64,000 bases of DNA. It comes from a virus (lineage: Duplodnaviria; Heunggongvirae; Uroviricota; Caudoviricetes). A program made the position numbers and the translations under genes. Of the stretch, positions 1-64,000 are shown in pieces. The DNA is taken from IMG/VR virus record IMGVR_UViG_2579778873_000001, positions 9,557-73,556 of that record; one strand, written 5' to 3'. Below the pieces are notes generated by a model. That model made no database searches, was not told the origin of the DNA, and worked only from the letters and a program-made list of their open reading frames with translations. How positions within the stretch are numbered: the first letter of the stretch is position 1; each line of letters begins with the position of its first letter.

Positions 1-26
1 CACCATTTGAAGGATCACACAGGGTT

Positions 27-782
27 ATGAACAGAGCGGAATTAACAGCAAAAGCCGTCAGCCTGATTGAGTCAGCGACACCTATTAGTCGTAGTCTGGC
101 ACAAGCCAATGAGATCACGGAGGCTGCTTATCACCTGACTCGCGACCAAAAGCGACTGTTGTTTATTGTGGTGGGAAGACTTCGCTATGCTTCTAAGGAT
201 GGCGTTCTTGGTTCAGGTGCCTGTGAGTTGACGGTCAACGAATATGCAGAGATGTATAATTTGCCCTCTGCTGAAGCCAGCAAGGATATTCGTAAGGCCA
301 TTTCAGGTCTTAGCGAGAAGAAAGTTACGATATATAACCCTGATGAATCGACCGAATCAGAAGACAGTTATGAGTCTTATCCCTGGATGATTAAGGATGC
401 CTATTCACCACGGCGCGGGACTTACATTATTCATCTTAATCCATATCTCATGCCGTTTTTTACTCTGCTTGATAAGAGATTCACAAGGCTGAATTTTACC
501 GAAGTATCTCGCCTTACAAATCCTTATTCTATGCGGCTTTATGAGTCCTTATGCCAGTACAGGAAGGATGATGGAAGCGGCTTTGCCATACTTGGCGTCG
601 AATGGATGCGGGAGCGTTATGGGTTACCAAAAAGTTATCAGCGGTATGCCGAATTTAAGAGAAGTTTTTTAACGAAGGCTGTAGCAGAGATTGAAAAAAA
701 TACAAAAATGAAAATAGTCTTCTCAGAGGTGACGGAAGGCGGCAAAGTTACCAGGATAAAATTTACCTATCAGCAGTCTTAA
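27..782 (+). CDS. Plasmid replication initiator, Rep_3 (RepE/RepFIB-like) family
   Basis: 251-aa ORF sharing conserved blocks with F-plasmid RepE (ITEAAY..TRDQKR; NPYSMRLYESLCQYRKDDGSG); iteron array immediately downstream. Confidence 0.85.
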   Translation: MNRAELTAKAVSLIESATPISRSLAQANEITEAAYHLTRDQKRLLFIVVGRLRYASKDGVLGSGACELTVNEYAEMYNLPSAEASKDIRKAISGLSEKKVTIYNPDESTESEDSYESYPWMIKDAYSPRRGTYIIHLNPYLMPFFTLLDKRFTRLNFTEVSRLTNPYSMRLYESLCQYRKDDGSGFAILGVEWMRERYGLPKSYQRYAEFKRSFLTKAVAEIEKNTKMKIVFSEVTEGGKVTRIKFTYQQS

Positions 783-1080
783 GGGCAATTTTTACACCCC
801 TCTCAAGGTGTAGAATTTGCCCTTAACGATCGGCAATTGAGGGCAATTTTTACATCTTAATTGCATGTATCTCGTTATTAGCAAGTTGTGTTTTTATATA
901 ACATATTGATATGTAAGGATTATGTAAAAATCGCCCTCAACCAATATCGTGCGTATCGTGCATTCTTATTGCGCTTTTTTATTATCATTCACTGTGTTAA
1001 CTGATTGATATTATTGAAATATGTAAAGAATGCCTTCATTGCTGATGGATTGATGATGTAAAAAATGCCCTCAACATTGC
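780..1080. repeat. Iteron array (incC-like copy-control repeats) downstream of rep
   Basis: At least 6 copies of a ~16-bp GAGGGCAATTTTTACA-like repeat in both orientations (about 782, 839, and reverse-complement copies near 809, 924, 1021, 1058), separated by AT-rich DNA. Confidence 0.6.
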
Positions 1081-1163
1081 GCTACCTTCCCTACCCGCTA
1101 TCGTTGAGGTCGTGGGTGCTGACGGGAAATGAGCAACCCTCCAGCACACATAATTAAAGCTAT

Positions 1164-1871
1164 TCAGAATTTGATCACTCCACTCACAGCCCCCTTTAAC
1201 GCACTTGTAGCCATGCCAGCGGCACCGTTGACCAAAGCAGAAACACCTGAGCCTGCGGATGTGTATTTCTGGAAAGTGATTGGGTATGACAAGAACTCTG
1301 ACACCTGATCACGTGAGCGAGTGATTTCCCCAAGTTGAGTAGGAAATACGCGCATTTCTTCTTCCAGTTCTTTTCCGCCGTCCTGAGTTACCCGGTAGAC
1401 ACGGATTTTCATCAGATATTCCGGAGGAAGGTTTATTGTTCCATCAGGATTTGTTACACGAGAACGACGCTCTTTGAACCAGTCCATGATCTTGCCATCT
1501 TCGGTATCCCTCACGGTCATAGTGACCGGTCCGGCGCTAACATAGGTTGGCTTGCTGAATTCTACGCTGCCGATCACCTTGCTTTCTGTCTCGATGTTCC
1601 CACTGCTGTAGGTGATATCCTTCACGAACATATCGAAGCCGTTCAGACCATCCACTTCAACGGTCCACTGCCACCCCTGGGCGTAACGGATACGCATAGC
1701 GGCAGCAACAATATTTTTCCCGTAGGCAATATCGCTACTGTAATTCCCGCTTACCCCGCCGCCTGATATGGCTTTATCAAGAATGTCGCTAATGAGGTTG
1801 CTGGTGAATGATTTCGTGTTAAATGACAATGCGGTGGTCAACGTTCTACCAACGCTGCTGAAAATACTCAC
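1164..1871 (-). CDS. Phage virion morphogenesis protein (tail-associated candidate), role unassigned
   Basis: 235-aa ORF, last gene of a tightly packed minus-strand operon of structural genes; no motif recognised. Confidence 0.45.
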   Translation of the reverse strand: MSIFSSVGRTLTTALSFNTKSFTSNLISDILDKAISGGGVSGNYSSDIAYGKNIVAAAMRIRYAQGWQWTVEVDGLNGFDMFVKDITYSSGNIETESKVIGSVEFSKPTYVSAGPVTMTVRDTEDGKIMDWFKERRSRVTNPDGTINLPPEYLMKIRVYRVTQDGGKELEEEMRVFPTQLGEITRSRDQVSEFLSYPITFQKYTSAGSGVSALVNGAAGMATSALKGAVSGVIKF

Positions 1872-1886
1872 TCTGCGCCTCCAGCG

Positions 1887-2438
1887 TTAAAAAATGGTAG
1901 CCCCCGGAATAATGGCCCGGTTTGAGGACATTTTTTCCTCAATCTCCTGCACGCGGGCATATAGCGTGGCTTCATCGGGCAGATCGGAGTAGTCAAATTT
2001 CCCGTCGATGGACGCTCTACGCTGCCGGGCGACATTTCTTACATTGATAAGCGCCTCCAGATATTCCTCCAGCATTCCAATGATTGCAGGAGGCACTTGC
2101 CATTCATCCAGCTTTCTGTCGCGTAGATTAACCAGATACAGCATTCGAAAAGGCCAGCGTTCTGAACCTGTTAGCTCTAATTCAATAAATCCGGATAATT
2201 CATCCGAATAGACCAACAAGCCATTGTTGTCGGTAACATGAACCAGAGAGAGATAATCTTCTGGCAACGGGATTGCAGTACCACCAGCTTTTTCAAGTTT
2301 TAACGTTTTCACTACCCCTGCCCTGTCCTGATACGTGGTCAGAGCTTTGATCAGGAAGGCTTTCAGCGTTTCTTCTTCACGCACAAGCAGTGGATTAAAT
2401 CGTGCTTTAACGCTTTCTAATAATTCGGTTGGTGTCAT
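1887..2438 (-). CDS. Phage morphogenesis protein, unassigned
   Basis: 183-aa ORF in the same minus-strand structural operon. Confidence 0.45.
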   Translation of the reverse strand: MTPTELLESVKARFNPLLVREEETLKAFLIKALTTYQDRAGVVKTLKLEKAGGTAIPLPEDYLSLVHVTDNNGLLVYSDELSGFIELELTGSERWPFRMLYLVNLRDRKLDEWQVPPAIIGMLEEYLEALINVRNVARQRRASIDGKFDYSDLPDEATLYARVQEIEEKMSSNRAIIPGATIF

Positions 2439-2490
2439 CGTACCTACAACTCAAATACAAGGAATTCCCGCCACAAGGGCGGGAAAAAGA

Positions 2491-2982
2491 TCACTCTACC
2501 CAGTTGTAAACAATACGCAGGGAAGGCTTAACGACCGCTGTTACGTCTTCGGATGAGAAGTCCACGGCGTCGGAATACACTTTGCAATGAGAATATGTGC
2601 GGATCAGACCTTTATGGTTACCGCTATTCGATTCCGCCGCCGCCTGTAAGGTAATTTCCAGATATTCTTTTCCGTATACCATCTGTTTTACAGCGGCGAG
2701 AACTGCGCCTTCGATAGTTTCCGCGCATGTGACCTGAAATTCACCAGAGTTGCGTAATGGTCCGTGCTGGTTGAATTTCATGCCGCCAGGGGCGTAATCC
2801 TCCACATCTTCGCGTGTCATTTCTGGTAACTGAGTGGAACGAACAAGTACAGACAGATGTTCGTAACCCTTAATGGTCATCCAATATTCAGAACCAATAA
2901 GTTTTTCGCCTGCAGCCAGGTTTTTATTAAACCGGGATTTTAGAAAGGCCATATCGGCTTTTGTATTTGCAAAACCGGACAT
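2491..2982 (-). CDS. Phage morphogenesis protein, unassigned
   Basis: 163-aa ORF in the structural operon. Confidence 0.45.
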   Translation of the reverse strand: MSGFANTKADMAFLKSRFNKNLAAGEKLIGSEYWMTIKGYEHLSVLVRSTQLPEMTREDVEDYAPGGMKFNQHGPLRNSGEFQVTCAETIEGAVLAAVKQMVYGKEYLEITLQAAAESNSGNHKGLIRTYSHCKVYSDAVDFSSEDVTAVVKPSLRIVYNWVE

Positions 2983-2990
2983 AAATACTC

Positions 2991-3581
2991 CTACACAAAA
3001 ACAGATGAGATATTGCTACGGTTGATCGATGTATTACCGCTGCATTGCAGGGTTACCGTGTTATGAGTGAAATAGCCTTCTGGTGTGCGCGGGGCGTCCA
3101 GTTGGTAACTCACGCTTTTGATAACAACGTCGGTAAGGGCTATGTTCCTACCTATGTTTAACGTTACTGTCTCCGGGCGACGACCGAATGGCGCTACATT
3201 GTTCAGTTCCGGCGATTCCATCTTCAGCAATGCTGTAATGGCTGCGTTCACTTCAAGTTGCGCGTTCGTTGTCGCCATGAAATCAATTACCAGATTAAAT
3301 TCAGGCGGTTGCTGACCTTCCCAAACAAGCATTGAGTTGAAGAGGGTTTTTGTTGTTACGCCGGTTGCGGTCTGAAGCGTATCTGCAAGAGAGCCAGCCG
3401 CAGCGCTAATACCACCAAGCAAACCTCCTACTGACTGGTTTTCAAATGGTGATTGCCACATTGATGATAGCTCTGCGGTAGATCCTTCACCGATATAACC
3501 GACGACCATATCCTCTGAAGAGAGGATATAAACCTTCATTAACGGACTTATTCCGTCAGGCATTATCGCGCCGCAAATCAA
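2991..3581 (-). CDS. Phage morphogenesis protein, unassigned
   Basis: 196-aa ORF in the structural operon. Confidence 0.45.
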   Translation of the reverse strand: MICGAIMPDGISPLMKVYILSSEDMVVGYIGEGSTAELSSMWQSPFENQSVGGLLGGISAAAGSLADTLQTATGVTTKTLFNSMLVWEGQQPPEFNLVIDFMATTNAQLEVNAAITALLKMESPELNNVAPFGRRPETVTLNIGRNIALTDVVIKSVSYQLDAPRTPEGYFTHNTVTLQCSGNTSINRSNISSVFV

Positions 3582-3630
3582 ACGCTATTTCTCCCAGGTA
3601 GAGGCCACCTTTGCAGGCGGCCTATGTCAC

Positions 3631-4371
3631 TTACAAACCGCGTTTTTTGCGAATGCGCATTGATTTTTTGCGGTTGATATTCGCTACGGATGTATGCGCT
3701 TTGCGGCGTGCTTTTTTCAGCGCCTGTTTTTGCAATGACGTCATGCGGCGAGGACGCGGGCGTTTACGGATGATGGTAACCTTGCCATCACGAACCACTT
3801 TTTTACGTACCGCTTCCAGCATTGCGCTATCACCACCAGCAACGGTGTAAATGGCAATAGCTGTTTCCATCATGTCGGTGTCGCTTTCGGAAAGAGCGTC
3901 AAAAACACGTTCGGCAGCTGAGTCATCTTCATCGTCGATCATTTCGGTTACATCGTCCTGATCAGCGCCAAGCGCAACAGCTGCATCAGCAAGAGCTGCG
4001 AGAGCATCGTTATAAGCATCGATTTGTTCATCGGTGAAATCGGTGCCTTCATCGATATCAGCCAGGCCAGCCATAGTGATTGCTAATGCATCAAATGAGT
4101 CAGCCTCCGGATCACCATCTTCAACCCAACCAGCAAGCATGGACGCTGCCAGGCTGCGCATATCACCTTGTGCACGGGATTCAACCGCTTCCATCATCGC
4201 GGTTTCAATGTCGTCTTTGGGCTTTGGTTGAGTGTCCTTTCCTTTCTGTCCTGCGCTTTCCAGCATGGCGTTATCATTATTGTCCTGAGTGGATTTATCA
4301 CCGCTTTCAAAGCAGCCAGAACCGAAAATCGCACGCATAAAAGGATCAGCAGTATAATTTTTCATATTCAA
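3631..4371 (-). CDS. Acidic protein with strongly basic C-terminal tail; scaffold or internal virion protein candidate
   Basis: 246 aa; D/E-rich body followed by an Arg/Lys-rich tail (RKRPRPRR...RIRKKRGL); composition typical of scaffolding or DNA-associated internal proteins. Confidence 0.45.
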   Translation of the reverse strand: MNMKNYTADPFMRAIFGSGCFESGDKSTQDNNDNAMLESAGQKGKDTQPKPKDDIETAMMEAVESRAQGDMRSLAASMLAGWVEDGDPEADSFDALAITMAGLADIDEGTDFTDEQIDAYNDALAALADAAVALGADQDDVTEMIDDEDDSAAERVFDALSESDTDMMETAIAIYTVAGGDSAMLEAVRKKVVRDGKVTIIRKRPRPRRMTSLQKQALKKARRKAHTSVANINRKKSMRIRKKRGL

Positions 4372-4408
4372 ACCTCTCTCCCCCGCATCATTTAGCGGGG
4401 GTTATAAA

Positions 4409-6067
4409 TCAGCGCATCAGAATTGGCTTACCGACGATTCGGCGAGCTGTACCGGTCGGACAAACAGACCAGGCCACTTCCCACAGATCGATGTCCTTTT
4501 GGGCAACCTGAACAACATATGGATCTTCACCCTGGGACTTGTCACGTGGAGTAACCAGCGCACCGGCTGCAACGTAACGGTCAAGCAATTCAGTCATTGC
4601 TTTCATTAGCGCTTCTTTGGTAATGCCATCCGGTTCGTGCTTAATCGCCTGAGCTACTTCATAGAAATCTCTGGCGATGGCGTTCATCAAGGAAGACACA
4701 TGCTGGAATCGCAGATAGTTGTTTTTGCTGTAAGTTGTTAAAGAGTCGTCAATGTAAACGGACCCGTCAGCAGCAACTGAAACTGGATTAATGCGCGCAA
4801 GAACGAACGCTTCACGATCAACTGCACCGATATTTGGAATTCGGGCAATGTTCTGTCGATCAATAATCGCGCGTGATATACCTGCCGGTGCGTAATGCCA
4901 ACCACCAACATCCGGTACCAGCGCCACTCCTTTTGCCTTCGCTACGAATGCGTCGCAGCTAATGCCATAGACGACATTCATTCCAGTGAAAGTATCTCGG
5001 CAGGAGAGCGGGAAGTAGTAACGGCTTGGTTGATGTGAGCCGCCAAAATTATGGCTTTTCGCTTCTGAAATAGCGTTTTCAGGTGTCTGGTTGCCCTTCA
5101 GGTCATAGAACATGTCTACGCGAACATCTTCAGCCAGCTTTTTGATTGCGGCTAAGGCGGATGCGTCATAACAACCCAATGACAGCAATGCGGTGTAATT
5201 AACCTCTGAAGCTTCGAGAACCTTTAATGCTTCCAGATAGTCTGCAGCGCCAATTTCGGACAGATTTCCATCAGTACCACCTTCAAAAGCTACATCCTCA
5301 AAAATGAGTTGAGCAGCGGATGCTTCTGCATTATCTGCCAGTACGGCACCAATGCGAGTGGACTGGCTTTCAAGCAGTGTCGGAATCCATGCTGGTTGGC
5401 CCATGTCGTTAGTGCCTTCTGGATTGAAAGACACCTGGTGGCTTTCCAGCACCTCAATGGACCCATCGGTTTGTTTTTCTTTCAGCGTCAGCGTAAAGAG
5501 TTCGCTTTCTTCATCATCGCGAGTTAGTGATAACGTGCGATTTTGAGATGCATCACCATCTTTGATGAAGAATAATGCCTTCTCTTCACCTTTAATCTGG
5601 GGCGTCTCTTTGGGTGTGAAGGTCACTGATTGAGTCGTTGCAGTTGAAGCAACACCAACGCTTAATGTGACACCTGGATTTACTGTGGTTTCAGTTGGTT
5701 CAACGGAAAGTTCTTTACTCGCCTTTGCCGCTTTTACTTTGCCCACAACGGAAACAGAAATACCCGGCACCTTCATGTCTTTAGCGCAAACTCGAACGAC
5801 ATATCCAGAGCCGCCTTTTACTGCACGCTCCACGTGGCGATATGGTTCAAAAGCCGCGCCCAGGCGAGGGTGAATCGGTGAACCTAATACGCTTTGATAA
5901 GTCGTATCGTCAACTTTCAGTACCTTACCCGGTGCGCCACGACGCGATATTACAAGCCCAGCAAAGACGGATGCGCCACCGCTGGTATTGGTGAGGTTAG
6001 CGTCAGCATTTACTGACATTACAGCAACGCCAGCTGCCTGCCCTACCGAAAAACTAATCTTATTCAT
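4409..6067 (-). CDS. Major virion structural protein (tail sheath candidate)
   Basis: 552-aa ORF in the late operon; size and position next to the head gene as in P1 genes 22/23; assignment by size and synteny only. Confidence 0.45.
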   Translation of the reverse strand: MNKISFSVGQAAGVAVMSVNADANLTNTSGGASVFAGLVISRRGAPGKVLKVDDTTYQSVLGSPIHPRLGAAFEPYRHVERAVKGGSGYVVRVCAKDMKVPGISVSVVGKVKAAKASKELSVEPTETTVNPGVTLSVGVASTATTQSVTFTPKETPQIKGEEKALFFIKDGDASQNRTLSLTRDDEESELFTLTLKEKQTDGSIEVLESHQVSFNPEGTNDMGQPAWIPTLLESQSTRIGAVLADNAEASAAQLIFEDVAFEGGTDGNLSEIGAADYLEALKVLEASEVNYTALLSLGCYDASALAAIKKLAEDVRVDMFYDLKGNQTPENAISEAKSHNFGGSHQPSRYYFPLSCRDTFTGMNVVYGISCDAFVAKAKGVALVPDVGGWHYAPAGISRAIIDRQNIARIPNIGAVDREAFVLARINPVSVAADGSVYIDDSLTTYSKNNYLRFQHVSSLMNAIARDFYEVAQAIKHEPDGITKEALMKAMTELLDRYVAAGALVTPRDKSQGEDPYVVQVAQKDIDLWEVAWSVCPTGTARRIVGKPILMR

Positions 6068-6134
6068 GCTGGTTCTTATCCTCTAAAGCGAGAGAACGAG
6101 GCAAGGCTACCCACGGTTAATGGGCAGCCTCTGA

Positions 6135-6413
6135 TCAGGATTCGCTTACCGTGAAGTTATCGCCTACGGTTACTTCTTTCGTAGTTGGTTCAACACTGAC
6201 GGCGCTTACGCTTTTATGTGCCTCCCTAACAGTGACTGTGCACTGTGCGGTTTTATTGCCGTCATTTGTTTTGATTGTCAGCACTGCCTGCCCGGCCTTA
6301 AGAGCGGTACATGTAGTGCCATCAACCTGGACAATATCAGGGTGATCTGACTCAACAGTGAAAGATTTGTCTGTTGCGTCAGATGGCGTGATAGTTACTT
6401 GAATGTTTGCCAT
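6135..6413 (-). CDS. Ig-like (Big_2-type) domain protein, virion decoration candidate
   Basis: 92 aa, T/V-rich beta-sandwich-like sequence typical of phage Ig-like domains. Confidence 0.5.
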   Translation of the reverse strand: MANIQVTITPSDATDKSFTVESDHPDIVQVDGTTCTALKAGQAVLTIKTNDGNKTAQCTVTVREAHKSVSAVSVEPTTKEVTVGDNFTVSES

Positions 6414-6560
6414 TTTTTTCTCCTGAACGCCCCTTAATCAGGGGCGTGTTTTTGCCTTACTTCTGCTTTGTTTTTTTCTGTGCCTTTGAAGTGTTCGCGG
6501 CGATAGTTTCACCTTCATCTACGTCAAGTGATGTTGGTGATACCGACACGTTCGCCACCA

Positions 6561-8258
6561 TCACTTTTTTTCGTTAACCTTGCCTGTCAGCATGTCGATA
6601 GCACCTTCTTTGGCACGAGTCAGACGCAGGCGGGTGAAGTAGTTTTCACCGTTGCGAGGATGTACTTCGTTGATGGCACTGCCCCAGAGAGTGGTACGGT
6701 TAACGAGAGACGGATTGGTTTCGTGAACGTAAGGGATTGCTGGGACTGCATCACCAGCAATCAGCCCGGCTTTACCGATGCCTTCGCCACGCCCATAGAA
6801 GAAGATGTCATCCAGCCCGAAGTCATATCCCTGTGCCTTGAATTGCTCACAGACAGGTTGCGGCACTTCGTAAATACGAATCGTGCCAAACAGGGTGCCG
6901 ATGTACTGTACATACGGCGACTGAACGTAACCTGGTGCGATCTGGAAGTGCTGTGGAGGCAAAGAGCGCAGGAAGTTCGCGGCGTCACTACCAGCAAAGC
7001 CGCCACGAATACCCGTTGTCAGGGTACGATTTGCCATTTCTTGAGACAGAGCGTTTACTACGTGACGCAGGAGGCCGACCCAGGACTCATAGTTTTGAGC
7101 TTCCGGCAGAGCCACATCAAATTCACGACCATAAACGGTATGGAATACCAGGGTGCGCAGACGCATGATGTCGGTTTCATGGGAGATCCAGTTACGCATC
7201 GCGGAGAACTGAAGTGCCGCTAATTCAAGGCCGTGCTCACGGCTTAAATCGGATGCGGACATTACCGTGTGTTCGGAAGCAAGTACGTACTGGGACGGAC
7301 GAACTTCGTACTTACGCATAGCCTGGTTGATCACCGGAATCAGGCTTGGATTGCGCTCGATGTTAATTTCGACCTGAACAGCAATTTCAGTACCTTCTGG
7401 CGGAGCCTGGGTAAATGTAATGTCAATGACACCAGTGTCATAAGCAACTTTGGCAGTCGCTGAGAAAGCATTACCTTTGCTGTCTTTAGCATTGAAATAA
7501 AGGTTGCCATCGCCGTCGTCAACTTTGGACGGTTTGCGGTTGATCAGCAGTTTGTTATAACCAGCGCGAAGCGGGCAGGATTGCCCCTCAAAATTTTGGA
7601 TGTTGAACTGGAAGGTTTTGGTGCTGCCATCCCCTTTAGTGGTAAGGGTATACAGGCGCTTCATTTGAGAATAAACACCAGCTGACTGCATATTCAGTTC
7701 GTCACCTTGGTTGAAGGTGCCGAATTTTGTGCCTGCTACGTTGACCAGTTCATAAATATTTGACTCGTCACGATCACAAGGAACAAAAGTACAGGCATCA
7801 CTGGTAGCAGCGCCCAGAGAAGCAGGCAGAATTAGAGCAGCATATTGAGCAACTTTCATTACGCCGTCAGAGCTACGCATTGATTGCGCGACAGACTCAA
7901 ACATTGCCTTACCCGTGCCTTCATGGGTATCACTGGCACATTCAGTCATCAGGCGTTCAAGAGCCATGTGTGCGTTCGCCAGGATGTCACTTGCCGGGTA
8001 ATGACCATGTTGACGTTTATACTCATGCAGAGACATAGCCCACCCACCAGTGATCTGACGAGCGACCTCTGGATTTACGCCTTCAAACATAGGCACTTTC
8101 TGGATTGCTTTATCCAGGTTTTCCATCATTACTGCCTGGTCAGCAATCATGTTGCCTGCTGCATCGGTGGTCGGATCGACGGTCATAGCCATGACGCTTG
8201 CCGCCCGATTCATAATCTCGCGCTCGCGATCACGAGCTGGCTGAATGTTTTTATTCAC
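6561..8258 (-). CDS. Large virion structural protein (major head or portal candidate)
   Basis: 565-aa ORF, first gene of the minus-strand late operon; promoter region carries an operator motif. Confidence 0.5.
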   Translation of the reverse strand: MNKNIQPARDREREIMNRAASVMAMTVDPTTDAAGNMIADQAVMMENLDKAIQKVPMFEGVNPEVARQITGGWAMSLHEYKRQHGHYPASDILANAHMALERLMTECASDTHEGTGKAMFESVAQSMRSSDGVMKVAQYAALILPASLGAATSDACTFVPCDRDESNIYELVNVAGTKFGTFNQGDELNMQSAGVYSQMKRLYTLTTKGDGSTKTFQFNIQNFEGQSCPLRAGYNKLLINRKPSKVDDGDGNLYFNAKDSKGNAFSATAKVAYDTGVIDITFTQAPPEGTEIAVQVEINIERNPSLIPVINQAMRKYEVRPSQYVLASEHTVMSASDLSREHGLELAALQFSAMRNWISHETDIMRLRTLVFHTVYGREFDVALPEAQNYESWVGLLRHVVNALSQEMANRTLTTGIRGGFAGSDAANFLRSLPPQHFQIAPGYVQSPYVQYIGTLFGTIRIYEVPQPVCEQFKAQGYDFGLDDIFFYGRGEGIGKAGLIAGDAVPAIPYVHETNPSLVNRTTLWGSAINEVHPRNGENYFTRLRLTRAKEGAIDMLTGKVNEKK

Positions 8259-8390
8259 GGTTAAGCCCTAAATTCGGGCGCGGCGTGAAGGTTCTTTTGA
8301 CGGGCTAACAATACCTACTTTGTGATTTAGTCAATAGTTTTAGTAAAATAAAATCTATTAACAGTCATGTTGTTATGTGTTTTAATTTTA

Positions 8391-8406
8391 ATTTTCTAAC
8401 ACAAAA
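8391..8406. promoter_or_regulatory. C1-type operator motif (ATTTTCTAACACAAAA)
   Basis: Member of a dispersed motif family; sits between divergent operons, 11 bp upstream of the 8417 start. Confidence 0.5.
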
Positions 8407-8416
8407 CATTAGAGTT

Positions 8417-8809
8417 ATGGCGTATCGAATCTTTGTTTCATATAAAAATGGCGCTAAGAGCCACTCTCTGAACACAACAAGTCGCTTTCTTGTTGAGGCG
8501 CAGTTGGCATCAATTCTTGCCGAAAGTGAGATACTCTCGCTCGCTGAACGGATCGTTATCCAGTTTTCTGGTAGAGATATACTCAATGTCCCCACCCTCA
8601 CCCCGGCATCCGAAGTTATGGAATCAATTAAATGGCCTGTATGCGGATGTCCTGCCAGGGTTGAAGAGCCGGTAACTGCAACGCTCTACATGCCGAAAGC
8701 TGTAAGAGATTGGCTTGCTATGGTTGGCAATGGGAAAGTCAGTGCTGGACTTCGCAAGTTAATTGAAATGGCAGATATTCCTGAGTTAAAAAATGCATGG
8801 CGACAATGA
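8417..8809 (+). CDS. Hypothetical protein, operator-controlled
   Basis: ORF-track entry 8375..8809; start moved to Met at 8417 because the upstream part overlaps the operator. Confidence 0.45.
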   Translation: MAYRIFVSYKNGAKSHSLNTTSRFLVEAQLASILAESEILSLAERIVIQFSGRDILNVPTLTPASEVMESIKWPVCGCPARVEEPVTATLYMPKAVRDWLAMVGNGKVSAGLRKLIEMADIPELKNAWRQ

Positions 8810-8825
8810 GTAAACAAGGGACAAA

Positions 8826-9284
8826 ATGAGTCACGTTAACCCCTCAAAAACACAATATCGCTTAATGCTGGCGATCGCGTCAGCTATACCAACCAGCCTG
8901 AATCCCCCGACAGGCTATCCCGCTGTTGTTGATGATTGTTTTCAGTATTACGGAGAAGACATCCTGAGCCAGTCAAAAGCGCTCAAGCAGTTATGTAAGG
9001 CAGGTATTCTTCACTGTATCGGAGAACCGGACGATTTTGTTGTTATGCTGGCGGATCGTGACTCTTTTCTACTGTCCTGGAAAGCTGGTGCGCGCGAAGC
9101 ACGTTTGGGGAATGGTATTGGTTACATAGACTATAGCGATTGTCCGCTGGCATTTGCTGGTGGATATATGCATTGGCATGAGCGAAATAGGGGCCGTCAG
9201 CGTCAGTATCGTTTGAGTGACTTTAACGTCTGTCACGGTTTCGAAGAAGCTGACAGCCAGGACATCTGGCTTCAGGAGCCTTGA
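8826..9284 (+). CDS. Hypothetical protein
   Basis: 152-aa ORF 17 bp downstream of the previous gene; no recognised motif. Confidence 0.45.
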   Translation: MSHVNPSKTQYRLMLAIASAIPTSLNPPTGYPAVVDDCFQYYGEDILSQSKALKQLCKAGILHCIGEPDDFVVMLADRDSFLLSWKAGAREARLGNGIGYIDYSDCPLAFAGGYMHWHERNRGRQRQYRLSDFNVCHGFEEADSQDIWLQEP

Positions 9285-9583
9285 TCCCCCTTCCCTTCCC
9301 AAATCTCCCTGTTTTTTTGGTTATTCAGTGCGTTTCGTTGGTTGCATTCGTCGATCGTGCTGAATAACTGTTCAGCGTATGTCGGATACTTGTTTAACAG
9401 CACTGGCGTGTCTTCTGGCACTAAACAAGGGGAGTAGTCAATCAGATTTGCCTGCGGCCTGCTGGTGGCTTCTACGGTAATTTTCACTGGCACGCTGGTT
9501 GATGGCTTTTGCCCGTTCCCGCTGCATCCTGATAACGTCATCAGGCACACGTACATCGTTAATCCCAGCACGGCGTAACGCAT
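9272..9583 (-). CDS. o-spanin (Rz1-like outer-membrane lipoprotein)
   Basis: Lipobox LSGC after a hydrophobic signal (internal Met MRYAVLG...); starts inside the i-spanin gene in another frame and extends past it (overlapped architecture); periplasmic Cys residues. Confidence 0.55.
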   Translation of the reverse strand: MRYAVLGLTMYVCLMTLSGCSGNGQKPSTSVPVKITVEATSRPQANLIDYSPCLVPEDTPVLLNKYPTYAEQLFSTIDECNQRNALNNQKNREIWEGKGDQGS

Positions 9584-9896
9584 TTTCAAGACGAGTGATT
9601 TCATTCTGGCTTTCCTCCCGTTGTTTGATTAGGTTGGCATTCAGTTCTGCTGTTTTGCGTTGGTACTCCTTTTCCAGTGCTTTAATTCTTTCGTTTTCGG
9701 TCAGCATGGCTGAGCGAGCGTTCTCACTTAACTGTAATGCGGTAGAAAGCGTGTTGTTCGTGCTTTCCAGTTGTGATTTTGAGTCTTCAAGCGATCGGAC
9801 ATACCTGATGTGTTCGATAACTGCCGTCGTTGTTCGGTAAATTCCAGAAATGGCTAAAAGAGCAATTACAATCAAAATTATCTTTTTCAAAACCAT
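9438..9896 (-). CDS. i-spanin (Rz-like inner-membrane spanin)
   Basis: N-terminal transmembrane helix (KKIILIVIALLAISGIY) followed by a long coiled-coil; overlapping lipoprotein gene. Confidence 0.65.
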   Translation of the reverse strand: MVLKKIILIVIALLAISGIYRTTTAVIEHIRYVRSLEDSKSQLESTNNTLSTALQLSENARSAMLTENERIKALEKEYQRKTAELNANLIKQREESQNEITRLENALRRAGINDVRVPDDVIRMQRERAKAINQRASENYRRSHQQAAGKSD

Positions 9897-9966
9897 CCTC
9901 TTCAGGTTTACTATTGGTGTTAAACATGTACCAATTTACATCCTTTTGTGTTCCTAAGTGGTGTTG

Positions 9967-10770
9967 CTATTGTTCCTTTTTGGTGTTCTTTTGGAGCGCA
10001 TCGATAACGCCTTGTGGCATGATTAAACTGATTGCCGGACTCATTACTGCATCATCCAGTAGAGAACCAGTTAACGTGATGGCGACAGCGTTCTCTAAAC
10101 CTTTGGTTGCCTGAGTGGTTGACGTTTTAATGCGACCTGTAAGGGCTACGACACTCTCACTTGCTGAGTTAATTTCGGAGAGTAAAACTTCGGCGGCTGT
10201 CACTGCTTCCCGTAGAGCATCAATTTCATCCTGAGTAATGACTGGAGCCTGAGCGCCCCCAGCACCACCCTGTCCACCATTGCTATCACCACCAGCACTT
10301 CCAGCAGCTTCTATTTTTGCGTTAATGGCGTTCATGGCGGTTTTCAGAGCATCAAGTTTTAGCGCCGTCAATGCGTCCGTTAGAGATTGCGGAATGGAAA
10401 CATTCCCCATCCCCTCAACAAGGGCGAAAGCAGGTATGGGGGTCAGCTCGTTACCTTTTACGTAGCATTCCCAGCCAATCTTCATCTGTAACAGCTCTGA
10501 TGGCTTGGTGTATGGGGAAAGAGAATCAGCCAGTAATGAAGACGCTTTGCTGGCCTCATTGAGCTGTTCAGAAAAGCCAAGCAATTGAGTAGTCCAGGCC
10601 GAAACAGAATCAGGATAGGTTTTATCGGCGTGAACTATTCCCTGTATGGCGCTGGCGAGTGATGAGGCTTTTACAGACGCTGCCCGGCTTATGGTTATAG
10701 ATTCTGGTGTAGAGATACCGGCATCTGACAGAATTTTGAAGGCTTTAACTTCACCTATTGAATCAAGCAT
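9967..10770 (-). CDS. Tail-associated protein, function unknown
   Basis: Start taken at internal Met (MLDSIGEV) that overlaps the PAAR gene stop in a TAATG junction; the 33-aa upstream extension is rejected. Confidence 0.45.
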   Translation of the reverse strand: MLDSIGEVKAFKILSDAGISTPESITISRAASVKASSLASAIQGIVHADKTYPDSVSAWTTQLLGFSEQLNEASKASSLLADSLSPYTKPSELLQMKIGWECYVKGNELTPIPAFALVEGMGNVSIPQSLTDALTALKLDALKTAMNAINAKIEAAGSAGGDSNGGQGGAGGAQAPVITQDEIDALREAVTAAEVLLSEINSASESVVALTGRIKTSTTQATKGLENAVAITLTGSLLDDAVMSPAISLIMPQGVIDALQKNTKKEQ

Positions 10771-11054
10771 TATGCAACCTGAAAAATATCCTCGCCGTTG
10801 GCGATAACAGAACCACAAGAAAGCGGATCGCCTACACAGACAACTCCCTTTCCACCTATCGAAAACCATACTCGCGTCGATACAGCTGCCCCTGGATGTG
10901 CACTGTTACCGTCAGTGTGACTGGGAAACATGGCACCATCTACAACAATTGGCTTACCGTTAACGGTGAACCAGGGAACAGTTTCAGCTACCAGTCGCGG
11001 CGGAAATCCTCCGTGACCAGAACAAAGGGTGTCGCTGGTGGCTATTGCGCTCAT
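10770..11054 (-). CDS. PAAR-like tail spike tip protein
   Basis: 94 aa with Gly/Cys/His spacing (CSGHGG, HPGAA, GDPLSCGS) typical of PAAR-repeat proteins that cap phage spikes. Confidence 0.55.
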   Translation of the reverse strand: MSAIATSDTLCSGHGGFPPRLVAETVPWFTVNGKPIVVDGAMFPSHTDGNSAHPGAAVSTRVWFSIGGKGVVCVGDPLSCGSVIANGEDIFQVA

Positions 11055-11119
11055 TCTTCACCTCCGGGTTATCCTCCTATTGTCATCACTTTGTTATTTC
11101 ATCATTCAAACTGAGAGTT

Positions 11120-11300
11120 AAATTTCGGAATATTTCTGTATTCTCACTTCATTCTCAAATAAATCTCACTGTCAGACCATAATTCATTGGGTGATTAAGG
11201 TATTCTCAAAATGAACTCAATAATCACTCTTTTTTTATCTCTTTTGGTGTGGATTTTTGGGGGCTTCTCTTTTAAAATTGCATTATGATTCTCAAATGTG
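11120..11300. promoter_or_regulatory. parC-like centromere/promoter repeats upstream of parM
   Basis: Repeated ATTCTCA(A/C) units (about 11133, 11143, 11200, 11284) in an AT-rich leader. Confidence 0.5.
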
Positions 11301-11321
11301 TCTCAGAAGTGGAGCAAGAAG

Positions 11322-12278
11322 ATGCGCATTTTTATCGATGATGGTTCAACCAATATCAAAATGCTGTGGGAGCACGACGGGGAAACTCGCACTCACATCA
11401 GCCCTAACAGCTTTAAGCGCGGATGGTCAGCAACATTTGGTGCGGGCAAGCCGTTTAACTATGTCATTGACGACGAAAAGTATTCGTATGATTTGATCTC
11501 GCCAGATGTTCTGCCGACGAATAACGTGGAATGGCAATACAGCCCGCTTAACGTCCTGGCTGTTCACCATGCCCTGCTGACAAGTGGCATTGAGCCGCAG
11601 GAAGTAGAAATTGTGGTCACGCTGCCTCTGGCGGAGTTTTACGACGACGACGCGCAATACAATCTCGATAACATCGAGCGCAAGAAAGCCAGTCTTATGC
11701 GCCCCGTCACGCTGAATAAAGGCAATGTGTTCACGATTAAGAAAGTTACGGTACGACCGGAGTCTATTCCGGCAGGAATTGGCCTGTGCGACAATCTGAA
11801 CCCTGCCCATTCTGTTCTTATCGTCGATTTGGGTGGAACTACCCTTGATGTTTCAATGGTCGCCGGGCAAATGACGGCAGTTTCCCGTGTTTTTGGCGAT
11901 TCGAATCTTGGTGTATCACTGGTCACCAGGGAAGTAAGGCAAGCACTTGCAAGGGCCAATACCGAAACGTCAAATTACAATGTCGATCAGCTCATTATTA
12001 ACCGCCACGATGAAGATTATCTGAACGACAATATCAATGACCCATCAGCGATTGGTGATGTGAAAAAGGCCATTGCCGCAAGCATTGACCGTCTGCGTAC
12101 CCGCGTTCTTGATGTGATTGGCGACTTTAAAGGATATACGCATGTCATGGTGATCGGTGGTGGCGCACCGCTGGTGGCAGATGCAATTCGCGAGCAAGTT
12201 AATATTCGTGATGACCGTTTCTTCGTGGCGGATGACCCGCAACTTGCTCTTGTTCATGGCCTGAAAGCAATCGGTTAA
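11322..12278 (+). CDS. parM: Actin-like plasmid segregation ATPase ParM (StbA)
   Basis: Clear similarity to R1 ParM along its length (MRIFIDDGSTNIK..., HISPNSFKR, NVLAVHHALLTSG, DLGGTTLD, YTHVMVIGGGA); start set at Met 11322 with GGAG 9 nt upstream. Confidence 0.85.
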   Translation: MRIFIDDGSTNIKMLWEHDGETRTHISPNSFKRGWSATFGAGKPFNYVIDDEKYSYDLISPDVLPTNNVEWQYSPLNVLAVHHALLTSGIEPQEVEIVVTLPLAEFYDDDAQYNLDNIERKKASLMRPVTLNKGNVFTIKKVTVRPESIPAGIGLCDNLNPAHSVLIVDLGGTTLDVSMVAGQMTAVSRVFGDSNLGVSLVTREVRQALARANTETSNYNVDQLIINRHDEDYLNDNINDPSAIGDVKKAIAASIDRLRTRVLDVIGDFKGYTHVMVIGGGAPLVADAIREQVNIRDDRFFVADDPQLALVHGLKAIG

Positions 12279-12285
12279 CGAGGTA

Positions 12286-12630
12286 ATGTCCATGTCTCAG
12301 GAACGTAAGAAAGTGATGATTTATCTTCGCCCAGAGGCTTATGCCAATGAAAAGGCGGCGAGCGAGAAGATAAAAAAACATAGCGATATGGCAAGAACCG
12401 CATTGTTGGCAGGGCTTGCGCTGGGAGAAGTCGATAGCAGGCTTCCAGGATTACTGGCTTCCCTGCTGACCGAAGATAATAATCCGGAGCTGATCCGAAA
12501 AATGCTGGCATCCTTCCTGGAACTACCAGCTGCGGTTGAGGAGCGCCCTGCCTCCATTGAGCCAGTGAAGGAGCAAGTTGTTGCCAAAAGCGCGTCGGCG
12601 CGCAATCTGGCTGACTCTCTACCTGATTGA
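12286..12630 (+). CDS. parR: ParR-like centromere-binding adaptor
   Basis: Small ORF immediately downstream of parM; size, position and a conserved LTAGLALG-like segment match ParR. Confidence 0.6.
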   Translation: MSMSQERKKVMIYLRPEAYANEKAASEKIKKHSDMARTALLAGLALGEVDSRLPGLLASLLTEDNNPELIRKMLASFLELPAAVEERPASIEPVKEQVVAKSASARNLADSLPD

Positions 12631-12639
12631 CAGAAGATG

Positions 12640-12915
12640 TGCTGGTTTAAGGCTGCAAATTGCAGCCTTTTTTATGCCTTAATGGTGCCTAATTGGTGTT
12701 AATCTGGCACCGGTTAGGTGCTGTTATGGTGCAGTTTTGTATCTGGTTCCAATTTAGGGCTGATTTCGTGTTAAACAGGATGCAACAGAGGGCAAATTTA
12801 GAATGATTAGTGTTATACTTTTGCAAAGCATAATGACTCCACTATAGAGCCAAAACTGCATCAATAAGGCTTCTGTTTGGAACCAGTTTGATACCAAAAT
12901 AACACCGAGGAACGG
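12640..12915. promoter_or_regulatory. Repeat-rich leader upstream of parA (centromere/operator candidate)
   Basis: Recurrent GGTGC(A/C) and GGAACCA/TGGTTCC units (e.g. ggtgcctaattggtg, tggcaccggttaggtgc, tggttccaattt). Confidence 0.4.
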
Positions 12916-12917
12916 AT

Positions 12918-13559
12918 ATGATTATATTGGTAGTCAGCCAAAAAGGTGGCTGTGGAAAATCAACCACAAGCGTAAACATCTGTGCGGAGCTTGCCCGCGA
13001 AAATAAGGATGTAGTGTTACTAGATGCAGACAAGCAAGGAACAGCTGCCCGCTGGGCCGCTGACCGTAACACGGCAGAGGTTTCTCCTGTAATTCATTGT
13101 GTCCAGAAGTTTGGTAATATTCGAGAAACACTTCTCGATCTGGATAAGCGTTATGAATTTGTAGTTGTTGATACAGCCGGGCGCGATAGCAAAGAGATGC
13201 GTACAGGCATAACCGCTGCAGATATTGTGTTGGTCCCATTCAGACCATCTCAACCAGATTTAGACACGCTGGCACACTTTGTTGAAGTGTTTGAAGAGGC
13301 TTTGGACCTGATGCCTAATCCTAGCATTAAGGCGTTCGCAGTCTTAACAATGGCCCCATCCAATCCGGTTGTGAATGAAACCAATGAGGCCAAAGAGTAC
13401 CTGGCTGAATATCCGCAACTGAAGTTGCTGAAAACCATCATTCGTGATCGTAAGGTTTACCGCGATTGCATGGCTGAAGGGAAGGGCGTTGTTGAGATGG
13501 ACAACGGGAAAGCTAAAGGTGAAATCCAGATGTTGGTTAAGGAGTTATTAAGTGATTAA
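12918..13559 (+). CDS. parA: Small ParA-type (type Ib) partition ATPase
   Basis: Deviant Walker A KGGCGKST at the N-terminus; 213 aa, the size class of pB171/TP228-type ParA. Confidence 0.85.
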   Translation: MIILVVSQKGGCGKSTTSVNICAELARENKDVVLLDADKQGTAARWAADRNTAEVSPVIHCVQKFGNIRETLLDLDKRYEFVVVDTAGRDSKEMRTGITAADIVLVPFRPSQPDLDTLAHFVEVFEEALDLMPNPSIKAFAVLTMAPSNPVVNETNEAKEYLAEYPQLKLLKTIIRDRKVYRDCMAEGKGVVEMDNGKAKGEIQMLVKELLSD

Positions 13560-13839
13560 ACCTCGTAAATCGGTAAAAGCCCCCGAAGTAAAAGACCCCG
13601 ATCTTGAACGCCGAATTGAGGATTTTGCAAGTAAGGCTGATTTGGTGCCGGGTGAGCAACCAGAAGACAACAAAGTGCTCGATAAGGACGCTCCACGTGA
13701 TTTTAAATCTATTCGTGTTGGTTTCAATGAATACGAGTACCAGGTACTTGATGCGTTAAGTAAAAAGCATAATCGCAGCAAATTGAATATGATCCGCCAT
13801 GCTATCCTCATGTTAGCGGAGTCTGAGGAAGCAAAATAA
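13552..13839 (+). CDS. Small centromere-binding partner of ParA (ParG/ParB-like)
   Basis: 95-aa ORF overlapping the parA stop by 8 nt; basic N-terminus; partner role inferred from position. Confidence 0.5.
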   Translation: MIKPRKSVKAPEVKDPDLERRIEDFASKADLVPGEQPEDNKVLDKDAPRDFKSIRVGFNEYEYQVLDALSKKHNRSKLNMIRHAILMLAESEEAK

Positions 13840-13960
13840 AGTCTTTCAGGGTGGTTTTAGAACTTAAAAAATCTTGAACCAAAGATGCACCAATACACCA
13901 CTAATTTGGTGCACCTTTACATCCTTTTTGGTTCCAATTGTGTACCATTTGTCATTAATT
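13840..13960. promoter_or_regulatory. Downstream repeat block (second centromere-like site)
   Basis: Same unit family as upstream (cttgaaccaaag, ttggttccaattg) plus an imperfect palindrome tgcaccaa...ttggtgca. Confidence 0.4.
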
Positions 13961-14107
13961 TACTTATGCGCAAAAGTGGGCTTCATGAAAAAGCTCATTA
14001 TTGAAATAACGATAGAAAGCAATTTCTAATCAACTAGTGGTTGTCAGCCTATTCGGCTTATAAGATCATACGCTGTTATACGTTTTTTACGCTTTGAGGA
14101 ATCCACA

Positions 14108-15769
14108 ATGAGTGAGGCAGAAGCCCGCCCGACTAACTTTATTCGTCAGATCATCGATGAAGATCTGGCAAGTGGTAAGCACACCACAGTACATACCCGT
14201 TTCCCGCCGGAACCGAATGGCTATCTGCATATTGGTCATGCGAAATCTATCTGCCTGAACTTCGGGATCGCCCAGGACTATAAAGGCCAGTGCAACCTGC
14301 GTTTCGACGACACTAACCCGGTAAAAGAAGATATCGAGTACGTCGAGTCGATTAAAAACGACGTTGAATGGTTAGGTTTTCACTGGTCTGGTAACGTCCG
14401 TTACTCCTCCGATTATTTTGATCAGCTCCACGCCTATGCTGTTGAACTGATCAACAAAGGCCTGGCGTATGTTGACGAACTGACGCCGGAACAGATCCGC
14501 GAATACCGCGGCACCCTGACGCAGCCGGGTAAAAACAGCCCGTACCGCGATCGCAGCGTTGAAGAGAACCTGGCGCTGTTCGAAAAAATGCGTGCCGGTG
14601 GTTTTGAAGAAGGTAAAGCCTGCCTGCGTGCGAAAATCGACATGGCGTCGCCGTTTATCGTGATGCGCGATCCGGTGCTGTACCGCATTAAGTTTGCTGA
14701 ACACCACCAGACTGGCAACAAGTGGTGCATCTACCCGATGTACGACTTCACCCACTGCATCAGCGATGCGCTGGAAGGTATTACGCACTCTCTGTGTACG
14801 CTTGAGTTCCAGGACAACCGTCGCCTGTACGACTGGGTGCTGGACAACATCACCATTCCTGTTCACCCGCGCCAGTACGAATTCTCGCGCCTGAATCTGG
14901 AATACACTGTGATGTCCAAGCGTAAGCTGAACCTGCTGGTGACCGACAAGCACGTTGAAGGCTGGGATGACCCGCGTATGCCGACCATTTCCGGTCTGCG
15001 TCGTCGTGGTTACACTGCGGCTTCTATTCGTGAGTTCTGCAAACGCATCGGCGTGACCAAGCAGGACAACACCATTGAGATGGCGTCGCTGGAATCCTGC
15101 ATCCGTGAAGATCTCAACGAAAATGCGCCGCGCGCAATGGCGGTTATCGATCCGGTGAAACTGGTTATCGAAAACTACCAGGGCGAAGGCGAAATGGTCA
15201 CCATGCCGAACCATCCGAACAAACCGGAAATGGGTAGCCGTCAGGTGCCGTTTAGCGGTGAGATTTGGATCGACCGCGCCGATTTCCGCGAAGAAGCTAA
15301 CAAGCAGTACAAACGTCTGGTGCTGGGTAAAGAAGTGCGTCTGCGTAATGCTTACGTCATTAAGGCTGAACGCGTGGAGAAAGATGCCGAAGGCAATATC
15401 ACCACCATCTTCTGTACCTACGATGCCGATACTTTAAGCAAAGATCCGGCAGATGGTCGTAAAGTGAAAGGCGTTATCCACTGGGTAAGCGCGGCCCATG
15501 CGCTGCCGGTTGAAATTCGCCTGTACGACCGTCTGTTCAGTGTACCGAACCCAGGTGCTGCGGATGATTTTCTGTCGGTGATTAACCCGGAATCGCTGGT
15601 GATCAAACAGGGCTTTGCTGAACCGTCGCTGAAAGAAGCGGTAGCTGGTAAAGCATTCCAGTTTGAGCGTGAAGGTTATTTCTGCCTCGACAGCCGCCAT
15701 TCTACGGCGGAAAAACCGGTATTTAACCGCACCGTTGGGCTGCGTGATACCTGGGCGAAGTTAGGTTAA
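14108..15769 (+). CDS. glnS: Glutaminyl-tRNA synthetase
   Basis: 553-aa ORF matching E. coli GlnS essentially end to end as recalled (HIGH motif region [17 protein letters not shown] motif); own leader and terminator. Confidence 0.95.
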
Positions 15770-15794
15770 TAGGTATTTCGCCACATAAAAAAGT

Positions 15795-15820
15795 AAACGC
15801 CGCTACTGCGGCGTTTTTTA
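15795..15820 (+). terminator. Rho-independent terminator of glnS
   Basis: GC hairpin aaacgccgc-tact-gcggcgttt followed by a T-run; the dmt stop codon on the other strand overlaps the T-tract. Confidence 0.7.
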
Positions 15821-18112
15821 CTTCATTATTGCAATTATATCGTTAGCAACTACACGTGTTGACGCCTTGCAGGAAACCGACCGTCTGGCTGCCATATGAT
15901 GTACTTTAAACCCGTTTCCTTCATATAGTTCACGGATGTTTGGCGCACCACTATTTGTAATCACTACCTTAGCGCCGCGCTGGTGGGCTTCCACCAATAG
16001 AGATACCAGCCGTTTCTGTTCGTCGAAACGGAAGCTATTTCCTGAATAACTGGTAAACCCTTCTGTATCCGGCAGCGGTTCATACGGCGGATCGCAAAAA
16101 ATCACATCGCCTTCACCAGCCGCCTCGATGACGCCAGCAAAGTCACCTGATACAAAGGACGTGTTTTTGAGTACGTCATCAGCCAAAAATGCCTCCATCT
16201 CTGCATGTGGGAAGTAGGGCGCTTTGTATTTGCCATACCCCACGTTGAACTCGCCATTTTGGTTGTACCGCGTTACGCCATTAAAACAGTGCCGATTAAG
16301 GTACAAAAAGGCGGCAGCATGATGTAGCTGGTCATACTTTCCTCTGTTAAATGCCTCACGCACTTCGAGGTAAGCGTCAGCGTTGTTGTAATTTTGGAAA
16401 AAACTATATGACAGCGTGACGAGCGAATGTCCTTCTCGCTGCAATGTCTGATAGAAGTTAATCAGGTCACCGTTAATATCATTAAGCAGGTTGTGGCGAA
16501 ATCCTGCATTCGTAAATACGGAACCGCCACCAACGAATGGTTCTATTAACCGCTTGCCGTGTGGTAGATGCTCAAGCACTGTAGGTAACTCTGAGAATTT
16601 ACCTCCTACCCATTTGAAGATCGGACGCTCATATTCATCCGGAGTCCGGAGTATTCTTGTGTAGGTAATGGTATTTATTGTTTTTGGCTGTTTAGCTTCC
16701 ACAGTCGCAAGAATGCAACACCCAATCCATTGCATAACAGGAACTGCCATGCTGTTGCCAATCGCTTTGTAACGCGGCCCGTCAGCAGCGAGCATCGCGG
16801 CCTCTTCTTCGCTTAAATCTGGATAGTGATTGCGAAGGTATGCCAGTTCATCTGAGGAAATTGTTTTACGCTTTTCCGTAGGGATCAACGTATGCCCATC
16901 AGGAAAACCTTGCAGCCTTTCACATTCGACAGGGGTAAGACGGCGAACAGCTACTTTTGCGTTTCTTGCTTCATAGCAAACGGCTGTTGGATTTTGAGCC
17001 ATTAGAGATGGTGAAGTATTCTTAGTTGCAGCATGTTGTGTACCGCTCATATGCTCAGGAAAAGCTAATGTAACAAGATGCTCATGGCTTTCTTGCTCAC
17101 GCGCCCGCAATGTACCATGCCCCTCTGACCAAAAACCTGCTCCTGTGCTGCTAAAAACGGCAAGGTCAGTGGCATCTTTAAAGTCTCTTGCCTTTACTGT
17201 CGATGCGGTTTCATCGTCAATATATTCCCCAAATGCCGCCATCCTGAAAGCGTTTACGGCTTTCGTCGATTTCATACCGGGGGGCATGTCAGCGTGTAGG
17301 CATGGATTTAGACTTTCGCCACTGATTGCAGCGCCATTTGCAATAATGGCGGAAGCGATTTCCTTCTTTTTTCGGCTCGGCGCAATATTCCGGCGCACGC
17401 CTTCGAACTCAAAAAGTATCGTTGCGGGATCGAGGTCTGTTCGAGCACTTGCGACAACAAACACGCGTCGGCGTCGTTGTGCCACTCCGAAGTATTGGGC
17501 ATCAAGGATTCTCCAGGCCACTTTTCGCTGCGGTCCATAAATACAACCACACTGCGGCCACTTTGGAGCATGGCAACTGGTTTTGACATCCCACCGCCAG
17601 AACGCGTTACTTTTTCGTGATTCAGGTCGAGCACCTGGTTCGAATGGCGCATCTTCTCCAGCCAATCCGGCAAGGAAACATCCGAAGGCGTTATCTGCCG
17701 ATGACAAGACTCCTGGGACATTTTCCCAGACGATAACGGCTGGTTTGAGAAATGACTCAGCCCGTTTGTCGTCAATTGCATTTGCAAGCTCCACATACTT
17801 TAAAGTTAGCGCGCCACGCTCATCATCAAGCCCACCACGTAATCCCGCGATACTGAATGCCTGACAAGGTGTTCCCCCGACGAGCACATCAGGGGATTCG
17901 ATTTCCCCAGCCAGGACTTTTTTGGCAAGTTTTGTCATATCGCCAAGGTTGGCGACATGGGGCCAGCGGTGCGCAAGAACGGCAGATGGAAAAGGCTCGA
18001 TTTCAGCAAACCACGCCGGACGCATACCCAACGGTTCCCAGGCAATGCTCGCTGCTTCAATTCCACTGCAAACAGAACCATATCTAAGGTTAACGTTCTG
18101 CTTCACCACCAA
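15818..18112 (-). CDS. dmt: Bifunctional DNA methyltransferase (N-terminal C5-cytosine, C-terminal Dam-like N6-adenine), Dmt-like
   Basis: C5-MTase motifs ([24 protein letters not shown]) in the N-terminal half; Dam-like FKWVGGK and DPPY in the C-terminal half; no restriction endonuclease gene nearby. Confidence 0.8.
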
Positions 18113-18995
18113 CGGCCTCCACTAGCGAAGTGAACATGGCTGATAATTCAGCAGTAAACAGGATAAAGTCAGCGTCAAATCGTTGCGCTACATCCTCTCG
18201 ATCAATATCGTCGTTTTGGTCGTACAATTCGTCGCTGAACGACAAAGCCTTGATACTCATATCGTCATTCAGTCTGAAAAATGCACGGTCTTGCCAGTTA
18301 ACCGCAACTGTGGTTGCAACCTTACCAGCTTCTATATGACTCATGATCTCGTCGGATAGCAGGTCCACTTTTTTGCAGCGGACCGCGCCGCCATCATCAA
18401 GCAATGCTTTTAAAGTCGCTTCCTCACCAGCACGGAAACCGTTCGGGAAGCCATCTTTAATCCAGCCAGTGATGGTCAGTTCTAATGGGTCTTTCGGAGA
18501 GAAGGGGACAACGGGCAAGCTGCCAAGCGATTTCCGTAACAAAGCCAGCTGATCCTCTGCTTTTTTAGCACTGCTGGCCTCGACAAAAACCAGATGATTG
18601 CTTCGGTCTATCAGGATTTTAGCGACTGATTTTCTCGTGAAAGCGCGAGGAAGAAGAGAGTGAAGCACTTCATCCTTCAGCGAATCTTTTTCGGTCTTCT
18701 TCAGCTTTCTGTCTTGCTCTTCTTCAAGTTTCAGGATTTTTTTCTGTAACTCTTCTTTGAGTACTTGAGAAGGCAGGATTTTTTCCTCTCGTTTATGCTG
18801 CATCAGAAGAAAACCCTGGTATTCATGGGTGAGGTTGTCGCCAAGAATTGGGGTCCAACCAGCTTTAGCCATATCCTGAGAACCGCATGGGGTAAACACA
18901 AACTTGCTAAGGGCTGCATTTACTTCTGCGGTATCCCAGTTAACTTCGCGTGAAAGACGATAGATGAAGATATTTTTGAAAGCGACTGATCTCAT
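18090..18995 (-). CDS. rdgC: Recombination-associated protein RdgC homolog
   Basis: 301 aa with long near-identical blocks to E. coli RdgC as recalled ([46 protein letters not shown], [18 protein letters not shown]) but divergent elsewhere. Confidence 0.85.
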
Positions 18996-19007
18996 TTCTC
19001 ACCATTT

Positions 19008-19044
19008 ATGTTAGAAAATACGCGTTAATTATCTAACACAAATG
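19008..19044. promoter_or_regulatory. Pair of C1-type operator motifs
   Basis: atgttagaaaata (19008-19020) and aattatctaacacaaatg (19027-19044) in opposite orientation, directly upstream of the rdgC start. Confidence 0.5.
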
Positions 19045-19054
19045 GGTGCATTTT

Positions 19055-19708
19055 CTATCCTTTCTTGAAATCGAAGTTGCCAGCAGTGGCCTGAAAGGTT
19101 CCCCCTGCCTTGAAAGCTATGTCCCCGTTAGCGGTGACAGCAATATTTTCCCCATTAACATTGATGTTGTTGGCTGATTTGACGTTAACACTCCCTCCTG
19201 CATTCACGATTACATCAGCCGGACCAATGATATATATCTGCCCGGACTCATTCATGCCAATCCTTGAACCTGCTGCCGTATTGGCTATTTCATATCCACC
19301 GCCAGCCGTTCGCACTTCTAGCACATTATTGCGGTGAATAACGAAATCTTTTGTCGCCGAAAATTGCGGGCGGGGAGGCGCTCCGTCTACTTCAGGCGGC
19401 GTCCAGCCGCTACCATTGCCTGACGCCTCCGGCGCGACGTTTGGAACTCCGCCTGGCGCATCCTGAGCGGCACCAACTATCATTGGGCGTCTGGTGTCTA
19501 TTCGACCGTTAACATCTAAATAAGGAAACTCTACCCAGACCAGGTCACCTTTGACTGTAGGTACAAAAGCGTTCCCGATGGGTAACTGGTATTCCGCCCA
19601 GGGTAGATCGTCATCAGGAACGCCATTCCAGTCAGGTAAAACACGGACTTGAGCACGCATAAGCCCTGCCGGGTGCACAGTTCCAACAATTTGCGCTCTA
19701 CGCTTCAT
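19055..19708 (-). CDS. Baseplate central spike protein (gpV/Mu gp45-like)
   Basis: N-terminal OB-fold-like block followed by a Gly/Asn/Val-rich beta-helix-like C-terminus. Confidence 0.5.
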   Translation of the reverse strand: MKRRAQIVGTVHPAGLMRAQVRVLPDWNGVPDDDLPWAEYQLPIGNAFVPTVKGDLVWVEFPYLDVNGRIDTRRPMIVGAAQDAPGGVPNVAPEASGNGSGWTPPEVDGAPPRPQFSATKDFVIHRNNVLEVRTAGGGYEIANTAAGSRIGMNESGQIYIIGPADVIVNAGGSVNVKSANNINVNGENIAVTANGDIAFKAGGTFQATAGNFDFKKG

Positions 19709-20685
19709 TTGTTAGGCACTCCCAATATCATTCGTGTTGTGTAGCCTACGCGGTCCTCAAAGTGCGCAACATTTTTTACTATCAGCTTACGGGGCATTGA
19801 TTCATCAATGCGGTTTTCCTGGTCATAGCGGTATACGATAATCTCTATTACCATCCCCGGTTTTATATCAGGATTGCCTGCGACTTCTATATCCATTTTG
19901 GGGACGAGAGACAGCTGCATATTGCGAAGAGTTTCCATATCAGAGTCGGATATATAACGCACTGGGAGTGAGCTATCGCCATATTCGACGTAGCCATCGG
20001 TCATGGAATACCCAACAAAACGATATTGATTCTTTGCTGTTGTCGCATGTTCCTGTTGGAGTAGGCGCATTTTGGACAAAGTGTATTCTGCTTTAGGGTT
20101 ATTCCCCTCGTAGGTAAATGATGGCGTTTGCTTCATCAGATCAGCCAGGGTGTAAAAGTTAAATTCCCCCCGACATACCCAACACAATGCACCTTTGTCT
20201 CGCGCTATCTCCGAAAGCATTTTTGACGGTTTGTCACCAGCATTCAGATGATATGTAACTGCGCGTTTTAGCACGCTGCTGGTAATTTTAAGTTTGCCGG
20301 AATATGCCTTGAATATAGCGTCTGGTGTTTTGTTGGTATGTAAATTTGTGCGCGGGGAGGGGATCTTAAACCTGCGCACGTCTTCACTGACAGCAATAAC
20401 GGTAACAACATCACCAGCCAGCATTGCAGACGTAACAAAGAAATCTGTTTTAAAAGTGCCTGCATTACCGTTTGGATCGCCCATTTCAGCCACCAGCGAT
20501 GCACCGTATTTGGCTTTCCAGTCATCAATTACGGTGCCGGTAGCGTCATGAATTTCCAGTTTTAGCAAAGGGGCTTTGAGGCTGGTTTTTTCTACATATA
20601 CTGCGGTAAAAATCCAGTCTCGTGGCACTTTGTTATCGTTAATGAGCACTGACTGTAGAAAATATTGTTGTAACTCCTGGGCCAC
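19705..20685 (-). CDS. Tail/baseplate protein, unassigned
   Basis: 326-aa ORF overlapping the spike gene start by 4 nt. Confidence 0.45.
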   Translation of the reverse strand: MAQELQQYFLQSVLINDNKVPRDWIFTAVYVEKTSLKAPLLKLEIHDATGTVIDDWKAKYGASLVAEMGDPNGNAGTFKTDFFVTSAMLAGDVVTVIAVSEDVRRFKIPSPRTNLHTNKTPDAIFKAYSGKLKITSSVLKRAVTYHLNAGDKPSKMLSEIARDKGALCWVCRGEFNFYTLADLMKQTPSFTYEGNNPKAEYTLSKMRLLQQEHATTAKNQYRFVGYSMTDGYVEYGDSSLPVRYISDSDMETLRNMQLSLVPKMDIEVAGNPDIKPGMVIEIIVYRYDQENRIDESMPRKLIVKNVAHFEDRVGYTTRMILGVPNK

Positions 20686-20688
20686 TTA

Positions 20689-21456
20689 TCACCCCATAGA
20701 TATCGAGGTTTCGGTAATAATACGTTTTGCGTCCAACTCCCATGCTGTGATCACGTCTGCAATCACACTTATCGGCGCTTGTGTGGCATAAATACGCTCT
20801 TCTCCAATTGGTGCTGAAACATCCGTAAAGCCGACTTCTTTGGCATCCTGTATCGAGCAAATCAGCGGGACCGGGACACGAACAAGGTGAGTGGTTGCTT
20901 CAAATTGTGTACCTGTCATCAGGCGAAGCCGTGCGCCCAGCGAATTACACATCAGACTCATGGTCGCTTTATCAGTTGCCATTAACGTAACGTCATACGT
21001 CAGAATGGCCTGGGTGTATTCCAGTTCTGCTAAAGGCATTCCGGTATCTGGTTCGCAAAAACTGGCTACTTTTTTGCGGTCAATCTGCTGATCATCGTTG
21101 ATATAATTGATATCCATAGTGCGTGAGATATTGACCAGGGGGAGAGCATCCCGGTTAATGTTCTGGTTTTCAGGTTTTCTCCCTTGCCCGGCATTTGCGC
21201 GACGAACTGCTTTAAGAAACTCGATCGCATTGTCGAAACGGGCCACATAGACACGCTCTGCTGGTGGACGATTCAGGAATGACGCAAAGCGTTTTTCTTC
21301 CGGCGCGGGGGCCACCAGTAAGATATCAGAAAAAATGTTGCTGATTAGCGTCGCAAACGCGTTATCCACGTTTTCAAAGCCCGTGGTCTGGAATTTTCCT
21401 GTGCGTGAGGTTTGCCATTCACCTGTTCGCGCCAGGAGGGTTTTATTTGAAGTCAT
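20689..21456 (-). CDS. Phage protein, unassigned
   Basis: 255-aa ORF in the same operon. Confidence 0.45.
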   Translation of the reverse strand: MTSNKTLLARTGEWQTSRTGKFQTTGFENVDNAFATLISNIFSDILLVAPAPEEKRFASFLNRPPAERVYVARFDNAIEFLKAVRRANAGQGRKPENQNINRDALPLVNISRTMDINYINDDQQIDRKKVASFCEPDTGMPLAELEYTQAILTYDVTLMATDKATMSLMCNSLGARLRLMTGTQFEATTHLVRVPVPLICSIQDAKEVGFTDVSAPIGEERIYATQAPISVIADVITAWELDAKRIITETSISMG

Positions 21457-22256
21457 TCGATCACTCCGTTTTGAGTCGTATCAAAATTCCTGGCAGGTAT
21501 GCAGTAGTAAAGCGAACCAACATGCTGTGTGCCGTAGCTAAAAATACGGTGCACGTACCACCAGCGGCGGGCTACGCCGTTTACCATCTCTTCATTCCAT
21601 TCAAGAATTGAGCCGACGGGGACGTTATTTGCTGCAATACGCAGAATCAGAACATCATCGGTTAAGCCATCCTGCTCACCGTCTGCGTCAATCGCATGGA
21701 AAGAGTCACGTCCGTCAGGGTTATCCAGCACATAAACGATTTCAGGTTCCTGGTAAGTCAGTTCGCGTTGGTTGTTATCCAGTTCAGTGAATGACTCTTC
21801 TCCTGTTTCGTCGCTGACTACCCCATATGTGCCAACATCTGGTCGATATAAGAGAGCCTGAAACGCGTCTGGGCTGGATTCAATAATCAGCATCCAGTCT
21901 GCGCGGATTTGGTCGTTAAAGGCTTTATGCCCGTTATAGCGTGCTTTTAGCTGTGGAGTTGGTTCTCTGCCAGCCAGGGAAGGTGGAAGTATGGCTATAT
22001 CTGATTCGCCAGCATCCGGAGTAAGGCCACCGTTGCTATCAGCAAAATTATCATGGCTATCAGCTTTGGCGGCGGGTTGCTCTTCCAGAATGCTGAATGA
22101 ATCCGAACCGGTATTGCCATGTTCCGGCGCGCCTCCTGCATTCGCTTCAATCGGCGCTGGCGTTTCTCTCTGCGTGCTGTCATGTTCTGACTCCTTACTT
22201 GCCAGGTTTGCATCGTCAGCAAACCATTCGTCAAAACGGCCCATAAGCATCCTCAA
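21453..22256 (-). CDS. Phage protein, acidic, unassigned
   Basis: 267-aa ORF, first gene of this minus-strand operon. Confidence 0.45.
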   Translation of the reverse strand: MRMLMGRFDEWFADDANLASKESEHDSTQRETPAPIEANAGGAPEHGNTGSDSFSILEEQPAAKADSHDNFADSNGGLTPDAGESDIAILPPSLAGREPTPQLKARYNGHKAFNDQIRADWMLIIESSPDAFQALLYRPDVGTYGVVSDETGEESFTELDNNQRELTYQEPEIVYVLDNPDGRDSFHAIDADGEQDGLTDDVLILRIAANNVPVGSILEWNEEMVNGVARRWWYVHRIFSYGTQHVGSLYYCIPARNFDTTQNGVIE

Positions 22257-22406
22257 AGGTCGATCTGTCAGGTATCGAAAGGAAGATTTTCGGGAGATTG
22301 TGATTTTGGATGAAGGAGGGGGAATTCATAAAATGCACTTGCGCACAGTGCAACGGTGCGCTATAGTTATGGCATTCGGTAATCATCACGGAGGATCAAA
22401 TGACTA

Positions 22407-22709
22407 ATGACCAAAAAAATTAACATAAAGGATTTCAGGGATGCGTGGCTTGATGATTTTTTTGAATTTTCAACACCACATAGAAAGATACCTCCTGATA
22501 TTCATATGACATTGTCACGGAAGTTGGACATTATCAATGCCGCAACTACCTGTAAGGATTTAAGATCACCACCAGGTAATCGGTATGAGGAACTGTCAGG
22601 GAAGCTAAATGGCTATTCATCAGTAAGGGTGAATAAGCAATATAGGTTAATTTTTAAGTGGGTTAACGGAAAGGCCGAGGACTTGTATCTCGACCCTCAC
22701 AAATACTAA
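22407..22709 (+). CDS. higB: Type II toxin HigB (RelE/ParE superfamily)
   Basis: 100 aa; C-terminal signature PPGNRYEEL...VRVNKQYRLIFKW..DLYLDPHKY; toxin precedes antitoxin as in higBA. Confidence 0.8.
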   Translation: MTKKINIKDFRDAWLDDFFEFSTPHRKIPPDIHMTLSRKLDIINAATTCKDLRSPPGNRYEELSGKLNGYSSVRVNKQYRLIFKWVNGKAEDLYLDPHKY

Positions 22710-22780
22710 AACAGATACCCGGTTACGGACCGGGTTCTGACCAGAGTCCACTTAATACGCACGCTAGTAAGGGCAAAAAA

Positions 22781-23119
22781 ATGAAACAGGCAACCAGAAA
22801 ACCGACGACCGTAGGTGATATCCTGCTGTACGAATACCTGGAGCCGTTAGAGCTGAAGATCAACGAGTTAGCAGAAATACTTCATGTTCATCGTAACACC
22901 GTAAGTGCTCTTGTTAATAATAATCGTAAGCTAACGATGGATATGGCATATCGCCTGGCAAAAGCATTCGATACTTCTGTAGATTTTTGGATTAATCTTC
23001 AGACCGCAGTAGATCTGTGGGAAGTCGAAAATGATATGCGCGTTCAGGAAGAGTTAAGTCGTATCAATACTGCTGAAAAATTTATTTCTCAGCGGAACAT
23101 GAATAAAAAAGCAGCCTGA
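22781..23119 (+). CDS. higA: Antitoxin HigA (XRE-family HTH)
   Basis: 112 aa with N-terminal helix-turn-helix (LAEILHVHRNTVSALVNNNRKLTMDMAYRLAKAF). Confidence 0.8.
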   Translation: MKQATRKPTTVGDILLYEYLEPLELKINELAEILHVHRNTVSALVNNNRKLTMDMAYRLAKAFDTSVDFWINLQTAVDLWEVENDMRVQEELSRINTAEKFISQRNMNKKAA

Positions 23120-23138
23120 TATAGTAAAACACATACAA

Positions 23139-23169
23139 AAAGCCCACTTAGCAAGTGGGCTTTCCTTTG
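23139..23169 (+). terminator. Rho-independent terminator after higA
   Basis: Hairpin aaagcccact-tagca-agtgggcttt followed by a T-rich run. Confidence 0.5.
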
Positions 23170-23175
23170 TAATTA

Positions 23176-23376
23176 ATGAACATTAAACCTATCCGTACAG
23201 AACAAGATTATGAGGCCGCACTGCGTGCGGTCGAACCGATGTTCGATAACGAACCGGAAATGAATACTCCGGAAGGTGATTTCTTTGAGGTTATGAGTCT
23301 TCTCATTGAGGAGTACGAGAAGAAACATTACCCAATTCAGCCACCATCACCTGTTGAATCTTTTAACTATCCATAA
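23176..23376 (+). pseudogene. Truncated antitoxin remnant: N-terminal domain of a YgjM-type HigA lacking the HTH
   Basis: 66 aa (TEQDYEAALRAVEPMFDNEPE..PEGDFFEVMSLLIEEYEKKHYPIQPPSPVE) matches the N-terminal half of HigA-type antitoxins, then ends where the HTH should start; no Shine-Dalgarno; AT-rich gene follows. Confidence 0.4.
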
Positions 23377-23397
23377 TAAAAGTAATCAGGATAAGCT

Positions 23398-24126
23398 ATG
23401 ATGTCAGAAAAAGTTAAAGATAATCCGTCTATAAATGAAACAGAACTAAAATCATTTTCTGAAATAATAAAAGATAAAATATTTAACAAGGTTTTTGCAT
23501 ATGTTGTCATTTCTTTTCTAATCCTTAACTGGAAGGATATTTTAATTATATTAAAGTCAAAGGACGACATCCTATATACATTATCTATTGTTTTTGTTGG
23601 TGGTAATGTACCGTTCTTTGATAATTGGATTGTACCCCCGTGGGTTTGTCACGTTGTAATCCCATTTATTTATGGAGTATTTGCATCTGTATTAGCTCCT
23701 ATTCTCACACTGACGATATCTAAGCTAACAAGTAAATTATACACTGAAATAAGATATTTAGATGAAGTTGCTGATTATGATAAAAGAATAGAATTGCAAA
23801 GAAAGAAAACAAAGTTAAATCAAGCAACCAATGACGCTAAATATTCAAAACAAATATTAGATGAAAATGAAAATAAACTTAATGACCTAGCTACGAAACA
23901 GCGAGAAATTTGTGGTGCGATAAAACTATTGCATACTGATGTTGGCAGTATTATTGAACTATATAAAAATAAGGGTGTTAGCATTGAATCTCCGCAAGAT
24001 TTATGTGATTTTATAGTCGCTATAAAAAGCACATCATTCTATAATGATGACAAGCATTTTAATAAATTGGTGTCTGATATTTCCAGTTTATTTGATAATA
24101 CTGGAATTGATCTTTCAAAAAAATGA
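23398..24126 (+). CDS. AT-rich acquired gene: membrane protein with three predicted TM helices and a C-terminal coiled-coil; abortive-infection or exclusion effector candidate
   Basis: 242 aa; sharp drop in GC versus flanks (by eye); hydrophobic segments FAYVVISFLILNW, LYTLSIVFVGGNVPFF, VVIPFIYGVFASVLAPILTLTI; AGGA 8 nt upstream. Confidence 0.6.
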   Translation: MMSEKVKDNPSINETELKSFSEIIKDKIFNKVFAYVVISFLILNWKDILIILKSKDDILYTLSIVFVGGNVPFFDNWIVPPWVCHVVIPFIYGVFASVLAPILTLTISKLTSKLYTEIRYLDEVADYDKRIELQRKKTKLNQATNDAKYSKQILDENENKLNDLATKQREICGAIKLLHTDVGSIIELYKNKGVSIESPQDLCDFIVAIKSTSFYNDDKHFNKLVSDISSLFDNTGIDLSKK

Positions 24127-24137
24127 AAGCCCAGCAT

Positions 24138-24171
24138 AAACTACTAGGCTATGTGTGGTTTATGCTTTTTT
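24138..24171 (+). terminator. Terminator-like hairpin after the AT-rich gene
   Basis: gcataaac...gtttatgc hairpin followed by TTTTTT. Confidence 0.45.
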
Positions 24172-25353
24172 CACGTACTCTATAAACATTTTTTCAGCTT
24201 GCTCAGGTGACGTTCCTGCCATGACAAGCGCATCAATGAACGCCTGCTTCTTCAGTGCGAACTGATCGGCAAGGCGTTGCTGAAGCTCCTTGTTTTTCTG
24301 CTTCTCTCGTTGCAAGGCCGCTTCTTTTGCAGCCGCCCGTTTTTTCTGTGCGTCTGACAACTTTCTGGCCCTGGTCAATTGGTCACGTAGCTTGTCGATC
24401 TTGCCGTTGTCCTTTGCCAGTTTTGAACTTAAAGCTGCCTGGCGCTTCTGATAGAGTCTCCATTCGCGTTTGGCGGCTTCAACGTTCGTTTTACTGCTAC
24501 GATTGCGATTAAACTCCTTCTCGTCTTCTTTTGAGAAGTGTTTGGTTGTACGGCGGCGATCGTCACCAAATGCAATTTGCGTTGCAGCCTTTTGTAGCGC
24601 ACGAGCAATACTCATTTGCCAACTGGCGGACTGTAACCGCGTCATTGAGTGGATCACGTGTTTACAGGCGACGCCTTGCAGGTTCGGGTTGCGAACTTTT
24701 GGATAGGCGTATTCTTTTGGCGGTGCCAGGGCAAAGTTACCCGCAGTGGCGATGTAACGATACCAGTATTGATGACGACCACAGTCACAATCGAAAGACA
24801 CTCGCCCGGCGCACAGTGATTTAGTGATTTTGAGAGCTGATTTATCGTCTTCTGCGATGTCATCAACCATCTGATCCCATTCTTCAAAGCGTATCCGGAC
24901 GATATGGTGCTGGTGGACGGATATATCCGATGCTTCTACGCGGATATTAATCACATTGTGGCGAAGAGATACGGGGGTAGCTCTTTTGATACCAGATCCG
25001 TCATCCACGGCGTTATTTGCACGCTTAATATCGATTGCCTGGCTGGATGCCACCAGCTGGGCGTATGTGATGCCAGCCGTCTTGCTGTCATATTTTTCGC
25101 GCGTTTTACTCCGTAGCTTTTCGAAACCTTTCAGGTCGTCTCGCGTGAAGAACGTGCCGCCTTTTTTCTTCCCTAACTTGAGAATATCTTCGGCGGATTT
25201 GTTCCTCAGTCTACCTGGCGTCAGCGTCCGGTGAGCTTGTCGGCGCTTACGGGTTTGTTCTTTCCTGATAATCTCGAATAAACGCGTGAAGTCCTTAGAG
25301 GACAGGCCGTCAGTGATATAGCGCCCGTCCTGTTTTTTCAGGAAATCAGGCAT
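24160..25353 (-). CDS. SWIM-type zinc-finger protein with basic coiled-coil C-terminus
   Basis: 397 aa; CxC...CxH pattern (FDCDCGRHQYWYRY...CKHVIH); Lys/Arg-rich coiled-coil tail. Confidence 0.5.
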   Translation of the reverse strand: MPDFLKKQDGRYITDGLSSKDFTRLFEIIRKEQTRKRRQAHRTLTPGRLRNKSAEDILKLGKKKGGTFFTRDDLKGFEKLRSKTREKYDSKTAGITYAQLVASSQAIDIKRANNAVDDGSGIKRATPVSLRHNVINIRVEASDISVHQHHIVRIRFEEWDQMVDDIAEDDKSALKITKSLCAGRVSFDCDCGRHQYWYRYIATAGNFALAPPKEYAYPKVRNPNLQGVACKHVIHSMTRLQSASWQMSIARALQKAATQIAFGDDRRRTTKHFSKEDEKEFNRNRSSKTNVEAAKREWRLYQKRQAALSSKLAKDNGKIDKLRDQLTRARKLSDAQKKRAAAKEAALQREKQKNKELQQRLADQFALKKQAFIDALVMAGTSPEQAEKMFIEYVKKA

Positions 25354-25675
25354 TTTCTATCTCCGGTTCCGCGCTCGCGTAATCACGGATCTTGTTCCTC
25401 AGCCATGCCACATCAGGAAGAGTTAACGTGGTCCCGGCGGGCATTTCTTCCATTTCTGACTCATGGCCCACCAGCACCCGGAATACCCAGCGCAAATCTG
25501 CATTGCCATACGCCCTGTAGGCTGCAAGGTCTGAACGATATACTTCATCAATCTTTATCGTGTACTGGAAATTATCAGAGTGATACTCCGATACCCGCTT
25601 AATCATTTCCTGGTGAAACAGCGCACGAAAAATATCGTCTTCAATGTACCTATCGTCGAGTCTGCTATAGCCCAT
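25346..25675 (-). CDS. Hypothetical protein
   Basis: 109-aa ORF overlapping the next gene by 8 nt. Confidence 0.4.
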   Translation of the reverse strand: MGYSRLDDRYIEDDIFRALFHQEMIKRVSEYHSDNFQYTIKIDEVYRSDLAAYRAYGNADLRWVFRVLVGHESEMEEMPAGTTLTLPDVAWLRNKIRDYASAEPEIENA

Positions 25676-25868
25676 AACAAAGCCTCTCAGTCATAACCTG
25701 GGGGAAACTGTATGCAGGGTGTGAAATGCGAGAAACAGACAGGACACCAGTTCAGGGGGATGTGGTTCATAAATCCCCTCACTGGTGACAAGTGACTTTC
25801 ATTAATCTTTATGCGGGGGCCAGCTTCATTTGCTGGCATTAGATTAAAAATTAAACGGAGTGAATGAC

Positions 25869-26003
25869 ATGGATGTTATCTTCGAATTATTAATGCTAAT
25901 TGATCTGTTTATGAACGCTTCATTGACCACGCAAATACTGGCGTCAATATTTTTGTTACTCTTCTACCTGGTATTGAGGGAGTTAACAAAGCTACTAATG
26001 TGA
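25869..26003 (+). CDS. Unannotated 44-aa hydrophobic peptide (type I toxin-like or small membrane protein)
   Basis: Not in ORF track (under 60 aa). ATG at 25869 with GGAG 8-11 nt upstream; MDVIFELLMLIDLFMNASLTTQILASIFLLLFYLVLRELTKLLM; AT-rich; abuts the stop of the convergent minus-strand gene. Confidence 0.3.
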   Translation: MDVIFELLMLIDLFMNASLTTQILASIFLLLFYLVLRELTKLLM

Positions 26004-26657
26004 TCAAAGTATCACGGTATCTTCATCAACTTCTTTCCCAGTCAGTGCCTTTGGCTGGGAGGTGCCTGCTTTAACTTTTTCATGCCCAATAATGGACAGG
26101 AACGAAGCGAGTATGCCTGTTTTTTGCTCTTTCTCGACTGTACCGGTCATCTGCTCTACGTAATCCGCACTGGCTACATTGTGGTATACGGTCGCGTAGC
26201 AACACAGGATCATCAAAATATGCTCCGGCCTGATATCCTGCCAGTTCACCCGGTAGACTTCTTCTCCGTTACCGTTGTATTCGGTGTCAACGATGGAGTC
26301 AGGGATTTCGAAAGCACCTTTGTTATTTTGCGGCAGGGATAATAGCTTCTGGAGTTTTAACTCTCTGTATCTTTCCATCCCGACGATGATTGCTGCTCTG
26401 CCATCGGCATGACGGGTCTTGAGAGTCACCTGGCTTGCTCCGGTGCCAGCGGAGATCGTTGGCGTAATTTCGTCTACCAGTACCTTAAATTTGCTTTTCC
26501 GCAGGGCTGCTATAGCTGGAGGAATTTTTTGCTTTTGCTCCAATGCTGACGCGGGAAGGGGTTTTACTTCGTTAATAATGAGAGCACCGTCTTTCAGTAT
26601 TGCAGTGAGCATTTGAGGCTTGCTGGTGGTCAGGCTGAATATTGCGATCTTTTCCAT
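26004..26657 (-). CDS. Hypothetical phage protein
   Basis: ORF-track entry 26004..26699; start placed at internal Met (MEKIAIFSL). Confidence 0.45.
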   Translation of the reverse strand: MEKIAIFSLTTSKPQMLTAILKDGALIINEVKPLPASALEQKQKIPPAIAALRKSKFKVLVDEITPTISAGTGASQVTLKTRHADGRAAIIVGMERYRELKLQKLLSLPQNNKGAFEIPDSIVDTEYNGNGEEVYRVNWQDIRPEHILMILCCYATVYHNVASADYVEQMTGTVEKEQKTGILASFLSIIGHEKVKAGTSQPKALTGKEVDEDTVIL

Positions 26658-26680
26658 TGTCCTTCCTCCACGGATGACGG

Positions 26681-26709
26681 ATACAAAAAAAGGCCGCACA
26701 TGGCGGCCT
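26681..26709 (-). terminator. Terminator-like hairpin (minus-strand sense), function unclear
   Basis: aggccgc-acatg-gcggcct with a T-run on the minus strand; lies upstream of the 26657 start, so it may be an attenuator or the end of an unannotated transcript. Confidence 0.3.
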
Positions 26710-26925
26710 GCTTTGGCGTTATGACTCCCTACCGCGCTTCGGCTGAAAGTTAATCGTCAAAAGAACCTTCAACGGGAGCCGTTAGCGCGATGGATTATGT
26801 GCAGTTTGTGATTTCCAAAATAGTGTCAACCACTTTTGGTGGATTTTATTTTTTAACCGAAATTTGGCCTAAATCATGTTTATGTAGTTAATTGTTTTTA
26901 TAACATAAAACTTCATTTTGTTTGC

Positions 26926-27549
26926 ATGAAGGATGGTGTAGTGAAGTTAAGGGCTTTAGGGGCCGCGCTCGCGGCTATGTTGGGATGCGTATCTGCTAAT
27001 ACTGCCAATGCAACTGCGTTACCTGCACAATTCAGGGCAGGGCAGCAGGTTATGAATAACGCTGGTGGAGTTCATTCACAAGCGGCCATTATGGACTTTT
27101 GCAAGAGGGAGGGCATTCCATTACGGCCTGTTGGAACTCAGTTTATTGGTAAAACTGACTTTTGCGTTTTTGCATATACAGCATATCTGACGGACAAAGC
27201 TATAACAAAAACAGGTTATTCAACCAAAGATACTCTTTCCAGATTAAGTCAGGGATGGCAGCAATTCGAAGTGTATCGCCAGCAAGGATTAGGTGAGTTA
27301 TTGCAACCTCTTTTTATGCTTGCGTTGGTGCCAGAGGGGCAGCAATTTTTGGTTAAAAAGGGAATGCTTCGCCAAAGTGATATTGCCGGGTTCGATAGCA
27401 TGATGGCTTATGAGCGCAAACTAACCGAGCAGCGAAATAAAAAACCATCTGCTTCATGTGTGCAAAGTAAAACAGCAGAATACAGTGCAGTAGCCGGGCC
27501 TTTAGCCAAACAAATGGCAGAGCAATGGTGTAAAAAATACGGGCAATAA
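26926..27549 (+). CDS. Predicted lipoprotein, function unknown (cargo)
   Basis: Signal peptide with lipobox LGCVSA; 207 aa. Confidence 0.55.
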   Translation: MKDGVVKLRALGAALAAMLGCVSANTANATALPAQFRAGQQVMNNAGGVHSQAAIMDFCKREGIPLRPVGTQFIGKTDFCVFAYTAYLTDKAITKTGYSTKDTLSRLSQGWQQFEVYRQQGLGELLQPLFMLALVPEGQQFLVKKGMLRQSDIAGFDSMMAYERKLTEQRNKKPSASCVQSKTAEYSAVAGPLAKQMAEQWCKKYGQ

Positions 27550-27569
27550 GTTACGCAGCGGAGGCAGAA

Positions 27570-27962
27570 TTGAAAAGATTGGCTATTGCTTTACTGGCGT
27601 CTTTCCCTTTGATCGCGAGCGCCGGAGATTTACAAGTTAAGTGCGGTCGGTTTGATATAAAAATCTATCCAGATGCCATATTTCTGAATGGGAATAAGGT
27701 TGATAACGCACACCGAAAAACTGAATCTGACGTAATGAGCTATGTGTTCCAGGAGTATGCGGAGATGGGGGGAACTTACACGCTGTACTCGCTGGATGTT
27801 CCTTCTCGCGGTGATATGACATTATCCCATCAATGGCAGAACGCCGACGGCGAAGCTCTGCGCGAGGTTAAAACAGAAAAATGTGGCACTTTCCATTCTT
27901 TTAAAGGGAAAGCGCCAAATGTTAAATCTGTGCTTGAAAAACAGCGCGCAGGTGAGCTTTAA
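27570..27962 (+). CDS. Predicted secreted/periplasmic protein, function unknown (cargo)
   Basis: Sec-type signal peptide MKRLAIALLASFPLIASAGD; 130 aa; 20 bp after the lipoprotein gene. Confidence 0.55.
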   Translation: MKRLAIALLASFPLIASAGDLQVKCGRFDIKIYPDAIFLNGNKVDNAHRKTESDVMSYVFQEYAEMGGTYTLYSLDVPSRGDMTLSHQWQNADGEALREVKTEKCGTFHSFKGKAPNVKSVLEKQRAGEL

Positions 27963-28349
27963 ACACCTTTAACCACGGAGATGCCGTTCCCTGCACGATA
28001 GCGGCGGGGAACGGAATTCTCCATCAGGTCACGAATTACTCCCGCCTCATGTAGTTCCACTGTTTCCCAGTATCTGTTTATCACCAATTACGCCCCGTTC
28101 CGCCAGGGGAAGGTATGAACGAGCTTCTGCTTCGGTTGCAGCCATGACGCAGATATACAGGTGTTTTTGGCAGGAATAGAAACGCCAGATAAATTCAGAA
28201 TGAGTTGGGGTGGGGATAGTAGCGATATTGGCAGCCTCCTTTGACTAAGTTAAGGAGCTACCGCGTGAGGTTCCAATCCCGGCACCCGTTTTTCTAAGGT
28301 GCCGTAGAAATATACCCCACGATAATGCCAGGGCGCAAAAGTCAGTATT

Positions 28350-28517
28350 TTATGCTTTGGCGGATTTCTTCCGGGCTTGCTTGCAGGCGTAGGCCATTGC
28401 TTTAGCTTTCACTTCATCCAGCTTCCCGGTGATCACTTCTTTTCCGAGAGTGACAAACCAGTCATAGCAACCGCCAGTGATGTTCTGGATTTGAAAGTTG
28501 AGGTAGCGAACGGTCAT
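28350..28517 (-). CDS. Unannotated 55-aa ORF with strong RBS
   Basis: Not in ORF track. ATG preceded by GGGGGTG at -8; MTVRYLNFQIQNITGGCYDWFVTLGKEVITGKLDEVKAKAMAYACKQARKKSAKA; followed by two hairpins. Confidence 0.3.
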   Translation of the reverse strand: MTVRYLNFQIQNITGGCYDWFVTLGKEVITGKLDEVKAKAMAYACKQARKKSAKA

Positions 28518-28836
28518 TTTGACACCCCCAGCGCGAGTAAAGAATGCAGATTATCGCGTGAGTGGCGGACAACGAGTGACGGGAAAAGACAGTAGCTGTT
28601 CATAGTGTAGTGACTCCTTGCTTTCGGAGCCGCCATCGACTGTTCCACGGTCTGGTGGCGGCGCAATAAAGGCTGGAACACCGTGAGTCAACGGGGGCTT
28701 TTCAGCCACCTATATTGCACCGCCATAGGTATGGCGGCGGCAATAATACGAAAAACTATACAGTTTGTCTCAAAAAGTTGACCGGTGTGCCAATCGGTAG
28801 TGAATGTACATCGGAGAAATTTATAATTCAACTTAA

Positions 28837-28853
28837 AATGTTAGAAAACTAAT
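28837..28853. promoter_or_regulatory. C1-type operator motif (AAATGTTAGAAAACTAA)
   Basis: Overlaps the 3' end of the ref-like gene; oriented toward the structured region and small ORF to its left. Confidence 0.45.
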
Positions 28854-29466
28854 TCGTCAATTCAATCGCCATCTGATACAACGTCATTTCATCAGCATTG
28901 TGCCGCCTGAAATCTGCTTTACCGCCTATTTTTCCATCAGCATGAACAGGAACCAACCAGGGGTATTGCTCGCGGATCTCTGCTGGCGCTGCGTGTTGAT
29001 GGTGCCATTTACACAAAGGGAGGACGTATTTATGCGCGTTCTCTGCTGTTCTTCCGAAGATGTGGTGCAGGGATACCACAGGGCTATGCTGTCCGTGCAT
29101 ATGGCAGGCAATGCAGGGGAGAGCACCGATGGCAGTTTGTATCCGGCGCTCATCTGCTGTGAGTGTTCTGCCTTTCAGGCCGCGTGACGCGCGAGTTTTT
29201 TTGACAGGAGCAGAAGCGGCCTTCTCTTTTCTTCGCTGTTCATATTGCTTCGCTTTTTCAATTTTCTTTTGCCGATATTCAGGCGATGCGGCTTTTTCTC
29301 GCGCACGCTGCTGCTGGCGTTGAGCTTGCTGAAGACGCTTTGCCCTTTGTTCCTCCCGCCATTTCGGATCAGCCAGTTTTTGCAGGGCTTTTTGTGTCTG
29401 TTTCTCCCAATAGCTTTGCTTCATAGAAATACCCGGTTTGTCTACATAGCCGCTATGGTTGATCAA
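28849..29466 (-). CDS. HNH endonuclease, Ref-like (P1 recombination enhancement function family)
   Basis: 205 aa; basic N-terminal coiled region then HNH core (LPCIACHMHGQHSPVVSLHHIFGRTAENAHKYVLPLCKWHHQHAAPAEIREQYPWLVPVHADG); operator pair directly upstream. Confidence 0.5.
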   Translation of the reverse strand: MINHSGYVDKPGISMKQSYWEKQTQKALQKLADPKWREEQRAKRLQQAQRQQQRAREKAASPEYRQKKIEKAKQYEQRRKEKAASAPVKKTRASRGLKGRTLTADERRIQTAIGALPCIACHMHGQHSPVVSLHHIFGRTAENAHKYVLPLCKWHHQHAAPAEIREQYPWLVPVHADGKIGGKADFRRHNADEMTLYQMAIELTN

Positions 29467-29467
29467 A

Positions 29468-29506
29468 CATGTTAGAAAATCAAAATTGATTTTCTAACAC
29501 AAAATG
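29468..29506. promoter_or_regulatory. Palindromic double operator at a divergent promoter
   Basis: catgttagaaaatc / gattttctaacacaaaatg: two motifs as inverted repeats with a 6-bp spacer, between the ref-like gene and the rightward early operon. Confidence 0.55.
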
Positions 29507-29695
29507 AAGATACTTTTTTCAGACGCTATATCAGGAGGTCATGATGCTTGTCGCAATTAGTGCAATCCACCAGCAATCCGATACAGAAATTGGGTTGCTA
29601 TATGTCCTGTTTTTCACTGTCCTGGCGTTGTTTGAGCTGGGCATTGAACTCTTTGCTCTCATCAACTTTTGCGTAACGTTCCTGGGGAAACTTTG

Positions 29696-30307
29696 ATGTC
29701 AAAACGCATTATGAAAATTTACATCGCGGGTCCGATGACTGGTTATCCCGACTACAACCGCACAGCGTTTTTTTCGAAAGCAAAAGAGCTGATGGAGGTA
29801 GGGCATATTGTTATGAATCCGGCGCTGTTACCTGCTGGCCTCTGCCAGAGCGAATACATGGATATTTGCCTTGCAATGGTGCGTTCGGCTAATGCGGTCT
29901 ATTTGCTCAAGGGGTGGGAGGAATCAGTTGGCGCTCGTGCAGAGCACGAGCTGGCTAAAAAGCTGGGGCTGAATGTAATTTATGAGTCACCAACCAACAT
30001 TGAATGCCAGGTTGCTCCGCATATTTACCGGGAACTGGTCAATGCACTGCGTGATATCGCTGCTGTATATCACGGCACAGAACAGCTTCGTGAGCGTTTA
30101 GCCCATACCATTTCCTATTACCTGTCTTTATCTCATGAGCACAAGCTCCGCCAGAAGGTAATGATCAAATTTATCATGAGGTTATCGAAATCCCTGGCAA
30201 ACGCCGATCCAAAGAATCCATTACCGAAAGAGGCAATGAATTACCTGAAGTCCTGCAACGTTGTTTCTGAAGATGGCGTTCTTTTGGTTAGAAGGAGTTC
30301 TGTGTGA
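29696..30307 (+). CDS. DUF4406-like protein (nucleoside 2-deoxyribosyltransferase-like fold) with C-terminal extension
   Basis: Start at Met MSKRIMKIYIAGPMTGYPDYNR; the C-terminal segment PHIYRELVNALRD...QLRERLAHT is shared with the 39448..40386 protein. Confidence 0.5.
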   Translation: MSKRIMKIYIAGPMTGYPDYNRTAFFSKAKELMEVGHIVMNPALLPAGLCQSEYMDICLAMVRSANAVYLLKGWEESVGARAEHELAKKLGLNVIYESPTNIECQVAPHIYRELVNALRDIAAVYHGTEQLRERLAHTISYYLSLSHEHKLRQKVMIKFIMRLSKSLANADPKNPLPKEAMNYLKSCNVVSEDGVLLVRRSSV

Positions 30308-30621
30308 GCTGGCGGGGATGGGGAAGGGCAGAAATCATGATACTCCGCCAGTGCGCCGGGACTATGACAGTCGAGAGTATTGGGAGGCTGATCGGGCGTA
30401 CCGGTAGTGCTGTCAGAACCAAAGCGCGGCAACTGCGGATCTGCATGATTCTGAAAGGAGACTTTCACCCGTCAGCCAAATACCGGCAGGGCGATATAGA
30501 ACTGGCACGGCAGCTTCATCGGTGTGGTGTTCCCCGCCGTGAGATCGCAGAAAAACTCGAAATGCCCCTGGGCATGATTAATCAGTACGTTTATTTCGAA
30601 AGGAGAGTGTATGAAGTCTGA
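30304..30621 (+). CDS. Small hypothetical protein (possible DNA-binding)
   Basis: 105-aa ORF overlapping neighbours by 4 and 11 nt. Confidence 0.45.
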   Translation: MSWRGWGRAEIMILRQCAGTMTVESIGRLIGRTGSAVRTKARQLRICMILKGDFHPSAKYRQGDIELARQLHRCGVPRREIAEKLEMPLGMINQYVYFERRVYEV

Positions 30622-31120
30622 AGGTTTAACGCCCGCACAACTGGCAGAGCGTAACGCTGAGTATGTAACGGAAATTTCCCGACTTGAGAAAGAGCGCGCG
30701 GCGCTGGCTGCGGAGAATGCGAGACTGAAGGCGATATGTGAGGATCGCCGCACGTTCATTATGAATGGCGTGCAGCTTGGTTTTATCAAGGTGCCAACAG
30801 TGGAAATAGATCCAGCTCTTGAAACAATTCGTATCGCCCTATCACCACAAAAAACTACTCCTGCGACCGACACTTTCCTGGATGAAGTGAAGACTGAAGC
30901 ACGCAAGGAGGGCGCTTACTTTGTGGCGAACAGAATGCTGGCTGCCTGGGTAGCTGGTTTTATTGATGATACTGCGAAGAACGCCGCGGATATTGCCCGG
31001 ATGATTCTTACCTCTACTGAGTTTATGGCTAATGCGCCGGAAGGCGATTTTGACCGCTCATTCTCTGATGGCGTTCTCGAAGATATCGCCGAACAGCTTC
31101 GTAAAGGAGTCATCCAATGA
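30611..31120 (+). CDS. Hypothetical protein, paralog of 31924..32856
   Basis: Coiled-coil [14 protein letters not shown] and C-terminal domain both recur in the downstream paralog. Confidence 0.45.
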   Translation: MKSEGLTPAQLAERNAEYVTEISRLEKERAALAAENARLKAICEDRRTFIMNGVQLGFIKVPTVEIDPALETIRIALSPQKTTPATDTFLDEVKTEARKEGAYFVANRMLAAWVAGFIDDTAKNAADIARMILTSTEFMANAPEGDFDRSFSDGVLEDIAEQLRKGVIQ

Positions 31121-31602
31121 GCAAGATTGATTATCAGGCACTGCGTGAGGCGGCGGAACGTGCAATTCCAGCAATGGAACGCCTGTTAATGTTGCCAGCT
31201 GATGATGATTTGTTAAGTGAACAGGAACTTAAAGATTACGGTGTGGATATTGATGCGCTCAACGCCTTCAAATTTCTGGCCGGACCAGAAACCGTGCTGG
31301 CACTACTGGATGAACGGGAAAGAAACCAGCAGTACATCAAACGCCGCGACCAGGAGAACGAGGATATTGCGCTAACGGTAGGGAAGTTGCGCGTTGAGCT
31401 TGAGGCAGAAAAACAGCGGGCAAAGGATCTGTTTATGGAAAATGCTCGGCTTAAGTCAGGTATAGCCGGTCTGATACACCTCGGTATTCGATATGCAGAT
31501 GTTGATGTCATGAAAATTGCTGGAGATGCCCAGCTTTCTACCCCATGCACTGACAGCATCATAAACAGCATTGCAACAGGCATTCGCATCAAAGGAGAGT
31601 GA
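31117..31602 (+). CDS. Ead/Ea22-like protein
   Basis: N-terminal YQALREAAE signature and coiled-coil; ends in GIRIKGE encoded by a conserved junction sequence. Confidence 0.5.
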
Positions 31603-31603
31603 G

Positions 31604-31927
31604 ATGACCACATCGCATTATGCAATCACCCAGGAAAAAGTATTTCGCTTGCTCGAACGTCTGGAGGCGCTCGCCACGGAGGAGGGTATATCCCCGGAGA
31701 TGCTGGTTGAGTGCAGCCGTGTGATATTGCGTCGCAAGAACGACATCGCGCGGCTGACATCTGGCGCACCATCCGTATCAGCCAGTCCAACGCTTTATTG
31801 CAGCTTCTGCAACAAATCCCAGCACACCGTTAAAAAGTTAATTGCTGGGGACAACGCTTTCATCTGCAACGAGTGCGTGAAAGATTGCAACAACATTATC
31901 CAGGAAGATCAAAGGGAATCAGCATGA
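31604..31927 (+). CDS. ClpX-type C4 zinc-finger domain protein
   Basis: Start at Met after the junction RBS; C-terminal [37 protein letters not shown] matches the ClpX N-terminal zinc-binding domain. Confidence 0.55.
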
Positions 31928-32856
31928 AATTTTCCAAATTTTCTGAGTTGGTGAATCGTATTTTGTCCAACAACCACAGCCATCGTCGCGATATGGATGT
32001 AACGATCGTTGTTCATTCGCCTGGCAGCATTGGTTCAACACCTTCAGTTGAGGTTCAGTCAATTCACGCTGGTTTTGATTGGGATTCCGGGAAAGTGCTG
32101 ATTTTCCCAGCACAGCCACTGACCACGCTAACACCAGAACAGATTACTGATATTACTGATAGTGTGCGCAAAGGTCAGTCCTGGCACGCATATCAGGAAT
32201 ACAAGAAGCATAAAGAGCAGTTGGAAAAATTATCGATTGAACTTGATGCCGCAAAACAGCGCATTGCAGAGCTGGAGGGTAATTGCGCGGCGCTGGCGGC
32301 GGAGAATGCGGGGCTGAAGGCGGGACATTCATATTTCTCATATGGCTCTGAGCATAATTTCGAATGGCACAAAACTGCTGAGGAAGCTATCGAATCGGCT
32401 GAGGCTGCAATCGACGACTATCGCGGTGATGCTTGCGATGGATGGAGCGAAGAGGTCGATAGTATTTGCTGGGGAATCATCATGCAATCGTCAACGAAGG
32501 TTGGCGAACGACCACGCAACGAGGATGACTGTTGTGATCCTGCGATCGATACGATTTGCGATTATGCGCTTCTGCCTAATATCGACACCCCAGCAACCGA
32601 CGCTTTCCTGGCTGAAGTACGTGCGGAGGCACGCAACGAGGGGATTAACTACACCGCAAGCCGTCTTGCTGCTGCGTTCAATCACGGATTTATCAATAAG
32701 TCTTTGCGTGAAGTTTTCGACGTTACACGCATGATTTTGTCAGCGAAAGAAGAGTTGGCTAATGAACCGCATCCGCTTGATGGCCTGTCCGGTGAATATG
32801 CGGAGAAATCCCTTGAAGAATGGGCGGAACAGATTCGCAACGGAAGCAGCCAGTGA
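31924..32856 (+). CDS. Hypothetical protein, paralog of 30611..31120
   Basis: ATGA overlap with the upstream stop; shares the [12 protein letters not shown] block and C-terminal domain with its paralog. Confidence 0.5.
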
Positions 32857-33128
32857 ATATCGACACGACAATAACGATCGATACGCTCCTGAATACCGGT
32901 CTGGCACTTCTCGGTTGGTTTTTCATCATGTCCCGTACATGGCGATGGCTGGGTTCCATTTTCCTGAAACAGTGGAAAAAACGGCGCAAACAGGAACTAC
33001 GCCAGAAGGCATTAGAAGCGTTCTATGACGCATTTGAACTTGGCAGCATTGAACCAGGCACAACAGCGAGGATAGCGACAAAAGGCGACCTGATGATAGT
33101 GATGTTCAGACAGGAGAAAACAAAATGA
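32820..33128 (+). CDS. Small membrane protein, start uncertain
   Basis: One hydrophobic helix (LLNTGLALLGWFFIM); C-terminal tail EPGTTARIATKGDLMIVMFRQEKTK recurs as a 28-aa mini-ORF at 35454..35540. Confidence 0.35.
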   Translation: MGGTDSQRKQPVNIDTTITIDTLLNTGLALLGWFFIMSRTWRWLGSIFLKQWKKRRKQELRQKALEAFYDAFELGSIEPGTTARIATKGDLMIVMFRQEKTK

Positions 33129-33349
33129 CAGAACAAACGATGACAAATCGCGAACTTGTTGATGCCGCGATTGAACTTGCTGGCGATTTTTATTCCATGA
33201 TGGGTTACGAGCATCGACCTGGTTTTAAGTATTGGGAGTCACCGCATCCGCAAGAACAACAGGTGTTTGAAATGGCTTGCCGTGCTTTTGAGTTTATTCG
33301 CGGTTCTGATGTGATGGAGGCCGTTGCCGACTTGGAGGATGAAGAGTGA
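33125..33349 (+). CDS. Small hypothetical protein
   Basis: 74-aa ORF, ATGA-coupled to neighbours. Confidence 0.4.
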   Translation: MTEQTMTNRELVDAAIELAGDFYSMMGYEHRPGFKYWESPHPQEQQVFEMACRAFEFIRGSDVMEAVADLEDEE

Positions 33350-33657
33350 GCACAATTAAAGAAATGCCGGTAGAACGTGATGAATATGGCTGCTGGACAC
33401 ATCCGGAGTATGAAAAGTTTTGCGCAGGCCGTGAATATATTTCCACTGAGGAATTTGACGCCTGGATGAAGGAAAATAATCTTCAGTGGACTATTCGCAG
33501 TATGGATGAAGATGATTTTGATCTGGACGCAGCTGGTCCCGATATTGCCGCCTGGGAACCGGAGCGACCAGAGGGTGAAGGCTGGTTTGTTGGCTCTATT
33601 CATGACACTGAAGATGGTCCGGTTTGTATCTGGCTGCGTGAGAAGGTTGCCGCATGA
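33346..33657 (+). CDS. Small hypothetical protein
   Basis: 103-aa ORF, translationally coupled. Confidence 0.4.
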
Positions 33658-34346
33658 CCCAGGCTCTGCATGAAGTGAATTTATATAGCCGTATTGATGG
33701 TTCTGGCTATAGAAACATATGGGTTGTTGGTGATCTGCATGGTTGCTACACCAGACTGATGTCCGAACTCCATCGTGTGGATTTTGACCCGGCGCAGGAT
33801 TTACTGATATCGGTTGGCGACCTTATCGATCGCGGTACTGAAAATGTCGAATGTCTGGAACTATTGCAGATGCCCTGGTTCAGGGCAGTAATGGGGAACC
33901 ATGAGCGGTTGATGCTTGATGCGTTAAGTCCTGATGGCAACGTGAATAACTGGCTAATGAATGGCGGACAATGGTTCTTCATGCTGGACACTGATCAGGA
34001 AATATTAGCCTGGGCGCTGGTGGAGCTGGTAAAGCGTCTGCCCTATATCATTGAGCTGAACACCGGGCATGAAACTATCGTTATAGCCCATGCCGACTAT
34101 CCAGGTGGAGAGTACCAGTTCGGTAAGGATGTGTCGCTTTTTGATGTTGTCTGGTCGCGCAGTCGCGTCGGTGATTCGATAGATGGCATTGGTGGAGAAA
34201 TCACAGGCGCAGATCGCTTTATCTTTGGGCACACACCGGTACGAAGACCAAAAGCATACTGGAATCAGCACTACATAGACACGGGCGCGGTTTTTTGCGG
34301 AAATCTGACGCTAATGCAGGTGAAGGGAGGGCAGCTTAAAGTCTGA
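33654..34346 (+). CDS. ppp: Ser/Thr protein phosphatase, lambda-phosphatase (calcineurin-like) family
   Basis: Metallophosphatase motifs GDLHG, GDLIDRG, GNHE in canonical order; 230 aa. Confidence 0.8.
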
Positions 34347-34373
34347 TCAAATCATTTACGCACTCAAAATTAC

Positions 34374-34407
34374 GTTAGAACGTTGATTTTAGTTTTCTAA
34401 CATATTA
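34374..34407. promoter_or_regulatory. Operator motif pair upstream of 34445
   Basis: agttttctaacatatt (34392-34407) plus weaker half cgttagaacg (34374-34383). Confidence 0.45.
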
Positions 34408-34444
34408 TTTTACCGCTCGGAACAAAACAGAGTCGGTATACATT

Positions 34445-35440
34445 ATGAGTGCAATAATCACACCTCATTTCGTAAACGGAGCTGGTGTGGCTGTCTTTCC
34501 GGTAGACAAGCCCACCAGTAACTACATTGGCGCAGGTCGCCGTTTCATTATCTCCCCACTTCCGCGTGAACAGGCTGAAAACACTCCAGATGGCGTAGTG
34601 GATCTGAATTATTCGCTGGTTGCCAACCAGTCTCTGAAACCGTTTTTTCAAAGCGAGCGCGTATTTAACGCGTTGGGCGGTGAAGATTCGCTTGTTCATT
34701 GGGTAAGTTCCAATATCCACGATTGCCAGGCGCACGATAAGCGCGATTGCAGCCACCAGCTAACCACTCATTTCTATAACGGCTCTGCCGTTCGCCTGTG
34801 CTGGAAGCATGATGCGGAATACATGATGAAGGGGTACAGCAAGCTGGACGACCAGTTATCCCTGAATCGTGCCAACTGGGTTATGAACTGGGCTGCGAGC
34901 GAGTTAAAACTACCGCCAGAACGCGATCTGAGTATGGTTGAACTCACTTTTTGGGCCATTCGCCGGAATCTGAAAGATGAGCTGCCAGATGAAGCCGGTC
35001 GCATTGCATTTTGTCAGCCAAAAACTGAAATCCCTACCGGTACGCTGAAAGAATCAGATATCACCTGGGAGCACAGTACCCGCGAGCTGGTGGACATAAC
35101 CGCAGAGCAGATCGTCAACCTGTCTGTAGATGAGGATTCCGGCCTGCTTTATATGCGCCGACCAAAAGCGGTCCTCGGTAAAAGCCCGGCTTATCTCCGG
35201 TTTGTGGTTTCTCGTCCGTGCATCGGATGCGGTGGCAAAGTTAACCACCCGTTCATGTACCGCGCCCGCTCGTTAAACGAACACGACCGCTGGGCTGTTC
35301 CTCTTTGCGATGACTGCGCCAGAAGCGCAGAAAACGATGTCCGGGCATGGGAAAAAGCACATGGCATACGCCTTTACGTAGCCGCTAACCAGCTTTTTGA
35401 CTTCGCCATCGAGCGCGGAGTAATCACGTTTAATAACTGA
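34445..35440 (+). CDS. Hypothetical protein with C-terminal Cys cluster (zinc-ribbon-like)
   Basis: 331 aa; CIGCGG...CDDC near the C-terminus. Confidence 0.45.
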   Translation: MSAIITPHFVNGAGVAVFPVDKPTSNYIGAGRRFIISPLPREQAENTPDGVVDLNYSLVANQSLKPFFQSERVFNALGGEDSLVHWVSSNIHDCQAHDKRDCSHQLTTHFYNGSAVRLCWKHDAEYMMKGYSKLDDQLSLNRANWVMNWAASELKLPPERDLSMVELTFWAIRRNLKDELPDEAGRIAFCQPKTEIPTGTLKESDITWEHSTRELVDITAEQIVNLSVDEDSGLLYMRRPKAVLGKSPAYLRFVVSRPCIGCGGKVNHPFMYRARSLNEHDRWAVPLCDDCARSAENDVRAWEKAHGIRLYVAANQLFDFAIERGVITFNN

Positions 35441-35536
35441 TTGGGATAAAGGCATGAGCATGGAGCCAGGCAGCACCATCCGCATTACTACAAAGGGAGG
35501 TCTGGCAATCATGATGTATCGGAAGGAGGAAGCCAA

Positions 35537-35731
35537 ATGAATAAAGCCTCACCAGCAGAGTTAAGAGCAAGTCTAGAGATGGCGCATAGCCTTGCTCAAA
35601 TTGGAGTCAGGTTTGTACCAATTCCAGTTGAAACAGATGAAGAATTTCAAATGTTAGCGGCATCAGCAGCACAAAAGCTGGAAATCATGGCGGATAAAGC
35701 AGAGAAAGCGGAAGGAGCAGATAGTGAGTGA
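35537..35731 (+). CDS. Small acidic hypothetical protein
   Basis: 64-aa ORF with RBS supplied by the upstream mini-ORF tail. Confidence 0.35.
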   Translation: MNKASPAELRASLEMAHSLAQIGVRFVPIPVETDEEFQMLAASAAQKLEIMADKAEKAEGADSE

Positions 35732-36626
35732 AACTAACTATCAGGAGTTGCGCGAGGCAGCGGAGCAGGCAACGCAAGATGAATGGGTAGCATATATTTT
35801 GCCGGGACATAACGGCATTTATCCTGCGCGCACGTCTGAGGGTAGGCATTGCGGATACTTTATTGACTGGCCTGGCATTGATGGACAGAGGAACGCTAGT
35901 GCCAATGCCCGTTATATCGCGGCTATCCCACCAAAAGTTGCACTGGCACTACTGGATGAGATCAACGCATTAGAGGAAACGCGTATCAACGATGTTTGCC
36001 GTATTGTGGAACTAACAAAACAACTGGAGTCGGCAAAATCAAAACTCAACGAGCAGCGCGAGCATTACGAGGGAGTAATCGCGGATGGAGGTAAGCGCAT
36101 AGCAGAACTGGAAAAACAATGCGCTGAATCGGAGCGAAAAGCATTAAGCAACTTTGAAGAGTGTGCTGCGATGGCTGAACGTATCGAAGAGTTGCAGACA
36201 AAATCTGCACCAGATTCGTTTGGCATCATCGGTGAAAATATTCGAACACAGGATAATCGAATAACGTCAGACCCTATGTTTTGTGTGTATCAAAAGCGCG
36301 AAATCGTTGTTGATGCTGATTATGACTATGACCGGATTGTCTGGGTTGATGAAGATGGCAATGAAGCCAATAAACGCCAAAGTCGTCGTCTCGAACTACT
36401 TCACGAAAACTTTCGAGAGCCACCAGAAAAATGGCGGCGCGTTGCTGTGAAAGATATTGATGAATTCGTTACCTGCTGTTTCACCGAACAGGGTTGTAAA
36501 GACTACCTGGCAGCCAATGGTCACAATCTTCGCTTGCCATTTATATATGTAAAAAGCGGTTTCAGGAATGCTGAATATATCGGCATAAGAAACTGGCTTG
36601 CTGGTATTCGCATCAAAGGAGAGTGA
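35724..36626 (+). CDS. Ead/Ea22-like protein (long form)
   Basis: N-terminal YQELREAAE and coiled-coil; C-terminus GIRIKGE from the conserved junction. Confidence 0.5.
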   Translation: MSETNYQELREAAEQATQDEWVAYILPGHNGIYPARTSEGRHCGYFIDWPGIDGQRNASANARYIAAIPPKVALALLDEINALEETRINDVCRIVELTKQLESAKSKLNEQREHYEGVIADGGKRIAELEKQCAESERKALSNFEECAAMAERIEELQTKSAPDSFGIIGENIRTQDNRITSDPMFCVYQKREIVVDADYDYDRIVWVDEDGNEANKRQSRRLELLHENFREPPEKWRRVAVKDIDEFVTCCFTEQGCKDYLAANGHNLRLPFIYVKSGFRNAEYIGIRNWLAGIRIKGE

Positions 36627-36627
36627 T

Positions 36628-36885
36628 ATGGACGAATCAAGAAAGCAGTTTTTGGAGTTCGCGAAAAAGCAAAATTTAAGCCTTGTATATGGTGATTGCG
36701 GGTATGTTTATTCATCCACGGAAATGGCATGGAGGGCATGGCAGGCATCTCGCGCAGCTATCGAGATAAAACTCGATGACAAAGTGATGGCTGAGGATGA
36801 TTTCGGCAAAGGACACAACTGCGCTATCGATTATTGCGCTGACGCCATCCGCGCCGCTGGCATTCGCATTAAAGGAGGTGAGTAA
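36628..36885 (+). CDS. Small hypothetical protein
   Basis: Start at Met after the junction RBS; ends AGIRIKGGE. Confidence 0.4.
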   Translation: MDESRKQFLEFAKKQNLSLVYGDCGYVYSSTEMAWRAWQASRAAIEIKLDDKVMAEDDFGKGHNCAIDYCADAIRAAGIRIKGGE

Positions 36886-37248
36886 TGCGTGTGGCATGTA
36901 TCGGCTTGTTACCGTACCCGACTCGTTTTTGGGCTTCTGCGCTAATTGCAAAGCCACATGTCCTGATGGCTGACAACATCATCCCGGCACCAAAGCGCCG
37001 CCATACCGGTATTGCAGCGGCACGACGAGCAGCAAAGAGACGCAGGAGAGCAAAGCGATGAAAAACCGTAAAGCAAAGATTCTGTTAGTTCGTAGAAACG
37101 CTCCTGGCGTCTGGCAGTGGGTGAGACTCAGCAACCGACGGATGGGGTTGATGAAATATTACGGGATGATGGATTGTGGTTTTTGCAAAAAGCCCAGCGC
37201 GGCGCAAAACCGCTGGAAAAAACCATTTGCGCACTAAAGGAGAGTGAT

Positions 37249-37458
37249 ATGGCTATTGCCGCAAGTTACACCATGCATCTCTATTGTGACTGCCTCCAGT
37301 GTACAGATGGCAAATATAAGTCGCCAGACTTCGGTGAGTATATAGGTACGTCATGGGCTGGCTGTGCAAAAGAGGCGCGCAAGGATGGCTGGCGAATAAG
37401 CAAAGACAAAACGCGTGCTTTTGCGCCCGGGCATAAAGTTTTGAGGATTAACAAATGA
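37249..37458 (+). CDS. Small Cys-containing hypothetical protein
   Basis: Start at Met after the fourth junction copy; CDCLQC motif; ORF-track N-terminal extension rejected. Confidence 0.4.
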   Translation: MAIAASYTMHLYCDCLQCTDGKYKSPDFGEYIGTSWAGCAKEARKDGWRISKDKTRAFAPGHKVLRINK

Positions 37459-38297
37459 CCACTATTACCAAAGAGCGACTGCTGACAATCAAGCAGTGGC
37501 GCGAAACATACGGACCTGGTAGCAACGTTGTACTGCCAGCAGAAGAAGCGGAAGAACTGGCACGAATTGCTCTGGCATCGCTGGAAGCAGAACCAGTTGC
37601 TTATATTTTCAAACATCCGGCTGGAAAATTATTCTGGGCTTTAACGGATGAAAGCAATAAAGAGCAATCGGACGTTATTCCTGTTTATGCCGCCCCGCCA
37701 GTACCGGTAGTACCTGCTGCATTACCTGAGAACGACGATGAGGACGGGCATGACATTGATTATCTTGAGCCATCTGAAGTTTACGCGCTTGGGCGAACAT
37801 CTGGCTGGAACGCCTGCCGAGCTGCCATGCTTCATAGTGCCGAACCTGTAAGCCAGGCTTACAAGTTGAACGCGCTGGCTGGCAACTCTCCGGTAATTCC
37901 GGATGGTTCAGCGGACATGCTTCGGCGCTGGCTGGCATTTGGCCACGGCATGCAAAATGCAGGATGCCAACTACCTCACAACCTGATTGCGGAAACCGAG
38001 GCCATGCTCGCAGCCGCGCCGCAACTACCCGGCAGTGAACCCGCTACCGTGCCGGGTAAATGGATTCCGGTAAGCGAGCGGATGCCGGAAATGGGTGAAA
38101 AGCAGCGCTATGTATTAGCTGCTGATTTCAAAAATAACTATTGGCCCAACATACCAAACACTCAGGTTGGCGTATATGGCGACTGGTTTGATGATGGCAA
38201 TCCAACGTGGGATGACGGCGACGGCGAAGACCTGCATCTCAAAGAGGTAACCCACTGGATGCCGCTACCAGAACCGCCGCAGGAGGTGAATCAATGA
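37455..38297 (+). CDS. DUF551-domain protein
   Basis: C-terminal WIPVSERMPE...THWMPLPEPP block characteristic of DUF551. Confidence 0.6.
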   Translation: MTTITKERLLTIKQWRETYGPGSNVVLPAEEAEELARIALASLEAEPVAYIFKHPAGKLFWALTDESNKEQSDVIPVYAAPPVPVVPAALPENDDEDGHDIDYLEPSEVYALGRTSGWNACRAAMLHSAEPVSQAYKLNALAGNSPVIPDGSADMLRRWLAFGHGMQNAGCQLPHNLIAETEAMLAAAPQLPGSEPATVPGKWIPVSERMPEMGEKQRYVLAADFKNNYWPNIPNTQVGVYGDWFDDGNPTWDDGDGEDLHLKEVTHWMPLPEPPQEVNQ

Positions 38298-38361
38298 GCT
38301 GGCCTGAAGCATTCACCACGGTAGGAATTGTGATGGCGGCAGCACTGGGTTTGTATTCAAT

Positions 38362-38613
38362 TTGTCGCTGGTGGTAACGATGGGAAAAATAACTTTTGTA
38401 GTCGAATTTGAGGATGGTAAAGAGCCACCTGTTAGCGCCAATCTTGATGTTGCTGGTGGCAGGCTTGTTTCGGTTCTATTTGGTGACTACCGAGATGATT
38501 TCTTCCAACCAGAAGAAGTTGATGTGGTGCGAGAGGCATTAAACGAGTTAAGTGTTGATAACGATGATGCTCATGCGGAAATCATCCAAAAAATGGAACT
38601 GCTAACTCACTAA
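38362..38613 (+). CDS. Small hypothetical protein
   Basis: 83-aa ORF; start may be internal Met (MGKITFVVEF). Confidence 0.4.
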   Translation: MSLVVTMGKITFVVEFEDGKEPPVSANLDVAGGRLVSVLFGDYRDDFFQPEEVDVVREALNELSVDNDDAHAEIIQKMELLTH

Positions 38614-38695
38614 ATTATCAATTATGGTGCTATCACCTACGACACCGAGAGAAAATTTATAATGTCAAAAGTAAATGTTTTGATTTTTTCAGCAA

Positions 38696-39085
38696 TTGTT
38701 GGCTTTGGTTTTACTGCCGGAGTGCAGATTTATATTACGTGGGAAAAAATCATCAACTACGTATGGAGTTGTTTTATTAAGTGAGGTAAGTATGTGGAGA
38801 GGTAATAGTCATGGCAAAAGCCAGATGATACTTACCGAACATCAGCTCGACCACAAAACCAATAAATCACGTTCAGTATATTTGCTTCGCCACAATAGCC
38901 GCGTAAGGAATACCGTACTGGAGCAAAATCTGACCGTTGAAATGGATAATTACGGGGGCTTCAAGCCAACAATATCGCTTGATGATTTTCCTCGTGGTTT
39001 AAGCGAAAGAGAAGCAATGCTGAAATTAGCAGAATGGCTACAAAGATTAAGCATTGCTATTGAAGATAACTGGTCTGAACCTTAA
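38696..39085 (+). CDS. Hypothetical protein in AT-rich patch
   Basis: ORF in visibly AT-rich DNA; start uncertain. Confidence 0.35.
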   Translation: MLALVLLPECRFILRGKKSSTTYGVVLLSEVSMWRGNSHGKSQMILTEHQLDHKTNKSRSVYLLRHNSRVRNTVLEQNLTVEMDNYGGFKPTISLDDFPRGLSEREAMLKLAEWLQRLSIAIEDNWSEP

Positions 39086-39091
39086 ATTAAT

Positions 39092-39466
39092 ATGATGACA
39101 CTAAAACATTTTCTTGACCGCCCATTAGGGGCGGCAGCCGCAGGCTATGACTTTAATTATATGGATTGCATGTCTTATACTGCCAATGCATACGACCATT
39201 CGTTCAGCCTGCTGTTTAATTCTTTAAGAATATTGCCGGAAACAGAAGTTGGAGAGCTTCATTTATGGATATTGGGCTTTATCGCGGCTGTCGTTGGTAT
39301 TGCTGTATGGCCTTTTATTTTCTGGCTGGTGGCTGTTGTAGTGTGGTTTAAGTGCAAGACATACCGGAGAAAGTATTTCTTAGGTGATGGAATGACTGAT
39401 ATTGCCAAAATGAACATTGAAAAATGGACTAAGGAATGTGAAAAGAAATGGCGCAAAAAGAAATGA
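39092..39466 (+). CDS. Small membrane protein (two predicted TM helices) with basic tail
   Basis: LHLWILGFIAAVVGIAVWPFIFWLVAVVVWF then KKWRKKK; AT-rich. Confidence 0.4.
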   Translation: MMTLKHFLDRPLGAAAAGYDFNYMDCMSYTANAYDHSFSLLFNSLRILPETEVGELHLWILGFIAAVVGIAVWPFIFWLVAVVVWFKCKTYRRKYFLGDGMTDIAKMNIEKWTKECEKKWRKKK

Positions 39467-40386
39467 CCAGAATCACTGAAGAGCGTATATCAGAGATTAT
39501 TTCCCGTATCGAAATGTATGGTCACGGTGCTGGATATACGGCAGATGAAGTATTGGCACTTGCCCAAATGGCTTTGGCGGCTTGCAAAGATGATAAAAAA
39601 ATGAAGCTTATCGACTTGTTAGTGAAGGAGCTGCCTAAGTGCGGCGGGTGGCCTGATGGAATGAGTTATTGTTACCTACCCAGTGTCAATTTAATGGCAC
39701 CATGCGCGACTTTTGCTTTTGGCTCAGACCACAAAAAAGACACTTTCTTTGGGCGCAATTTTTGTTGTGAGATTGAGCTTCCAATTGGTGACCTTGATAG
39801 CGATGAATACCAGTCAGTTGTCACTCGCGAACAATACGAATCAGCTCTCATAGCGTCGCAGAAAGTCGAGTTCAATGGTGATGAACTTGAAAGTAAGACT
39901 TACAGGTTGGATTTTGGGCAATGGCTGGAACAGCAACGCGGGAAAATCGATGTGGACTGTGGTTGTGTGTCCACTGAAACATTCATGCACTGGCTGCGGG
40001 TAGCTTACGAGGCTGGCAACTATCCGGATATTCCGGATAGTTCGGTGCCAGCGCCAGGAAAGGGCGTCACCGGTGAACGTATCCGAATTAAGCCGCATGT
40101 TTATCGCGAACTGGTTAACCGTCTCCACGATACAGCGATCAAGTGTGCTGGCACCCAGCAATTACGAGAAAGAATTAGCCGTGTTTTGGGCGACGTTATT
40201 ACACCAGATCATCATAAACAAGCCGAGAAAAGTGGCCTGGAAAGGTGTCACCTTGAGGCGGCATTAAACATTAAGCCGGGGCATACGCTTGGCATTATTG
40301 ATGCACTATTGGTTCATAAGATGGCCAGGGCTTTATTGCCGCTGGTGGCTGAAAAGCATGAGGCGGGCCATGCCAACGAAAGCTGA
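39448..40386 (+). CDS. Hypothetical protein sharing a C-terminal module with the DUF4406-like protein
   Basis: PHVYRELVNRLHD...QQLRERISR parallels PHIYRELVNALRD...EQLRERLAH of 29696..30307. Confidence 0.45.
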   Translation: MAQKEMTRITEERISEIISRIEMYGHGAGYTADEVLALAQMALAACKDDKKMKLIDLLVKELPKCGGWPDGMSYCYLPSVNLMAPCATFAFGSDHKKDTFFGRNFCCEIELPIGDLDSDEYQSVVTREQYESALIASQKVEFNGDELESKTYRLDFGQWLEQQRGKIDVDCGCVSTETFMHWLRVAYEAGNYPDIPDSSVPAPGKGVTGERIRIKPHVYRELVNRLHDTAIKCAGTQQLRERISRVLGDVITPDHHKQAEKSGLERCHLEAALNIKPGHTLGIIDALLVHKMARALLPLVAEKHEAGHANES

Positions 40387-40654
40387 ATTACAGGTGCGCG
40401 TAGATGAGCTTGAAAAAGAGAACGCGAGCCTCAAAAAAATGCTGTCGCGGGCGGAAAGGGAATTATCAGGCAAATTATTGCCAGAAGAACTGCCACCAGC
40501 AGATATACCTGATCGAGTGTCCTGGTGGATGAAGTATTTCCGTGCACCGTGGGAGGCGTTTTGGTGCTACGACCATCGCAGATGGTGTGATGAACTTGAT
40601 AGCAGTTTTCCCTACTTTGCGGAAGGGAACACCTGCCCTCAATGCAGGGGATAG
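40358..40654 (+). CDS. Small hypothetical protein with coiled-coil and Cys/Trp-rich tail
   Basis: Start uncertain (Met at 40358 or 40370); ends NTCPQCRG. Confidence 0.35.
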   Translation: MRRAMPTKAELQVRVDELEKENASLKKMLSRAERELSGKLLPEELPPADIPDRVSWWMKYFRAPWEAFWCYDHRRWCDELDSSFPYFAEGNTCPQCRG

Positions 40655-40989
40655 CATTTGACGAAATCGATCACCCTATCCTGAACTTCAGAAAGAAGGT
40701 CTTTTTCACGCGCCAGGACGTCAGGATATTGACGTTCTGGCCTTACCAGATGCCGGAGCTTCTCATTAAGCAGAATGGCCTCAGAAAATACTTTTACGCT
40801 GTGCTTTATCCCCTCTGTTTCACTTTTCAGCGTCAAAATAAAGCGCAATTGCTTATTAGCCTGATTCAGATTCAATACACGAATTTGCAGTTCGTCTATG
40901 CTGTTTCGCAATGGGATTGATGCCACCACACTGGTGCAGTCTCTGATTGTCTGAATTGAACGGCTAACATTGAGAACGTTGTTGTGCAT
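40639..40989 (-). CDS. Hypothetical protein
   Basis: 116-aa ORF, the only minus-strand gene inside the rightward operon block. Confidence 0.4.
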   Translation of the reverse strand: MHNNVLNVSRSIQTIRDCTSVVASIPLRNSIDELQIRVLNLNQANKQLRFILTLKSETEGIKHSVKVFSEAILLNEKLRHLVRPERQYPDVLAREKDLLSEVQDRVIDFVKCYPLH

Positions 40990-41021
40990 GTGCCTGATCC
41001 ACTAACTCCTGGAGGTTTCTT

Positions 41022-41273
41022 GTGTCAGATCGAAATATAGCAGCTAAAAGCCAGGAAGAGCGAGACAAGGTGAACGTAGACCTTGCCGCCAGCGGCGTTG
41101 CTTACAAAGAACGGCTGAATATACCTGTGATTGCAGAGCAGGTGGCCCGTGAGCAACCGGAAAACCTGCGCGCCTATTTCATGGAACGGCTACGGCACTA
41201 CCGGCAGTTAAGCCTCCAGTTGCCAAAAGGGAGCGATCCGGTGTATCAGAAAGAAGATATAGCCAAAAAATAA
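41022..41273 (+). CDS. Small hypothetical protein
   Basis: 83-aa ORF divergent from 40639..40989. Confidence 0.4.
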
Positions 41274-41333
41274 CGCACCACCAGGCGAGCGCAAAGCATC
41301 GCGCTATTGCACACTTCAAGCATCTTTAATGTA

Positions 41334-41353
41334 TACTGTATGAATAAACAGTA
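41334..41353. promoter_or_regulatory. LexA (SOS) box upstream of humD
   Basis: TACTGTATGAATAAACAGTA matches the CTGT-N8-ACAG consensus and overlaps a TATACT -10-like hexamer. Confidence 0.6.
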
Positions 41354-41371
41354 TCATTGAGGTAAAACGCT

Positions 41372-41761
41372 ATGGGCTTCCCTTCTCCTGCGGCGGATTA
41401 TGTTGAAAGCCGAATTTCTCTTGATCAGCAACTAATCAGGCATCCATCAGCAACCTACTTCATGCGGGCAGCTGATAGCCATCACCGTGAGGGAATATTG
41501 CAGGGTGCTTTGCTGGTGGTTGATTCCTCGCTTACTCCGGTTGATGGTTCTCTGCTTGTGTGCGCTATGGAGGGTGAATATCGCATAAAGAGATACAGGA
41601 AGTATCCGCGCCAGCACCTGGAGGATTTAAGCACCGGGAGGAAAGAGGCGTTACCAGTGGATGACGATGGATGCACGGGGAGTAATGCTGTTTTTGGTGT
41701 GATCACTCATGTCATCAATGATGTCCGAAGTGGGGAATTTGACGATTGTCCGGTGATTTAA
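41372..41761 (+). CDS. humD: UmuD'-like protein (HumD)
   Basis: 129 aa corresponding to processed UmuD (GFPSPAADYVE..., HPSATYF, S24 peptidase fold) with no N-terminal cleavage segment. Confidence 0.85.
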   Translation: MGFPSPAADYVESRISLDQQLIRHPSATYFMRAADSHHREGILQGALLVVDSSLTPVDGSLLVCAMEGEYRIKRYRKYPRQHLEDLSTGRKEALPVDDDGCTGSNAVFGVITHVINDVRSGEFDDCPVI

Positions 41762-41833
41762 GCTGCAAAGTGCTGGTGCTTTATACCTGTGAAGTTTATA
41801 GTTGTGTACACATAACGAGTACATGAGGTGTTT

Positions 41834-42055
41834 ATGCAATCCATTAACTTCCGTACCGCGCGCGGCAACCTTTCTGAAGTGCTCAACAATGTTGAAGCCG
41901 GGGAAGAGGTTGAAATCACCCGCAGAGGCCGAGAGCCAGCAGTAATTGTCAGCAAGGCTACTTTTGAAGCCTACAAAAAAGCGGCGCTGGATGCTGAATT
42001 TGCATCCCTGTTTGACACCCTGGACTCCACCAACAAGGAACTGGTTAACCGATAA
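41834..42055 (+). CDS. phd: Antitoxin Phd
   Basis: 73 aa from Met [23 protein letters not shown]..., matching P1 Phd as recalled; preceded by GTGTACAC-type palindromes. Confidence 0.9.
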
Positions 42056-42435
42056 TGAGGCATATATCACCGGAAGAACTTATTGCGCTTCATGATGCGA
42101 ATATAAGCCGCTACGGCGGCCTGCCGGGAATGTCAGATCCGGGTAGGGCAGAGGCCATTATCGGTAGAGTTCAGGCCAGAGTTGCCTACGAAGAGATCAC
42201 CGACCTTTTCGAAGTCTCCGCCACCTACCTGGTAGCTACGGCGAGAGGGCATATATTCAATGATGCCAATAAGCGTACCGCGCTAAACAGTGCGCTGCTA
42301 TTTCTACGCCGTAACGGCATACAGGTATATGATTCTCCCGTGCTGGTGGAACTAGCGGTGGGGGCCGCAACTGGTGAAATCCCCGTATCTTCAGTAGCGG
42401 AAAAACTACGTGAATTATTTGGTCCCAATATTTGA
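42055..42435 (+). CDS. doc: Toxin Doc (Fic-fold kinase)
   Basis: 126 aa, [25 protein letters not shown]...[11 protein letters not shown], close to P1 Doc; ATGA-coupled to phd. Confidence 0.9.
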
Positions 42436-42464
42436 AAAGAAGCCCGCTCAACCAGGCGGGCTTC
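42431..42464 (-). terminator. Terminator hairpin between convergent operons
   Basis: gaagcccgc-tcaaccag-gcgggcttc with a T-run on the minus strand. Confidence 0.45.
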
Positions 42465-42518
42465 CTACTATCACTCAATGATTTTTTCTGCTGTCAGCCA
42501 GCTAATTCGGTGATGTTT

Positions 42519-43319
42519 TTAGGCGTCAGCATCCTCCGCTACCTCTGCTTCAACATCAGCCACGGCTTCATCGGACGGTTCTTCTTTGGCCTGCTCTGCA
42601 ATCGCCGCACGGCATTTGGCCCTTGCTGTGGCGATTGCTTCAGCACGTACATCATCAGGAATCGTTGACGTGATATACATATCCAGTTCTTCGGCGCGGA
42701 ACACTGTTTGGTCCAGATATTCGCGTAGCATCCAGGTAAATTCGAAATCACACGCGATAATCTCTGCGCTACCTTCTGCACCATTTGGGAAATGAATAAA
42801 AGCCTGTTTAGCCAAACCGATAACACGACATGCGGTTGCCAAAACAGCGGCAACCAGGTTTACATTTTCACACGCTACGGGCTGATTAACGCCGGAGATT
42901 ACTCCATTTAACTGTCGGTTATATGGAAGGTAGTTTGAGATGCGTTCTACGCGCCATGTGCCAGTCAGGCTGCCATTCTTAAAGATAATTGGTGTAACGG
43001 ATAGCCCAAGCTCGCGTATAAGTCGTTGCGCTATAGCAGGATCATTAAACATGTCTAATGCTACACATTCGAAAGACTGTGCAAGGGTAAACAGTTCTTC
43101 CAGAGAGTAGTCTTTGCCCCTGGCGGTGATGTAACGATGAACGCCGCTTCCTGCATCACTCCATATAGCTACGCCATGCTCTTCATTCAGCTCTTCATTA
43201 AAGCCGAGATACGTCATGATAGTACGTTCAATCGTGTCAAACGGCAGTGACATGTCGGCGTTAACAGCCACCAGCAGGCCATTACGCAAGCGGTATTGAA
43301 TTGCTTTAGTATTTTCCAC
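42519..43319 (-). CDS. Hypothetical protein with acidic C-terminal tail
   Basis: 266-aa ORF. Confidence 0.45.
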   Translation of the reverse strand: MENTKAIQYRLRNGLLVAVNADMSLPFDTIERTIMTYLGFNEELNEEHGVAIWSDAGSGVHRYITARGKDYSLEELFTLAQSFECVALDMFNDPAIAQRLIRELGLSVTPIIFKNGSLTGTWRVERISNYLPYNRQLNGVISGVNQPVACENVNLVAAVLATACRVIGLAKQAFIHFPNGAEGSAEIIACDFEFTWMLREYLDQTVFRAEELDMYITSTIPDDVRAEAIATARAKCRAAIAEQAKEEPSDEAVADVEAEVAEDADA

Positions 43320-43325
43320 GTTAAA

Positions 43326-44027
43326 TCACTCCACTACAAACCAGTCACATGCCAGTAAGTCGCCTACAGAAGGCACCCACGGAACAACTACACCTTGTGC
43401 ATTTTTCAAAGCGAAATGCGTACCATAAGGAGCAAGAGGAGAGTCGAAATTGATTTCAAGCTCTCCATTGATGGCATGTTTTATAGGGGTTAGTCTTGAA
43501 GCGCCGTGTTTGTCTGGAACCAGCCAGCAGAATTGGTTTTCGCCGTTCCACCCGCGCCGGGCAACTTTCTTGCCATCCTTCAGCCACATCAGCGCGTCAG
43601 AAAAGTCGGCTGCTTCAAGGTCGATTTCTTCTTGCTGGGTGGTGATGCCACCAGCAGAAATAGTTACGCTCCCGGTAAGATTAATCATCTCGCCGTTGTC
43701 ATCCGTAATGATGACCGTGGTTCCATTTTTGGAGACGTCGTTAACCAGGCCATAGCGTTCCTCAAATGGTTTCTCCGGGGCATAGAACAGATAACCGTTT
43801 TCATAAACGATCAGATACCCGCCAGTTTTTGGTCGGTGTTTTTGTAAAAACATTGCGTCAACACAAACTGTTGCCCCTTTTGGTTCAACGAGTTCGATGC
43901 TGCCCCAAAGTGGGGCATCAGTTACTCCGAAAATAACAACATTTTTGATTTTCGATGCACTAACGTTTTTGTGAGCTTTGTATTTGGGAAGGAACTTAAA
44001 AAGCTCTTTCGTTGCCATGTTATTCAT
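43326..44027 (-). CDS. Two-domain protein with C-terminal DUF2829 (Tad2-like) domain
   Basis: C-terminal half carries ALMWLKDGKKVARRGWNGENQF ... VVPWVPSVGDLLACDWFVVE, the DUF2829 signature; N-terminal ~135 aa unassigned. Confidence 0.5.
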   Translation of the reverse strand: MNNMATKELFKFLPKYKAHKNVSASKIKNVVIFGVTDAPLWGSIELVEPKGATVCVDAMFLQKHRPKTGGYLIVYENGYLFYAPEKPFEERYGLVNDVSKNGTTVIITDDNGEMINLTGSVTISAGGITTQQEEIDLEAADFSDALMWLKDGKKVARRGWNGENQFCWLVPDKHGASRLTPIKHAINGELEINFDSPLAPYGTHFALKNAQGVVVPWVPSVGDLLACDWFVVE

Positions 44028-44041
44028 AGTCTTTTCTCTGC

Positions 44042-44536
44042 TTATAACTTTTCGTACTGAAGCGGTGAACGCTTAATTTCAAAGTGGCCTTCCGATGTGC
44101 TACCAAAGCCACCAGCACCACGTTCCGTTTCGTTGAGTTCCTCAACCTCGACTAGTGAGACTTGTTCAACACGTTCAAAAATTCCTTGCATGACAGCCAT
44201 TCCAGGCTTGAGACAAACGCCTTCCCCGCCGGGATCAGTAATCAGTTTTGCCATGATTTCGCCGCGATAATCGGAGTCGATAATTCCTACGCAGTTAGCC
44301 AGGCGAGTATGTTTTTTGCAGCCCAATCCGGATCGCGGATAGAGTTTCAGACACCAGCCGGGCGGGATCTCCATAGCCAGTCCGGTATACACCCACCAGC
44401 TTGAGGAAATTGCACCATTGCTATCGACGCATGGTTTTATTTCAACAGCCTCAAAATCCATCGCCGCCGATCCGGAGGTGGCATAAGCTGGAAGTTTTGC
44501 TGCCGGATGTAGGCGTTTCACTTTTACGTAAATCAT
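44042..44536 (-). CDS. dut: dUTP diphosphatase (trimeric dUTPase)
   Basis: Motifs GIIDSDYRGEI and RGAGGFGSTSE. Confidence 0.85.
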   Translation of the reverse strand: MIYVKVKRLHPAAKLPAYATSGSAAMDFEAVEIKPCVDSNGAISSSWWVYTGLAMEIPPGWCLKLYPRSGLGCKKHTRLANCVGIIDSDYRGEIMAKLITDPGGEGVCLKPGMAVMQGIFERVEQVSLVEVEELNETERGAGGFGSTSEGHFEIKRSPLQYEKL

Positions 44537-45009
44537 TGTTTTTTAGCTCTCTGCGTGAAGGTGTAAACCCGACGTTTGATATGTGGAACGGTAGGAACAG
44601 GAAGACAGGAACTTTCAATAACTCCTTGCTCCTCCAGCGATCGCACCGCCCGCAAGAACTGCGACGTGTCGCCGCCAAACTGGCGGGCATAGGTGCTGCC
44701 GTTATGAAGTATTTGAGCTATTACCCGAGCTTTTGTCTGGCTGTCACGATATGCGAATAGCCGCACAGCCTCTTCTGGCGCAATCGCTAACTGATAGCCT
44801 TTCGCGGCACGGTGTCGAATGAATCCATGCGCCAGTAGGTTTTTGAGTTCGTTACGAGTGCGAACAGATCCGTAATCCAGGAAGTGTGGATTGATAACGA
44901 CTGGCTTAAACCATTCCGTAGGTGCTTTAGCTAATAGAGCTAACAGCTTCCCGGATAATTCTGGATAGGAAGACGGGTAACAATTCAGAGATGTGTAATA
45001 AGTTTTCAC
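44533..45009 (-). CDS. Hypothetical protein
   Basis: 158-aa ORF coupled to dut. Confidence 0.4.
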   Translation of the reverse strand: MKTYYTSLNCYPSSYPELSGKLLALLAKAPTEWFKPVVINPHFLDYGSVRTRNELKNLLAHGFIRHRAAKGYQLAIAPEEAVRLFAYRDSQTKARVIAQILHNGSTYARQFGGDTSQFLRAVRSLEEQGVIESSCLPVPTVPHIKRRVYTFTQRAKKQ

Positions 45010-45350
45010 CGACGCCCCCTTGCAGGATAGCGACCTGCATTAGTATCCGGTGCAATAAAGCCGGTAGTGGGGCGAGTGAAAGCGAGATTAATCTTCTCGA
45101 CCATAGTGCGATAATTTTCCTGATAGTGGGCCAGGAGTTTTTCGGCGGCAATGATGGTTACTTTCCGGACGTAGCTTTCTGCTTCCTCCAGATTTCGCCA
45201 GTTTTTTTCGAGGGTAAACACAGGGACGGCCTCAAGCCCGGTCATGATGCCGAACACAACGACAGCATGACTGTTCTTAACACCAGCAGCGAAGGTTACG
45301 GTGTAACCATCCACCTTGAAGCGTCTTGATTCCGTGATTTGACTCTGCAA
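45006..45350 (-). CDS. Hypothetical protein, first gene of an operator-controlled operon
   Basis: 114-aa ORF with an operator about 55 bp upstream. Confidence 0.4.
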   Translation of the reverse strand: MQSQITESRRFKVDGYTVTFAAGVKNSHAVVVFGIMTGLEAVPVFTLEKNWRNLEEAESYVRKVTIIAAEKLLAHYQENYRTMVEKINLAFTRPTTGFIAPDTNAGRYPARGRR

Positions 45351-45404
45351 AGCACCCTCCTAAATAGGCGAGGGTACTTTACATCAAAGGCGTTAATCTA
45401 AAAA

Positions 45405-45422
45405 GATGTGTTAGAAATTTAA
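45405..45422. promoter_or_regulatory. C1-type operator motif (GATGTGTTAGAAATTTAA)
   Basis: Between the recombinase gene end and the 45350 start. Confidence 0.45.
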
Positions 45423-45423
45423 T

Positions 45424-46452
45424 TTACGAATCCATCAGGCGGCTATTAGCCCCCACAGACACACCGCCACGGCGCAGATACCGCATAAGTGTTTCCGGTT
45501 TCTTCCAGGTTCCTTCCTGCATGATCTCCACCATAGACACCTGCTTTTCAGCCATATCAATAGCGGCCCCGACGCGTGCACTATGCCCGGTCCACGTCCG
45601 GTATCTCCCTTTGTTTGGCGTAGCATCTCTTTTATTCAGCAACACCCAGGCGTCGCTGAATATTTTCTCCATTGCAGGTGCAGTAAGGGGCGTTGTCGTG
45701 ATCCTGGCCTTATTGCTACGGTGTATCGGCGGGAACAGCACTGCGTCACGATGTTCGCGAAGCCCGGAAACATCCAGCCAGTCATTCAGCACAGCGGTAG
45801 TGCGACGGGAAAGCACCTTATCAAGCCCGGCGGCGGTCGTTATTGTCTTCGTGTGTGAAATATGTAGCGTGACAGTGTCACCTGTTTGGTCCAGATCTCC
45901 TACACGAATACGCGAGATTTCCGACATACGCATCAGCGTATTGTATGCAACAAAGAGAAAAGCCCGGTTGCGCAGGTCCACCAGCCGTTCTGACCTGGAC
46001 AACAGGACGTCGAGCAGTTTCAGATCGTCCCACCGCAGCGGTATAGCCTGGCCTGTTCGTTCGCCTTTTTCAGTTGCCGCTTCGCGCCGGATGCGCCGCA
46101 TAGCCAGAGAAACACTTTTATCATCCGAAAGTGGCGGAAGGCCACAATGCGAAAGCAGCATGTTCAGCATGGCGTAGTGCTTATCAATGGTGGTCGAAGC
46201 CAGATCGGCATCATGCAGCTGAAGAAAATACTCGCGGGCCATTTCTGGTGAGATCGGGAACCAGGCGAGCTGGCGAGCGTGACACCAGCGCGCCCAGGAA
46301 TGAAACACCAACCGGAGGTCGCGCAGAGTATTCGGCGCATAAGCCCCCTGGTCATTCATGAACCGCATAAAGTTTTCTGCGGCTTCCTGGTACTCTTTGC
46401 CAATGTTGCGCAGAAAACCACCGGAACTGCCAGAGATAATTAATTCTCCCAT
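45424..46452 (-). CDS. Cre-family tyrosine recombinase (Dre-like)
   Basis: 342 aa colinear with P1 Cre (WFPISPE, LNMLLSHCGLPPLSD, AFLFVAYNTLMRMSEISRIRVGDL, WTGHSARVGAAIDMA, LMRYLR); rox-like site 150 bp upstream. Confidence 0.85.
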   Translation of the reverse strand: MGELIISGSSGGFLRNIGKEYQEAAENFMRFMNDQGAYAPNTLRDLRLVFHSWARWCHARQLAWFPISPEMAREYFLQLHDADLASTTIDKHYAMLNMLLSHCGLPPLSDDKSVSLAMRRIRREAATEKGERTGQAIPLRWDDLKLLDVLLSRSERLVDLRNRAFLFVAYNTLMRMSEISRIRVGDLDQTGDTVTLHISHTKTITTAAGLDKVLSRRTTAVLNDWLDVSGLREHRDAVLFPPIHRSNKARITTTPLTAPAMEKIFSDAWVLLNKRDATPNKGRYRTWTGHSARVGAAIDMAEKQVSMVEIMQEGTWKKPETLMRYLRRGGVSVGANSRLMDS

Positions 46453-46604
46453 GAAACTATTTCGCCTCTATATACATATGACGCTACGCGAAAAATATAA
46501 AAATGACAGGGTAGCTATAAGTTAATTTTCAAAATACAAGCCTTTGATTCGAGGCACGTATTTTCAGTGATGTCAATACTGTTCATCTACACATGATTAT
46601 AGCC

Positions 46605-46636
46605 TAACTTTAAATAATCCCCATTATTTAAAGTTA
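46605..46636. other. rox-like recombination target site (14-bp inverted arms, 4-bp spacer)
   Basis: TAACTTTAAATAAT-CCCC-ATTATTTAAAGTTA: perfect 14-bp inverted repeats; arms match the D6 rox arms as recalled, spacer CCCC. Confidence 0.65.
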
Positions 46637-46816
46637 TAAAATGCCGATTTTTTTTGTAATCCATCATAGATTGATGATGGACAGTAACACGTTGCCTTCA
46701 TGGTCTTTAATTTGCGAAGTGTGGTTTCAACGGTTGGTTTTCTAAAGTTGATGACAAAAAAATCATAGTTCGATCCTTTACTCACTCTGTTATTCGACAT
46801 AGATTTGTCATAGGGA

Positions 46817-46836
46817 TTTTATGTTAGAAAACTAAA
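46817..46836. promoter_or_regulatory. C1-type operator motif upstream of the candidate repressor gene
   Basis: ttttatgttagaaaactaaa, 14 bp upstream of the 46850 start. Confidence 0.5.
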
Positions 46837-46849
46837 TCGAGTAGGAATA

Positions 46850-47887
46850 ATGAGTAAGAAGTCGATCGAGAAAGAGTACAAACGGTTCCTGCAAACCGCT
46901 GAACGGTGGAAAGAGCTGGTGGTCGCAAACTCTGTTTTCCATGATACCAGTTATGCTGGCGAGGAATTCCGCCACGTTGCACTAACACACGACCAAAATG
47001 TACTAGAAGAAGCTGAAAAGTGCCTCGCAGAATGGAAAGCCTTTGTTGACTTGTGCCGTAATGCTGACGGCAAAGCGTCTAACATTGTTGAGTCTGTATA
47101 TTCTCCGATCCCATTCATCATTGAGGACACCAATCAAAGCACGCATGTTGTTGTGCAAAGCGCTACAACAACACGTACATTTACACGTGAACAATTGCTC
47201 AAAAAATACGACAAAATCATAAAGAAAAGCCTGAAAAATAGGGTTTTTTCTCAAATCGTAGGTGCTCTTGAAGAAGAACAGCGCTTCTTTGAAGCTGAGC
47301 CTGAAGGCGAGGTCTACCGGGCGCGTAAAGAGGCATATACAGATGTTGTGCTGACAACAAACATCGAAGGCAGCAATGCCCTTTCTCGCTTTAGAGTTGG
47401 CGCACATGGCGCATTCGTTTTCGCAAAACTACCGAAGACAACGATCCCCGTTGTCAATAATGTTGGTGAACGCCGTAGCATTACAATTTATTCTGGCGTC
47501 GAATCGGTGCCTTGCAGCCTTCTCGGCGACTTTAGCTTATATCGTGTTCGTGACCTGGAAAAACATCAGCCAAGCTACGTTGCGAAGTCGTATATCTTAA
47601 GGAACATCGATATCCGCAACGAAAACCTTAAGCAGAAATCAGCTAAGATGCTGGAGGATGCCGATCCGGCTATTCGCCATATCATTGAACGTAAGATTCG
47701 TACATCGCGTGAAGCAATGGCAAGGCTGGATAAAATGGATCTGGAATTGTTAGACGTAATGATGGCCTCTGGAGACGACCTGACCGGCATCAAACTGAAT
47801 GAAGCGCGTAAAAAATACGGCAAAGCAATCGAAGAACGTTACGGATACACATTCCCCCAAACGCAGCGCGCCGCAAAGCTCTGGTAA
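46850..47887 (+). CDS. Hypothetical protein; positional candidate for the C1-type master repressor
   Basis: 345-aa ORF in the position the c1 operon holds in P1 (divergent from the recombinase across the lox-like site, convergent with pacB) with an operator in its promoter; no sequence-level confirmation. Confidence 0.4.
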   Translation: MSKKSIEKEYKRFLQTAERWKELVVANSVFHDTSYAGEEFRHVALTHDQNVLEEAEKCLAEWKAFVDLCRNADGKASNIVESVYSPIPFIIEDTNQSTHVVVQSATTTRTFTREQLLKKYDKIIKKSLKNRVFSQIVGALEEEQRFFEAEPEGEVYRARKEAYTDVVLTTNIEGSNALSRFRVGAHGAFVFAKLPKTTIPVVNNVGERRSITIYSGVESVPCSLLGDFSLYRVRDLEKHQPSYVAKSYILRNIDIRNENLKQKSAKMLEDADPAIRHIIERKIRTSREAMARLDKMDLELLDVMMASGDDLTGIKLNEARKKYGKAIEERYGYTFPQTQRAAKLW

Positions 47888-47915
47888 TCACCACCGGCCC
47901 CGCACTGCGGGGCTT

Positions 47916-49424
47916 TTATATATCCAGATCCGGCATTTCGATATCCGCCAGAACCTGATCTCGGAAAGTTGCCATTTCGGCACCAATATCTTCATTAGCA
48001 GGCACATAGTCCACCAGCATAGTGAAGCAGTAGGTATCCCATCGGTCAGGCGATTTGATGTTTAGCTTTTGCCGCATGTGCTCTTTGCGCATCATCGCCA
48101 TTTTCCCTTCTTCATTCAGTAAAAAGGGGATTTTTGACGCTTGCTCTGCCGTTTTAGAGTCACTGTCTATCCGCATACGCCCTGACTTTATGGCATCACG
48201 CGCCATAATATTTGCGTAGGCTCGCTGATTAACAAATCGCTCCCTGTCTTTGTTCGCAAACATGGGTTTTCCCCACCGAATACGTACCGGGTTCGCACCA
48301 CGACGCACCAACTGCGCACACGTATCAGAACCAAAACCATCAGCATCAACCGCGATTGTTATATTCGGGTATTTTTCCGGCGTACATTCGTTATATATGA
48401 AGTCAGCAAAGGCCAATGGGTCCATAGTGCCAGGCATCTCCATTACCTTAAAGTTAACAACGCGCCGCTTATCCCTGTGACCTGATACCTTGCAGATGTT
48501 GAGGACCGACTTATCTCGCCCATTACCAACGTCAGCCGTTGCCACCCATCCCCAGTTTTTCTCCAACAACACCTTGCGGCGAGCAGCGCGATCGCATTCA
48601 TCACGACCAAGCAAATAGCCGTTAATTTCTCGTGGGAACTGACCAAGCACCTTGACCATGTACTCAATAGAATCGCGCCCGCCATATTCCAGAAGCTTCT
48701 CCTTGATGAATTGTGGTGTGACGAACGGTGATTCTTCCGAGTTAAGAACAATTGCTGTCCAGATCCCTTTCGGGTTGTCTGGGGTTTTTGCTCGAGAATG
48801 GTGCGAATCGTAGAAATAACCACTTGGCCTTGTTGGCTGGGATAGCATCAACATCCGGTTATCTTCTTCAGTAAGAGCACCGGTCATTACGCCGATCGCC
48901 TTATCAGATATACCAGATGCTTCATCCAGAATTAGAAGCAAATGTGCCGCGTGTTCCCCCGCCAGCGCTTCTTCGTTGCCGAGTCGATAACCTTTGCAGA
49001 GAACTTCCCAAATCCCCTTACGGGAGCGCTCATAAAACATGGTGTCAGAGAGGACAAAATAGGTCTGCAACCACCCATGACGCTTAACTGCATTCGCCCA
49101 ATACTGTTTAACGTATTTGAATACGCCTGTTTTTACCTGGCCTATCTTGTTAGCAACAATGATGACACGGGCATCGGGGAACAGGATCATAAAAATCAAC
49201 AGCAACATCGCGGTAAGGGACGACTTCCCCGTTCCGTGTCCGGACGTGACGGTAGTCCTACTCCCCGTTTCCTGTACGGACTGAATGATCTGCTGCTGCT
49301 GGTGGGAGGGGAACATCCCAAAAATATCGACAACAGCCTGGGTAAAGTTGTAGCGGTATTTGATTACCATATCGCGCCAGCGTGGATCTCTGGTGACGCA
49401 TTTAACCTTGCGCCTGCCAGCCAT
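47916..49424 (-). CDS. pacB: Terminase large subunit (PacB-like)
   Basis: 502 aa with Walker A TSGHGTGKSS and downstream acidic nuclease-type residues; coupled to the upstream small subunit. Confidence 0.7.
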   Translation of the reverse strand: MAGRRKVKCVTRDPRWRDMVIKYRYNFTQAVVDIFGMFPSHQQQQIIQSVQETGSRTTVTSGHGTGKSSLTAMLLLIFMILFPDARVIIVANKIGQVKTGVFKYVKQYWANAVKRHGWLQTYFVLSDTMFYERSRKGIWEVLCKGYRLGNEEALAGEHAAHLLLILDEASGISDKAIGVMTGALTEEDNRMLMLSQPTRPSGYFYDSHHSRAKTPDNPKGIWTAIVLNSEESPFVTPQFIKEKLLEYGGRDSIEYMVKVLGQFPREINGYLLGRDECDRAARRKVLLEKNWGWVATADVGNGRDKSVLNICKVSGHRDKRRVVNFKVMEMPGTMDPLAFADFIYNECTPEKYPNITIAVDADGFGSDTCAQLVRRGANPVRIRWGKPMFANKDRERFVNQRAYANIMARDAIKSGRMRIDSDSKTAEQASKIPFLLNEEGKMAMMRKEHMRQKLNIKSPDRWDTYCFTMLVDYVPANEDIGAEMATFRDQVLADIEMPDLDI

Positions 49425-50788
49425 TAATCATCCTCCGGCGGTTCTATCGCGATATCATCATCTCCGGCGTCATACCCTGCATCAGATGCATCATAATCAC
49501 CGTAAATTTCAGCCGTTGCCGAAGGGTCAATATCCAGCTCTTCGTCGTTGGCCTCGAATTCTCCAGCTTTACGCTCGCCATTGCGGTCGTAATCTCCGCA
49601 CCCCAATTCTTCAACAATGGTTGCCACATCCGCCCGGCGCTCTGCCAGCCATTGCGGATGGTTAGCCTGAAGCGTTGCAAACTCCCTTGCCTCTTTGTCC
49701 AGCTGTTCATCATCAACATCATTGACGTCAGAAACAGGTGGTTCGAGAAGAGTGATAGCTTTCGCCGCGCGCGCCGCGAGGATAGCCGGGACGCTGACAC
49801 CCTGGCGCTCGATGTATTCAGCAACACCGATATCATCCAGTTCCTCGCGCTCACGCATACGTATAGCGGCGGCGATAACTCTGGCTGCGCGTGCGTCAGC
49901 GCCAATGCGATATTCAATCTCTTTGCCACGCTGTTCGGCCTGTAGGCGTGCTAATTCGAGTTTTTCTCTGGCCTCAGCCTCTTTGAATGCTTGCTGGCGA
50001 GCGCTCTGACGAAGCTTTTCATCCCCCTGTCGCAGCTTTTGTTCGGACTGATAAATAGCTGCCAACCTACTGATAAAATCATTCATGTAGTAGGCCGCGT
50101 CACTGATTAGACCGAGAAGGCGCTGCCCAGGGTGCATTCCTTCTGGCTCTTTATCGCCCAGGGTGTCTATTTCCGCCTGTAGACGTTCGGCCTCCTGATC
50201 AACAATGCTTTGATACTGAAGTGCGCGCTCTTGCGCCATTTGAATTGCTAACCGCAGGTGTTCTTCTGCGCCGTTCTTCATCATATCGCGAGCTACATTC
50301 GTAGTTGGCAATGTGGCACGCTGCACAGCACCGTCAGGGATCATTGCAGAAGATCCCTCAATTTTTGGGGCGCTTTTATCTTCTTCGGGGATCATTTTCG
50401 CCATTTTTTCGCGTAATGATCTCCTGACGGATTCTTTTATCTCATTGTTATTATTTGAATTATTTTCATGATCCGAAGTTTTCTTTCTCGGCATACTTCG
50501 GAAAGAACCTGCGCCCTGCGAATTGTCAATTTCTGTAAATTTTGTTTTTCCTGCACCCTCTTCCTGCTTTTTTGTTGCTCTTCCTGCCCGTTTTTTTTCA
50601 GGTGATTTGGTGCTTTTTTTTGTTGTCTTTACCTGCGACCGCACCTCATTTTTTTTCATATTGAGATGCTTTCTGGCTGTATTGAAGCTAAGGCCATGCT
50701 CCTCACAGTATTCCTTTACAGTGATCCCTTTTTCTTCACGCAACGCTATAAAGCGGGCGCGGTGCTCCTCCCAATTAACCAGACTCAT
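49424..50788 (-). CDS. pacA: Terminase small subunit (PacA-like)
   Basis: N-terminal HTH-like segment, charged coiled-coil middle, acidic C-terminus; position directly upstream of the large subunit. Confidence 0.55.
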   Translation of the reverse strand: MSLVNWEEHRARFIALREEKGITVKEYCEEHGLSFNTARKHLNMKKNEVRSQVKTTKKSTKSPEKKRAGRATKKQEEGAGKTKFTEIDNSQGAGSFRSMPRKKTSDHENNSNNNNEIKESVRRSLREKMAKMIPEEDKSAPKIEGSSAMIPDGAVQRATLPTTNVARDMMKNGAEEHLRLAIQMAQERALQYQSIVDQEAERLQAEIDTLGDKEPEGMHPGQRLLGLISDAAYYMNDFISRLAAIYQSEQKLRQGDEKLRQSARQQAFKEAEAREKLELARLQAEQRGKEIEYRIGADARAARVIAAAIRMREREELDDIGVAEYIERQGVSVPAILAARAAKAITLLEPPVSDVNDVDDEQLDKEAREFATLQANHPQWLAERRADVATIVEELGCGDYDRNGERKAGEFEANDEELDIDPSATAEIYGDYDASDAGYDAGDDDIAIEPPEDD

Positions 50789-51177
50789 AAAGCAACACCA
50801 CGCTTTTTAACGGCGGCATTCCACAGCTTATTCGCCATGTCCACCAGCTCTCGTTGCTCTTTTCGCGCCTGTTCGACTGATTTCCTGCTACAGTTTTTAA
50901 CCAGTAAACTGCCGTATTCAGGGGTTCGCCCACGCACCTTGAACTGATATCCGTTCAGGCCATGCAACCAGTATTTTCGTGGGTAAACGCGATCATCAAG
51001 CTCACAGATTGCCCTGCTTGAACGAACAAAATGACGAATGATGTTAGTTACACTTACCCGTGAAACATGGAGATGAGGGTATTTTTCTTTGGCGAGAATG
51101 GTAATTTCAGTGACTGTCAGATAGCAGTCAGCCCTAATCATGATATCCGCAATTTCTGCGCTGCTGATTTGTTCCAT
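50785..51177 (-). CDS. Late-promoter activator candidate (Lpa-like), by synteny
   Basis: 130-aa ORF at the head of the lpa-pacA-pacB-like operon with an operator 75 bp upstream; named by position only. Confidence 0.4.
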   Translation of the reverse strand: MEQISSAEIADIMIRADCYLTVTEITILAKEKYPHLHVSRVSVTNIIRHFVRSSRAICELDDRVYPRKYWLHGLNGYQFKVRGRTPEYGSLLVKNCSRKSVEQARKEQRELVDMANKLWNAAVKKRGVAL

Positions 51178-51250
51178 TAATCCCCCGGGCAGGAAATGAC
51201 CGAGGGGATGATAATGAGAATGTTAAAACTGTATAGACTGGCAAAAAGAT

Positions 51251-51270
51251 GATTGTATTAGAAAATTAAT
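51251..51270. promoter_or_regulatory. C1-type operator motif upstream of the packaging operon
   Basis: gattgtattagaaaattaat. Confidence 0.5.
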
Positions 51271-51285
51271 ACTAAATATCTAATG

Positions 51286-51678
51286 CTACCAGCGAGACAA
51301 ACGAACAACATGTTTCACTTTTGCGATCCACTGTCCGCGATAACTATTGATTACGGCCTGTGCCAGCTTCAAATTGGCTTCAAAATCAGCCTTACTACCA
51401 TCAGACTCCACCAGCATTCCGCCATCTATTTCTGGTAAACATAGATAATCCTGCTCAACCTGCAGCGGCATTGATGGCTCTCTGAATGGCGTTACTTGCT
51501 CTGCTTTCCAGCGAAATCTAACCCTCATCCCCCTGGTGGTCATTACCAGATAGCCTGTTATAGTGCTTTTATGGCCCACATCAGTACGCGTGGCATTGCA
51601 TGACACGATCTTACAGTTAGCGATAGACCACTCCATATTGGTGGCCTGTTGAGTGCTTAATTTGGTAGTCCCGTACAT
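51286..51678 (-). CDS. Hypothetical protein
   Basis: 130-aa ORF, ATGA-coupled to the upstream gene. Confidence 0.4.
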   Translation of the reverse strand: MYGTTKLSTQQATNMEWSIANCKIVSCNATRTDVGHKSTITGYLVMTTRGMRVRFRWKAEQVTPFREPSMPLQVEQDYLCLPEIDGGMLVESDGSKADFEANLKLAQAVINSYRGQWIAKVKHVVRLSRW

Positions 51679-52253
51679 CAGAAAGCCTCCCAGTCAGTCG
51701 CGATAATATCCACACCAGTTGCAAACCAGTCTGTCTGCGCCTGTAAATCACCATTCATCATTACCAGGCGAGGCATCACCATCACATCGCACCCTTCCAC
51801 AATATCGAATGCCTCTTCCGGCAAGAATTCGAAGAGCTTTTCTTTGCTGCCAATGCTGCCACGGAACATCGATATATAGCTCCCTTTAGGCCATGATGTC
51901 CGCCTGGCATCAAGCCCTTTCATCATCCAGTAAAAAGCCGAGGAAAAAGGGATATTCTTTTTGCCAATGATTACATTATTCGCTTCTGTGTACTTCAGGA
52001 ACTTAACTAACCTTACCATTGACTCGGATAACGCAACGTATGGCTCATGATTGATTGCTGACACGCTTACACCGTGCAATCCAACGCTTACCACTGTCAT
52101 ATCGCCGCTCTGTGCGGTTTCGATATTGACGCCTTTGCGAACTAATGAGGCGTAAAGTTCCTCTCGCTTTTGGGTCCAGCGTTCCTGCTTCCCTATGAAG
52201 TCACTCAAAATGAGATCTTCTTCTGCATATGCGTTATCGTTCGCCATTAACAT
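51678..52253 (-). CDS. Protein with C-terminal DUF2829-like domain (second copy in window)
   Basis: FYWMMKGLDARRTSWPKGSYISMF ... DWFATGVDIIATDWEAF parallels the DUF2829 start and end motifs; weaker than 43326..44027. Confidence 0.4.
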   Translation of the reverse strand: MLMANDNAYAEEDLILSDFIGKQERWTQKREELYASLVRKGVNIETAQSGDMTVVSVGLHGVSVSAINHEPYVALSESMVRLVKFLKYTEANNVIIGKKNIPFSSAFYWMMKGLDARRTSWPKGSYISMFRGSIGSKEKLFEFLPEEAFDIVEGCDVMVMPRLVMMNGDLQAQTDWFATGVDIIATDWEAF

Positions 52254-52707
52254 AACGTCTCCTTTTTACACGCGCGACCATCTCTCGGTTAAACCGATAG
52301 AGATGTCGAAACTTCGTATTAATTAAGGGTTACAGCCTGAGCGGCTATATGATGAATTGAAAGGAGTTGTGGCGGTGGTGCCTCCACCTGCCAGGTCAGC
52401 CACGCCCGGCGACGACACTTATCAGAACCTCAATGAATGAAAATGGCTTCGCCACGAGCGCATAGCCGCAATTACCACAACGGAAACGGCGCTCGCGTTA
52501 ATTAAACGCCTTTTCCTGTTGTGCGCCGTACTCTTCCGGCTGTCACACCGAATCGCCAGGATGGTGAGTCCTCGGTCCGACGATATGAACGGGGCTTGCA
52601 CATTCCGGCTACCTGGTTTGTTGCCTGAGCTAGGGGAAAAGATAACCCCTTTAACGTCACCAGACCGCTAACGACGCATGTGCCATACGCCGTGTTACAA
52701 CCAAATA

Positions 52708-52783
52708 TGGTGGCCCCTACCGGACTTGAACCGGTGACCGTGCGATTATGAGTCGCCAGCTCTAACCACTGAGCTAAAGGGCC
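52708..52783 (-). tRNA. tRNA with CAU anticodon (ileX-like tRNA-Ile2, or Met)
   Basis: 76-nt cloverleaf read by hand: acceptor GGCCCTT/AGGGGCC, anticodon loop CTCATAA, T-loop TTCAAGT, encoded CCA; close to E. coli ileX as recalled. Confidence 0.8.
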
Positions 52784-52937
52784 AGATTACTGTTAATTCC
52801 GCTTACGCTTTTTGCCAGGACCGCGTAAGGCTTTTGCTGCTTGCTCGACCCCATATGCAACCACCAGCAGAAATAAAAATGTCCACCAAGGGTTCTTGTC
52901 GGCAAACGTCCAAAATTCCATCATGTTCTCTATTTGG

Positions 52938-53765
52938 TTATTTCACCGGAACAAACGGAACAGCGGTATTACTGGTCATATACTGCGGTAGCGTTCCGTT
53001 CCATTTGTTGATCGCTTCCAACTCCATAACGCCGGGGTTCTGGCGCAGAGCCTCACCGCGTAAACGAATGGCATCAGCTTCAGCCTGGGCTTTTGTGCGA
53101 ATGGCATCGGCCTGTCCGGCAGCTTCTGCGCGCAGCATGTTGGCTTCTGCTTCGCGTTGCTTGACTTCCTGCTCGCGTTGCAGAGTTTTCTGGTTCGCCG
53201 TGACTTTGGCATTAATGCTGTCGATAACGGTTGGCGGGTACTCCGGCTTGCCCACATATGAGAGGCTCATTACCTGAATACCGATGGGCGTCATTTCTTC
53301 CTGGATGTCTTTAAGAGCTGCATCCAGCAGTTCAGACTTGCCACCGTCGATAAATTTGTCGGTGGTCATTTTGCTGGCCAGTCGGTTAAGTGCGTCGGCA
53401 ATCTTCTGGCGCAGGTCGGTGTCGGTAATGTCATCCACGCCTTTGCGGTAGGTCTGAAATACAGTTGTGACTTTTGCCGGATCAACCTTGTAAGCTACAC
53501 CAATGTGGTAACCAATTGTTGTCCCGTCGCTCATTTGGAAGCTGAACGGATCATCATAGGTCTTCATTTGCTTAAAGGTCGGGAAGATATAAACTTCTGT
53601 GTTCCAGCCTGTCCAGTAGCGACCAACGCCAACTACTTCGCCGACACCTTTATCATCCCCCAGCTTATTTACTTTGATCCCTACATTGCCTGGTTCTACC
53701 CGGTCGCATCCGGTCAGACATAAAGAACCAAAAATAATCGCTGCACTAATCAACGTTTTTTTCAT
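52938..53765 (-). CDS. SPFH/band-7 family lipoprotein (Plp-like)
   Basis: Lipobox LTGC after a signal peptide; C-terminal Ala/Glu/Arg-rich coiled-coil typical of SPFH proteins. Confidence 0.6.
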   Translation of the reverse strand: MKKTLISAAIIFGSLCLTGCDRVEPGNVGIKVNKLGDDKGVGEVVGVGRYWTGWNTEVYIFPTFKQMKTYDDPFSFQMSDGTTIGYHIGVAYKVDPAKVTTVFQTYRKGVDDITDTDLRQKIADALNRLASKMTTDKFIDGGKSELLDAALKDIQEEMTPIGIQVMSLSYVGKPEYPPTVIDSINAKVTANQKTLQREQEVKQREAEANMLRAEAAGQADAIRTKAQAEADAIRLRGEALRQNPGVMELEAINKWNGTLPQYMTSNTAVPFVPVK

Positions 53766-53983
53766 TAATCAATTTCCTGGATTTTTTTGCGAAAAAAGAC
53801 TACTGCAAAAGCCGGGTAAATGAGCGCGAGAAGGACTCCCAACAATACAAGTATTGTGCTGTCAGATGAGATCATATTTGGCAAAAGCCAAACATACAGA
53901 ACCAGTGACACAATCAAACAGAGGACGACATAAATATATAGCCGCACCCATAGCGTTCGACATTTGTTCGGATTGTTCTGCAT
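53765..53983 (-). CDS. Small integral membrane protein (Upl-like)
   Basis: 72 aa with two hydrophobic helices; coupled to the lipoprotein gene. Confidence 0.45.
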   Translation of the reverse strand: MQNNPNKCRTLWVRLYIYVVLCLIVSLVLYVWLLPNMISSDSTILVLLGVLLALIYPAFAVVFFRKKIQEID

Positions 53984-54246
53984 CCTCTCACTCCATTATT
54001 TAACGAATAAAAAAGCTGCGGTGCCTGGTGCCTCCAGGTGACGTTAACCAGTTAACAATTAACGCCGGGATGTTTGATTTAACCACTAATAAGGATTGTT
54101 TTAACTGTTCCGCGTGCGCTTAGCCGCATTCACCGCAATGGTAAGAGCACTTGGCTGGCTGGGCGGCGATGACGCCTGTACGCATTTGGTGATCCGGTTC
54201 TGCTTCCGGCATTCGCTTAATTAGCCAAATACTCTTAACGTTGCGC

Positions 54247-54332
54247 TGGCGGAGAGTAATGGAATCGAACCATCATCGCTTGCGCAATGGGACGGTTTTC
54301 AAGACCGCTTGAGCACCATGCTCCCTACTCTC
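54247..54332 (-). tRNA. tRNA-like element with Ser-type anticodon loop (UGA); non-canonical, possibly degenerate
   Basis: Acceptor GGAGAGT/ACTCTCC plus G and CCA, anticodon arm CGGT-CTTGAAA-ACCG, long variable hairpin with GCAA loop, T-loop TTCGATT; but 5-nt D-loop and A at position 8. Confidence 0.3.
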
Positions 54333-54474
54333 CGGCCGTTGTGGTGGCCGGTACTGAATCTCCGGCATACGGTGCAGCCAATTAGGACTACGGACGATCA
54401 CCGCTCGCGAAAGGGAAGATTTGCGGCCGCATTTCCCTAACATCCAAGAAAGCTATCGCATCAGTCTGCGAATC

Positions 54475-54574
54475 CACCACAACGTTGAGAACACTGGTTG
54501 TCACGCTGCCTCGCGACATTTATTCATAGATTGGGATATGATCCCGTTACGCCAATGTTCTCAACGTTGTGGTG
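54475..54574. repeat. 19-bp perfect inverted repeat flanking a 62-nt loop
   Basis: caccacaacgttgagaaca (54475-54493) and its reverse complement (54556-54574); right arm runs into a 12-nt copy of the tRNA-Thr 3' end. Confidence 0.5.
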
Positions 54575-54798
54575 CCGGTTACGGTTCCGGCCAGGCCTCT
54601 TCCTCAACGGGGTGTTCTCCATACGGACTACCGTTTATTGGTCGTTCCTGCGGTTTATGTTGTGAAGCCAGATGCTTATCTTCTGGTTGCTTCAAAGAGC
54701 TGCACTTCATCACAACGGTAAGGGTACTTCGTAGGGATTCGAACCCTCTGCCAAGCACGGCGATCTCCGACGTCGCAAAATACCCTTACCTGTTGTGT

Positions 54799-54874
54799 TG
54801 GTGCCGGTTAACGGACTCGAACCGCTGACATCCTGCTTACAAGGCAGGCGCTCTACCAACTGAGCTAAACCGGC
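54799..54874 (-). tRNA. tRNA-Thr (UGU)
   Basis: 76-nt cloverleaf: acceptor GCCGGTT/AACCGGC, anticodon loop CTTGTAA, T-loop TTCGAGT, CCA encoded. Confidence 0.85.
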
Positions 54875-54876
54875 AT

Positions 54877-54952
54877 TGGCGATGGTGGATGGATTTGAAC
54901 CATCGACCCGTTGATTAACAGTCAACCGCTCTAACCGCTGAGCTACACCATC
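54877..54952 (-). tRNA. tRNA-Asn (GUU)
   Basis: 76-nt cloverleaf: acceptor GATGGTG/CACCATC, anticodon loop CTGTTAA, T-loop TTCAAAT, CCA encoded; 2 nt from tRNA-Thr. Confidence 0.85.
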
Positions 54953-55456
54953 ACTTGCCGGGTACGTCTCCGGCGAGGGCTTCCACCTCCGTATGCTTTT
55001 CGGCGCACCGCGCCCTGGCTGCAATTCAGTAACAGGGGATGCATAACCCTGGCTTCCAGCGTGATTAGCGCCTTCAGCATGACGGGATATACCCGTAACC
55101 AACAAACTTTCCCATATACCATCAAGCAATGGCTGTTACGCGGGAGGGACGTAACAGGTAAGGGCGCTGACCAGAAAGACCTGACCCTTCTCATTCATCT
55201 GGTTAATCACACCAGCGCCCTTGCCTGTTATGCCTCCCCGTTCCCTAATACACAGACGGGGACACTCTGCGGTCGATTTTTTGACGGGGGACGACTCATA
55301 CCCCGTGGCGTCAGGCTTCTTAGGCCGCTACCATCATCAGATCATCGTTTGCATTTACTTTAATGGTCGGGTTCTAAACCGCCGCAAAGTCGCTAACCAT
55401 GACGAAAACCCTAAAAAAGCCCACCCGAAGATGGGCAAATACGCTACATCTCACAC

Positions 55457-55533
55457 AAGAAAGAAGCCGACTGCCTGAACTGGATTCACTTTCAAATGCC
55501 CGCTGAAAGGGATCACAAGTCGGCTTCTTTCTT
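55457..55533. repeat. 16-bp perfect inverted repeat (long hairpin) in a gene-free region
   Basis: aagaaagaagccgact / agtcggcttctttctt around a 45-nt loop; no flanking T-run. Confidence 0.5.
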
Positions 55534-56171
55534 GATGCGGCACTCTCTCCGCCCGTCACCGCTCTGTCTCGGTTGTCGCGTTTGCCACGCCAGCCATAAC
55601 GAGGTTTAAAGTCTTTGCACGTTCCCATCACTCGACTGCCGTCTGTGGCTGTTCGTTGCAGCGGGGGTGCCTCCCCCTGGGGATGTCCCCGGCCTTACCC
55701 CATTCTTTCAAGACACAATGCAAGGCCACATCCGCATAGGTGCATTACCGCAACATTAAGGAGACTCAGGGCAAAAGGTAACCGCCACAAAAATCCCTAT
55801 GCCTCCTTAATGTTGAAGATGTGCATTGATGATTAGATGCAGCATGTACCGTTACTCTCTGCCGGACCATCATCAATGAACACCTTAAAAAGACCTTCCG
55901 TGGCTCAACATGTACTGTCGTTTACTCCGCAAAGTGCTCTCTCTGAAACCACTTTCCGCACTAAACCTGCTGAACTTTGGCCTGCACGGTGCCAAAGCGT
56001 GCTCTTGCGTTACTATACTTTTCTAACGCTTTAATTTGTTAAATGCTGGTGGGCGAACAATAACCAATAAGTGACTATCAAGCCCAGCAAGCGAAACGTG
56101 GGTGCCGCCCACCAGCAAGGAAAATTCTATGTTAAGTTACCTTCACAATCAATACATTCGAATCGTAATTT

Positions 56172-56190
56172 TAGATTTCTAACACATTAT
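56172..56190. promoter_or_regulatory. C1-type operator motif (TAGATTTCTAACACATTAT)
   Basis: Overlaps the stop of 56187..57410; oriented toward the gene-free region and tRNA cluster. Confidence 0.45.
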
Positions 56191-57410
56191 TTCCCGTAAA
56201 GATCTTCTACACCCCCATTCTTCTTATCCCATTCGTTCGCCCATACCCGGCAAGCGTCAATGATTTCCTGACGACGATCTCCTTGCATGAACGGAATGCT
56301 TTCATGGAAACAGCTTGGAATGCAGGCCACACTGAATACAGTATCAAACTCCGTCTGCTTGATTGCCTCCAGCGTCTCCGGACGCATTTTTAATTCATCG
56401 ATTGGCGCATCCTTAGAGTCCATAATCCGGCGATATAAGCGCGGAAAATCCGTCTCCAGGTACGCCATAATTTTATCTGCGAGACATTCGTCTATGTCGG
56501 TATTCCAGTCCTTTTCGAAGCCCGGCAGGCGATAGTAAAGCGGCGTTCCCCACACCGATGGGATCACATCCATCGTTAACAGGCGATTGGTTCTGATTTG
56601 TTGATGGTAATTAGCCGTCAGCAGTGCTTCGCCACGCTGCCCAGTTTCCGCAACCAGGCCGTGCGGATACTCATGGATGTAGGCAATGGCATCCCGCCCA
56701 TCATACATAAGTGGAAATGTCTCTGGTCTTTGTCCCATGCCACAAGCACGGTTCAGATCGTGACCAAGCTGTGAGCACTCTCGCTTTAATGTTTCGATAA
56801 TGCTCTGCGCTGTAGCCAACTTTTTACGCAGTGTGACGCCTTCGCCTTGATAATCAATGCATTGCTGATTGAGCCTGGTTAAACGCTCTTTTAGTTCCCG
56901 GCGCTCTCTTTTCAGCGTGCGGTTATCCTTCTCCGCAACATCCAGCCGCTTTGTCAGGCTGGGCGGATAGTCTTTTTTGTAACGGTTCAAATCGGCTTCG
57001 GCAGATTTACGCAGTGTATTTGCCTGTTCAAGACGCGCTTCCAGATTGCCGATCTCATTACGCATATTCGCGGCAAATTGATTAACTGCATCACCCAGGC
57101 TTTCAACTGTCGCTGATACGCCTGTGACTTGCGAAAAACGGCTCAAGCCATCATTAACGGCTTGTTGGTATTCCTCAAACTGATCCACCAGCTTATTGTA
57201 ATCAACTGCCCCATCATCAAGCAGCTTGTTGATTTCCGCCACCAGGTTATCTGTAGTGGCAATGACACTCTCGTGCAGTCGCTTTGACAGGTCATCACCC
57301 GGATTCCGTTTCTGTATAAGAGCGATTTGTGTGCGCAGCGTTTCAATTGCTGTCGAGATAATTTCCAGATTAGAAGTATCAGTGTGTTGACTCATTGCTG
57401 TTCCCGTCAC
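56187..57410 (-). CDS. Coiled-coil protein with C-terminal globular domain, operator-controlled
   Basis: 407 aa; long N-terminal coiled-coil; operator 10 bp upstream. Confidence 0.45.
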   Translation of the reverse strand: MTGTAMSQHTDTSNLEIISTAIETLRTQIALIQKRNPGDDLSKRLHESVIATTDNLVAEINKLLDDGAVDYNKLVDQFEEYQQAVNDGLSRFSQVTGVSATVESLGDAVNQFAANMRNEIGNLEARLEQANTLRKSAEADLNRYKKDYPPSLTKRLDVAEKDNRTLKRERRELKERLTRLNQQCIDYQGEGVTLRKKLATAQSIIETLKRECSQLGHDLNRACGMGQRPETFPLMYDGRDAIAYIHEYPHGLVAETGQRGEALLTANYHQQIRTNRLLTMDVIPSVWGTPLYYRLPGFEKDWNTDIDECLADKIMAYLETDFPRLYRRIMDSKDAPIDELKMRPETLEAIKQTEFDTVFSVACIPSCFHESIPFMQGDRRQEIIDACRVWANEWDKKNGGVEDLYGK

Positions 57411-57420
57411 TTTGCTAAAT

Positions 57421-57440
57421 TAGTTTTCTAACATATTTTA
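57421..57440. promoter_or_regulatory. C1-type operator motif
   Basis: tagttttctaacatatttta. Confidence 0.5.
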
Positions 57441-57508
57441 TTAGTTTGATGACGGTATCGGAAGATGCAGTAAACAAAAAACCCGCTAATTGGCGGGTTT
57501 TTATGCAA

Positions 57509-57823
57509 TTACTGTGTTGCAACCTCATAAATAAGATACGCGATAAATACAGGTACGATGGCCCATTGCAGCAATGAAAGTAGCCTCATTACTGTTATTG
57601 GGGTAACTCCATCCACGTATTGTTTCTCTGACATTTTCCCTAACCAACTAACCGACAACAGTGCCGAGTTTTCACCCAATTCCAGCTCTCTGAGAGCTTC
57701 ACGGATTAACGGCGCTGTCACAGCCTTAACCGGTGTGCTCAACGTGATACTCCGCGTCCTCCCCGCATCGTCAGCGAACGCCAGACTCACATAATATTTT
57801 TTGCTCAATGTACAAACTCCCAA
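57509..57823 (-). CDS. Small protein with C-terminal TM helix
   Basis: 104 aa; LLSLLQWAIVPVFIAYLIY at the C-terminus. Confidence 0.4.
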   Translation of the reverse strand: MGVCTLSKKYYVSLAFADDAGRTRSITLSTPVKAVTAPLIREALRELELGENSALLSVSWLGKMSEKQYVDGVTPITVMRLLSLLQWAIVPVFIAYLIYEVATQ

Positions 57824-58005
57824 TCATCAGCGCTTGCACTTTCCGGGGTTATGTGAACCTTATCGCCAGTAACAATATTGCGAGCTTCAAAACTTCCATT
57901 GATACGTTTCGAGATCTCAATACATAGAGCCTGCTGCCATGAGCGACGCCGAGCGATAGCATTAGTTCCTGCAGGGATAAGTTCAGCCACGTTAAGTAAA
58001 CGCAA
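57805..58005 (-). CDS. Small hypothetical protein
   Basis: 66-aa ORF between the nuclease and TM-protein genes. Confidence 0.35.
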   Translation of the reverse strand: MRLLNVAELIPAGTNAIARRRSWQQALCIEISKRINGSFEARNIVTGDKVHITPESASADDWEFVH

Positions 58006-58019
58006 AACGATTTCTCCGT

Positions 58020-58466
58020 TTAATCAAGATTTACATATTCCGTGATAGCTTTTATGGCTTCATCGGCACTGCGCGCCTCAAAGCAGTAATAGCCTGCTTC
58101 CGTGAGGCGAGTCATCCAGACGAGCTGTTCGGGAGTCAGACGGTTTCTCCCGTGCTTCATCTCAATGCGCATTCCGTGATACCCACCACGAGCAAGGTCA
58201 ATAGAAAGGTCCGGATAGCCCTTCTTCTGACCTTCTGCCACCATCTTAATGGCTGTCCTTTTGCCTCTCAGGCCGCCGTTCGGTGTTGAGTGTGTGTGCT
58301 CATACACGTATCGCATGTTGCGATACAGCCAATCCAGAACGCGAACCTGTTCGTAATGTTCGTAATTCCGTTTTAATAAGTCAGGATTTCTTTCTAACTC
58401 TCTCAGTGCAGCAGCGTGCGGGGATATTTCAGAATACGCACTATGATGCCTGCGTCTTCGCATCAA
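58020..58466 (-). CDS. VRR-NUC domain nuclease (PD-(D/E)xK superfamily)
   Basis: 148 aa with GYPDLSIDL ... RIEMKHGRN arrangement typical of VRR-NUC; operator overlaps its start. Confidence 0.55.
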   Translation of the reverse strand: MMRRRRHHSAYSEISPHAAALRELERNPDLLKRNYEHYEQVRVLDWLYRNMRYVYEHTHSTPNGGLRGKRTAIKMVAEGQKKGYPDLSIDLARGGYHGMRIEMKHGRNRLTPEQLVWMTRLTEAGYYCFEARSADEAIKAITEYVNLD

Positions 58467-58482
58467 TTTTCTAACACAAAAT
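58465..58482. promoter_or_regulatory. C1-type operator motif overlapping the nuclease start codon
   Basis: caattttctaacacaaaa. Confidence 0.5.
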
Positions 58483-58634
58483 TCCTTAAATCATGAACAC
58501 GATAATAACAAGATCGTTAGCTTTATCAAAATCGAGGGGAATACTACTAAAGAGATAGGCGAATGCAACAGGTCGGACTTGTTTTTAGAATAAATGGTGA
58601 TGCGGGTCAACAAGCCGGGTAAATTGTATGTCAT

Positions 58635-61600
58635 TTAACTATTCTGTGTCGGGGTCATTATTGAAATTATTGTCCCACCGGCCCCACCGCCAGCACCGAA
58701 AAACGTCTCGCTGTTCGAGTATGCCTTGCAGCCGCCCCCTCCGCCACCGCCGCCCGTTATTGTGACCCTGATCCGTTTTGTTCCTGGGGTTGGGGTATAC
58801 GTACCTGATGAAGTGAAAACCTGGGTATTCACCAAACGCCCAACATATCCGCTTGAATCGCTCAGGCCAAGGTTAGCAGCAGTTAAAGTAATATTTGCAG
58901 AACCATCAAACTTAACACCGTTGATAGTGCGTGCAGTCTGTAGTTTCGTTGCGGTTGCGGCATTACCGGTAGTGCTCTGATTACCTGCTTTATTCACGCC
59001 CGGCAGGTCGATATTGGCACTACCATCGAATGACACTCCGCCTATTGTGCGTGCTGTTTGCAGTTTTGTTGCAGTTGCAGCATTGCCGGTAGTGCTCTGA
59101 TTACCTGCTTTATTCACGCCCGGCAGGTCGATATTGGCACTACCATCGAACGACACGCCGCCGATTGTGCGTGCAGTCTGTAGTTTCGTTGCGGTTGCGG
59201 CATTACCGGTAGTGCTCTGATTACCTGCTTTATTCACGCCCGGCAGGTCGATATTGGCACTACCATCGAATGACACTCCGCCGATTGTGCGTGCTGTTTG
59301 CAGTTTTGTTGCAGTTGCAGCATTACCGTTCAAACTACCATTGATGCCGCCAGTAACATTGAGTCCATTACCGATCGTAACAGTACCATTGGCGTTGTTA
59401 ATAATAAGCGGCCTTAAATTATTATAGGTTCCCAGGCTGTTACCCGAATCGGTCAACATGAAAAATGTGTGTGAACCATCGTTTCGGATAAAGAATCCGT
59501 AGTTTCCGTAGGCAATGCGCTGACCATTCGCCGATTTTGAAATGATCTCACCAGTAGCCGTTAAACCGCCTTTGAGATTTCCTCCGGTTATTGGGAATGC
59601 GCCGACATCCGTGGCGGTCGGTTTAATGTGCGAACTGTAAATGACATATACAGTTCCATCTGTCAGGCCTGTTGGTTTATCCGCTGTATAAGATGGTGAT
59701 GTATGAATCGTTACGCTGGCGTTCCTGGTATAATCCCACTGGATATTTACACCCGTGGCGTAATTACCTATTTCAACATAAACATCATAGGTATCACCGG
59801 ATGTATTCACCCATGCAAAATTAGTAAATCCAACCGATGTCCGTCGCCATAACGCACCGGTAAGACCTTTTGGATTCCCATTTCCCGCACGAAGAACAAG
59901 TTCAGATATACCAGCCTGCATAGGGGAGTTAACATTATATCCAGCACCACCAATCAGGCTTATGTAAACCATAGAACTGGCCTGTGGCATGGTTACAGTT
60001 GCCAGCTTGAACCATCCAGCACCACCACTAAAAGACATTGTTGTTGAGTTGATCGTGCCTATAGACCTTGGAGTTAGCTCAATGTTTTTAGAACCGTCAA
60101 ACGACACCCCATTTATAGTTCTCGCGGTTTGTAACTTGGTCGCTGTAGCCGCGTTACCGGATGTATTCTGATTACCCGCAACGTTAACACCAGGTAAATT
60201 AATATTCGCAGTACCATCAAAGCTAACTCCGCCGATAGTTCTTGCCGTCTGTAGTTTTGTAGCAGTTGCTGCATTGCCAGTTGTATTCTGATTGCCAGTG
60301 GCATTCACACCAGGAATGGAGTCCCTTGATGTATATACCTGCGCCCACGCTGACCATGCCGCATCAGCGTAATCTCTTCGGGAGCGAATGAAAACCGGCG
60401 CATGTGCACCGCTCGTACCACTCCAGCCAATAAGCAACTCGCCCTCACCAGCAGCACTCGCACCTTTCATGTGCAATACGTTGCCATACGCGGTCGGGTA
60501 GCTATTGTTGTACGCCTCATACATCTGCAATCCAGTAGCAGCACCTTGTGTTGTATCGGTGAGCGCAGTAACACGCCCTCTGGACGTGATTGTTGGTATC
60601 GAAATGTTCGCAGAACCATCAAACTTAACACCGTTGATTGTGCGGGCTGTTTGCAGTTTTGTAGCGGTTGCAGCATTACCGGTAGTGCTCTGATTACCTG
60701 CTTTATTCACGCCCGGCAGGTCGATATTGGCACTACCATCGAATGACACTCCACCTATTGTGCGTGCTGTTTGCAGTTTCGTAGCGGTTGCAGCATTGCC
60801 GGTAGTGCTCTGATTACCTGCTTTATTCACGCCCGGCAGGTCGATATTGGCACTACCATCGAACGACACTCCGCCGATTGTGCGTGCTGTTTGCAGTTTT
60901 GTGGCGGTGGATGCATTACCTGTCAAAGATCCACTAAGAGCCACGGCACGAAGAGACTTAACACTTACATCCTGACCCCATCCGGAAACAACAACCTGAC
61001 TCCACGCTGCCCAGCTTCCATTAACAACAAAGCGAACGTATATACGTTTTGTGTCGTTGCTGATCAGCGTTTGCATGTTCGCATAATCCGAAGCAGAAAC
61101 TTTGCGAGTCGACTCTACACGGAGCAAAAAGTTACCGGTTACACCGTCAGGCTTGTTGGTGATATTTGCACCACCTCCAAAGGTTGGACAACAATAATAT
61201 TTAATTGCCCCGACATCTGAGATGATGGTCAGGTTGTTAAGATCAACCGTCTGGCCGCCAATGTCTTCCGGATCGATGGCTCCTGCTATCCCGGCACTGA
61301 ATGTAGCAGCGGCTGAAAACGCTGTCTTACCTTTGAAAGTCTGTTGAGAACTCCAGGTATTAGCTGTGCTCAACAGGGGGATCTTTTCGCCGCTGGTTCC
61401 GATTTCTCTTAAACCAAGGTATTGGATAACAGCCAGTGTGCTTGTTTTAGCCAGGATATCGCGACCGACTGACGTTAAATCAGTCTGGGAAACAGTGTCT
61501 GTACCGGTAAAGTACGGCAATTTATTTGCGCCTGTCGCAAGCCCAGCAAGCGCGGTTAAAGTTGCATCAAGTGGCTGTTTGCCTGCCAGCGCATTTGTCA

Positions 61601-63080
61601 TTGTTGTCGCAAAGTTCGGGTCATTGCCCAGTGCTGCTGCAAGCTCATTCAGGGTATCAAGAGCTTCAGGTGATGAGCCGACCAATGCAGAGATAGCAGC
61701 TCTTACATAAGCGGTCGTAGCAATCTGCGTGTTATTCGTACCCTGTGCAGCGGTAGGCGCAGTAGGTATTCCCGTTAATGCAGGACTTGCTAAAGGAGCT
61801 TTAAGAGCCAGAGCATTGTTGATAGTTTTGCTGAAATTCGGGTCGTTATTGATCGCAGCCGCTATTTCTTTAAGCGTATCCAGTGTGCCAGGTGCACCGT
61901 TGATAAGTGCCGTTATAGCTGCCTTAACAAAGGCTGTATTTGCAATCTGCGTGCTATTTGTGCCTTGTGAGGCCGTAGGCACTGTCGGCGTACCGGTGAA
62001 CGCCGGGCTTGCCAAAGGAGCTTTAAGAGCCAGAGCATTGTTGATAGTTGTGCTGAAATTCGGGTCGTTATTGATCGCAGCCGCTATTTCTTTAAGCGTA
62101 TCCAGTGTGCCAGGTGCACCGTTGATAAGTGCCGTTATAGCTGCCTTAACAAAGGCTGTATTTGCAATCTGCGTGCTATTTGTGCCTTGTGAGGCCGTAG
62201 GCACTGTCGGCGTACCGGTGAACGCCGGGCTTGCCAAAGGAGCTTTAAGAGCCAGAGCATTGTTGATAGTTGTGCTGAAATTCGGGTCGTTATTGATCGC
62301 AGCCGCTATTTCTTTAAGCGTATCCAGTGTGCCAGGTGCACCGTTGATAAGTGCCGTTATAGCTGCCTTAACAAAGGCTGTATTTGCGATCTGCGTGCTA
62401 TTTGTGCCTTGTGAGGCCGTAGGCACTGTCGGCGTACCTGACAGATGCGGACTATTGAGCGGAGCTTTTGTATCAACCAAATCATGAAGAGTTTTGACAG
62501 CCAGAGGTGTAGCCGCTTTTCTTTCTTCTGTACTGCTTATTTCATTAGAGAATTCGACACCAACAGCACGGTTAACTCGGTATTTAAGCACAATCATTTC
62601 TTTAGTCACAGCCGTTGCGCCGCTAGGCACGATAACTCGACATAATTCAATTTGATTCTGCCCAATAGTATTGTCCCTACGCGCGTAAATTCTTGCAGCA
62701 CTGACAGAAGATGCGCTCTCTACCTGTGTCGTTTTTACACCATGTTCAAAATTGGCTTCCAGCACAATAATGTTGGTAGCCCCAGCCTTTACCGAGACAG
62801 TCACATCTTCTATTTGCTGAATGGATATCTGAACATTATTTACATCTACTGAAGCAGCCCCTTTACCTTCTGAGTTTTCAGAAGTTATACGGACGCTCAA
62901 CCCTGTGCCGGGAACTGGTTCAAATCCACAGTAAAAGCCCGGCAAAACAATATTTTTAAGTTTTCTGTTAAGAGCAGAACTACTATAGAGTTCGAAATAT
63001 TGAACATCAGCAAGCAACGGCTGTGAGACACCAGAGGATAGTGTCATTATGTTGTTCGTTTTATCAGCACCCATAATCAA
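58635..63080 (-). CDS. Tail fiber protein (1481 aa) with modular repeats and Gly-rich C-terminus
   Basis: Three 74-aa repeats near the N-terminus (NTAFVKAAITALINGAPGTLDTLKEIAAAINNDPNF...), many 40-aa repeats (TARTIGGVSFDGSANIDLPGVNKAGNQSTTGNAATATKLQ), tail GGGGGGGGCKAYSNSETFFGAGGGAGG. Confidence 0.8.
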   Translation of the reverse strand: MIMGADKTNNIMTLSSGVSQPLLADVQYFELYSSSALNRKLKNIVLPGFYCGFEPVPGTGLSVRITSENSEGKGAASVDVNNVQISIQQIEDVTVSVKAGATNIIVLEANFEHGVKTTQVESASSVSAARIYARRDNTIGQNQIELCRVIVPSGATAVTKEMIVLKYRVNRAVGVEFSNEISSTEERKAATPLAVKTLHDLVDTKAPLNSPHLSGTPTVPTASQGTNSTQIANTAFVKAAITALINGAPGTLDTLKEIAAAINNDPNFSTTINNALALKAPLASPAFTGTPTVPTASQGTNSTQIANTAFVKAAITALINGAPGTLDTLKEIAAAINNDPNFSTTINNALALKAPLASPAFTGTPTVPTASQGTNSTQIANTAFVKAAITALINGAPGTLDTLKEIAAAINNDPNFSKTINNALALKAPLASPALTGIPTAPTAAQGTNNTQIATTAYVRAAISALVGSSPEALDTLNELAAALGNDPNFATTMTNALAGKQPLDATLTALAGLATGANKLPYFTGTDTVSQTDLTSVGRDILAKTSTLAVIQYLGLREIGTSGEKIPLLSTANTWSSQQTFKGKTAFSAAATFSAGIAGAIDPEDIGGQTVDLNNLTIISDVGAIKYYCCPTFGGGANITNKPDGVTGNFLLRVESTRKVSASDYANMQTLISNDTKRIYVRFVVNGSWAAWSQVVVSGWGQDVSVKSLRAVALSGSLTGNASTATKLQTARTIGGVSFDGSANIDLPGVNKAGNQSTTGNAATATKLQTARTIGGVSFDGSANIDLPGVNKAGNQSTTGNAATATKLQTARTINGVKFDGSANISIPTITSRGRVTALTDTTQGAATGLQMYEAYNNSYPTAYGNVLHMKGASAAGEGELLIGWSGTSGAHAPVFIRSRRDYADAAWSAWAQVYTSRDSIPGVNATGNQNTTGNAATATKLQTARTIGGVSFDGTANINLPGVNVAGNQNTSGNAATATKLQTARTINGVSFDGSKNIELTPRSIGTINSTTMSFSGGAGWFKLATVTMPQASSMVYISLIGGAGYNVNSPMQAGISELVLRAGNGNPKGLTGALWRRTSVGFTNFAWVNTSGDTYDVYVEIGNYATGVNIQWDYTRNASVTIHTSPSYTADKPTGLTDGTVYVIYSSHIKPTATDVGAFPITGGNLKGGLTATGEIISKSANGQRIAYGNYGFFIRNDGSHTFFMLTDSGNSLGTYNNLRPLIINNANGTVTIGNGLNVTGGINGSLNGNAATATKLQTARTIGGVSFDGSANIDLPGVNKAGNQSTTGNAATATKLQTARTIGGVSFDGSANIDLPGVNKAGNQSTTGNAATATKLQTARTIGGVSFDGSANIDLPGVNKAGNQSTTGNAATATKLQTARTINGVKFDGSANITLTAANLGLSDSSGYVGRLVNTQVFTSSGTYTPTPGTKRIRVTITGGGGGGGGCKAYSNSETFFGAGGGAGGTIISIMTPTQNS
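58925..59330. repeat. Near-perfect 120-bp tandem repeats (block 1) inside the tail fiber gene
   Basis: Units start at about 58921, 59041, 59161, 59281, differing at a few positions. Confidence 0.8.
60600..60900. repeat. Near-perfect 120-bp tandem repeats (block 2) inside the tail fiber gene
   Basis: Same unit family as block 1 with diverged copies at 60100-60300; the blocks flank a unique central segment. Confidence 0.8.
61640..62450. repeat. Near-perfect 222-bp tandem repeats in the tail fiber 5' region
   Basis: gccgctatttctttaagcgtatccagtgtgcc recurs at about 61858, 62080, 62302. Confidence 0.8.
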
Positions 63081-63523
63081 CCCTCAACTTGCTCGATTGT
63101 CATGAGAATACTGTAACGTTTACCTTTATAGAGGGTGTCTTGCTGGGTGCAAAGCACAGCAAAAGCCTGTTCCTCAGCATCAACAAGCACAAGCGTGTTA
63201 AAGGCGTAAGGCGTGTTCTCCGGCATTCTTTCTTGAGGGAAGGCTGCATTGATAGTGATAATCCCATCCACACTGGACAATATCAGATCGGACACAGCAA
63301 ACTGTTGAGCGTTACTCAATTTAAAATTGAGTGGAATGTCCGCTATATTCCAGCCTCCTGCACCATTAGCAGTTACCAGACTAGATTTGCACCAATACGC
63401 CTTAGAGATAACAAAACGCGCACCTTTGCCGATCGCCGACTCAGCGCGGCGTGAATAATAGTAGGAAAGCAATTGCGCCTTATACAGGCGGTTACCATCT
63501 CTTACCTTTAAATTTTCAGCCAT
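63077..63523 (-). CDS. Tail protein upstream of tail fiber, unassigned
   Basis: 148-aa ORF whose stop overlaps the tail fiber start (ATGA). Confidence 0.45.
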   Translation of the reverse strand: MAENLKVRDGNRLYKAQLLSYYYSRRAESAIGKGARFVISKAYWCKSSLVTANGAGGWNIADIPLNFKLSNAQQFAVSDLILSSVDGIITINAAFPQERMPENTPYAFNTLVLVDAEEQAFAVLCTQQDTLYKGKRYSILMTIEQVEG

Positions 63524-63617
63524 ACGAACATAGCCCCTTCATAAGCAATGAACCAAAGGAGAGTATGCTCAGTTTGTGATTTCCGTTGTTCTTCCCCCAA
63601 ATGCGGGGGAAGAATTA

Positions 63618-63944
63618 TTAAACAGGTTGAAGGTGGTAATCCAAAGGCCACGCATCGAGTGGGGTTACATCAAGATGTAATTGCTTTTCTGCCGTTCGGT
63701 TCGGTATGGCGTTAAGAGGAATATTGTCTACCTGGCTGGAGGTATCACTATGGGATAGCATATCAGCCATACTCTCAGTAACATAAACACCTTCAATTAC
63801 CGAAATATCCGTAGACAAGCAATTTAGTATTTCTGCCACTTCAGGGAATACTGCACTAAGCCGAAACGAGGCGCCATCAAAAACAATATGCAATGGCAAC
63901 AATGGGGCTATTACTGTTTCGAAGTCAGATAACAATTTCTGCAC
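63618..63944 (-). CDS. Hypothetical tail-module protein
   Basis: 108-aa ORF near the window edge; upstream context not visible. Confidence 0.4.
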   Translation of the reverse strand: MQKLLSDFETVIAPLLPLHIVFDGASFRLSAVFPEVAEILNCLSTDISVIEGVYVTESMADMLSHSDTSSQVDNIPLNAIPNRTAEKQLHLDVTPLDAWPLDYHLQPV

Positions 63945-64000
63945 AGCAGCTTCTCGATCCTGCTCTCCATATGAGCGATATAGCTTGTTCTGATCAACAA

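Follow-up and report, generated by a model that had tools for sequence, protein, structure and literature searches.

A probable tmRNA-derived element among structured RNA modules in the ban-type operon leader of a D6/P1-like phage-plasmid

Background

The C1-controlled ban operon of phage P1 (Pban/Op72, upl/plp, tciABC, ban) has a leader in which, in this order, the promoter Pban, a region annotated as 'dicF-like', genes for tRNA-Asn and tRNA-Thr, the tci genes, tRNA-Ile and ban are found. A search of the literature on the P1 ban leader and on P1 small RNAs returned nothing relevant to the structures described here.

Four groups of described RNAs resemble parts of the locus reported below. The tmRNAs (ssrA; RF00023, permuted RF04321, RF01849-51) are usually about 360 nt long with four pseudoknots, and carry a tRNA-like domain (TLD) as well as a message with the resume context (A/U)NUAAAU-GCA-AAC-GAU-GA; in E. 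coli the tag is a start-less frame of 10 codons that begins ANDD and ends Ala-Ala-UAA. CDS-less, TLD-only tmRNA-like RNAs are encoded by mycobacteriophage DS6A and by some plastids, and the DS6A form has been reported to inhibit host tmRNA (PMC4131195, PMC11915505). The STnc100/PasD prophage small RNAs (RF02076; bioRxiv 10.64898/2026.05.13.724894) are multi-stem RNAs that start with GGUGAAU, are closed by UGCGGUG...CACCGCA pairing and include a CCUGG-AGGCA-CCAGG hairpin and a U run. Finally, tRNA-Sec and the allo-tRNA-like tRNAs have an extended D stem with a loop of 3-5 nt, no U8, and a long variable arm.

Organization of the locus

The window, that is, the whole 64,000-nt stretch of DNA that was analysed, belongs to a D6/P1-like phage-plasmid. 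Its region 54000-56186 (the locus) is 98% identical to phage D6, with the D6 match beginning at 54017, the 3′ edge of an STnc100-like element; positions 54017-55439 are 93% identical to P7 and are partly shared with P1. The tRNAs and the flanking CDSs are all encoded on the minus strand. The locus is the modular, minus-strand leader/spacer region of a ban-type operon and contains a promoter-like site, a D6-specific leader of about 700 nt that ends in an intrinsic terminator, a tmRNA-like element, tRNA-Asn and tRNA-Thr, three diverged phage hairpin modules, tRNA-Ser(UGA) and an STnc100-like element. Its anatomy, conservation, covariation and codon-like variation, and the absence of conserved ORFs, were computed directly. 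The features are as follows, in minus-strand order.

56124..56152, minus: candidate sigma-70-like promoter, TTGATT, 17-nt spacer, TAGAAT (consensus scan only)
55440..56120, minus: hairpin-rich 5′ leader with repeat arms, specific to the D6 lineage, fold z-score -7.04
55413..55436, minus: intrinsic-terminator-like hairpin, GCCCAUC-UUCG-GGUGGGC then U6 (terminator scan)
55235..55411, minus: tmRNA-like element without tRNA-like domain, 177 nt (cross-phage conservation, pseudoknot covariation)
55320..55352, minus: tag reading frame, GCA AAC GAU GAU CUG AUG AUG GUA GCG GCC UAA, ANDDLMMVAA-stop
55143..55239, minus: long hairpin, diverged module copy with 27-nt arms CAUAACAGGCAAGGGCGCUGG...CCAGCGCCCUUACCUGUUACG
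54877..54952, minus: canonical tRNA-Asn (GUU) (ARAGORN; Rfam tRNA 74.5 bits)
54799..54874, minus: canonical tRNA-Thr (UGU) (ARAGORN; Rfam tRNA 74.9 bits)
54708..54797, minus: hairpin module with T-arm insert, stem CACAACAGGUAAGGGUA / UACCCUUACCGUUGUG, fold z-score -5.07
54659..54716, minus: conserved hairpin GUUGUGAUGAAG...CUUCACAAC, 80-86% identical in Sashavirus and P22-like phages
54475..54581, minus: pseudo tRNA-Thr 3′ end and 23-bp hairpin, UAACCGGCACCA fused to CACCACAACGUUGAGAACAUUGG / CCAGUGUUCUCAACGUUGUGGUG
54452..54477, minus: putative second STnc100-type 5′ module copy, GGUGGAU-UCGCA-GACUGA-UGCGA (by-eye comparison)
54247..54333, minus: tRNA-Ser (UGA) of an unusual phage class (ARAGORN; Rfam tRNA-Sec 46.6 bits)
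54017..54137, minus: STnc100/PasD-like element (Rfam RF02076, 40.4 bits)

Compared with the P1 ban leader, the matched pieces of 54110-55439 are about 93-94% identical and retain the same order and strand. P1 also has the terminator hairpin of the 'dicF-like region', the tmRNA-like element, a hairpin designated I3, both tRNAs and the T-arm hairpin. The two loci differ in that the leader 5′ of the terminator is much longer and of a different (D6) type in the window, that the window, like P7 and D6, has the additional tRNA-Ser(UGA), and that SPFH and membrane genes replace tciA/tciB. With Rfam at gathering score, only tRNAs were found in the whole window and likewise in 18 related loci. At E values up to 10 (52500-57000 and 54950-55560), the matches beyond tRNAs were to sub-threshold tRNA-Sec, STnc100 and tmRNA models, with no convincing YrlA; the DicF family gave no match in these same scans.

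Promoter-like site, leader and terminator

The promoter-like site (56152-56124) sits just downstream of a pmgS-like CDS, a position that corresponds to that of Pban in P1, itself at the end of the upstream CDS. The scan that found it returned fewer sites in the sequence than in shuffles, and the site is offered as a candidate start for a leader transcript. The leader that follows is absent from P1 and P7. Ten D6-like loci, the most distant 83% identical, retain its hairpins (56117-56044, 55889-55813, 55815-55751 and 55534-55456), and those at 55815-55751 and 55534-55456 show three compensatory pairs each while their loops diverge. A GC-rich block at about 55730-55520, which includes a GGGGG-AGGCA-CCCCC hairpin, is nearly invariant. 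The predicted terminator at 55436-55413 matches the consensus of an intrinsic terminator, with a 7-bp stem containing 5 GC pairs and a UUCG loop; it is conserved in P1, P7 and D6 and forms the 3′ end of the P1 region annotated 'dicF-like'. Weak matches to MicA and STnc240 are due solely to the terminator shape at 55413-55436.

A tmRNA-like element lacking the tRNA-like domain

Directly downstream of the terminator lies the tmRNA-like element (55411-55235), which probably derives from tmRNA. Its 5′ part comprises a hairpin UUUUCG..CGA and an extended hairpin ACUUUG-CGGUUUAGAACCCG-..UAAAGU; its 3′ part comprises the resume context AAAGUAAAU, the tag frame, pseudoknot a (55306-55272) and pseudoknot b (55269-55236). 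The resume context with the first codons, AAAGUAAAU-GCA AAC GAU GAU, is identical to the ARAGORN tmRNA resume consensus, the 18-nt context being exact. The frame has no in-frame start codon and an in-frame UAG 8 codons upstream, is colinear with E. coli ssrA positions 79-129, and ends in hydrophobic residues followed by Ala-Ala-stop. As in tmRNA, the stop codon is inside a small hairpin and pseudoknots follow directly 3′ of the frame, here two of the H type; the 5′ segment AUAGUUUUCG..CGAC also recalls the D-loop analogue GGAUUCGAC. A PK1-type pseudoknot was not found 5′ of the frame, where the extended hairpin occupies the corresponding part, and the 5′ arm of the 55143-55239 hairpin overlaps the 3′ strand of pseudoknot b. 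The preliminary description had passed over this element, which contains no long inverted repeat.

The tag frame occurs in 19 distinct nucleotide versions, each of 10 codons plus UAA, and its length is constant even where 6-nt blocks have been rearranged between versions. Codons 1-4 are invariant by construction, the search pattern having fixed them. Codons 5-8, the four consecutive variable codons, are hydrophobic and retain U at the second position, and positions 9-10 are synonymous GCN codons in which three or four different third bases occur. The small GGC/GCC hairpin around the stop codon could itself be reflected, in part, in the GCN-GCN conservation.

Covariation of the two pseudoknots was assessed from pair counts in the alignment, in place of a single-sequence flexible pseudoknot search that was rejected as too permissive, 36% of shuffles scoring equally. 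Paired cells amount to 84.7%, against 34-54% with the partners slid, and 13 of 18 pairs have changed on both sides. The covariation score of 0.421 compares with at most 0.216 for slid partners and 0.17 for shuffled alignments and was reached by none of 500 shuffles; one row of the alignment contributes letters only in helix 1 and the 5′ columns of helix 2.

The element is found in P1-, T1-, N4- and Vi1-like phages, with 70-85% conservation in N4-like, T1-like, Vi1-like and other unrelated phages, and in 660 of 5426 complete E. coli genomes, in none of which is it annotated. No paper on it was found in the literature on tmRNA-like phage elements, and the text-form supplements of the tmRNA database paper mention no phage entries.

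Several properties set the element apart from tmRNA. It is about half as long (about 177 against 360 nt), has two pseudoknots instead of the usual four, and is without an acceptor stem, G3-U70, T-arm or 3′ CCA; it is also carried, unlike the usual tmRNA, by Enterobacterales phages and plasmids whose hosts own ssrA. ARAGORN reported no tmRNA in the window, in loci L001-L010 or around any of 70 family copies, and the same run did detect permuted and standard tmRNAs around other tags. The tmRNA covariance models gave sub-threshold matches in the window and four other phages (23-33 bits against a gathering score of 47), no Rfam family reaching threshold on the element, and alignment to E. coli ssrA covered the message region only, with a score not above shuffles.

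The missing tRNA-like domain, the sub-threshold models and the insignificant ssrA alignment would all be expected if the likeness were a coincidence or the trace of a decaying relic, and the element a structured leader or base-pairing small RNA whose 'tag' is never decoded; small RNAs are common at such sites, and in P1 the element adjoins the 'dicF-like' region. This reading is nevertheless unlikely, because a relic would not be expected to retain a frame of 10 codons and UAA through the rearrangement of 6-nt blocks, the constant second-position U and the synonymous Ala codons, an exact 18-nt resume context, and conservation across phage families that otherwise share little.

An unusual tRNA-Ser and STnc100-like elements

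The tRNA-like element with a Ser-type anticodon loop noted earlier at this locus is called by ARAGORN as tRNA-Ser(tga), minus strand, at 54247-54333. It has A8 and G9, a G10-A25 mismatch, a D stem of 3 bp extended to 5 bp with a loop of 3-5 nt, a long variable arm, G73 and an encoded CCA. The four stems and the variable arm all covary among 36 distinct homologues; A8 and G9 never vary, and only an AUGG-like remnant of the D-loop is left. In phages D6, Cyrano and phita32 the gene already carries a tRNA-Ser annotation. Canonical U8 and A14 and a normal D-loop are lacking. Covariance models, proposed at the outset as a check on this element, gave an ambiguous answer, with no RF00005 match, absence from the gathering-score scan and tRNA-Sec as the best match in the clan (46.6 bits against 47). 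Judged nevertheless by the covariation of its family, the element is a real tRNA, and its class is one that covariance models under-call.

The extended D stem, small loop, absent U8 and long variable arm are shared with tRNA-Sec and allo-tRNA-like tRNAs. Unlike tRNA-Sec, however, the element has the anticodon UGA (reading UCA), not UCA, and 7/5 rather than the bacterial 8/5 acceptor/T geometry, supported by GAGAG/CUCUC and GUUGG/CCAAU variants. The G73 or U73 of the class and its long variable arm fit serine identity.

The STnc100-like element ends in CCUGG-AGGCA-CCAGG, CACCGCA and a U run; it shares with the STnc100/PasD RNAs the UGCGGUG...CACCGCA closure, this hairpin and the U run, and also their GGUGAAU start and their prophage context, beside TerB-type genes in D6 and P1. 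It differs from the family in scoring below threshold (40.4 bits against 47) over part of the model (positions 31-147 of 206), and is a putative small RNA. The putative second 5′ module (54452-54477) was judged by eye against the Rfam STnc100 consensus and GUGAAUGCGCAGGCUGAUGCGC, a sequence that comes after 18 hairpin units in other phages.

Spacer hairpins and the origin of the inverted repeats

All inverted repeats listed in the preliminary description were recovered by a repeat search, most of them somewhat longer than first given. The repeat recorded as 19 bp has 23-nt arms that are 96% complementary (54475-54497 / 54552-54574), the 16-bp repeat is a perfect one of 17 nt (55456-55472 / 55518-55534), and the 12-13-bp repeats are 21-nt arms at 86% (55751-55771 / 55795-55815) and a perfect 12-nt pair (56044-56055 / 56106-56117). 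Two further long pairs have 27-nt arms (55143-55169 / 55213-55239) and 21-nt arms (55813-55833 / 55869-55889). Minus-strand fold z-scores against dinucleotide shuffles are -7.24 for 54460-54590, -5.07 for 54700-54800 and -7.04 for 55405-56125; the structures of the locus are well above chance expectation.

Three hairpins of the locus are diverged copies of a hairpin module with the consensus CACAACAGGUAAGRGC...GCYCUUWCCGUUGUG, which was found in more than 120 viral contigs and 76 distinct units, with conserved stems and hypervariable inserts. On one flank the units have tRNA 3′ ends, the end of pseudoknot b or terminators, and on the other tRNA 5′ ends or STnc100-like sequence. The 54475-54581 copy (-60 kcal/mol, z-score -7.24) differs from the consensus in both arms, which have changed in step. 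The copy beside tRNA-Thr encloses a T-arm mini-tRNA, with a core consisting of a 7-bp acceptor-like helix, CGACGUCGGAGAUCGCC, a short loop and the T-arm GAGGG-UUCGAAU-CCCU (T-arm repeat family D1); there are 21 distinct copies of this T-arm hairpin, and the acceptor-like helix covaries. A hairpin of the 54659-54716 type comes after the module in 7 distinct units. A YrlA or bacterial Y RNA was rejected for the T-arm hairpin, the only YrlA match scoring 19.9 bits against 69 and lying over the two true tRNAs, and the annotations flanking the D6, P1 and P7 loci compared include no Rsr (Ro60) gene.

Processing signals, small RNAs and scars of tRNA-cassette recombination had been put forward as three possible readings, each of which fits part of the evidence. 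The first holds to the extent that the inverted repeats form stems within conserved RNA modules that separate tRNAs and other RNA units, and the second in that the STnc100-like element and the terminator-ended hairpin look small-RNA-like. As to the third, the '...ACCGGC(C)ACCA-CAACG' junction occurs three times (54810-54793, 54581-54565, 54354-54337), as if a tRNA-Thr-end and hairpin cassette had been duplicated; the 12-nt copy of the tRNA-Thr 3′ end already noticed is exact (54570-54581), and a third, related copy lies at 54337-54354. The tRNA-like element, by contrast, is no scar, being a member of the large covarying phage tRNA-Ser(UGA) class with its Sec-like D-arm.

Tandem duplication and illegitimate or homologous recombination of tRNA cassettes, acting at the DNA level with no RNA function, would also account for the T-arms or tRNA-like pieces in 8 of the 76 hairpin inserts, for the differing tRNA content of relatives (Tyr in Ro157c2YLVW, Ser adjacent to Thr in Cyrano) and for homology between D6 and the window that breaks exactly at a module edge. 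That the repeats are mainly such scars is nonetheless not likely, given the compensatory changes that keep stems while loops diverge and fold z-scores far from random. Moreover, very different phages have an identical bulged A, mismatch and U-G wobble in the 19-bp stem, which argues for selection on the folded form. Recombination fits the reading of the locus as structured RNA modules as an account of their origin, and fails as a complete account. The same modules reappear, reshuffled, in unrelated enterobacterial phages, and the conserved stems and tRNA-end junctions are therefore also recombination joints.

A tRNA-like partner for the tmRNA-like element

The T-arm hairpin (54797-54708) raises the possibility of a two-piece tmRNA, with the tmRNA-like element as its coding piece and this hairpin, or some other phage or host tRNA-like RNA, as the acceptor. 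The hairpin core resembles a TLD in its GGAGAUCGCC D-loop analogue, the YUGGNA before the T-arm and its covarying 7-bp acceptor-like helix. In all P1/D6-likes the two are linked, the hairpin lying 588-690 nt 3′ of the tmRNA-like element, and in four other phage contexts they are immediately adjacent, with the hairpin twice upstream (permuted order) and twice downstream (standard order); in addition, pseudoknot b is directly followed on its 3′ side by a tRNA or tRNA-like gene in Bp4 and L079. Against this, the helix has U3-G70 instead of G3-U70 and runs on into a long stem, leaving neither a free 3′ end nor CCA, and no complementarity was found that would join both pieces. ARAGORN in tmRNA mode (129 contexts), the Bp4 and CS01 flanks and T-loops within 400 nt yielded no consistent partner; about half of 25 representatives have no T-loop within 400 nt of the element, and CS01 lacks one altogether, so that the only known decoding route for a start-less tag frame is not obviously available. 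A two-piece tmRNA of this kind is accordingly very unlikely.

Like the DS6A and plastid RNAs, which come from a mobile element and from organelles, the element appears to have kept only one functional half of a tmRNA. It is the opposite half, message and pseudoknots, that is kept here. The T-arm hairpin may be an analogue of the TLD-only RNAs, but is without alanine identity or a free CCA end.

Protein-coding readings

It is extremely unlikely that the locus encodes small proteins (plus-strand Upl and Plp, as in P1, or further short ORFs), even though upl and plp are annotated here in P1, a 135-aa plus-strand ORF 94% identical to Plp is retained in the window and several ORFs of 80-139 aa are present: the plp-like ORF is antisense to tRNA-Thr and hairpins, its variable columns (19/17/25 at the three codon positions) show no excess at the third position, and 10 of 24 distinct homologues have it interrupted, the 85-aa minus-strand ORF (55374-55631) meets an early TGA in relatives, no ORF of the locus, the plp-like one included, has a Pfam match, and the gene tables of three D6-like plasmid records, incomplete by design, list no CDS within it. 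The 85-aa, 83-aa and plp-like ORFs were rejected on these grounds (Pfam, stops, codon-position data), and P1 'plp' is probably not a gene. The earlier view that the region has no credible ORF is thus borne out, none behaving like a gene.

Interpretation

Taken as a whole, the locus is likely to be a modular, non-protein-coding 'RNA island' of structured RNA modules on the minus strand, and we think that the region is one processed polycistronic RNA precursor; its transcript, processing enzymes and function we infer from the sequence. Transcription would begin at the promoter-like site 56152-56124, or arrive by read-through from pmgS, and would partly stop at the intrinsic terminator 55436-55413. 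Read-through would cross the tmRNA-derived element, tRNA-Asn, tRNA-Thr, the three hairpin modules, tRNA-Ser(UGA) and the STnc100-like element, and the RNA would then enter the membrane/SPFH genes, tRNA(CAU) and ban. The long inverted repeats would form the stems, of about 20 bp, of the conserved spacer hairpins; stem length suggests RNase III as the enzyme that would cut them, and RNase P and 3′ processing enzymes would presumably cut the tRNA ends, releasing the tRNAs and stable structured small RNAs.

The tmRNA-derived element would have lost the alanine-accepting tRNA-like domain and kept the resume signal, a degradation-tag frame of 10 codons that looks translated, and two pseudoknots. As a tentative proposal, it may act on trans-translation, through the host machinery (ribosome, SmpB or S1), either by competition or as a coding piece dependent on a tRNA-like partner. 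A functional element would be the first message-only counterpart to the TLD-only tmRNA fragments already known, and would point to a phage strategy directed at ribosome rescue or tag-directed proteolysis. It is decidedly doubtful that stalled host ribosomes decode a split or TLD-less tmRNA of P1-like and many other enterobacterial phages with the help of a separate tRNA-like partner. Were this so, that partner would be the phage T-arm minihelix, a phage tRNA encoded nearby or the host tmRNA-SmpB; rescued proteins would receive a phage tag (ANDD, four hydrophobic residues and AA) and not the host ANDENYALAA, and the phage would re-programme host ribosome rescue and tag-directed proteolysis, or evade them.

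More generally, the shared scaffold and hypervariable inserts of the spacer hairpins suggest that phage RNA cassettes (tRNAs, small RNAs and tmRNA pieces) are processed or recombined by a common, previously undescribed system. P1 is a workhorse phage in which this region has so far been read as a leader, two tRNAs and two doubtful ORFs, and an unannotated tmRNA-like element in about 12% of complete E. coli genomes has a practical consequence for their annotation.

Locus identity and gene context

The stretch of about 2.2 kb without genes around tRNA-Asn and tRNA-Thr (54000-56186) belongs to a known kind of locus, the tRNA-bearing ban leader of P1 and D6. By sequence comparison, 53900-56300 shares 98% identity with Escherichia phage D6, P7 matches 54017-55439 with 93% identity, and P1 matches only pieces of that interval, at about 94%. 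Related DNA occurs in more than 1000 plasmid records, in 105 of which most of the query is covered. The minus strand carries all features of the stretch and its flanks:

57410-56187, minus strand: pmgS-like CDS
55411-55235, minus strand: tmRNA-like element, 177 nt
54952-54877, minus strand: tRNA-Asn
54874-54799, minus strand: tRNA-Thr
54797-54708, minus strand: T-arm hairpin
54333-54247, minus strand: tRNA-Ser(UGA)
54137-54017, minus strand: STnc100-like match
53983-52938, minus strand: 72-aa ORF and 275-aa SPFH/Band 7 CDS (ORF and Pfam search)
52783-52708, minus strand: tRNA(CAU) (ARAGORN)

In the P1 record, the leader of the ban operon, which C1 represses, occupies the counterpart site, and the order there is Pban/Op72, 'dicF-like region', tRNA-Asn, tRNA-Thr, antisense upl/plp, tciABC, tRNA-Ile and ban; P7 and D6 share this layout. 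Between 52938 and 54017 the window is unlike D6, in that the 72-aa ORF and the 275-aa SPFH/Band 7 lipoprotein-like CDS replace the TerB-like tciA/tciB of D6/P1. The joint of this swap is at 54017, a module edge, and the same gene pair is found in phage Ro157c2YLVW and plasmid pF8704-2_2. In the record of phage D6 (NC_050154; L001 3231-3936), tRNA-Ser, tRNA-Thr and tRNA-Asn are listed on the plus strand in locus orientation, whereas ARAGORN finds them on the minus strand, where all neighbouring CDSs lie; the deposited annotation looks like a strand error.

Absence of protein-coding genes

The preliminary description had listed inverted repeats and tRNA-end copies in a region with no credible ORF. 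A repeat search finds every one of these repeats again, most of them longer than first stated, and the lack of coding capacity is borne out by broken frames, by the absence of codon-position bias in the Plp-like ORF, by the lack of any Pfam match for the ORFs tested in the stretch, and by the gene tables of relatives; those of three D6-like plasmid records, in a table incomplete by design, list no CDS inside it. In three relatives, codon 4 of an 85-aa ORF (55631-55374) is a TGA stop. On the plus strand, 54421-54828 encodes a homologue of P1 Plp (94% amino-acid identity) antisense to tRNA-Thr and the hairpins. P1 plp is probably not a gene, because an excess of variation at third positions was sought and is absent (variable columns 19/17/25 by codon position) and 10 of the 24 distinct homologues have a broken frame. 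In P1 itself (L002 3067-3636), the strand opposite to the hairpin modules is annotated with upl and plp ('putative lipoprotein'), which overlap tRNA-Thr. Minus-strand RNA of the stretch is unusually stable against dinucleotide shuffles, with z = -7.24 for 54460-54590, -5.07 for 54700-54800 and -7.04 for 55405-56125.

A tmRNA-like element without a tRNA-like domain

A sensitive search of phage genomes with 54953-56186 as query revealed that 55217-55410 is 70-85% conserved in unannotated DNA of very different phages, namely N4-like phages (Bp4, ECBP1), Drexlerviridae (CS01), Ackermannviridae (Magnus), the 47-kb STGO-35-1 group and Aeromonas phage pAh6-C. The alignment reveals ...AAAGUAAAU GCA AAC GAU GAU CUG AUG AUG GUA GCG GCC UAA, in which a start-less frame for ANDDLMMVAA comes directly after a tmRNA resume context, with an in-frame UAG eight codons upstream. 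Several observations point to descent from tmRNA. The resume string is identical to the consensus that ARAGORN gives for the resume site of genuine tmRNAs in the same scan, and the Rfam models tmRNA_permuted, alpha_tmRNA and beta_tmRNA give sub-threshold matches in the window, Bp4, CS01, Magnus and STGO-35-1.

A 16-mer scan of viral contigs recovered 70 copies with a 10-codon tag (ANDDLMMVAA, ANDDVVLMAA, ANDDLMLMAA and others), in 19 distinct nucleotide versions that each comprise 10 codons and UAA. While codons 1-4 are set by the search pattern itself, codons 5-8 are hydrophobic throughout (U at the second position, or GCN), and the third bases of the last two Ala codons take three or four different identities. 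The tag stop codon is followed by two H-type pseudoknots (a and b). In a 23-row alignment their pairing holds in 84.7% of cells, versus 34-54% with slid partners, and in 13 of the 18 pairs both partners have changed; the covariation score of 0.421 compares with at most 0.216 for slid and 0.170 for shuffled alignments, and is reached by 0 of 500 shuffles. These figures are conservative because some subfamilies are out of register.

With E. coli ssrA, colinear alignment is limited to the resume context, tag, stop and CCUG. ARAGORN detects no tRNA-like domain around any of the 70 copies, and the same run found permuted and standard tmRNAs around other tags. The element at 55411-55235, a tmRNA-like RNA without a tRNA-like domain, merits experimental follow-up; no description of it was found in Rfam 15 or in the searchable literature, the coverage of which is incomplete. 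The 16-mer scan also returned 27 ARAGORN tmRNA calls, almost all of the permuted type, with one standard (for example, L018, L022, L024, L047 and L125), mostly on contigs with metagenome-style identifiers and with tags that include ANDDSFTPMALAA and ANDDFAPVDYALAA. Such calls may represent genes carried by phages, or host ssrA located where a prophage ends.

Among complete E. coli genomes, 660 of 5426 carry the element (582 places on plasmids, 140 on chromosomes), and in these 660 it is never annotated. Across 185,579 species-representative genomes the tag pattern is confined to Escherichia, Pantoea and Rouxiella. T1-like members have a consensus promoter about 10 nt upstream, and the element can therefore be the 5′ end of a primary transcript in these phages. 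In Bp4 (L007), two odd tRNA-like genes (1412-1490 and 1782-1853) lie on either side of the element: a 'tRNA-Ala(cgc)' that begins directly behind a TATAAT box, and, immediately 3′ of pseudoknot b, a 'tRNA-Cys(aca)' whose T-arm weakly matches T-arm positions of the tmRNA model.

It is possible that the T-arm hairpin serves as a separate tRNA-like partner of the element. Its core (a 7-bp acceptor-like helix, CGACGUCGGAGAUCGCC, a short loop, GGCA, and a T-arm GAGGG-UUCGAAU-CCCU) resembles the tRNA-like domain of tmRNA, and the acceptor-like helix covaries. The hairpin lies 588-690 nt 3′ of the element in all P1/D6-like genomes and abuts it in four other contexts, twice upstream and twice downstream. 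However, the helix has U3-G70 and not G3-U70, there is no free CCA, and a T-loop is absent within 400 nt in about half of 25 element representatives.

A tRNA-Ser(UGA) with a Sec-like D-arm

ARAGORN identifies 54333-54247 as tRNA-Ser(UGA), the Rfam scan reports no tRNA (RF00005) match there, and the D6 record annotates a tRNA-Ser with the remark that tRNAscan-SE made no amino-acid call. Scanning viral contigs for the anticodon arm yielded more than 119 loci, including 36 distinct full sequences of 84-93 nt that share the same odd design: A8 and G9; a D arm with a G10-A25 mismatch and three Watson-Crick pairs, lengthened to 5 bp and capped by an AUGG-like loop; a long variable arm; G49 paired with U65; G or U at position 73; and an encoded CCA. 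Across these 36 sequences covariation is seen in each of the acceptor, D, variable and T stems, and two T-stem variants favour the ordinary 7/5 geometry over a 9/3 fold. The sequence is thus a true tRNA that had been annotated before, and it belongs to a class of phage tRNA-Ser genes whose D-arm is Sec-like. The Ser-type anticodon loop and odd D-arm noted in the preliminary description stand; the option of a recombination scar does not hold for this element, since 36 distinct homologues covary. With the tRNA-Sec model it reaches a score of 46.6, below the gathering score of 47.

Hairpin modules and the STnc100-like element

Three diverged copies of one hairpin module are found among the long hairpins of the window (55239-55143, 54797-54708 and 54574-54475), the last with both arms altered in step. 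The stem of about 19 bp (CACAACAGGUAAGRGCAUU / AGUGCYCUUWCCGUUGUG) keeps a bulged A, one mismatch and a U-G wobble. Its 5′ arm alone occurs in more than 120 viral contigs, and the 76 distinct units extracted have hypervariable inserts of about 30-160 nt. Their 5′ neighbours are tRNA-Thr 3′ ends, the pseudoknot b end of the tmRNA-like element or terminator U-runs; their 3′ neighbours are tRNA 5′ ends, GUGAAUGCGCAG (the start of STnc100-like sequence; 18 units) or AUGAAGUGCAGC (7 units), the last of which also follows a hairpin unit in the window. This widespread scaffold deserves experimental follow-up.

The junction '...ACCGGC(C)ACCA-CAACG' occurs three times in the window, and on this basis the sequence beyond the 3′ end of tRNA-Thr seems to consist of three diverged repeats, each made of a tRNA-Thr end, a hairpin and an STnc100-type start, with tRNA-Ser apparently placed between repeats two and three. 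The third repeat includes the STnc100-like match, which is sub-threshold in Rfam (40.4 bits versus 47), and D6 homology ends at its 3′ edge. STnc100 and PasD are prophage small RNAs near TerB-type genes (bioRxiv 10.64898/2026.05.13.724894). Spacer pieces (54653-54728, 54550-54656 and 54338-54483) have 75-88% matches in unannotated DNA of Sashavirus, P22-like Salmonella phages, Citrobacter phage phiNP and Klebsiella phage BUCT_49532, matches which indicate that RNA modules are exchanged widely.

The D6-specific leader

The segment 56120-55440 is confined to the D6 lineage. Relatives at 83% identity retain its four long hairpins and terminator, with compensatory changes and divergent loops. Within it, a block of about 210 nt (~55730-55520, minus strand) is nearly invariant even in relatives 83% identical elsewhere, and no ORF or known RNA family explains it. 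The block contains a GGGGG-AGGCA-CCCCC hairpin with the same loop as CCUGG-AGGCA-CCAGG of the STnc100-like element. Two D6-like plasmids (L347 and L326) combine the D6-type leader, including a homologue of hairpin 55534-55456, with a P1-type 'dicF-like' insert, about 100 nt long, that immediately precedes the shared terminator (alignment A4 columns 691-803). Rfam gave no DicF match in the window region searched.

A proposed modular RNA precursor

The region, in which modules, their conservation and covariation, and an absence of coding signal are all observed, is best explained as a polycistronic precursor RNA that codes for no protein and is composed of exchangeable modules. The earlier proposals (processing signals, small RNAs or recombination scars) are supported in part, and the tRNA-like element proves to be a genuine covarying tRNA-Ser. 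The transcript would use the candidate promoter and terminator, and RNase III and RNase P would process it at the spacer hairpins. For the tmRNA-derived piece, an interaction with the trans-translation machinery is favoured because the tag frame varies like translated sequence. Itself without a tRNA-like domain, this RNA could act as a competitor or decoy, or as a coding piece with a separate partner.

What the first reader, a model, noticed from the sequence alone, without database searches (positions are those of the whole stretch)
58635..63080. Tail fiber built from near-identical DNA repeats, with a Gly-rich C-terminus
The 1481-aa gene has three copies of a 222-bp unit (61640-62450) and two blocks of a 120-bp unit (58925-59330, 60600-60900) that are almost identical at the DNA level. 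That implies recent duplication and a capacity for recombination to change fiber length. No inversion system (cin-like gene, inverted alternative C-terminal segment, downstream assembly chaperone) is visible; downstream is a VRR-NUC operon. The final 40 aa contain GGGGGGGGC...GAGGGAGG, which I cannot assign.
Basis: seen in the sequence. Interest (0 to 1): 0.5.

Follow-up and report, generated by a model that had tools for sequence, protein, structure and literature searches.

The report
Truncated P1/D6-type repeat-built tail fibre gene
This is the well-known tail-fibre gene S of a P1/D6-type phage-plasmid of E. coli, built from repeat units already annotated in phage P1, and its odd glycine-rich end is the stump of a receptor-binding tip cut off by a roughly 22-kb deletion that has probably crippled the prophage.

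Summary
The repeats are real. There are three near-identical 222-bp units plus a diverged fourth, and nine 120-bp units in three blocks, five of them near-identical. The gene is the homologue of P1/D6 tail-fibre gene S in a D6-like plasmid prophage (source: GCA_000687045.1, contig JMGS01000074.1, 73,556 bp).

- **222-bp unit:** it is P1's annotated "repeated element b". The window has b1-b1-b1-b2, where P1 has b1-b2.
- **Copy number:** it varies among 127 homologues, with b from 1 to 4 copies and the 40-aa unit from 4 to 10 copies across three blocks.
- **Gly-rich end:** it covers only profile positions 2-49 of 226 of Pfam PF21722 (Gly_rich_2). This is a Pam3-gp24-like TNF-like/glycine-rich receptor-binding tip. 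Complete relatives run 134 aa further.
- **Truncation:** the ORF stops at a TAA formed at a deletion junction (58636/58637, 2-bp microhomology). The junction joins S to DNA that lies about 21.6-23.4 kb away in closed relatives.
- **What is missing:** the rest of the tip, the fibre chaperone, the cin remnant, and the lysis, dar and portal genes.
- **What remains:** a single relic cix site at 61404-61427.

Verdict: ordinary, known biology, in a probably defective phage-plasmid.

The parts
63077..63523 (-). gpR homologue (tail-fibre structure/assembly), directly upstream of S as in P1 and D6
   Evidence: 95.3% identical to D6 R over 149 aa; PF26881 Phage_P1_tail_fiber_R; phrog_2032
58635..63074 (-). 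Tail-fibre gene S, truncated allele. 1479 aa from the ATG at 63074, or 1481 aa from the TTG at 63080. Residue numbers in the other rows use the 1481-aa frame.
   Evidence: 80.5% identity to D6 S over the first 402 aa; collinear with the S genes of closed D6/P1-like plasmids; exact protein WP_435577173.1, seen on one contig
62466..63080 (-). N-terminal domain (aa 1-205), D6-type. Presumed baseplate attachment (inferred, not tested).
   Evidence: Homology to the D6 S N-terminus; phrog_5454 tail fibre, aa 17-202
61800..62465 (-). Three near-identical 222-bp / 74-aa units (aa 206-427), of the P1 'repeated element b1' type
   Evidence: TRF; pairwise 93-99.5% DNA identity; same register as the b1 element annotated in P1 record M81956.1 and 87-90% identical to it
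61578..61799 (-). Fourth, diverged 222-bp unit (aa 428-501), of the P1 'repeated element b2' type
   Evidence: 62-66% identical to units 1-3; 92% (204 of 222) identical to P1 b2
61404..61427 (+). cix crossover site marking the Sc/Sv boundary (it encodes ...VIQYLGLRE...). It is the only one in the window, so it is a relic without a partner or an invertase.
   Evidence: Exact match to the site at D6's annotated cixR; 0 matches in 100 shuffles; no second site even with up to 6 mismatches allowed
60555..60914 (-). 120-bp / 40-aa repeat block A (3 units, aa 723-842; the last unit is diverged)
   Evidence: TRF; unit table
60033..60272 (-). 120-bp / 40-aa repeat block B (2 diverged units, aa 937-1016)
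   Evidence: Motif positions and identities of 50-72%
59325..59600 (-). T4 gp34 / Mu S-type trimerisation domain (aa 1161-1252)
   Evidence: PF21446 Gp34_trimer, E = 5.9e-27; PDB 5YVQ Mu tail fibre S, E = 8.6e-26; 4UXE/5NXH T4 gp34, E about 1e-19
58842..59321 (-). 120-bp / 40-aa repeat block C (4 units, aa 1254-1413; three near-identical, the last diverged)
   Evidence: TRF; unit table
58638..58811 (-). Stump of the glycine-rich receptor-binding tip domain (PF21722 Gly_rich_2). Only profile positions 2-49 of 226 are present.
   Evidence: hmmscan of the last 83 aa: 25.8 bits against a cut-off of 24.3. Complete relatives cover positions 2-224 and run 134 aa further to ...GICIIEEFA.
58635..58637 (-). 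Deletion junction and stop codon. Homology to the VRR-NUC side runs up to 58637 and homology to S starts at 58636, an overlap of 2 bp (TA). The TAA is assembled from both sides.
   Evidence: Three-way alignment; breakpoints in BLAST
58020..58466 (-). VRR-NUC ORF. It is the left flank of the deletion and not part of the fibre operon. In relatives it lies more than 21 kb from S.
   Evidence: PF08774; positions in closed plasmids

Best explanation
The ORF is gene S, the tail fibre of a D6/P1-family plasmid prophage of E. coli.

It is a modular fibre; that it forms a trimer is inferred from solved relatives. In order, it contains:
- a D6-type N-terminal domain;
- four 74-aa 'b' units (P1's b1 three times, then b2);
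- the cix site that marks the border between the constant and variable parts;
- a variable part in which globular modules, including a gp34/Mu-S-type trimerisation domain, are separated by arrays of a 40-aa repeat;
- a glycine-rich TNF-like tip of the Pam3 gp24 type, which in solved relatives binds the receptor.

The near-identical 222-bp and 120-bp units are substrates for unequal homologous recombination. That recombination adds or removes whole in-frame units, changing shaft length. Between dispersed blocks it deletes, duplicates or swaps whole modules. The evidence here is comparative; the recombination mechanism is inferred.

In this copy, an illegitimate recombination event with 2-bp microhomology deleted about 21.6-23.4 kb. 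It fused codon 1481 of S to an intergenic site next to the VRR-NUC cluster and created an immediate TAA. It removed 134 aa of the tip, the downstream fibre chaperone, the cin remnant, the lysis, dar and immI regions, and the portal gene.

The fibre is therefore almost certainly non-functional, and the element is a defective phage-plasmid that survives as a plasmid (inferred).
For: Identity and context:
- The window is collinear with the closed plasmid pIso00270_02, except for a jump from record position 22441 to 93280.
- R, S, gene 16 and bplA are in the P1/D6 order.
- The D6 cixR sequence is present in the gene.

Repeats:
- TRF and in-register identities.
- P1's own annotation of 222-bp elements b1 and b2, in the same register.
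- Among 127 homologues there are 42 different architectures. b occurs 1-4 times; the r blocks occur 2-5, 0-3 and 1-5 times. Fused forms such as krrrrr[g34] and krr[GLY] also occur.
- Protein lengths form 40-aa ladders.
- The window has exactly 2 x 222 bp more than its nearest backbone relative.
- Copy numbers are reproduced without gaps in closed plasmids.

Tip:
- PF21722 matches full-length relatives and the window stump.
- A family profile hits the Pam3 fibre 7YPX at E = 1.2e-19.
- The AF2 model of a complete tip has pLDDT 95.5. Its best PDB fold matches are Pam3 7YPX (TM 0.71), then the Bxb1 tail tip and the ALK/LTK glycine-rich domains.
- Pam3 gp24 function and chaperone dependence: PMC9608196.

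Truncation:
- The three-way alignment places the junction at 58636/58637, with the stop formed there.
- Nearly all of the 110 Gly-tip homologues run on to ...GICIIEEFA; two are themselves partial.
- In 8289 family representatives the domain almost always ends at the protein's C-terminus.
- A Tfa-like chaperone ORF follows S in relatives.
- cin, U, lydA and lydB are absent from the window.
- Contents of the missing arc.

Precedent for deleted or defective D6- and P1-like plasmids: PMC6799933 and PMC6906374.
Against: - The junction is known from one draft assembly only, and one contig carries the exact protein.
- It is absent from 20,395 complete E. coli records, 72,556 plasmids, and the genome and viral contig collections.
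- I could not inspect reads, or the first 9.5 kb of the contig, to prove circularity.
- No experiment shows that the truncated fibre is inactive.
- The role of repeat number in fibre length is inferred from the architecture, not measured.
Confidence: 0.8

Rival explanations
1. The junction at 58636/58637 is a chimeric assembly join. The real plasmid is about 94 kb, with a complete S gene, chaperone and lysis/portal region.
For: - Only one draft contig carries this protein.
- No other record has the junction.
- S genes often break contigs in draft assemblies: many cluster members are partial.
Against: - The breakpoint lies in unique sequence on both sides, not in a repeat, with only 2 bp of overlap. 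Graph assemblers do not join such sequences unless reads span them (general knowledge).
- The contig is 73.6 kb. That is about what a 92-94 kb relative minus 21-23 kb gives.
- Similar deletions are documented in D6- and P1-like plasmids.
Confidence: 0.15
2. The gene is an intact, functional fibre with a novel short glycine-rich C-terminus that needs neither a chaperone nor inversion.
For: The ORF is long and open with a proper stop. The stump still scores just above the Pfam cut-off.
Against: - Only positions 2-49 of 226 of the domain are present.
- In the AF2 model the C-terminal strand (residues 210-216) and about five of nine strands are lost.
- Essentially all complete homologues run 134 aa further.
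- The stop codon is made by the junction.
- Portal and lysis genes are missing from the element.
Confidence: 0.03
3. The loss was a programmed or site-specific event: Cin acting on cix and a pseudo-cix, or an IS-mediated deletion.
For: Cin-family systems and IS elements do remodel this region in relatives. One cix site is present.
Against: - The intact cix site is 2.8 kb away from the junction.
- Neither flank of the junction resembles cix, and no IS or IS end sits at the junction.
- Only a 2-bp TA is shared between the two sides.
Confidence: 0.02

Closest known systems
Bacteriophage P1 gene S (gpS; constant part Sc, variable part Sv, with repeated elements b1/b2 and cix), and phage D6 gene 35
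   Same: - Position after R.
- D6-type N-terminus (80.5% identity).
- 222-bp b elements in the same register.
- An identical cix sequence at the Sc/Sv border.
- P1/D6 backbone synteny.
   Different: - b1 is triplicated (b1-b1-b1-b2 against b1-b2).
- Sv is much longer, with nine 40-aa repeats and a gp34-type domain.
- The tip is glycine-rich rather than P1/D6-type.
- There is no U, Sv', U', second cix or cin, and the C-terminus is truncated.
Cyanophage Pam3 tail fibre gp24 (PDB 7YPX/7YFW); more distantly the Bxb1 tail-tip proteins, S16 gp38 and the ALK/LTK glycine-rich domains
   Same: - Complete relatives of the window's tip share PF21722.
- The family profile hits 7YPX at E = 1.2e-19.
- They share the fold (TM 0.71, rmsd 3.2 A): TNF-like strands carrying stacked glycine-rich motifs.
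- gp24 needs a cognate chaperone, gp25, and a Tfa-like ORF follows S in the window's relatives.
   Different: - Pam3 gp24 is a minimal 280-aa fibre. Here the tip caps a fibre of about 1,600 aa.
- In the window only the first fifth of the domain survives.
T4 gp34 proximal long tail fibre and Mu tail fibre S (PDB 4UXE/5NXH, 5YVQ)
   Same: aa 1161-1252 match their trimerisation domain (PF21446; E from 1e-19 to 1e-26).
   Different: Only this module is shared. The rest of the architecture is of the P1/D6 type.
Defective D6-like and P1-like plasmid prophages, for example pSO21_75 ('p75', lacking 15 kb of tail-fibre, lysis and antirestriction genes), pJIE250-3 and pTZ20_1P
   Same: The same region is lost and the plasmid functions are kept. 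cin is truncated or the C-segment incomplete (PMC6799933, PMC6906374).
   Different: Those deletions are associated with IS26 or other IS elements. Here there is no IS, only a 2-bp microhomology. The deletion is larger (about 22 kb) and leaves most of S in place.

Membership tests
P1/D6 tail-fibre gene S | Lies directly after gene R in the 16-R-S order of the P1/D6 tail module | tested here: met
   R at 63077-63523 is 95% identical to D6 R, with gene 16 upstream. Same order as in closed relatives.
P1/D6 tail-fibre gene S | N-terminal (Sc) homology to gpS | tested here: met
   80.5% identity to D6 S over 402 aa
P1/D6 tail-fibre gene S | 222-bp repeated elements b1/b2 in Sc | tested here: met
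   Same register as the elements annotated in M81956.1. Units 1-3 are 87-90% identical to b1; unit 4 is 92% identical to b2.
P1/D6 tail-fibre gene S | cix crossover site at the Sc/Sv border | tested here: met
   Exact D6 cixR sequence at 61404-61427
P1/D6 tail-fibre gene S | Complete C-terminal receptor-binding part followed by a tail-fibre assembly chaperone (U or Tfa) | tested here: not met
   The ORF ends 134 aa short of all complete relatives. No U or U' homologue is in the window. The chaperone ORF is present in relatives.
Cin/C-segment invertible host-range switch | Serine invertase gene (cin) next to the segment | tested here: not met
   tblastn with D6 Cin finds nothing in 64 kb. Gly-tip relatives keep only a 44-aa remnant.
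Cin/C-segment invertible host-range switch | Two inverted cix sites flanking alternative Sv/U and Sv'/U' cassettes | tested here: not met
   There is only one cix. The only D6 Sv' hits are to the repeats inside S itself.
Pfam PF21722 Gly_rich_2 (Pam3 gp24-type glycine-rich tip) | Score at or above the gathering threshold | tested here: met
   The last 83 aa score 25.8 bits against a cut-off of 24.3. The full 1481-aa protein gave no hit in the whole-protein scan.
Pfam PF21722 Gly_rich_2 (Pam3 gp24-type glycine-rich tip) | Complete domain (about 190-226 positions) reaching the protein's C-terminus | tested here: not met
   Only profile positions 2-49 of 226 are present. Relatives cover positions 2-224, and the domain ends at the C-terminus in nearly all of the 150 listed representatives.
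Pfam PF21446 Gp34_trimer | Profile match above threshold, supported by solved homologues | tested here: met
   94.9 bits against a cut-off of 27; 5YVQ and 4UXE hits
D6-like plasmid prophage | RepB replicon, ParM partition, glnS, and the phage morphogenesis and packaging modules in D6 order | tested here: met
   Collinear at 94-99.8% with pIso00270_02 from repB through parM, glnS, the tail genes, pacA/B and the tRNAs. glnS is a hallmark of the group (PMC6799933).
D6-like plasmid prophage | Complete set of virion and lysis genes (portal, holin/lysozyme, fibre chaperone) | tested here: not met
   The arc that holds them in relatives is absent between 58637 and 58636. lydA and lydB are not found. 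About 9.5 kb of the contig lies outside the window but corresponds to repB-sit-bplA-16 in relatives.

The most novel reading that the evidence does not exclude
In P1/D6-type phage-plasmids whose Cin switch has decayed, the conserved 120-bp and 222-bp units may act as selected in-frame recombination linkers. They flank every module of the fibre, so general recombination would give a second, inversion-independent way to vary fibre length, duplicate or delete modules and swap receptor-binding tips at high frequency within a lineage.

Points in favour:
- There are 42 architectures among 127 alleles.
- The window allele is a mosaic.
- A near-identical allele carries a duplicated 572-aa module.

These fit the idea but do not show that the rate is high or that the arrangement is adaptive.
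Probability: 0.3. Interest if true: 0.4.

Novelty: already known. Interest (0 to 1): 0.15.

Why it matters
It matters mainly for annotation and interpretation:
- The "unassignable" Gly-rich end and the "missing" inversion system are both explained by one deletion in a known gene family.
- The element should be treated as a probably defective phage-plasmid, not as a fibre of new design.
- The comparative result is a clear, quantifiable example of repeat-mediated modular evolution of receptor-binding proteins: copy-number ladders at every repeat array, fused and duplicated modules, and tip swaps. It could guide fibre engineering.
- Conceptually, however, it extends what has been known for P1, T-even and P2-type fibres for decades.

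Tried and rejected
- **Junction searches:** a 28-mer across the junction gave 0 hits in genome contigs and in viral contigs. A 601-bp junction query found no record covering both sides in E. coli genomes or plasmids. Independent confirmation of the junction was therefore not obtained.
- **NCBIfam:** no family matched the window protein or two full-length relatives.
- **Spurious Pfam hit:** Acyl-CoA_ox_N falls inside the b units (0 significant stretches, helical low-complexity sequence). I judged it spurious.
- **Contig circularity:** I tried to reach the contig's first 9.5 kb through a neighbouring protein. That protein occurs in 11,292 blocks of the collection and the source contig was not among the places shown.
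- **Papers:** the P1 genome paper PMC523184 is not held. Two paper calls failed on term length.
- **Site-specific or IS-mediated deletion:** considered and rejected. There is no cix-like sequence and no IS at the breakpoints.
- **The 252-aa + strand ORF (61729-62487):** considered and rejected as a gene. It lies entirely within the antisense of the 222-bp array and has no support.
- **Single-sequence PDB search with the tip:** it gave only E = 0.17 to Pam3. The link became significant only with a family profile.

Full report
**1. Observation**

The ORF 58635..63080 (-) exists and gives 1481 aa from a TTG start. The ATG two codons in gives 1479 aa. That form is the exact RefSeq protein WP_435577173.1, seen on a single contig: GCA_000687045.1 JMGS01000074.1, 73,556 bp. 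The window is the last 64 kb of that contig.

Tandem Repeats Finder reports three arrays:
- period 222, 3.2 copies, 61720-62438, 95% matches
- period 120, 3.4 copies, 58923-59328
- period 120, 2.4 copies, 60636-60920

In register:
- 74-aa / 222-bp units occupy aa 206-279, 280-353 and 354-427. They are 93-99.5% identical in DNA, and units 2 and 3 differ by one base.
- A fourth unit, aa 428-501, is only 62-66% identical to the first three.
- There are nine 40-aa / 120-bp units in three blocks. Five are 92-99% identical in DNA and encode the same peptide; nearly all their differences are synonymous.

It is not an assembly artefact. Window 59023-63600 aligns without gaps at 98.5% to the closed plasmid pB20159_2. 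Window 58636-62024 aligns at 96.7% to a closed plasmid of strain A_5.

**2. What the gene is**

The window belongs to a D6/P1-type phage-plasmid of E. coli. It is collinear at 94-99.8% with the closed 94.2-kb plasmid pIso00270_02, through repB, parM, glnS, the tail and baseplate genes, pacA/B and a tRNA cluster.

The ORF follows the gpR homologue, which is 95% identical to D6 R. Its first 402 aa are 80.5% identical to D6 tail fibre S. The annotated order in D6 and closed relatives is sit-pmgA-bplA-16-R-S-U-(U'-S')-cin-lydA-lydB-dar.

A perfect copy of the sequence at D6's cixR lies inside the gene at 61404-61427, with none expected by chance. This divides the protein into a constant part Sc (aa 1 to about 555) and a variable part Sv. 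The 222-bp repeats lie in Sc and all the 120-bp repeats lie in Sv.

**3. The repeats are known elements and their number varies**

The GenBank record of the P1 tail-fibre operon (M81956.1) annotates two 222-bp "repeated elements", b1 and b2, in Sc. They are in exactly the register found here. Window units 1-3 are b1-type (87-90% identical to P1 b1) and unit 4 is b2-type (92% identical). The window therefore has b1-b1-b1-b2 where P1 has b1-b2.

Among 120 database homologues plus six alleles from fetched records and the window allele, I found 42 architectures:
- b units occur 1-4 times.
- Block A of the 40-aa unit occurs 2-5 times, block B 0-3 times and block C 1-5 times.
- Protein lengths form 40-aa ladders, for example 1245/1285/1325/1365/1405 and 1434/1474/1514.
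- Fused forms occur, such as k-rrrrr-[gp34] and bbb|cix|k-rr-[Gly] (1060 aa). They look like in-frame deletions between dispersed blocks.
- One near-identical allele (P0272, 99.6% over 1392 aa) carries a duplicated 572-aa module.

Against its nearest backbone relative, the window has exactly two extra 222-bp units. The window allele is also a mosaic. It follows pB20159_2 (b x4, Gp53-like tip) down to block C. It then follows the Gly-tip alleles, at 99.7% to p2017-03-3CC_3 over the last 315 nt.

Its stated refutation (invariant copy number, or an artefact) fails.

**4. Other modules**

- aa 1161-1252 are a T4 gp34 / Mu S-type trimerisation domain (PF21446, E = 5.9e-27; PDB 5YVQ, E = 8.6e-26; 4UXE/5NXH).
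- Phage_fiber_2 (PF03406) matches aa 176-208, at the junction of the N-terminal domain and the first b unit.

**5. The Gly-rich end**

Full-length relatives carry Pfam PF21722 (Gly_rich_2) over their last 190 aa or so, covering profile positions 2-224 of 226. The window's last 83 aa match the same model, but only at positions 2-49 (25.8 bits; cut-off 24.3).

The family is large: 8289 representatives at E of 1e-3 or better. The domain almost always ends at the protein's last residue.

The links to solved structures are as follows:
- A profile of 74 members hits the cyanophage Pam3 tail fibre (PDB 7YPX/7YFW) at E = 1.2e-19.
- Pam3 gp24 itself scores above the PF21722 cut-off.
- An AlphaFold2 model of a complete tip, identical to the window over the shared 83 aa, has pLDDT 95.5 and pTM 0.90.
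- Its best PDB fold matches are Pam3 7YPX (TM 0.71, rmsd 3.2 A), then the Bxb1 tail-tip proteins, then the ALK/LTK glycine-rich domains.

In Pam3 this TNF-like plus glycine-rich module is the distal, receptor-recognising tip, and it needs a cognate chaperone (PMC9608196).

In the window's relatives a 136-144-aa Tfa-like ORF directly follows S. RefSeq calls it "incomplete", but an ORF with its own start is present. After it comes a 44-aa cin remnant.

**6. Why the gene ends there**

Homology to the VRR-NUC side of relatives runs up to 58637. Homology to S starts at 58636. The two share only "TA". The TAA at 58635-58637 is assembled from both sides, so the fibre ends at ...TQNS. Nearly all of the 110 Gly-tip homologues continue YPVTIGAGG... 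for 134 more residues, to ...GICIIEEFA.

In closed relatives the two sides are far apart. They are 23.4 kb apart in pIso00270_02 and 21.6 kb apart in p2_035125, which has the same kind of tip.

The missing arc holds the following:
- the rest of S and the chaperone
- alternative fibre cassettes or the cin remnant
- holin and lydB
- the darA operon
- the portal gene
- icd and ant
- a lysozyme-like gene
- the 6.8-kb SNF2 (darB-like) gene
- olxA

None of cin, U, U', lydA or lydB is found in the window. Neither flank carries a cix-like sequence or an IS. The event therefore looks like illegitimate recombination.

The contig length of 73.6 kb fits a relative of about 92-94 kb minus this arc. Deleted, defective D6- and P1-like plasmids are documented, as is frequent decay of cin and the C-segment (PMC6799933, PMC6906374). 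In the Gly-tip lineage the switch had already decayed: there is one cix and a cin pseudogene in four closed plasmids.

**7. Caveat**

The junction is seen in this one draft assembly only. I could not examine reads. I put about 0.15 on a chimeric join. The unique-sequence breakpoint, the 2-bp overlap and the fitting contig size all argue for a real deletion.

**8. Verdict**

This is a known gene family (P1/D6 gpS) with known repeat elements and a known tip fold. This copy is truncated by a deletion that probably left a defective plasmid prophage. The repeat-number variation is a tidy comparative result but not a new principle. Interest is low.

Noticed in passing
window 61404-61427: A perfect cix crossover site (identical to the site at D6's annotated cixR) survives inside S. 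No invertase gene and no partner site exist in the 64 kb, so it is a molecular fossil of the Cin switch.
   Followed up: yes
L001 5799-5822; L008 46435-46458; L007 1367-1390: The closed relatives pB20159_2 and pIso00270_02 carry a second class of cix-like site (TTCTCCCAAACCAAGGTATGCGAG) close to the 3' end of S. pB20159_2 also has an intact recombinase gene and several extra fibre and chaperone cassettes. This suggests a multi-segment, shufflon-like tip switch in those plasmids.
   Followed up: partly
L009 6188-6622 (-), and the equivalent ORFs in L002, L004 and L005: RefSeq marks the tail-fibre assembly gene after Gly-tip S genes as 'incomplete, missing N-terminus'. However, an ORF of 136-144 aa with its own start is present and overlaps the S stop. 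It may be a complete chaperone with a different N-terminal domain, as in Pam3 gp25.
   Followed up: partly
protein P0272 (E. coli 1-182-04_S1_C1, contig 94,580 bp): This allele is 99.6% identical to the window's S over 1392 aa. It carries a second copy of a 572-aa module (window aa 716-1287) and runs off its contig. It is either a large module duplication through the dispersed 120-bp repeats or a repeat-driven misassembly.
   Followed up: partly
window 52708-54952: Four tRNA genes lie on the phage-plasmid: CAT anticodon (called Met here, Ile in RefSeq relatives), Ser-TGA, Thr-TGT and Asn-GTT.
   Followed up: no
window 51678-52253 (-): A 191-aa ORF with the Pfam Tad2-like domain. Relatives annotate it as a Thoeris anti-defence Tad2 family protein.
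   Followed up: no
window 14108-15769 (+): A full-length glutaminyl-tRNA synthetase gene (glnS) on the plasmid. It is reported as a hallmark of D6-like plasmid prophages.
   Followed up: no
window 1057/1058: The relative pIso00270_02 has an IS200/IS605 tnpA-tnpB insertion (record 77818-79566) that the window lacks. The window, in turn, carries about 1.4 kb at 16649-18089 that the relative lacks, where the relative's DNA adenine methylase gene is partial.
   Followed up: no
window 61729-62487 (+): A 252-aa ORF lies on the strand opposite the 222-bp array. It is itself repetitive and lies wholly within the array, so it is most likely a by-product of the repeats and not a gene.
   Followed up: partly
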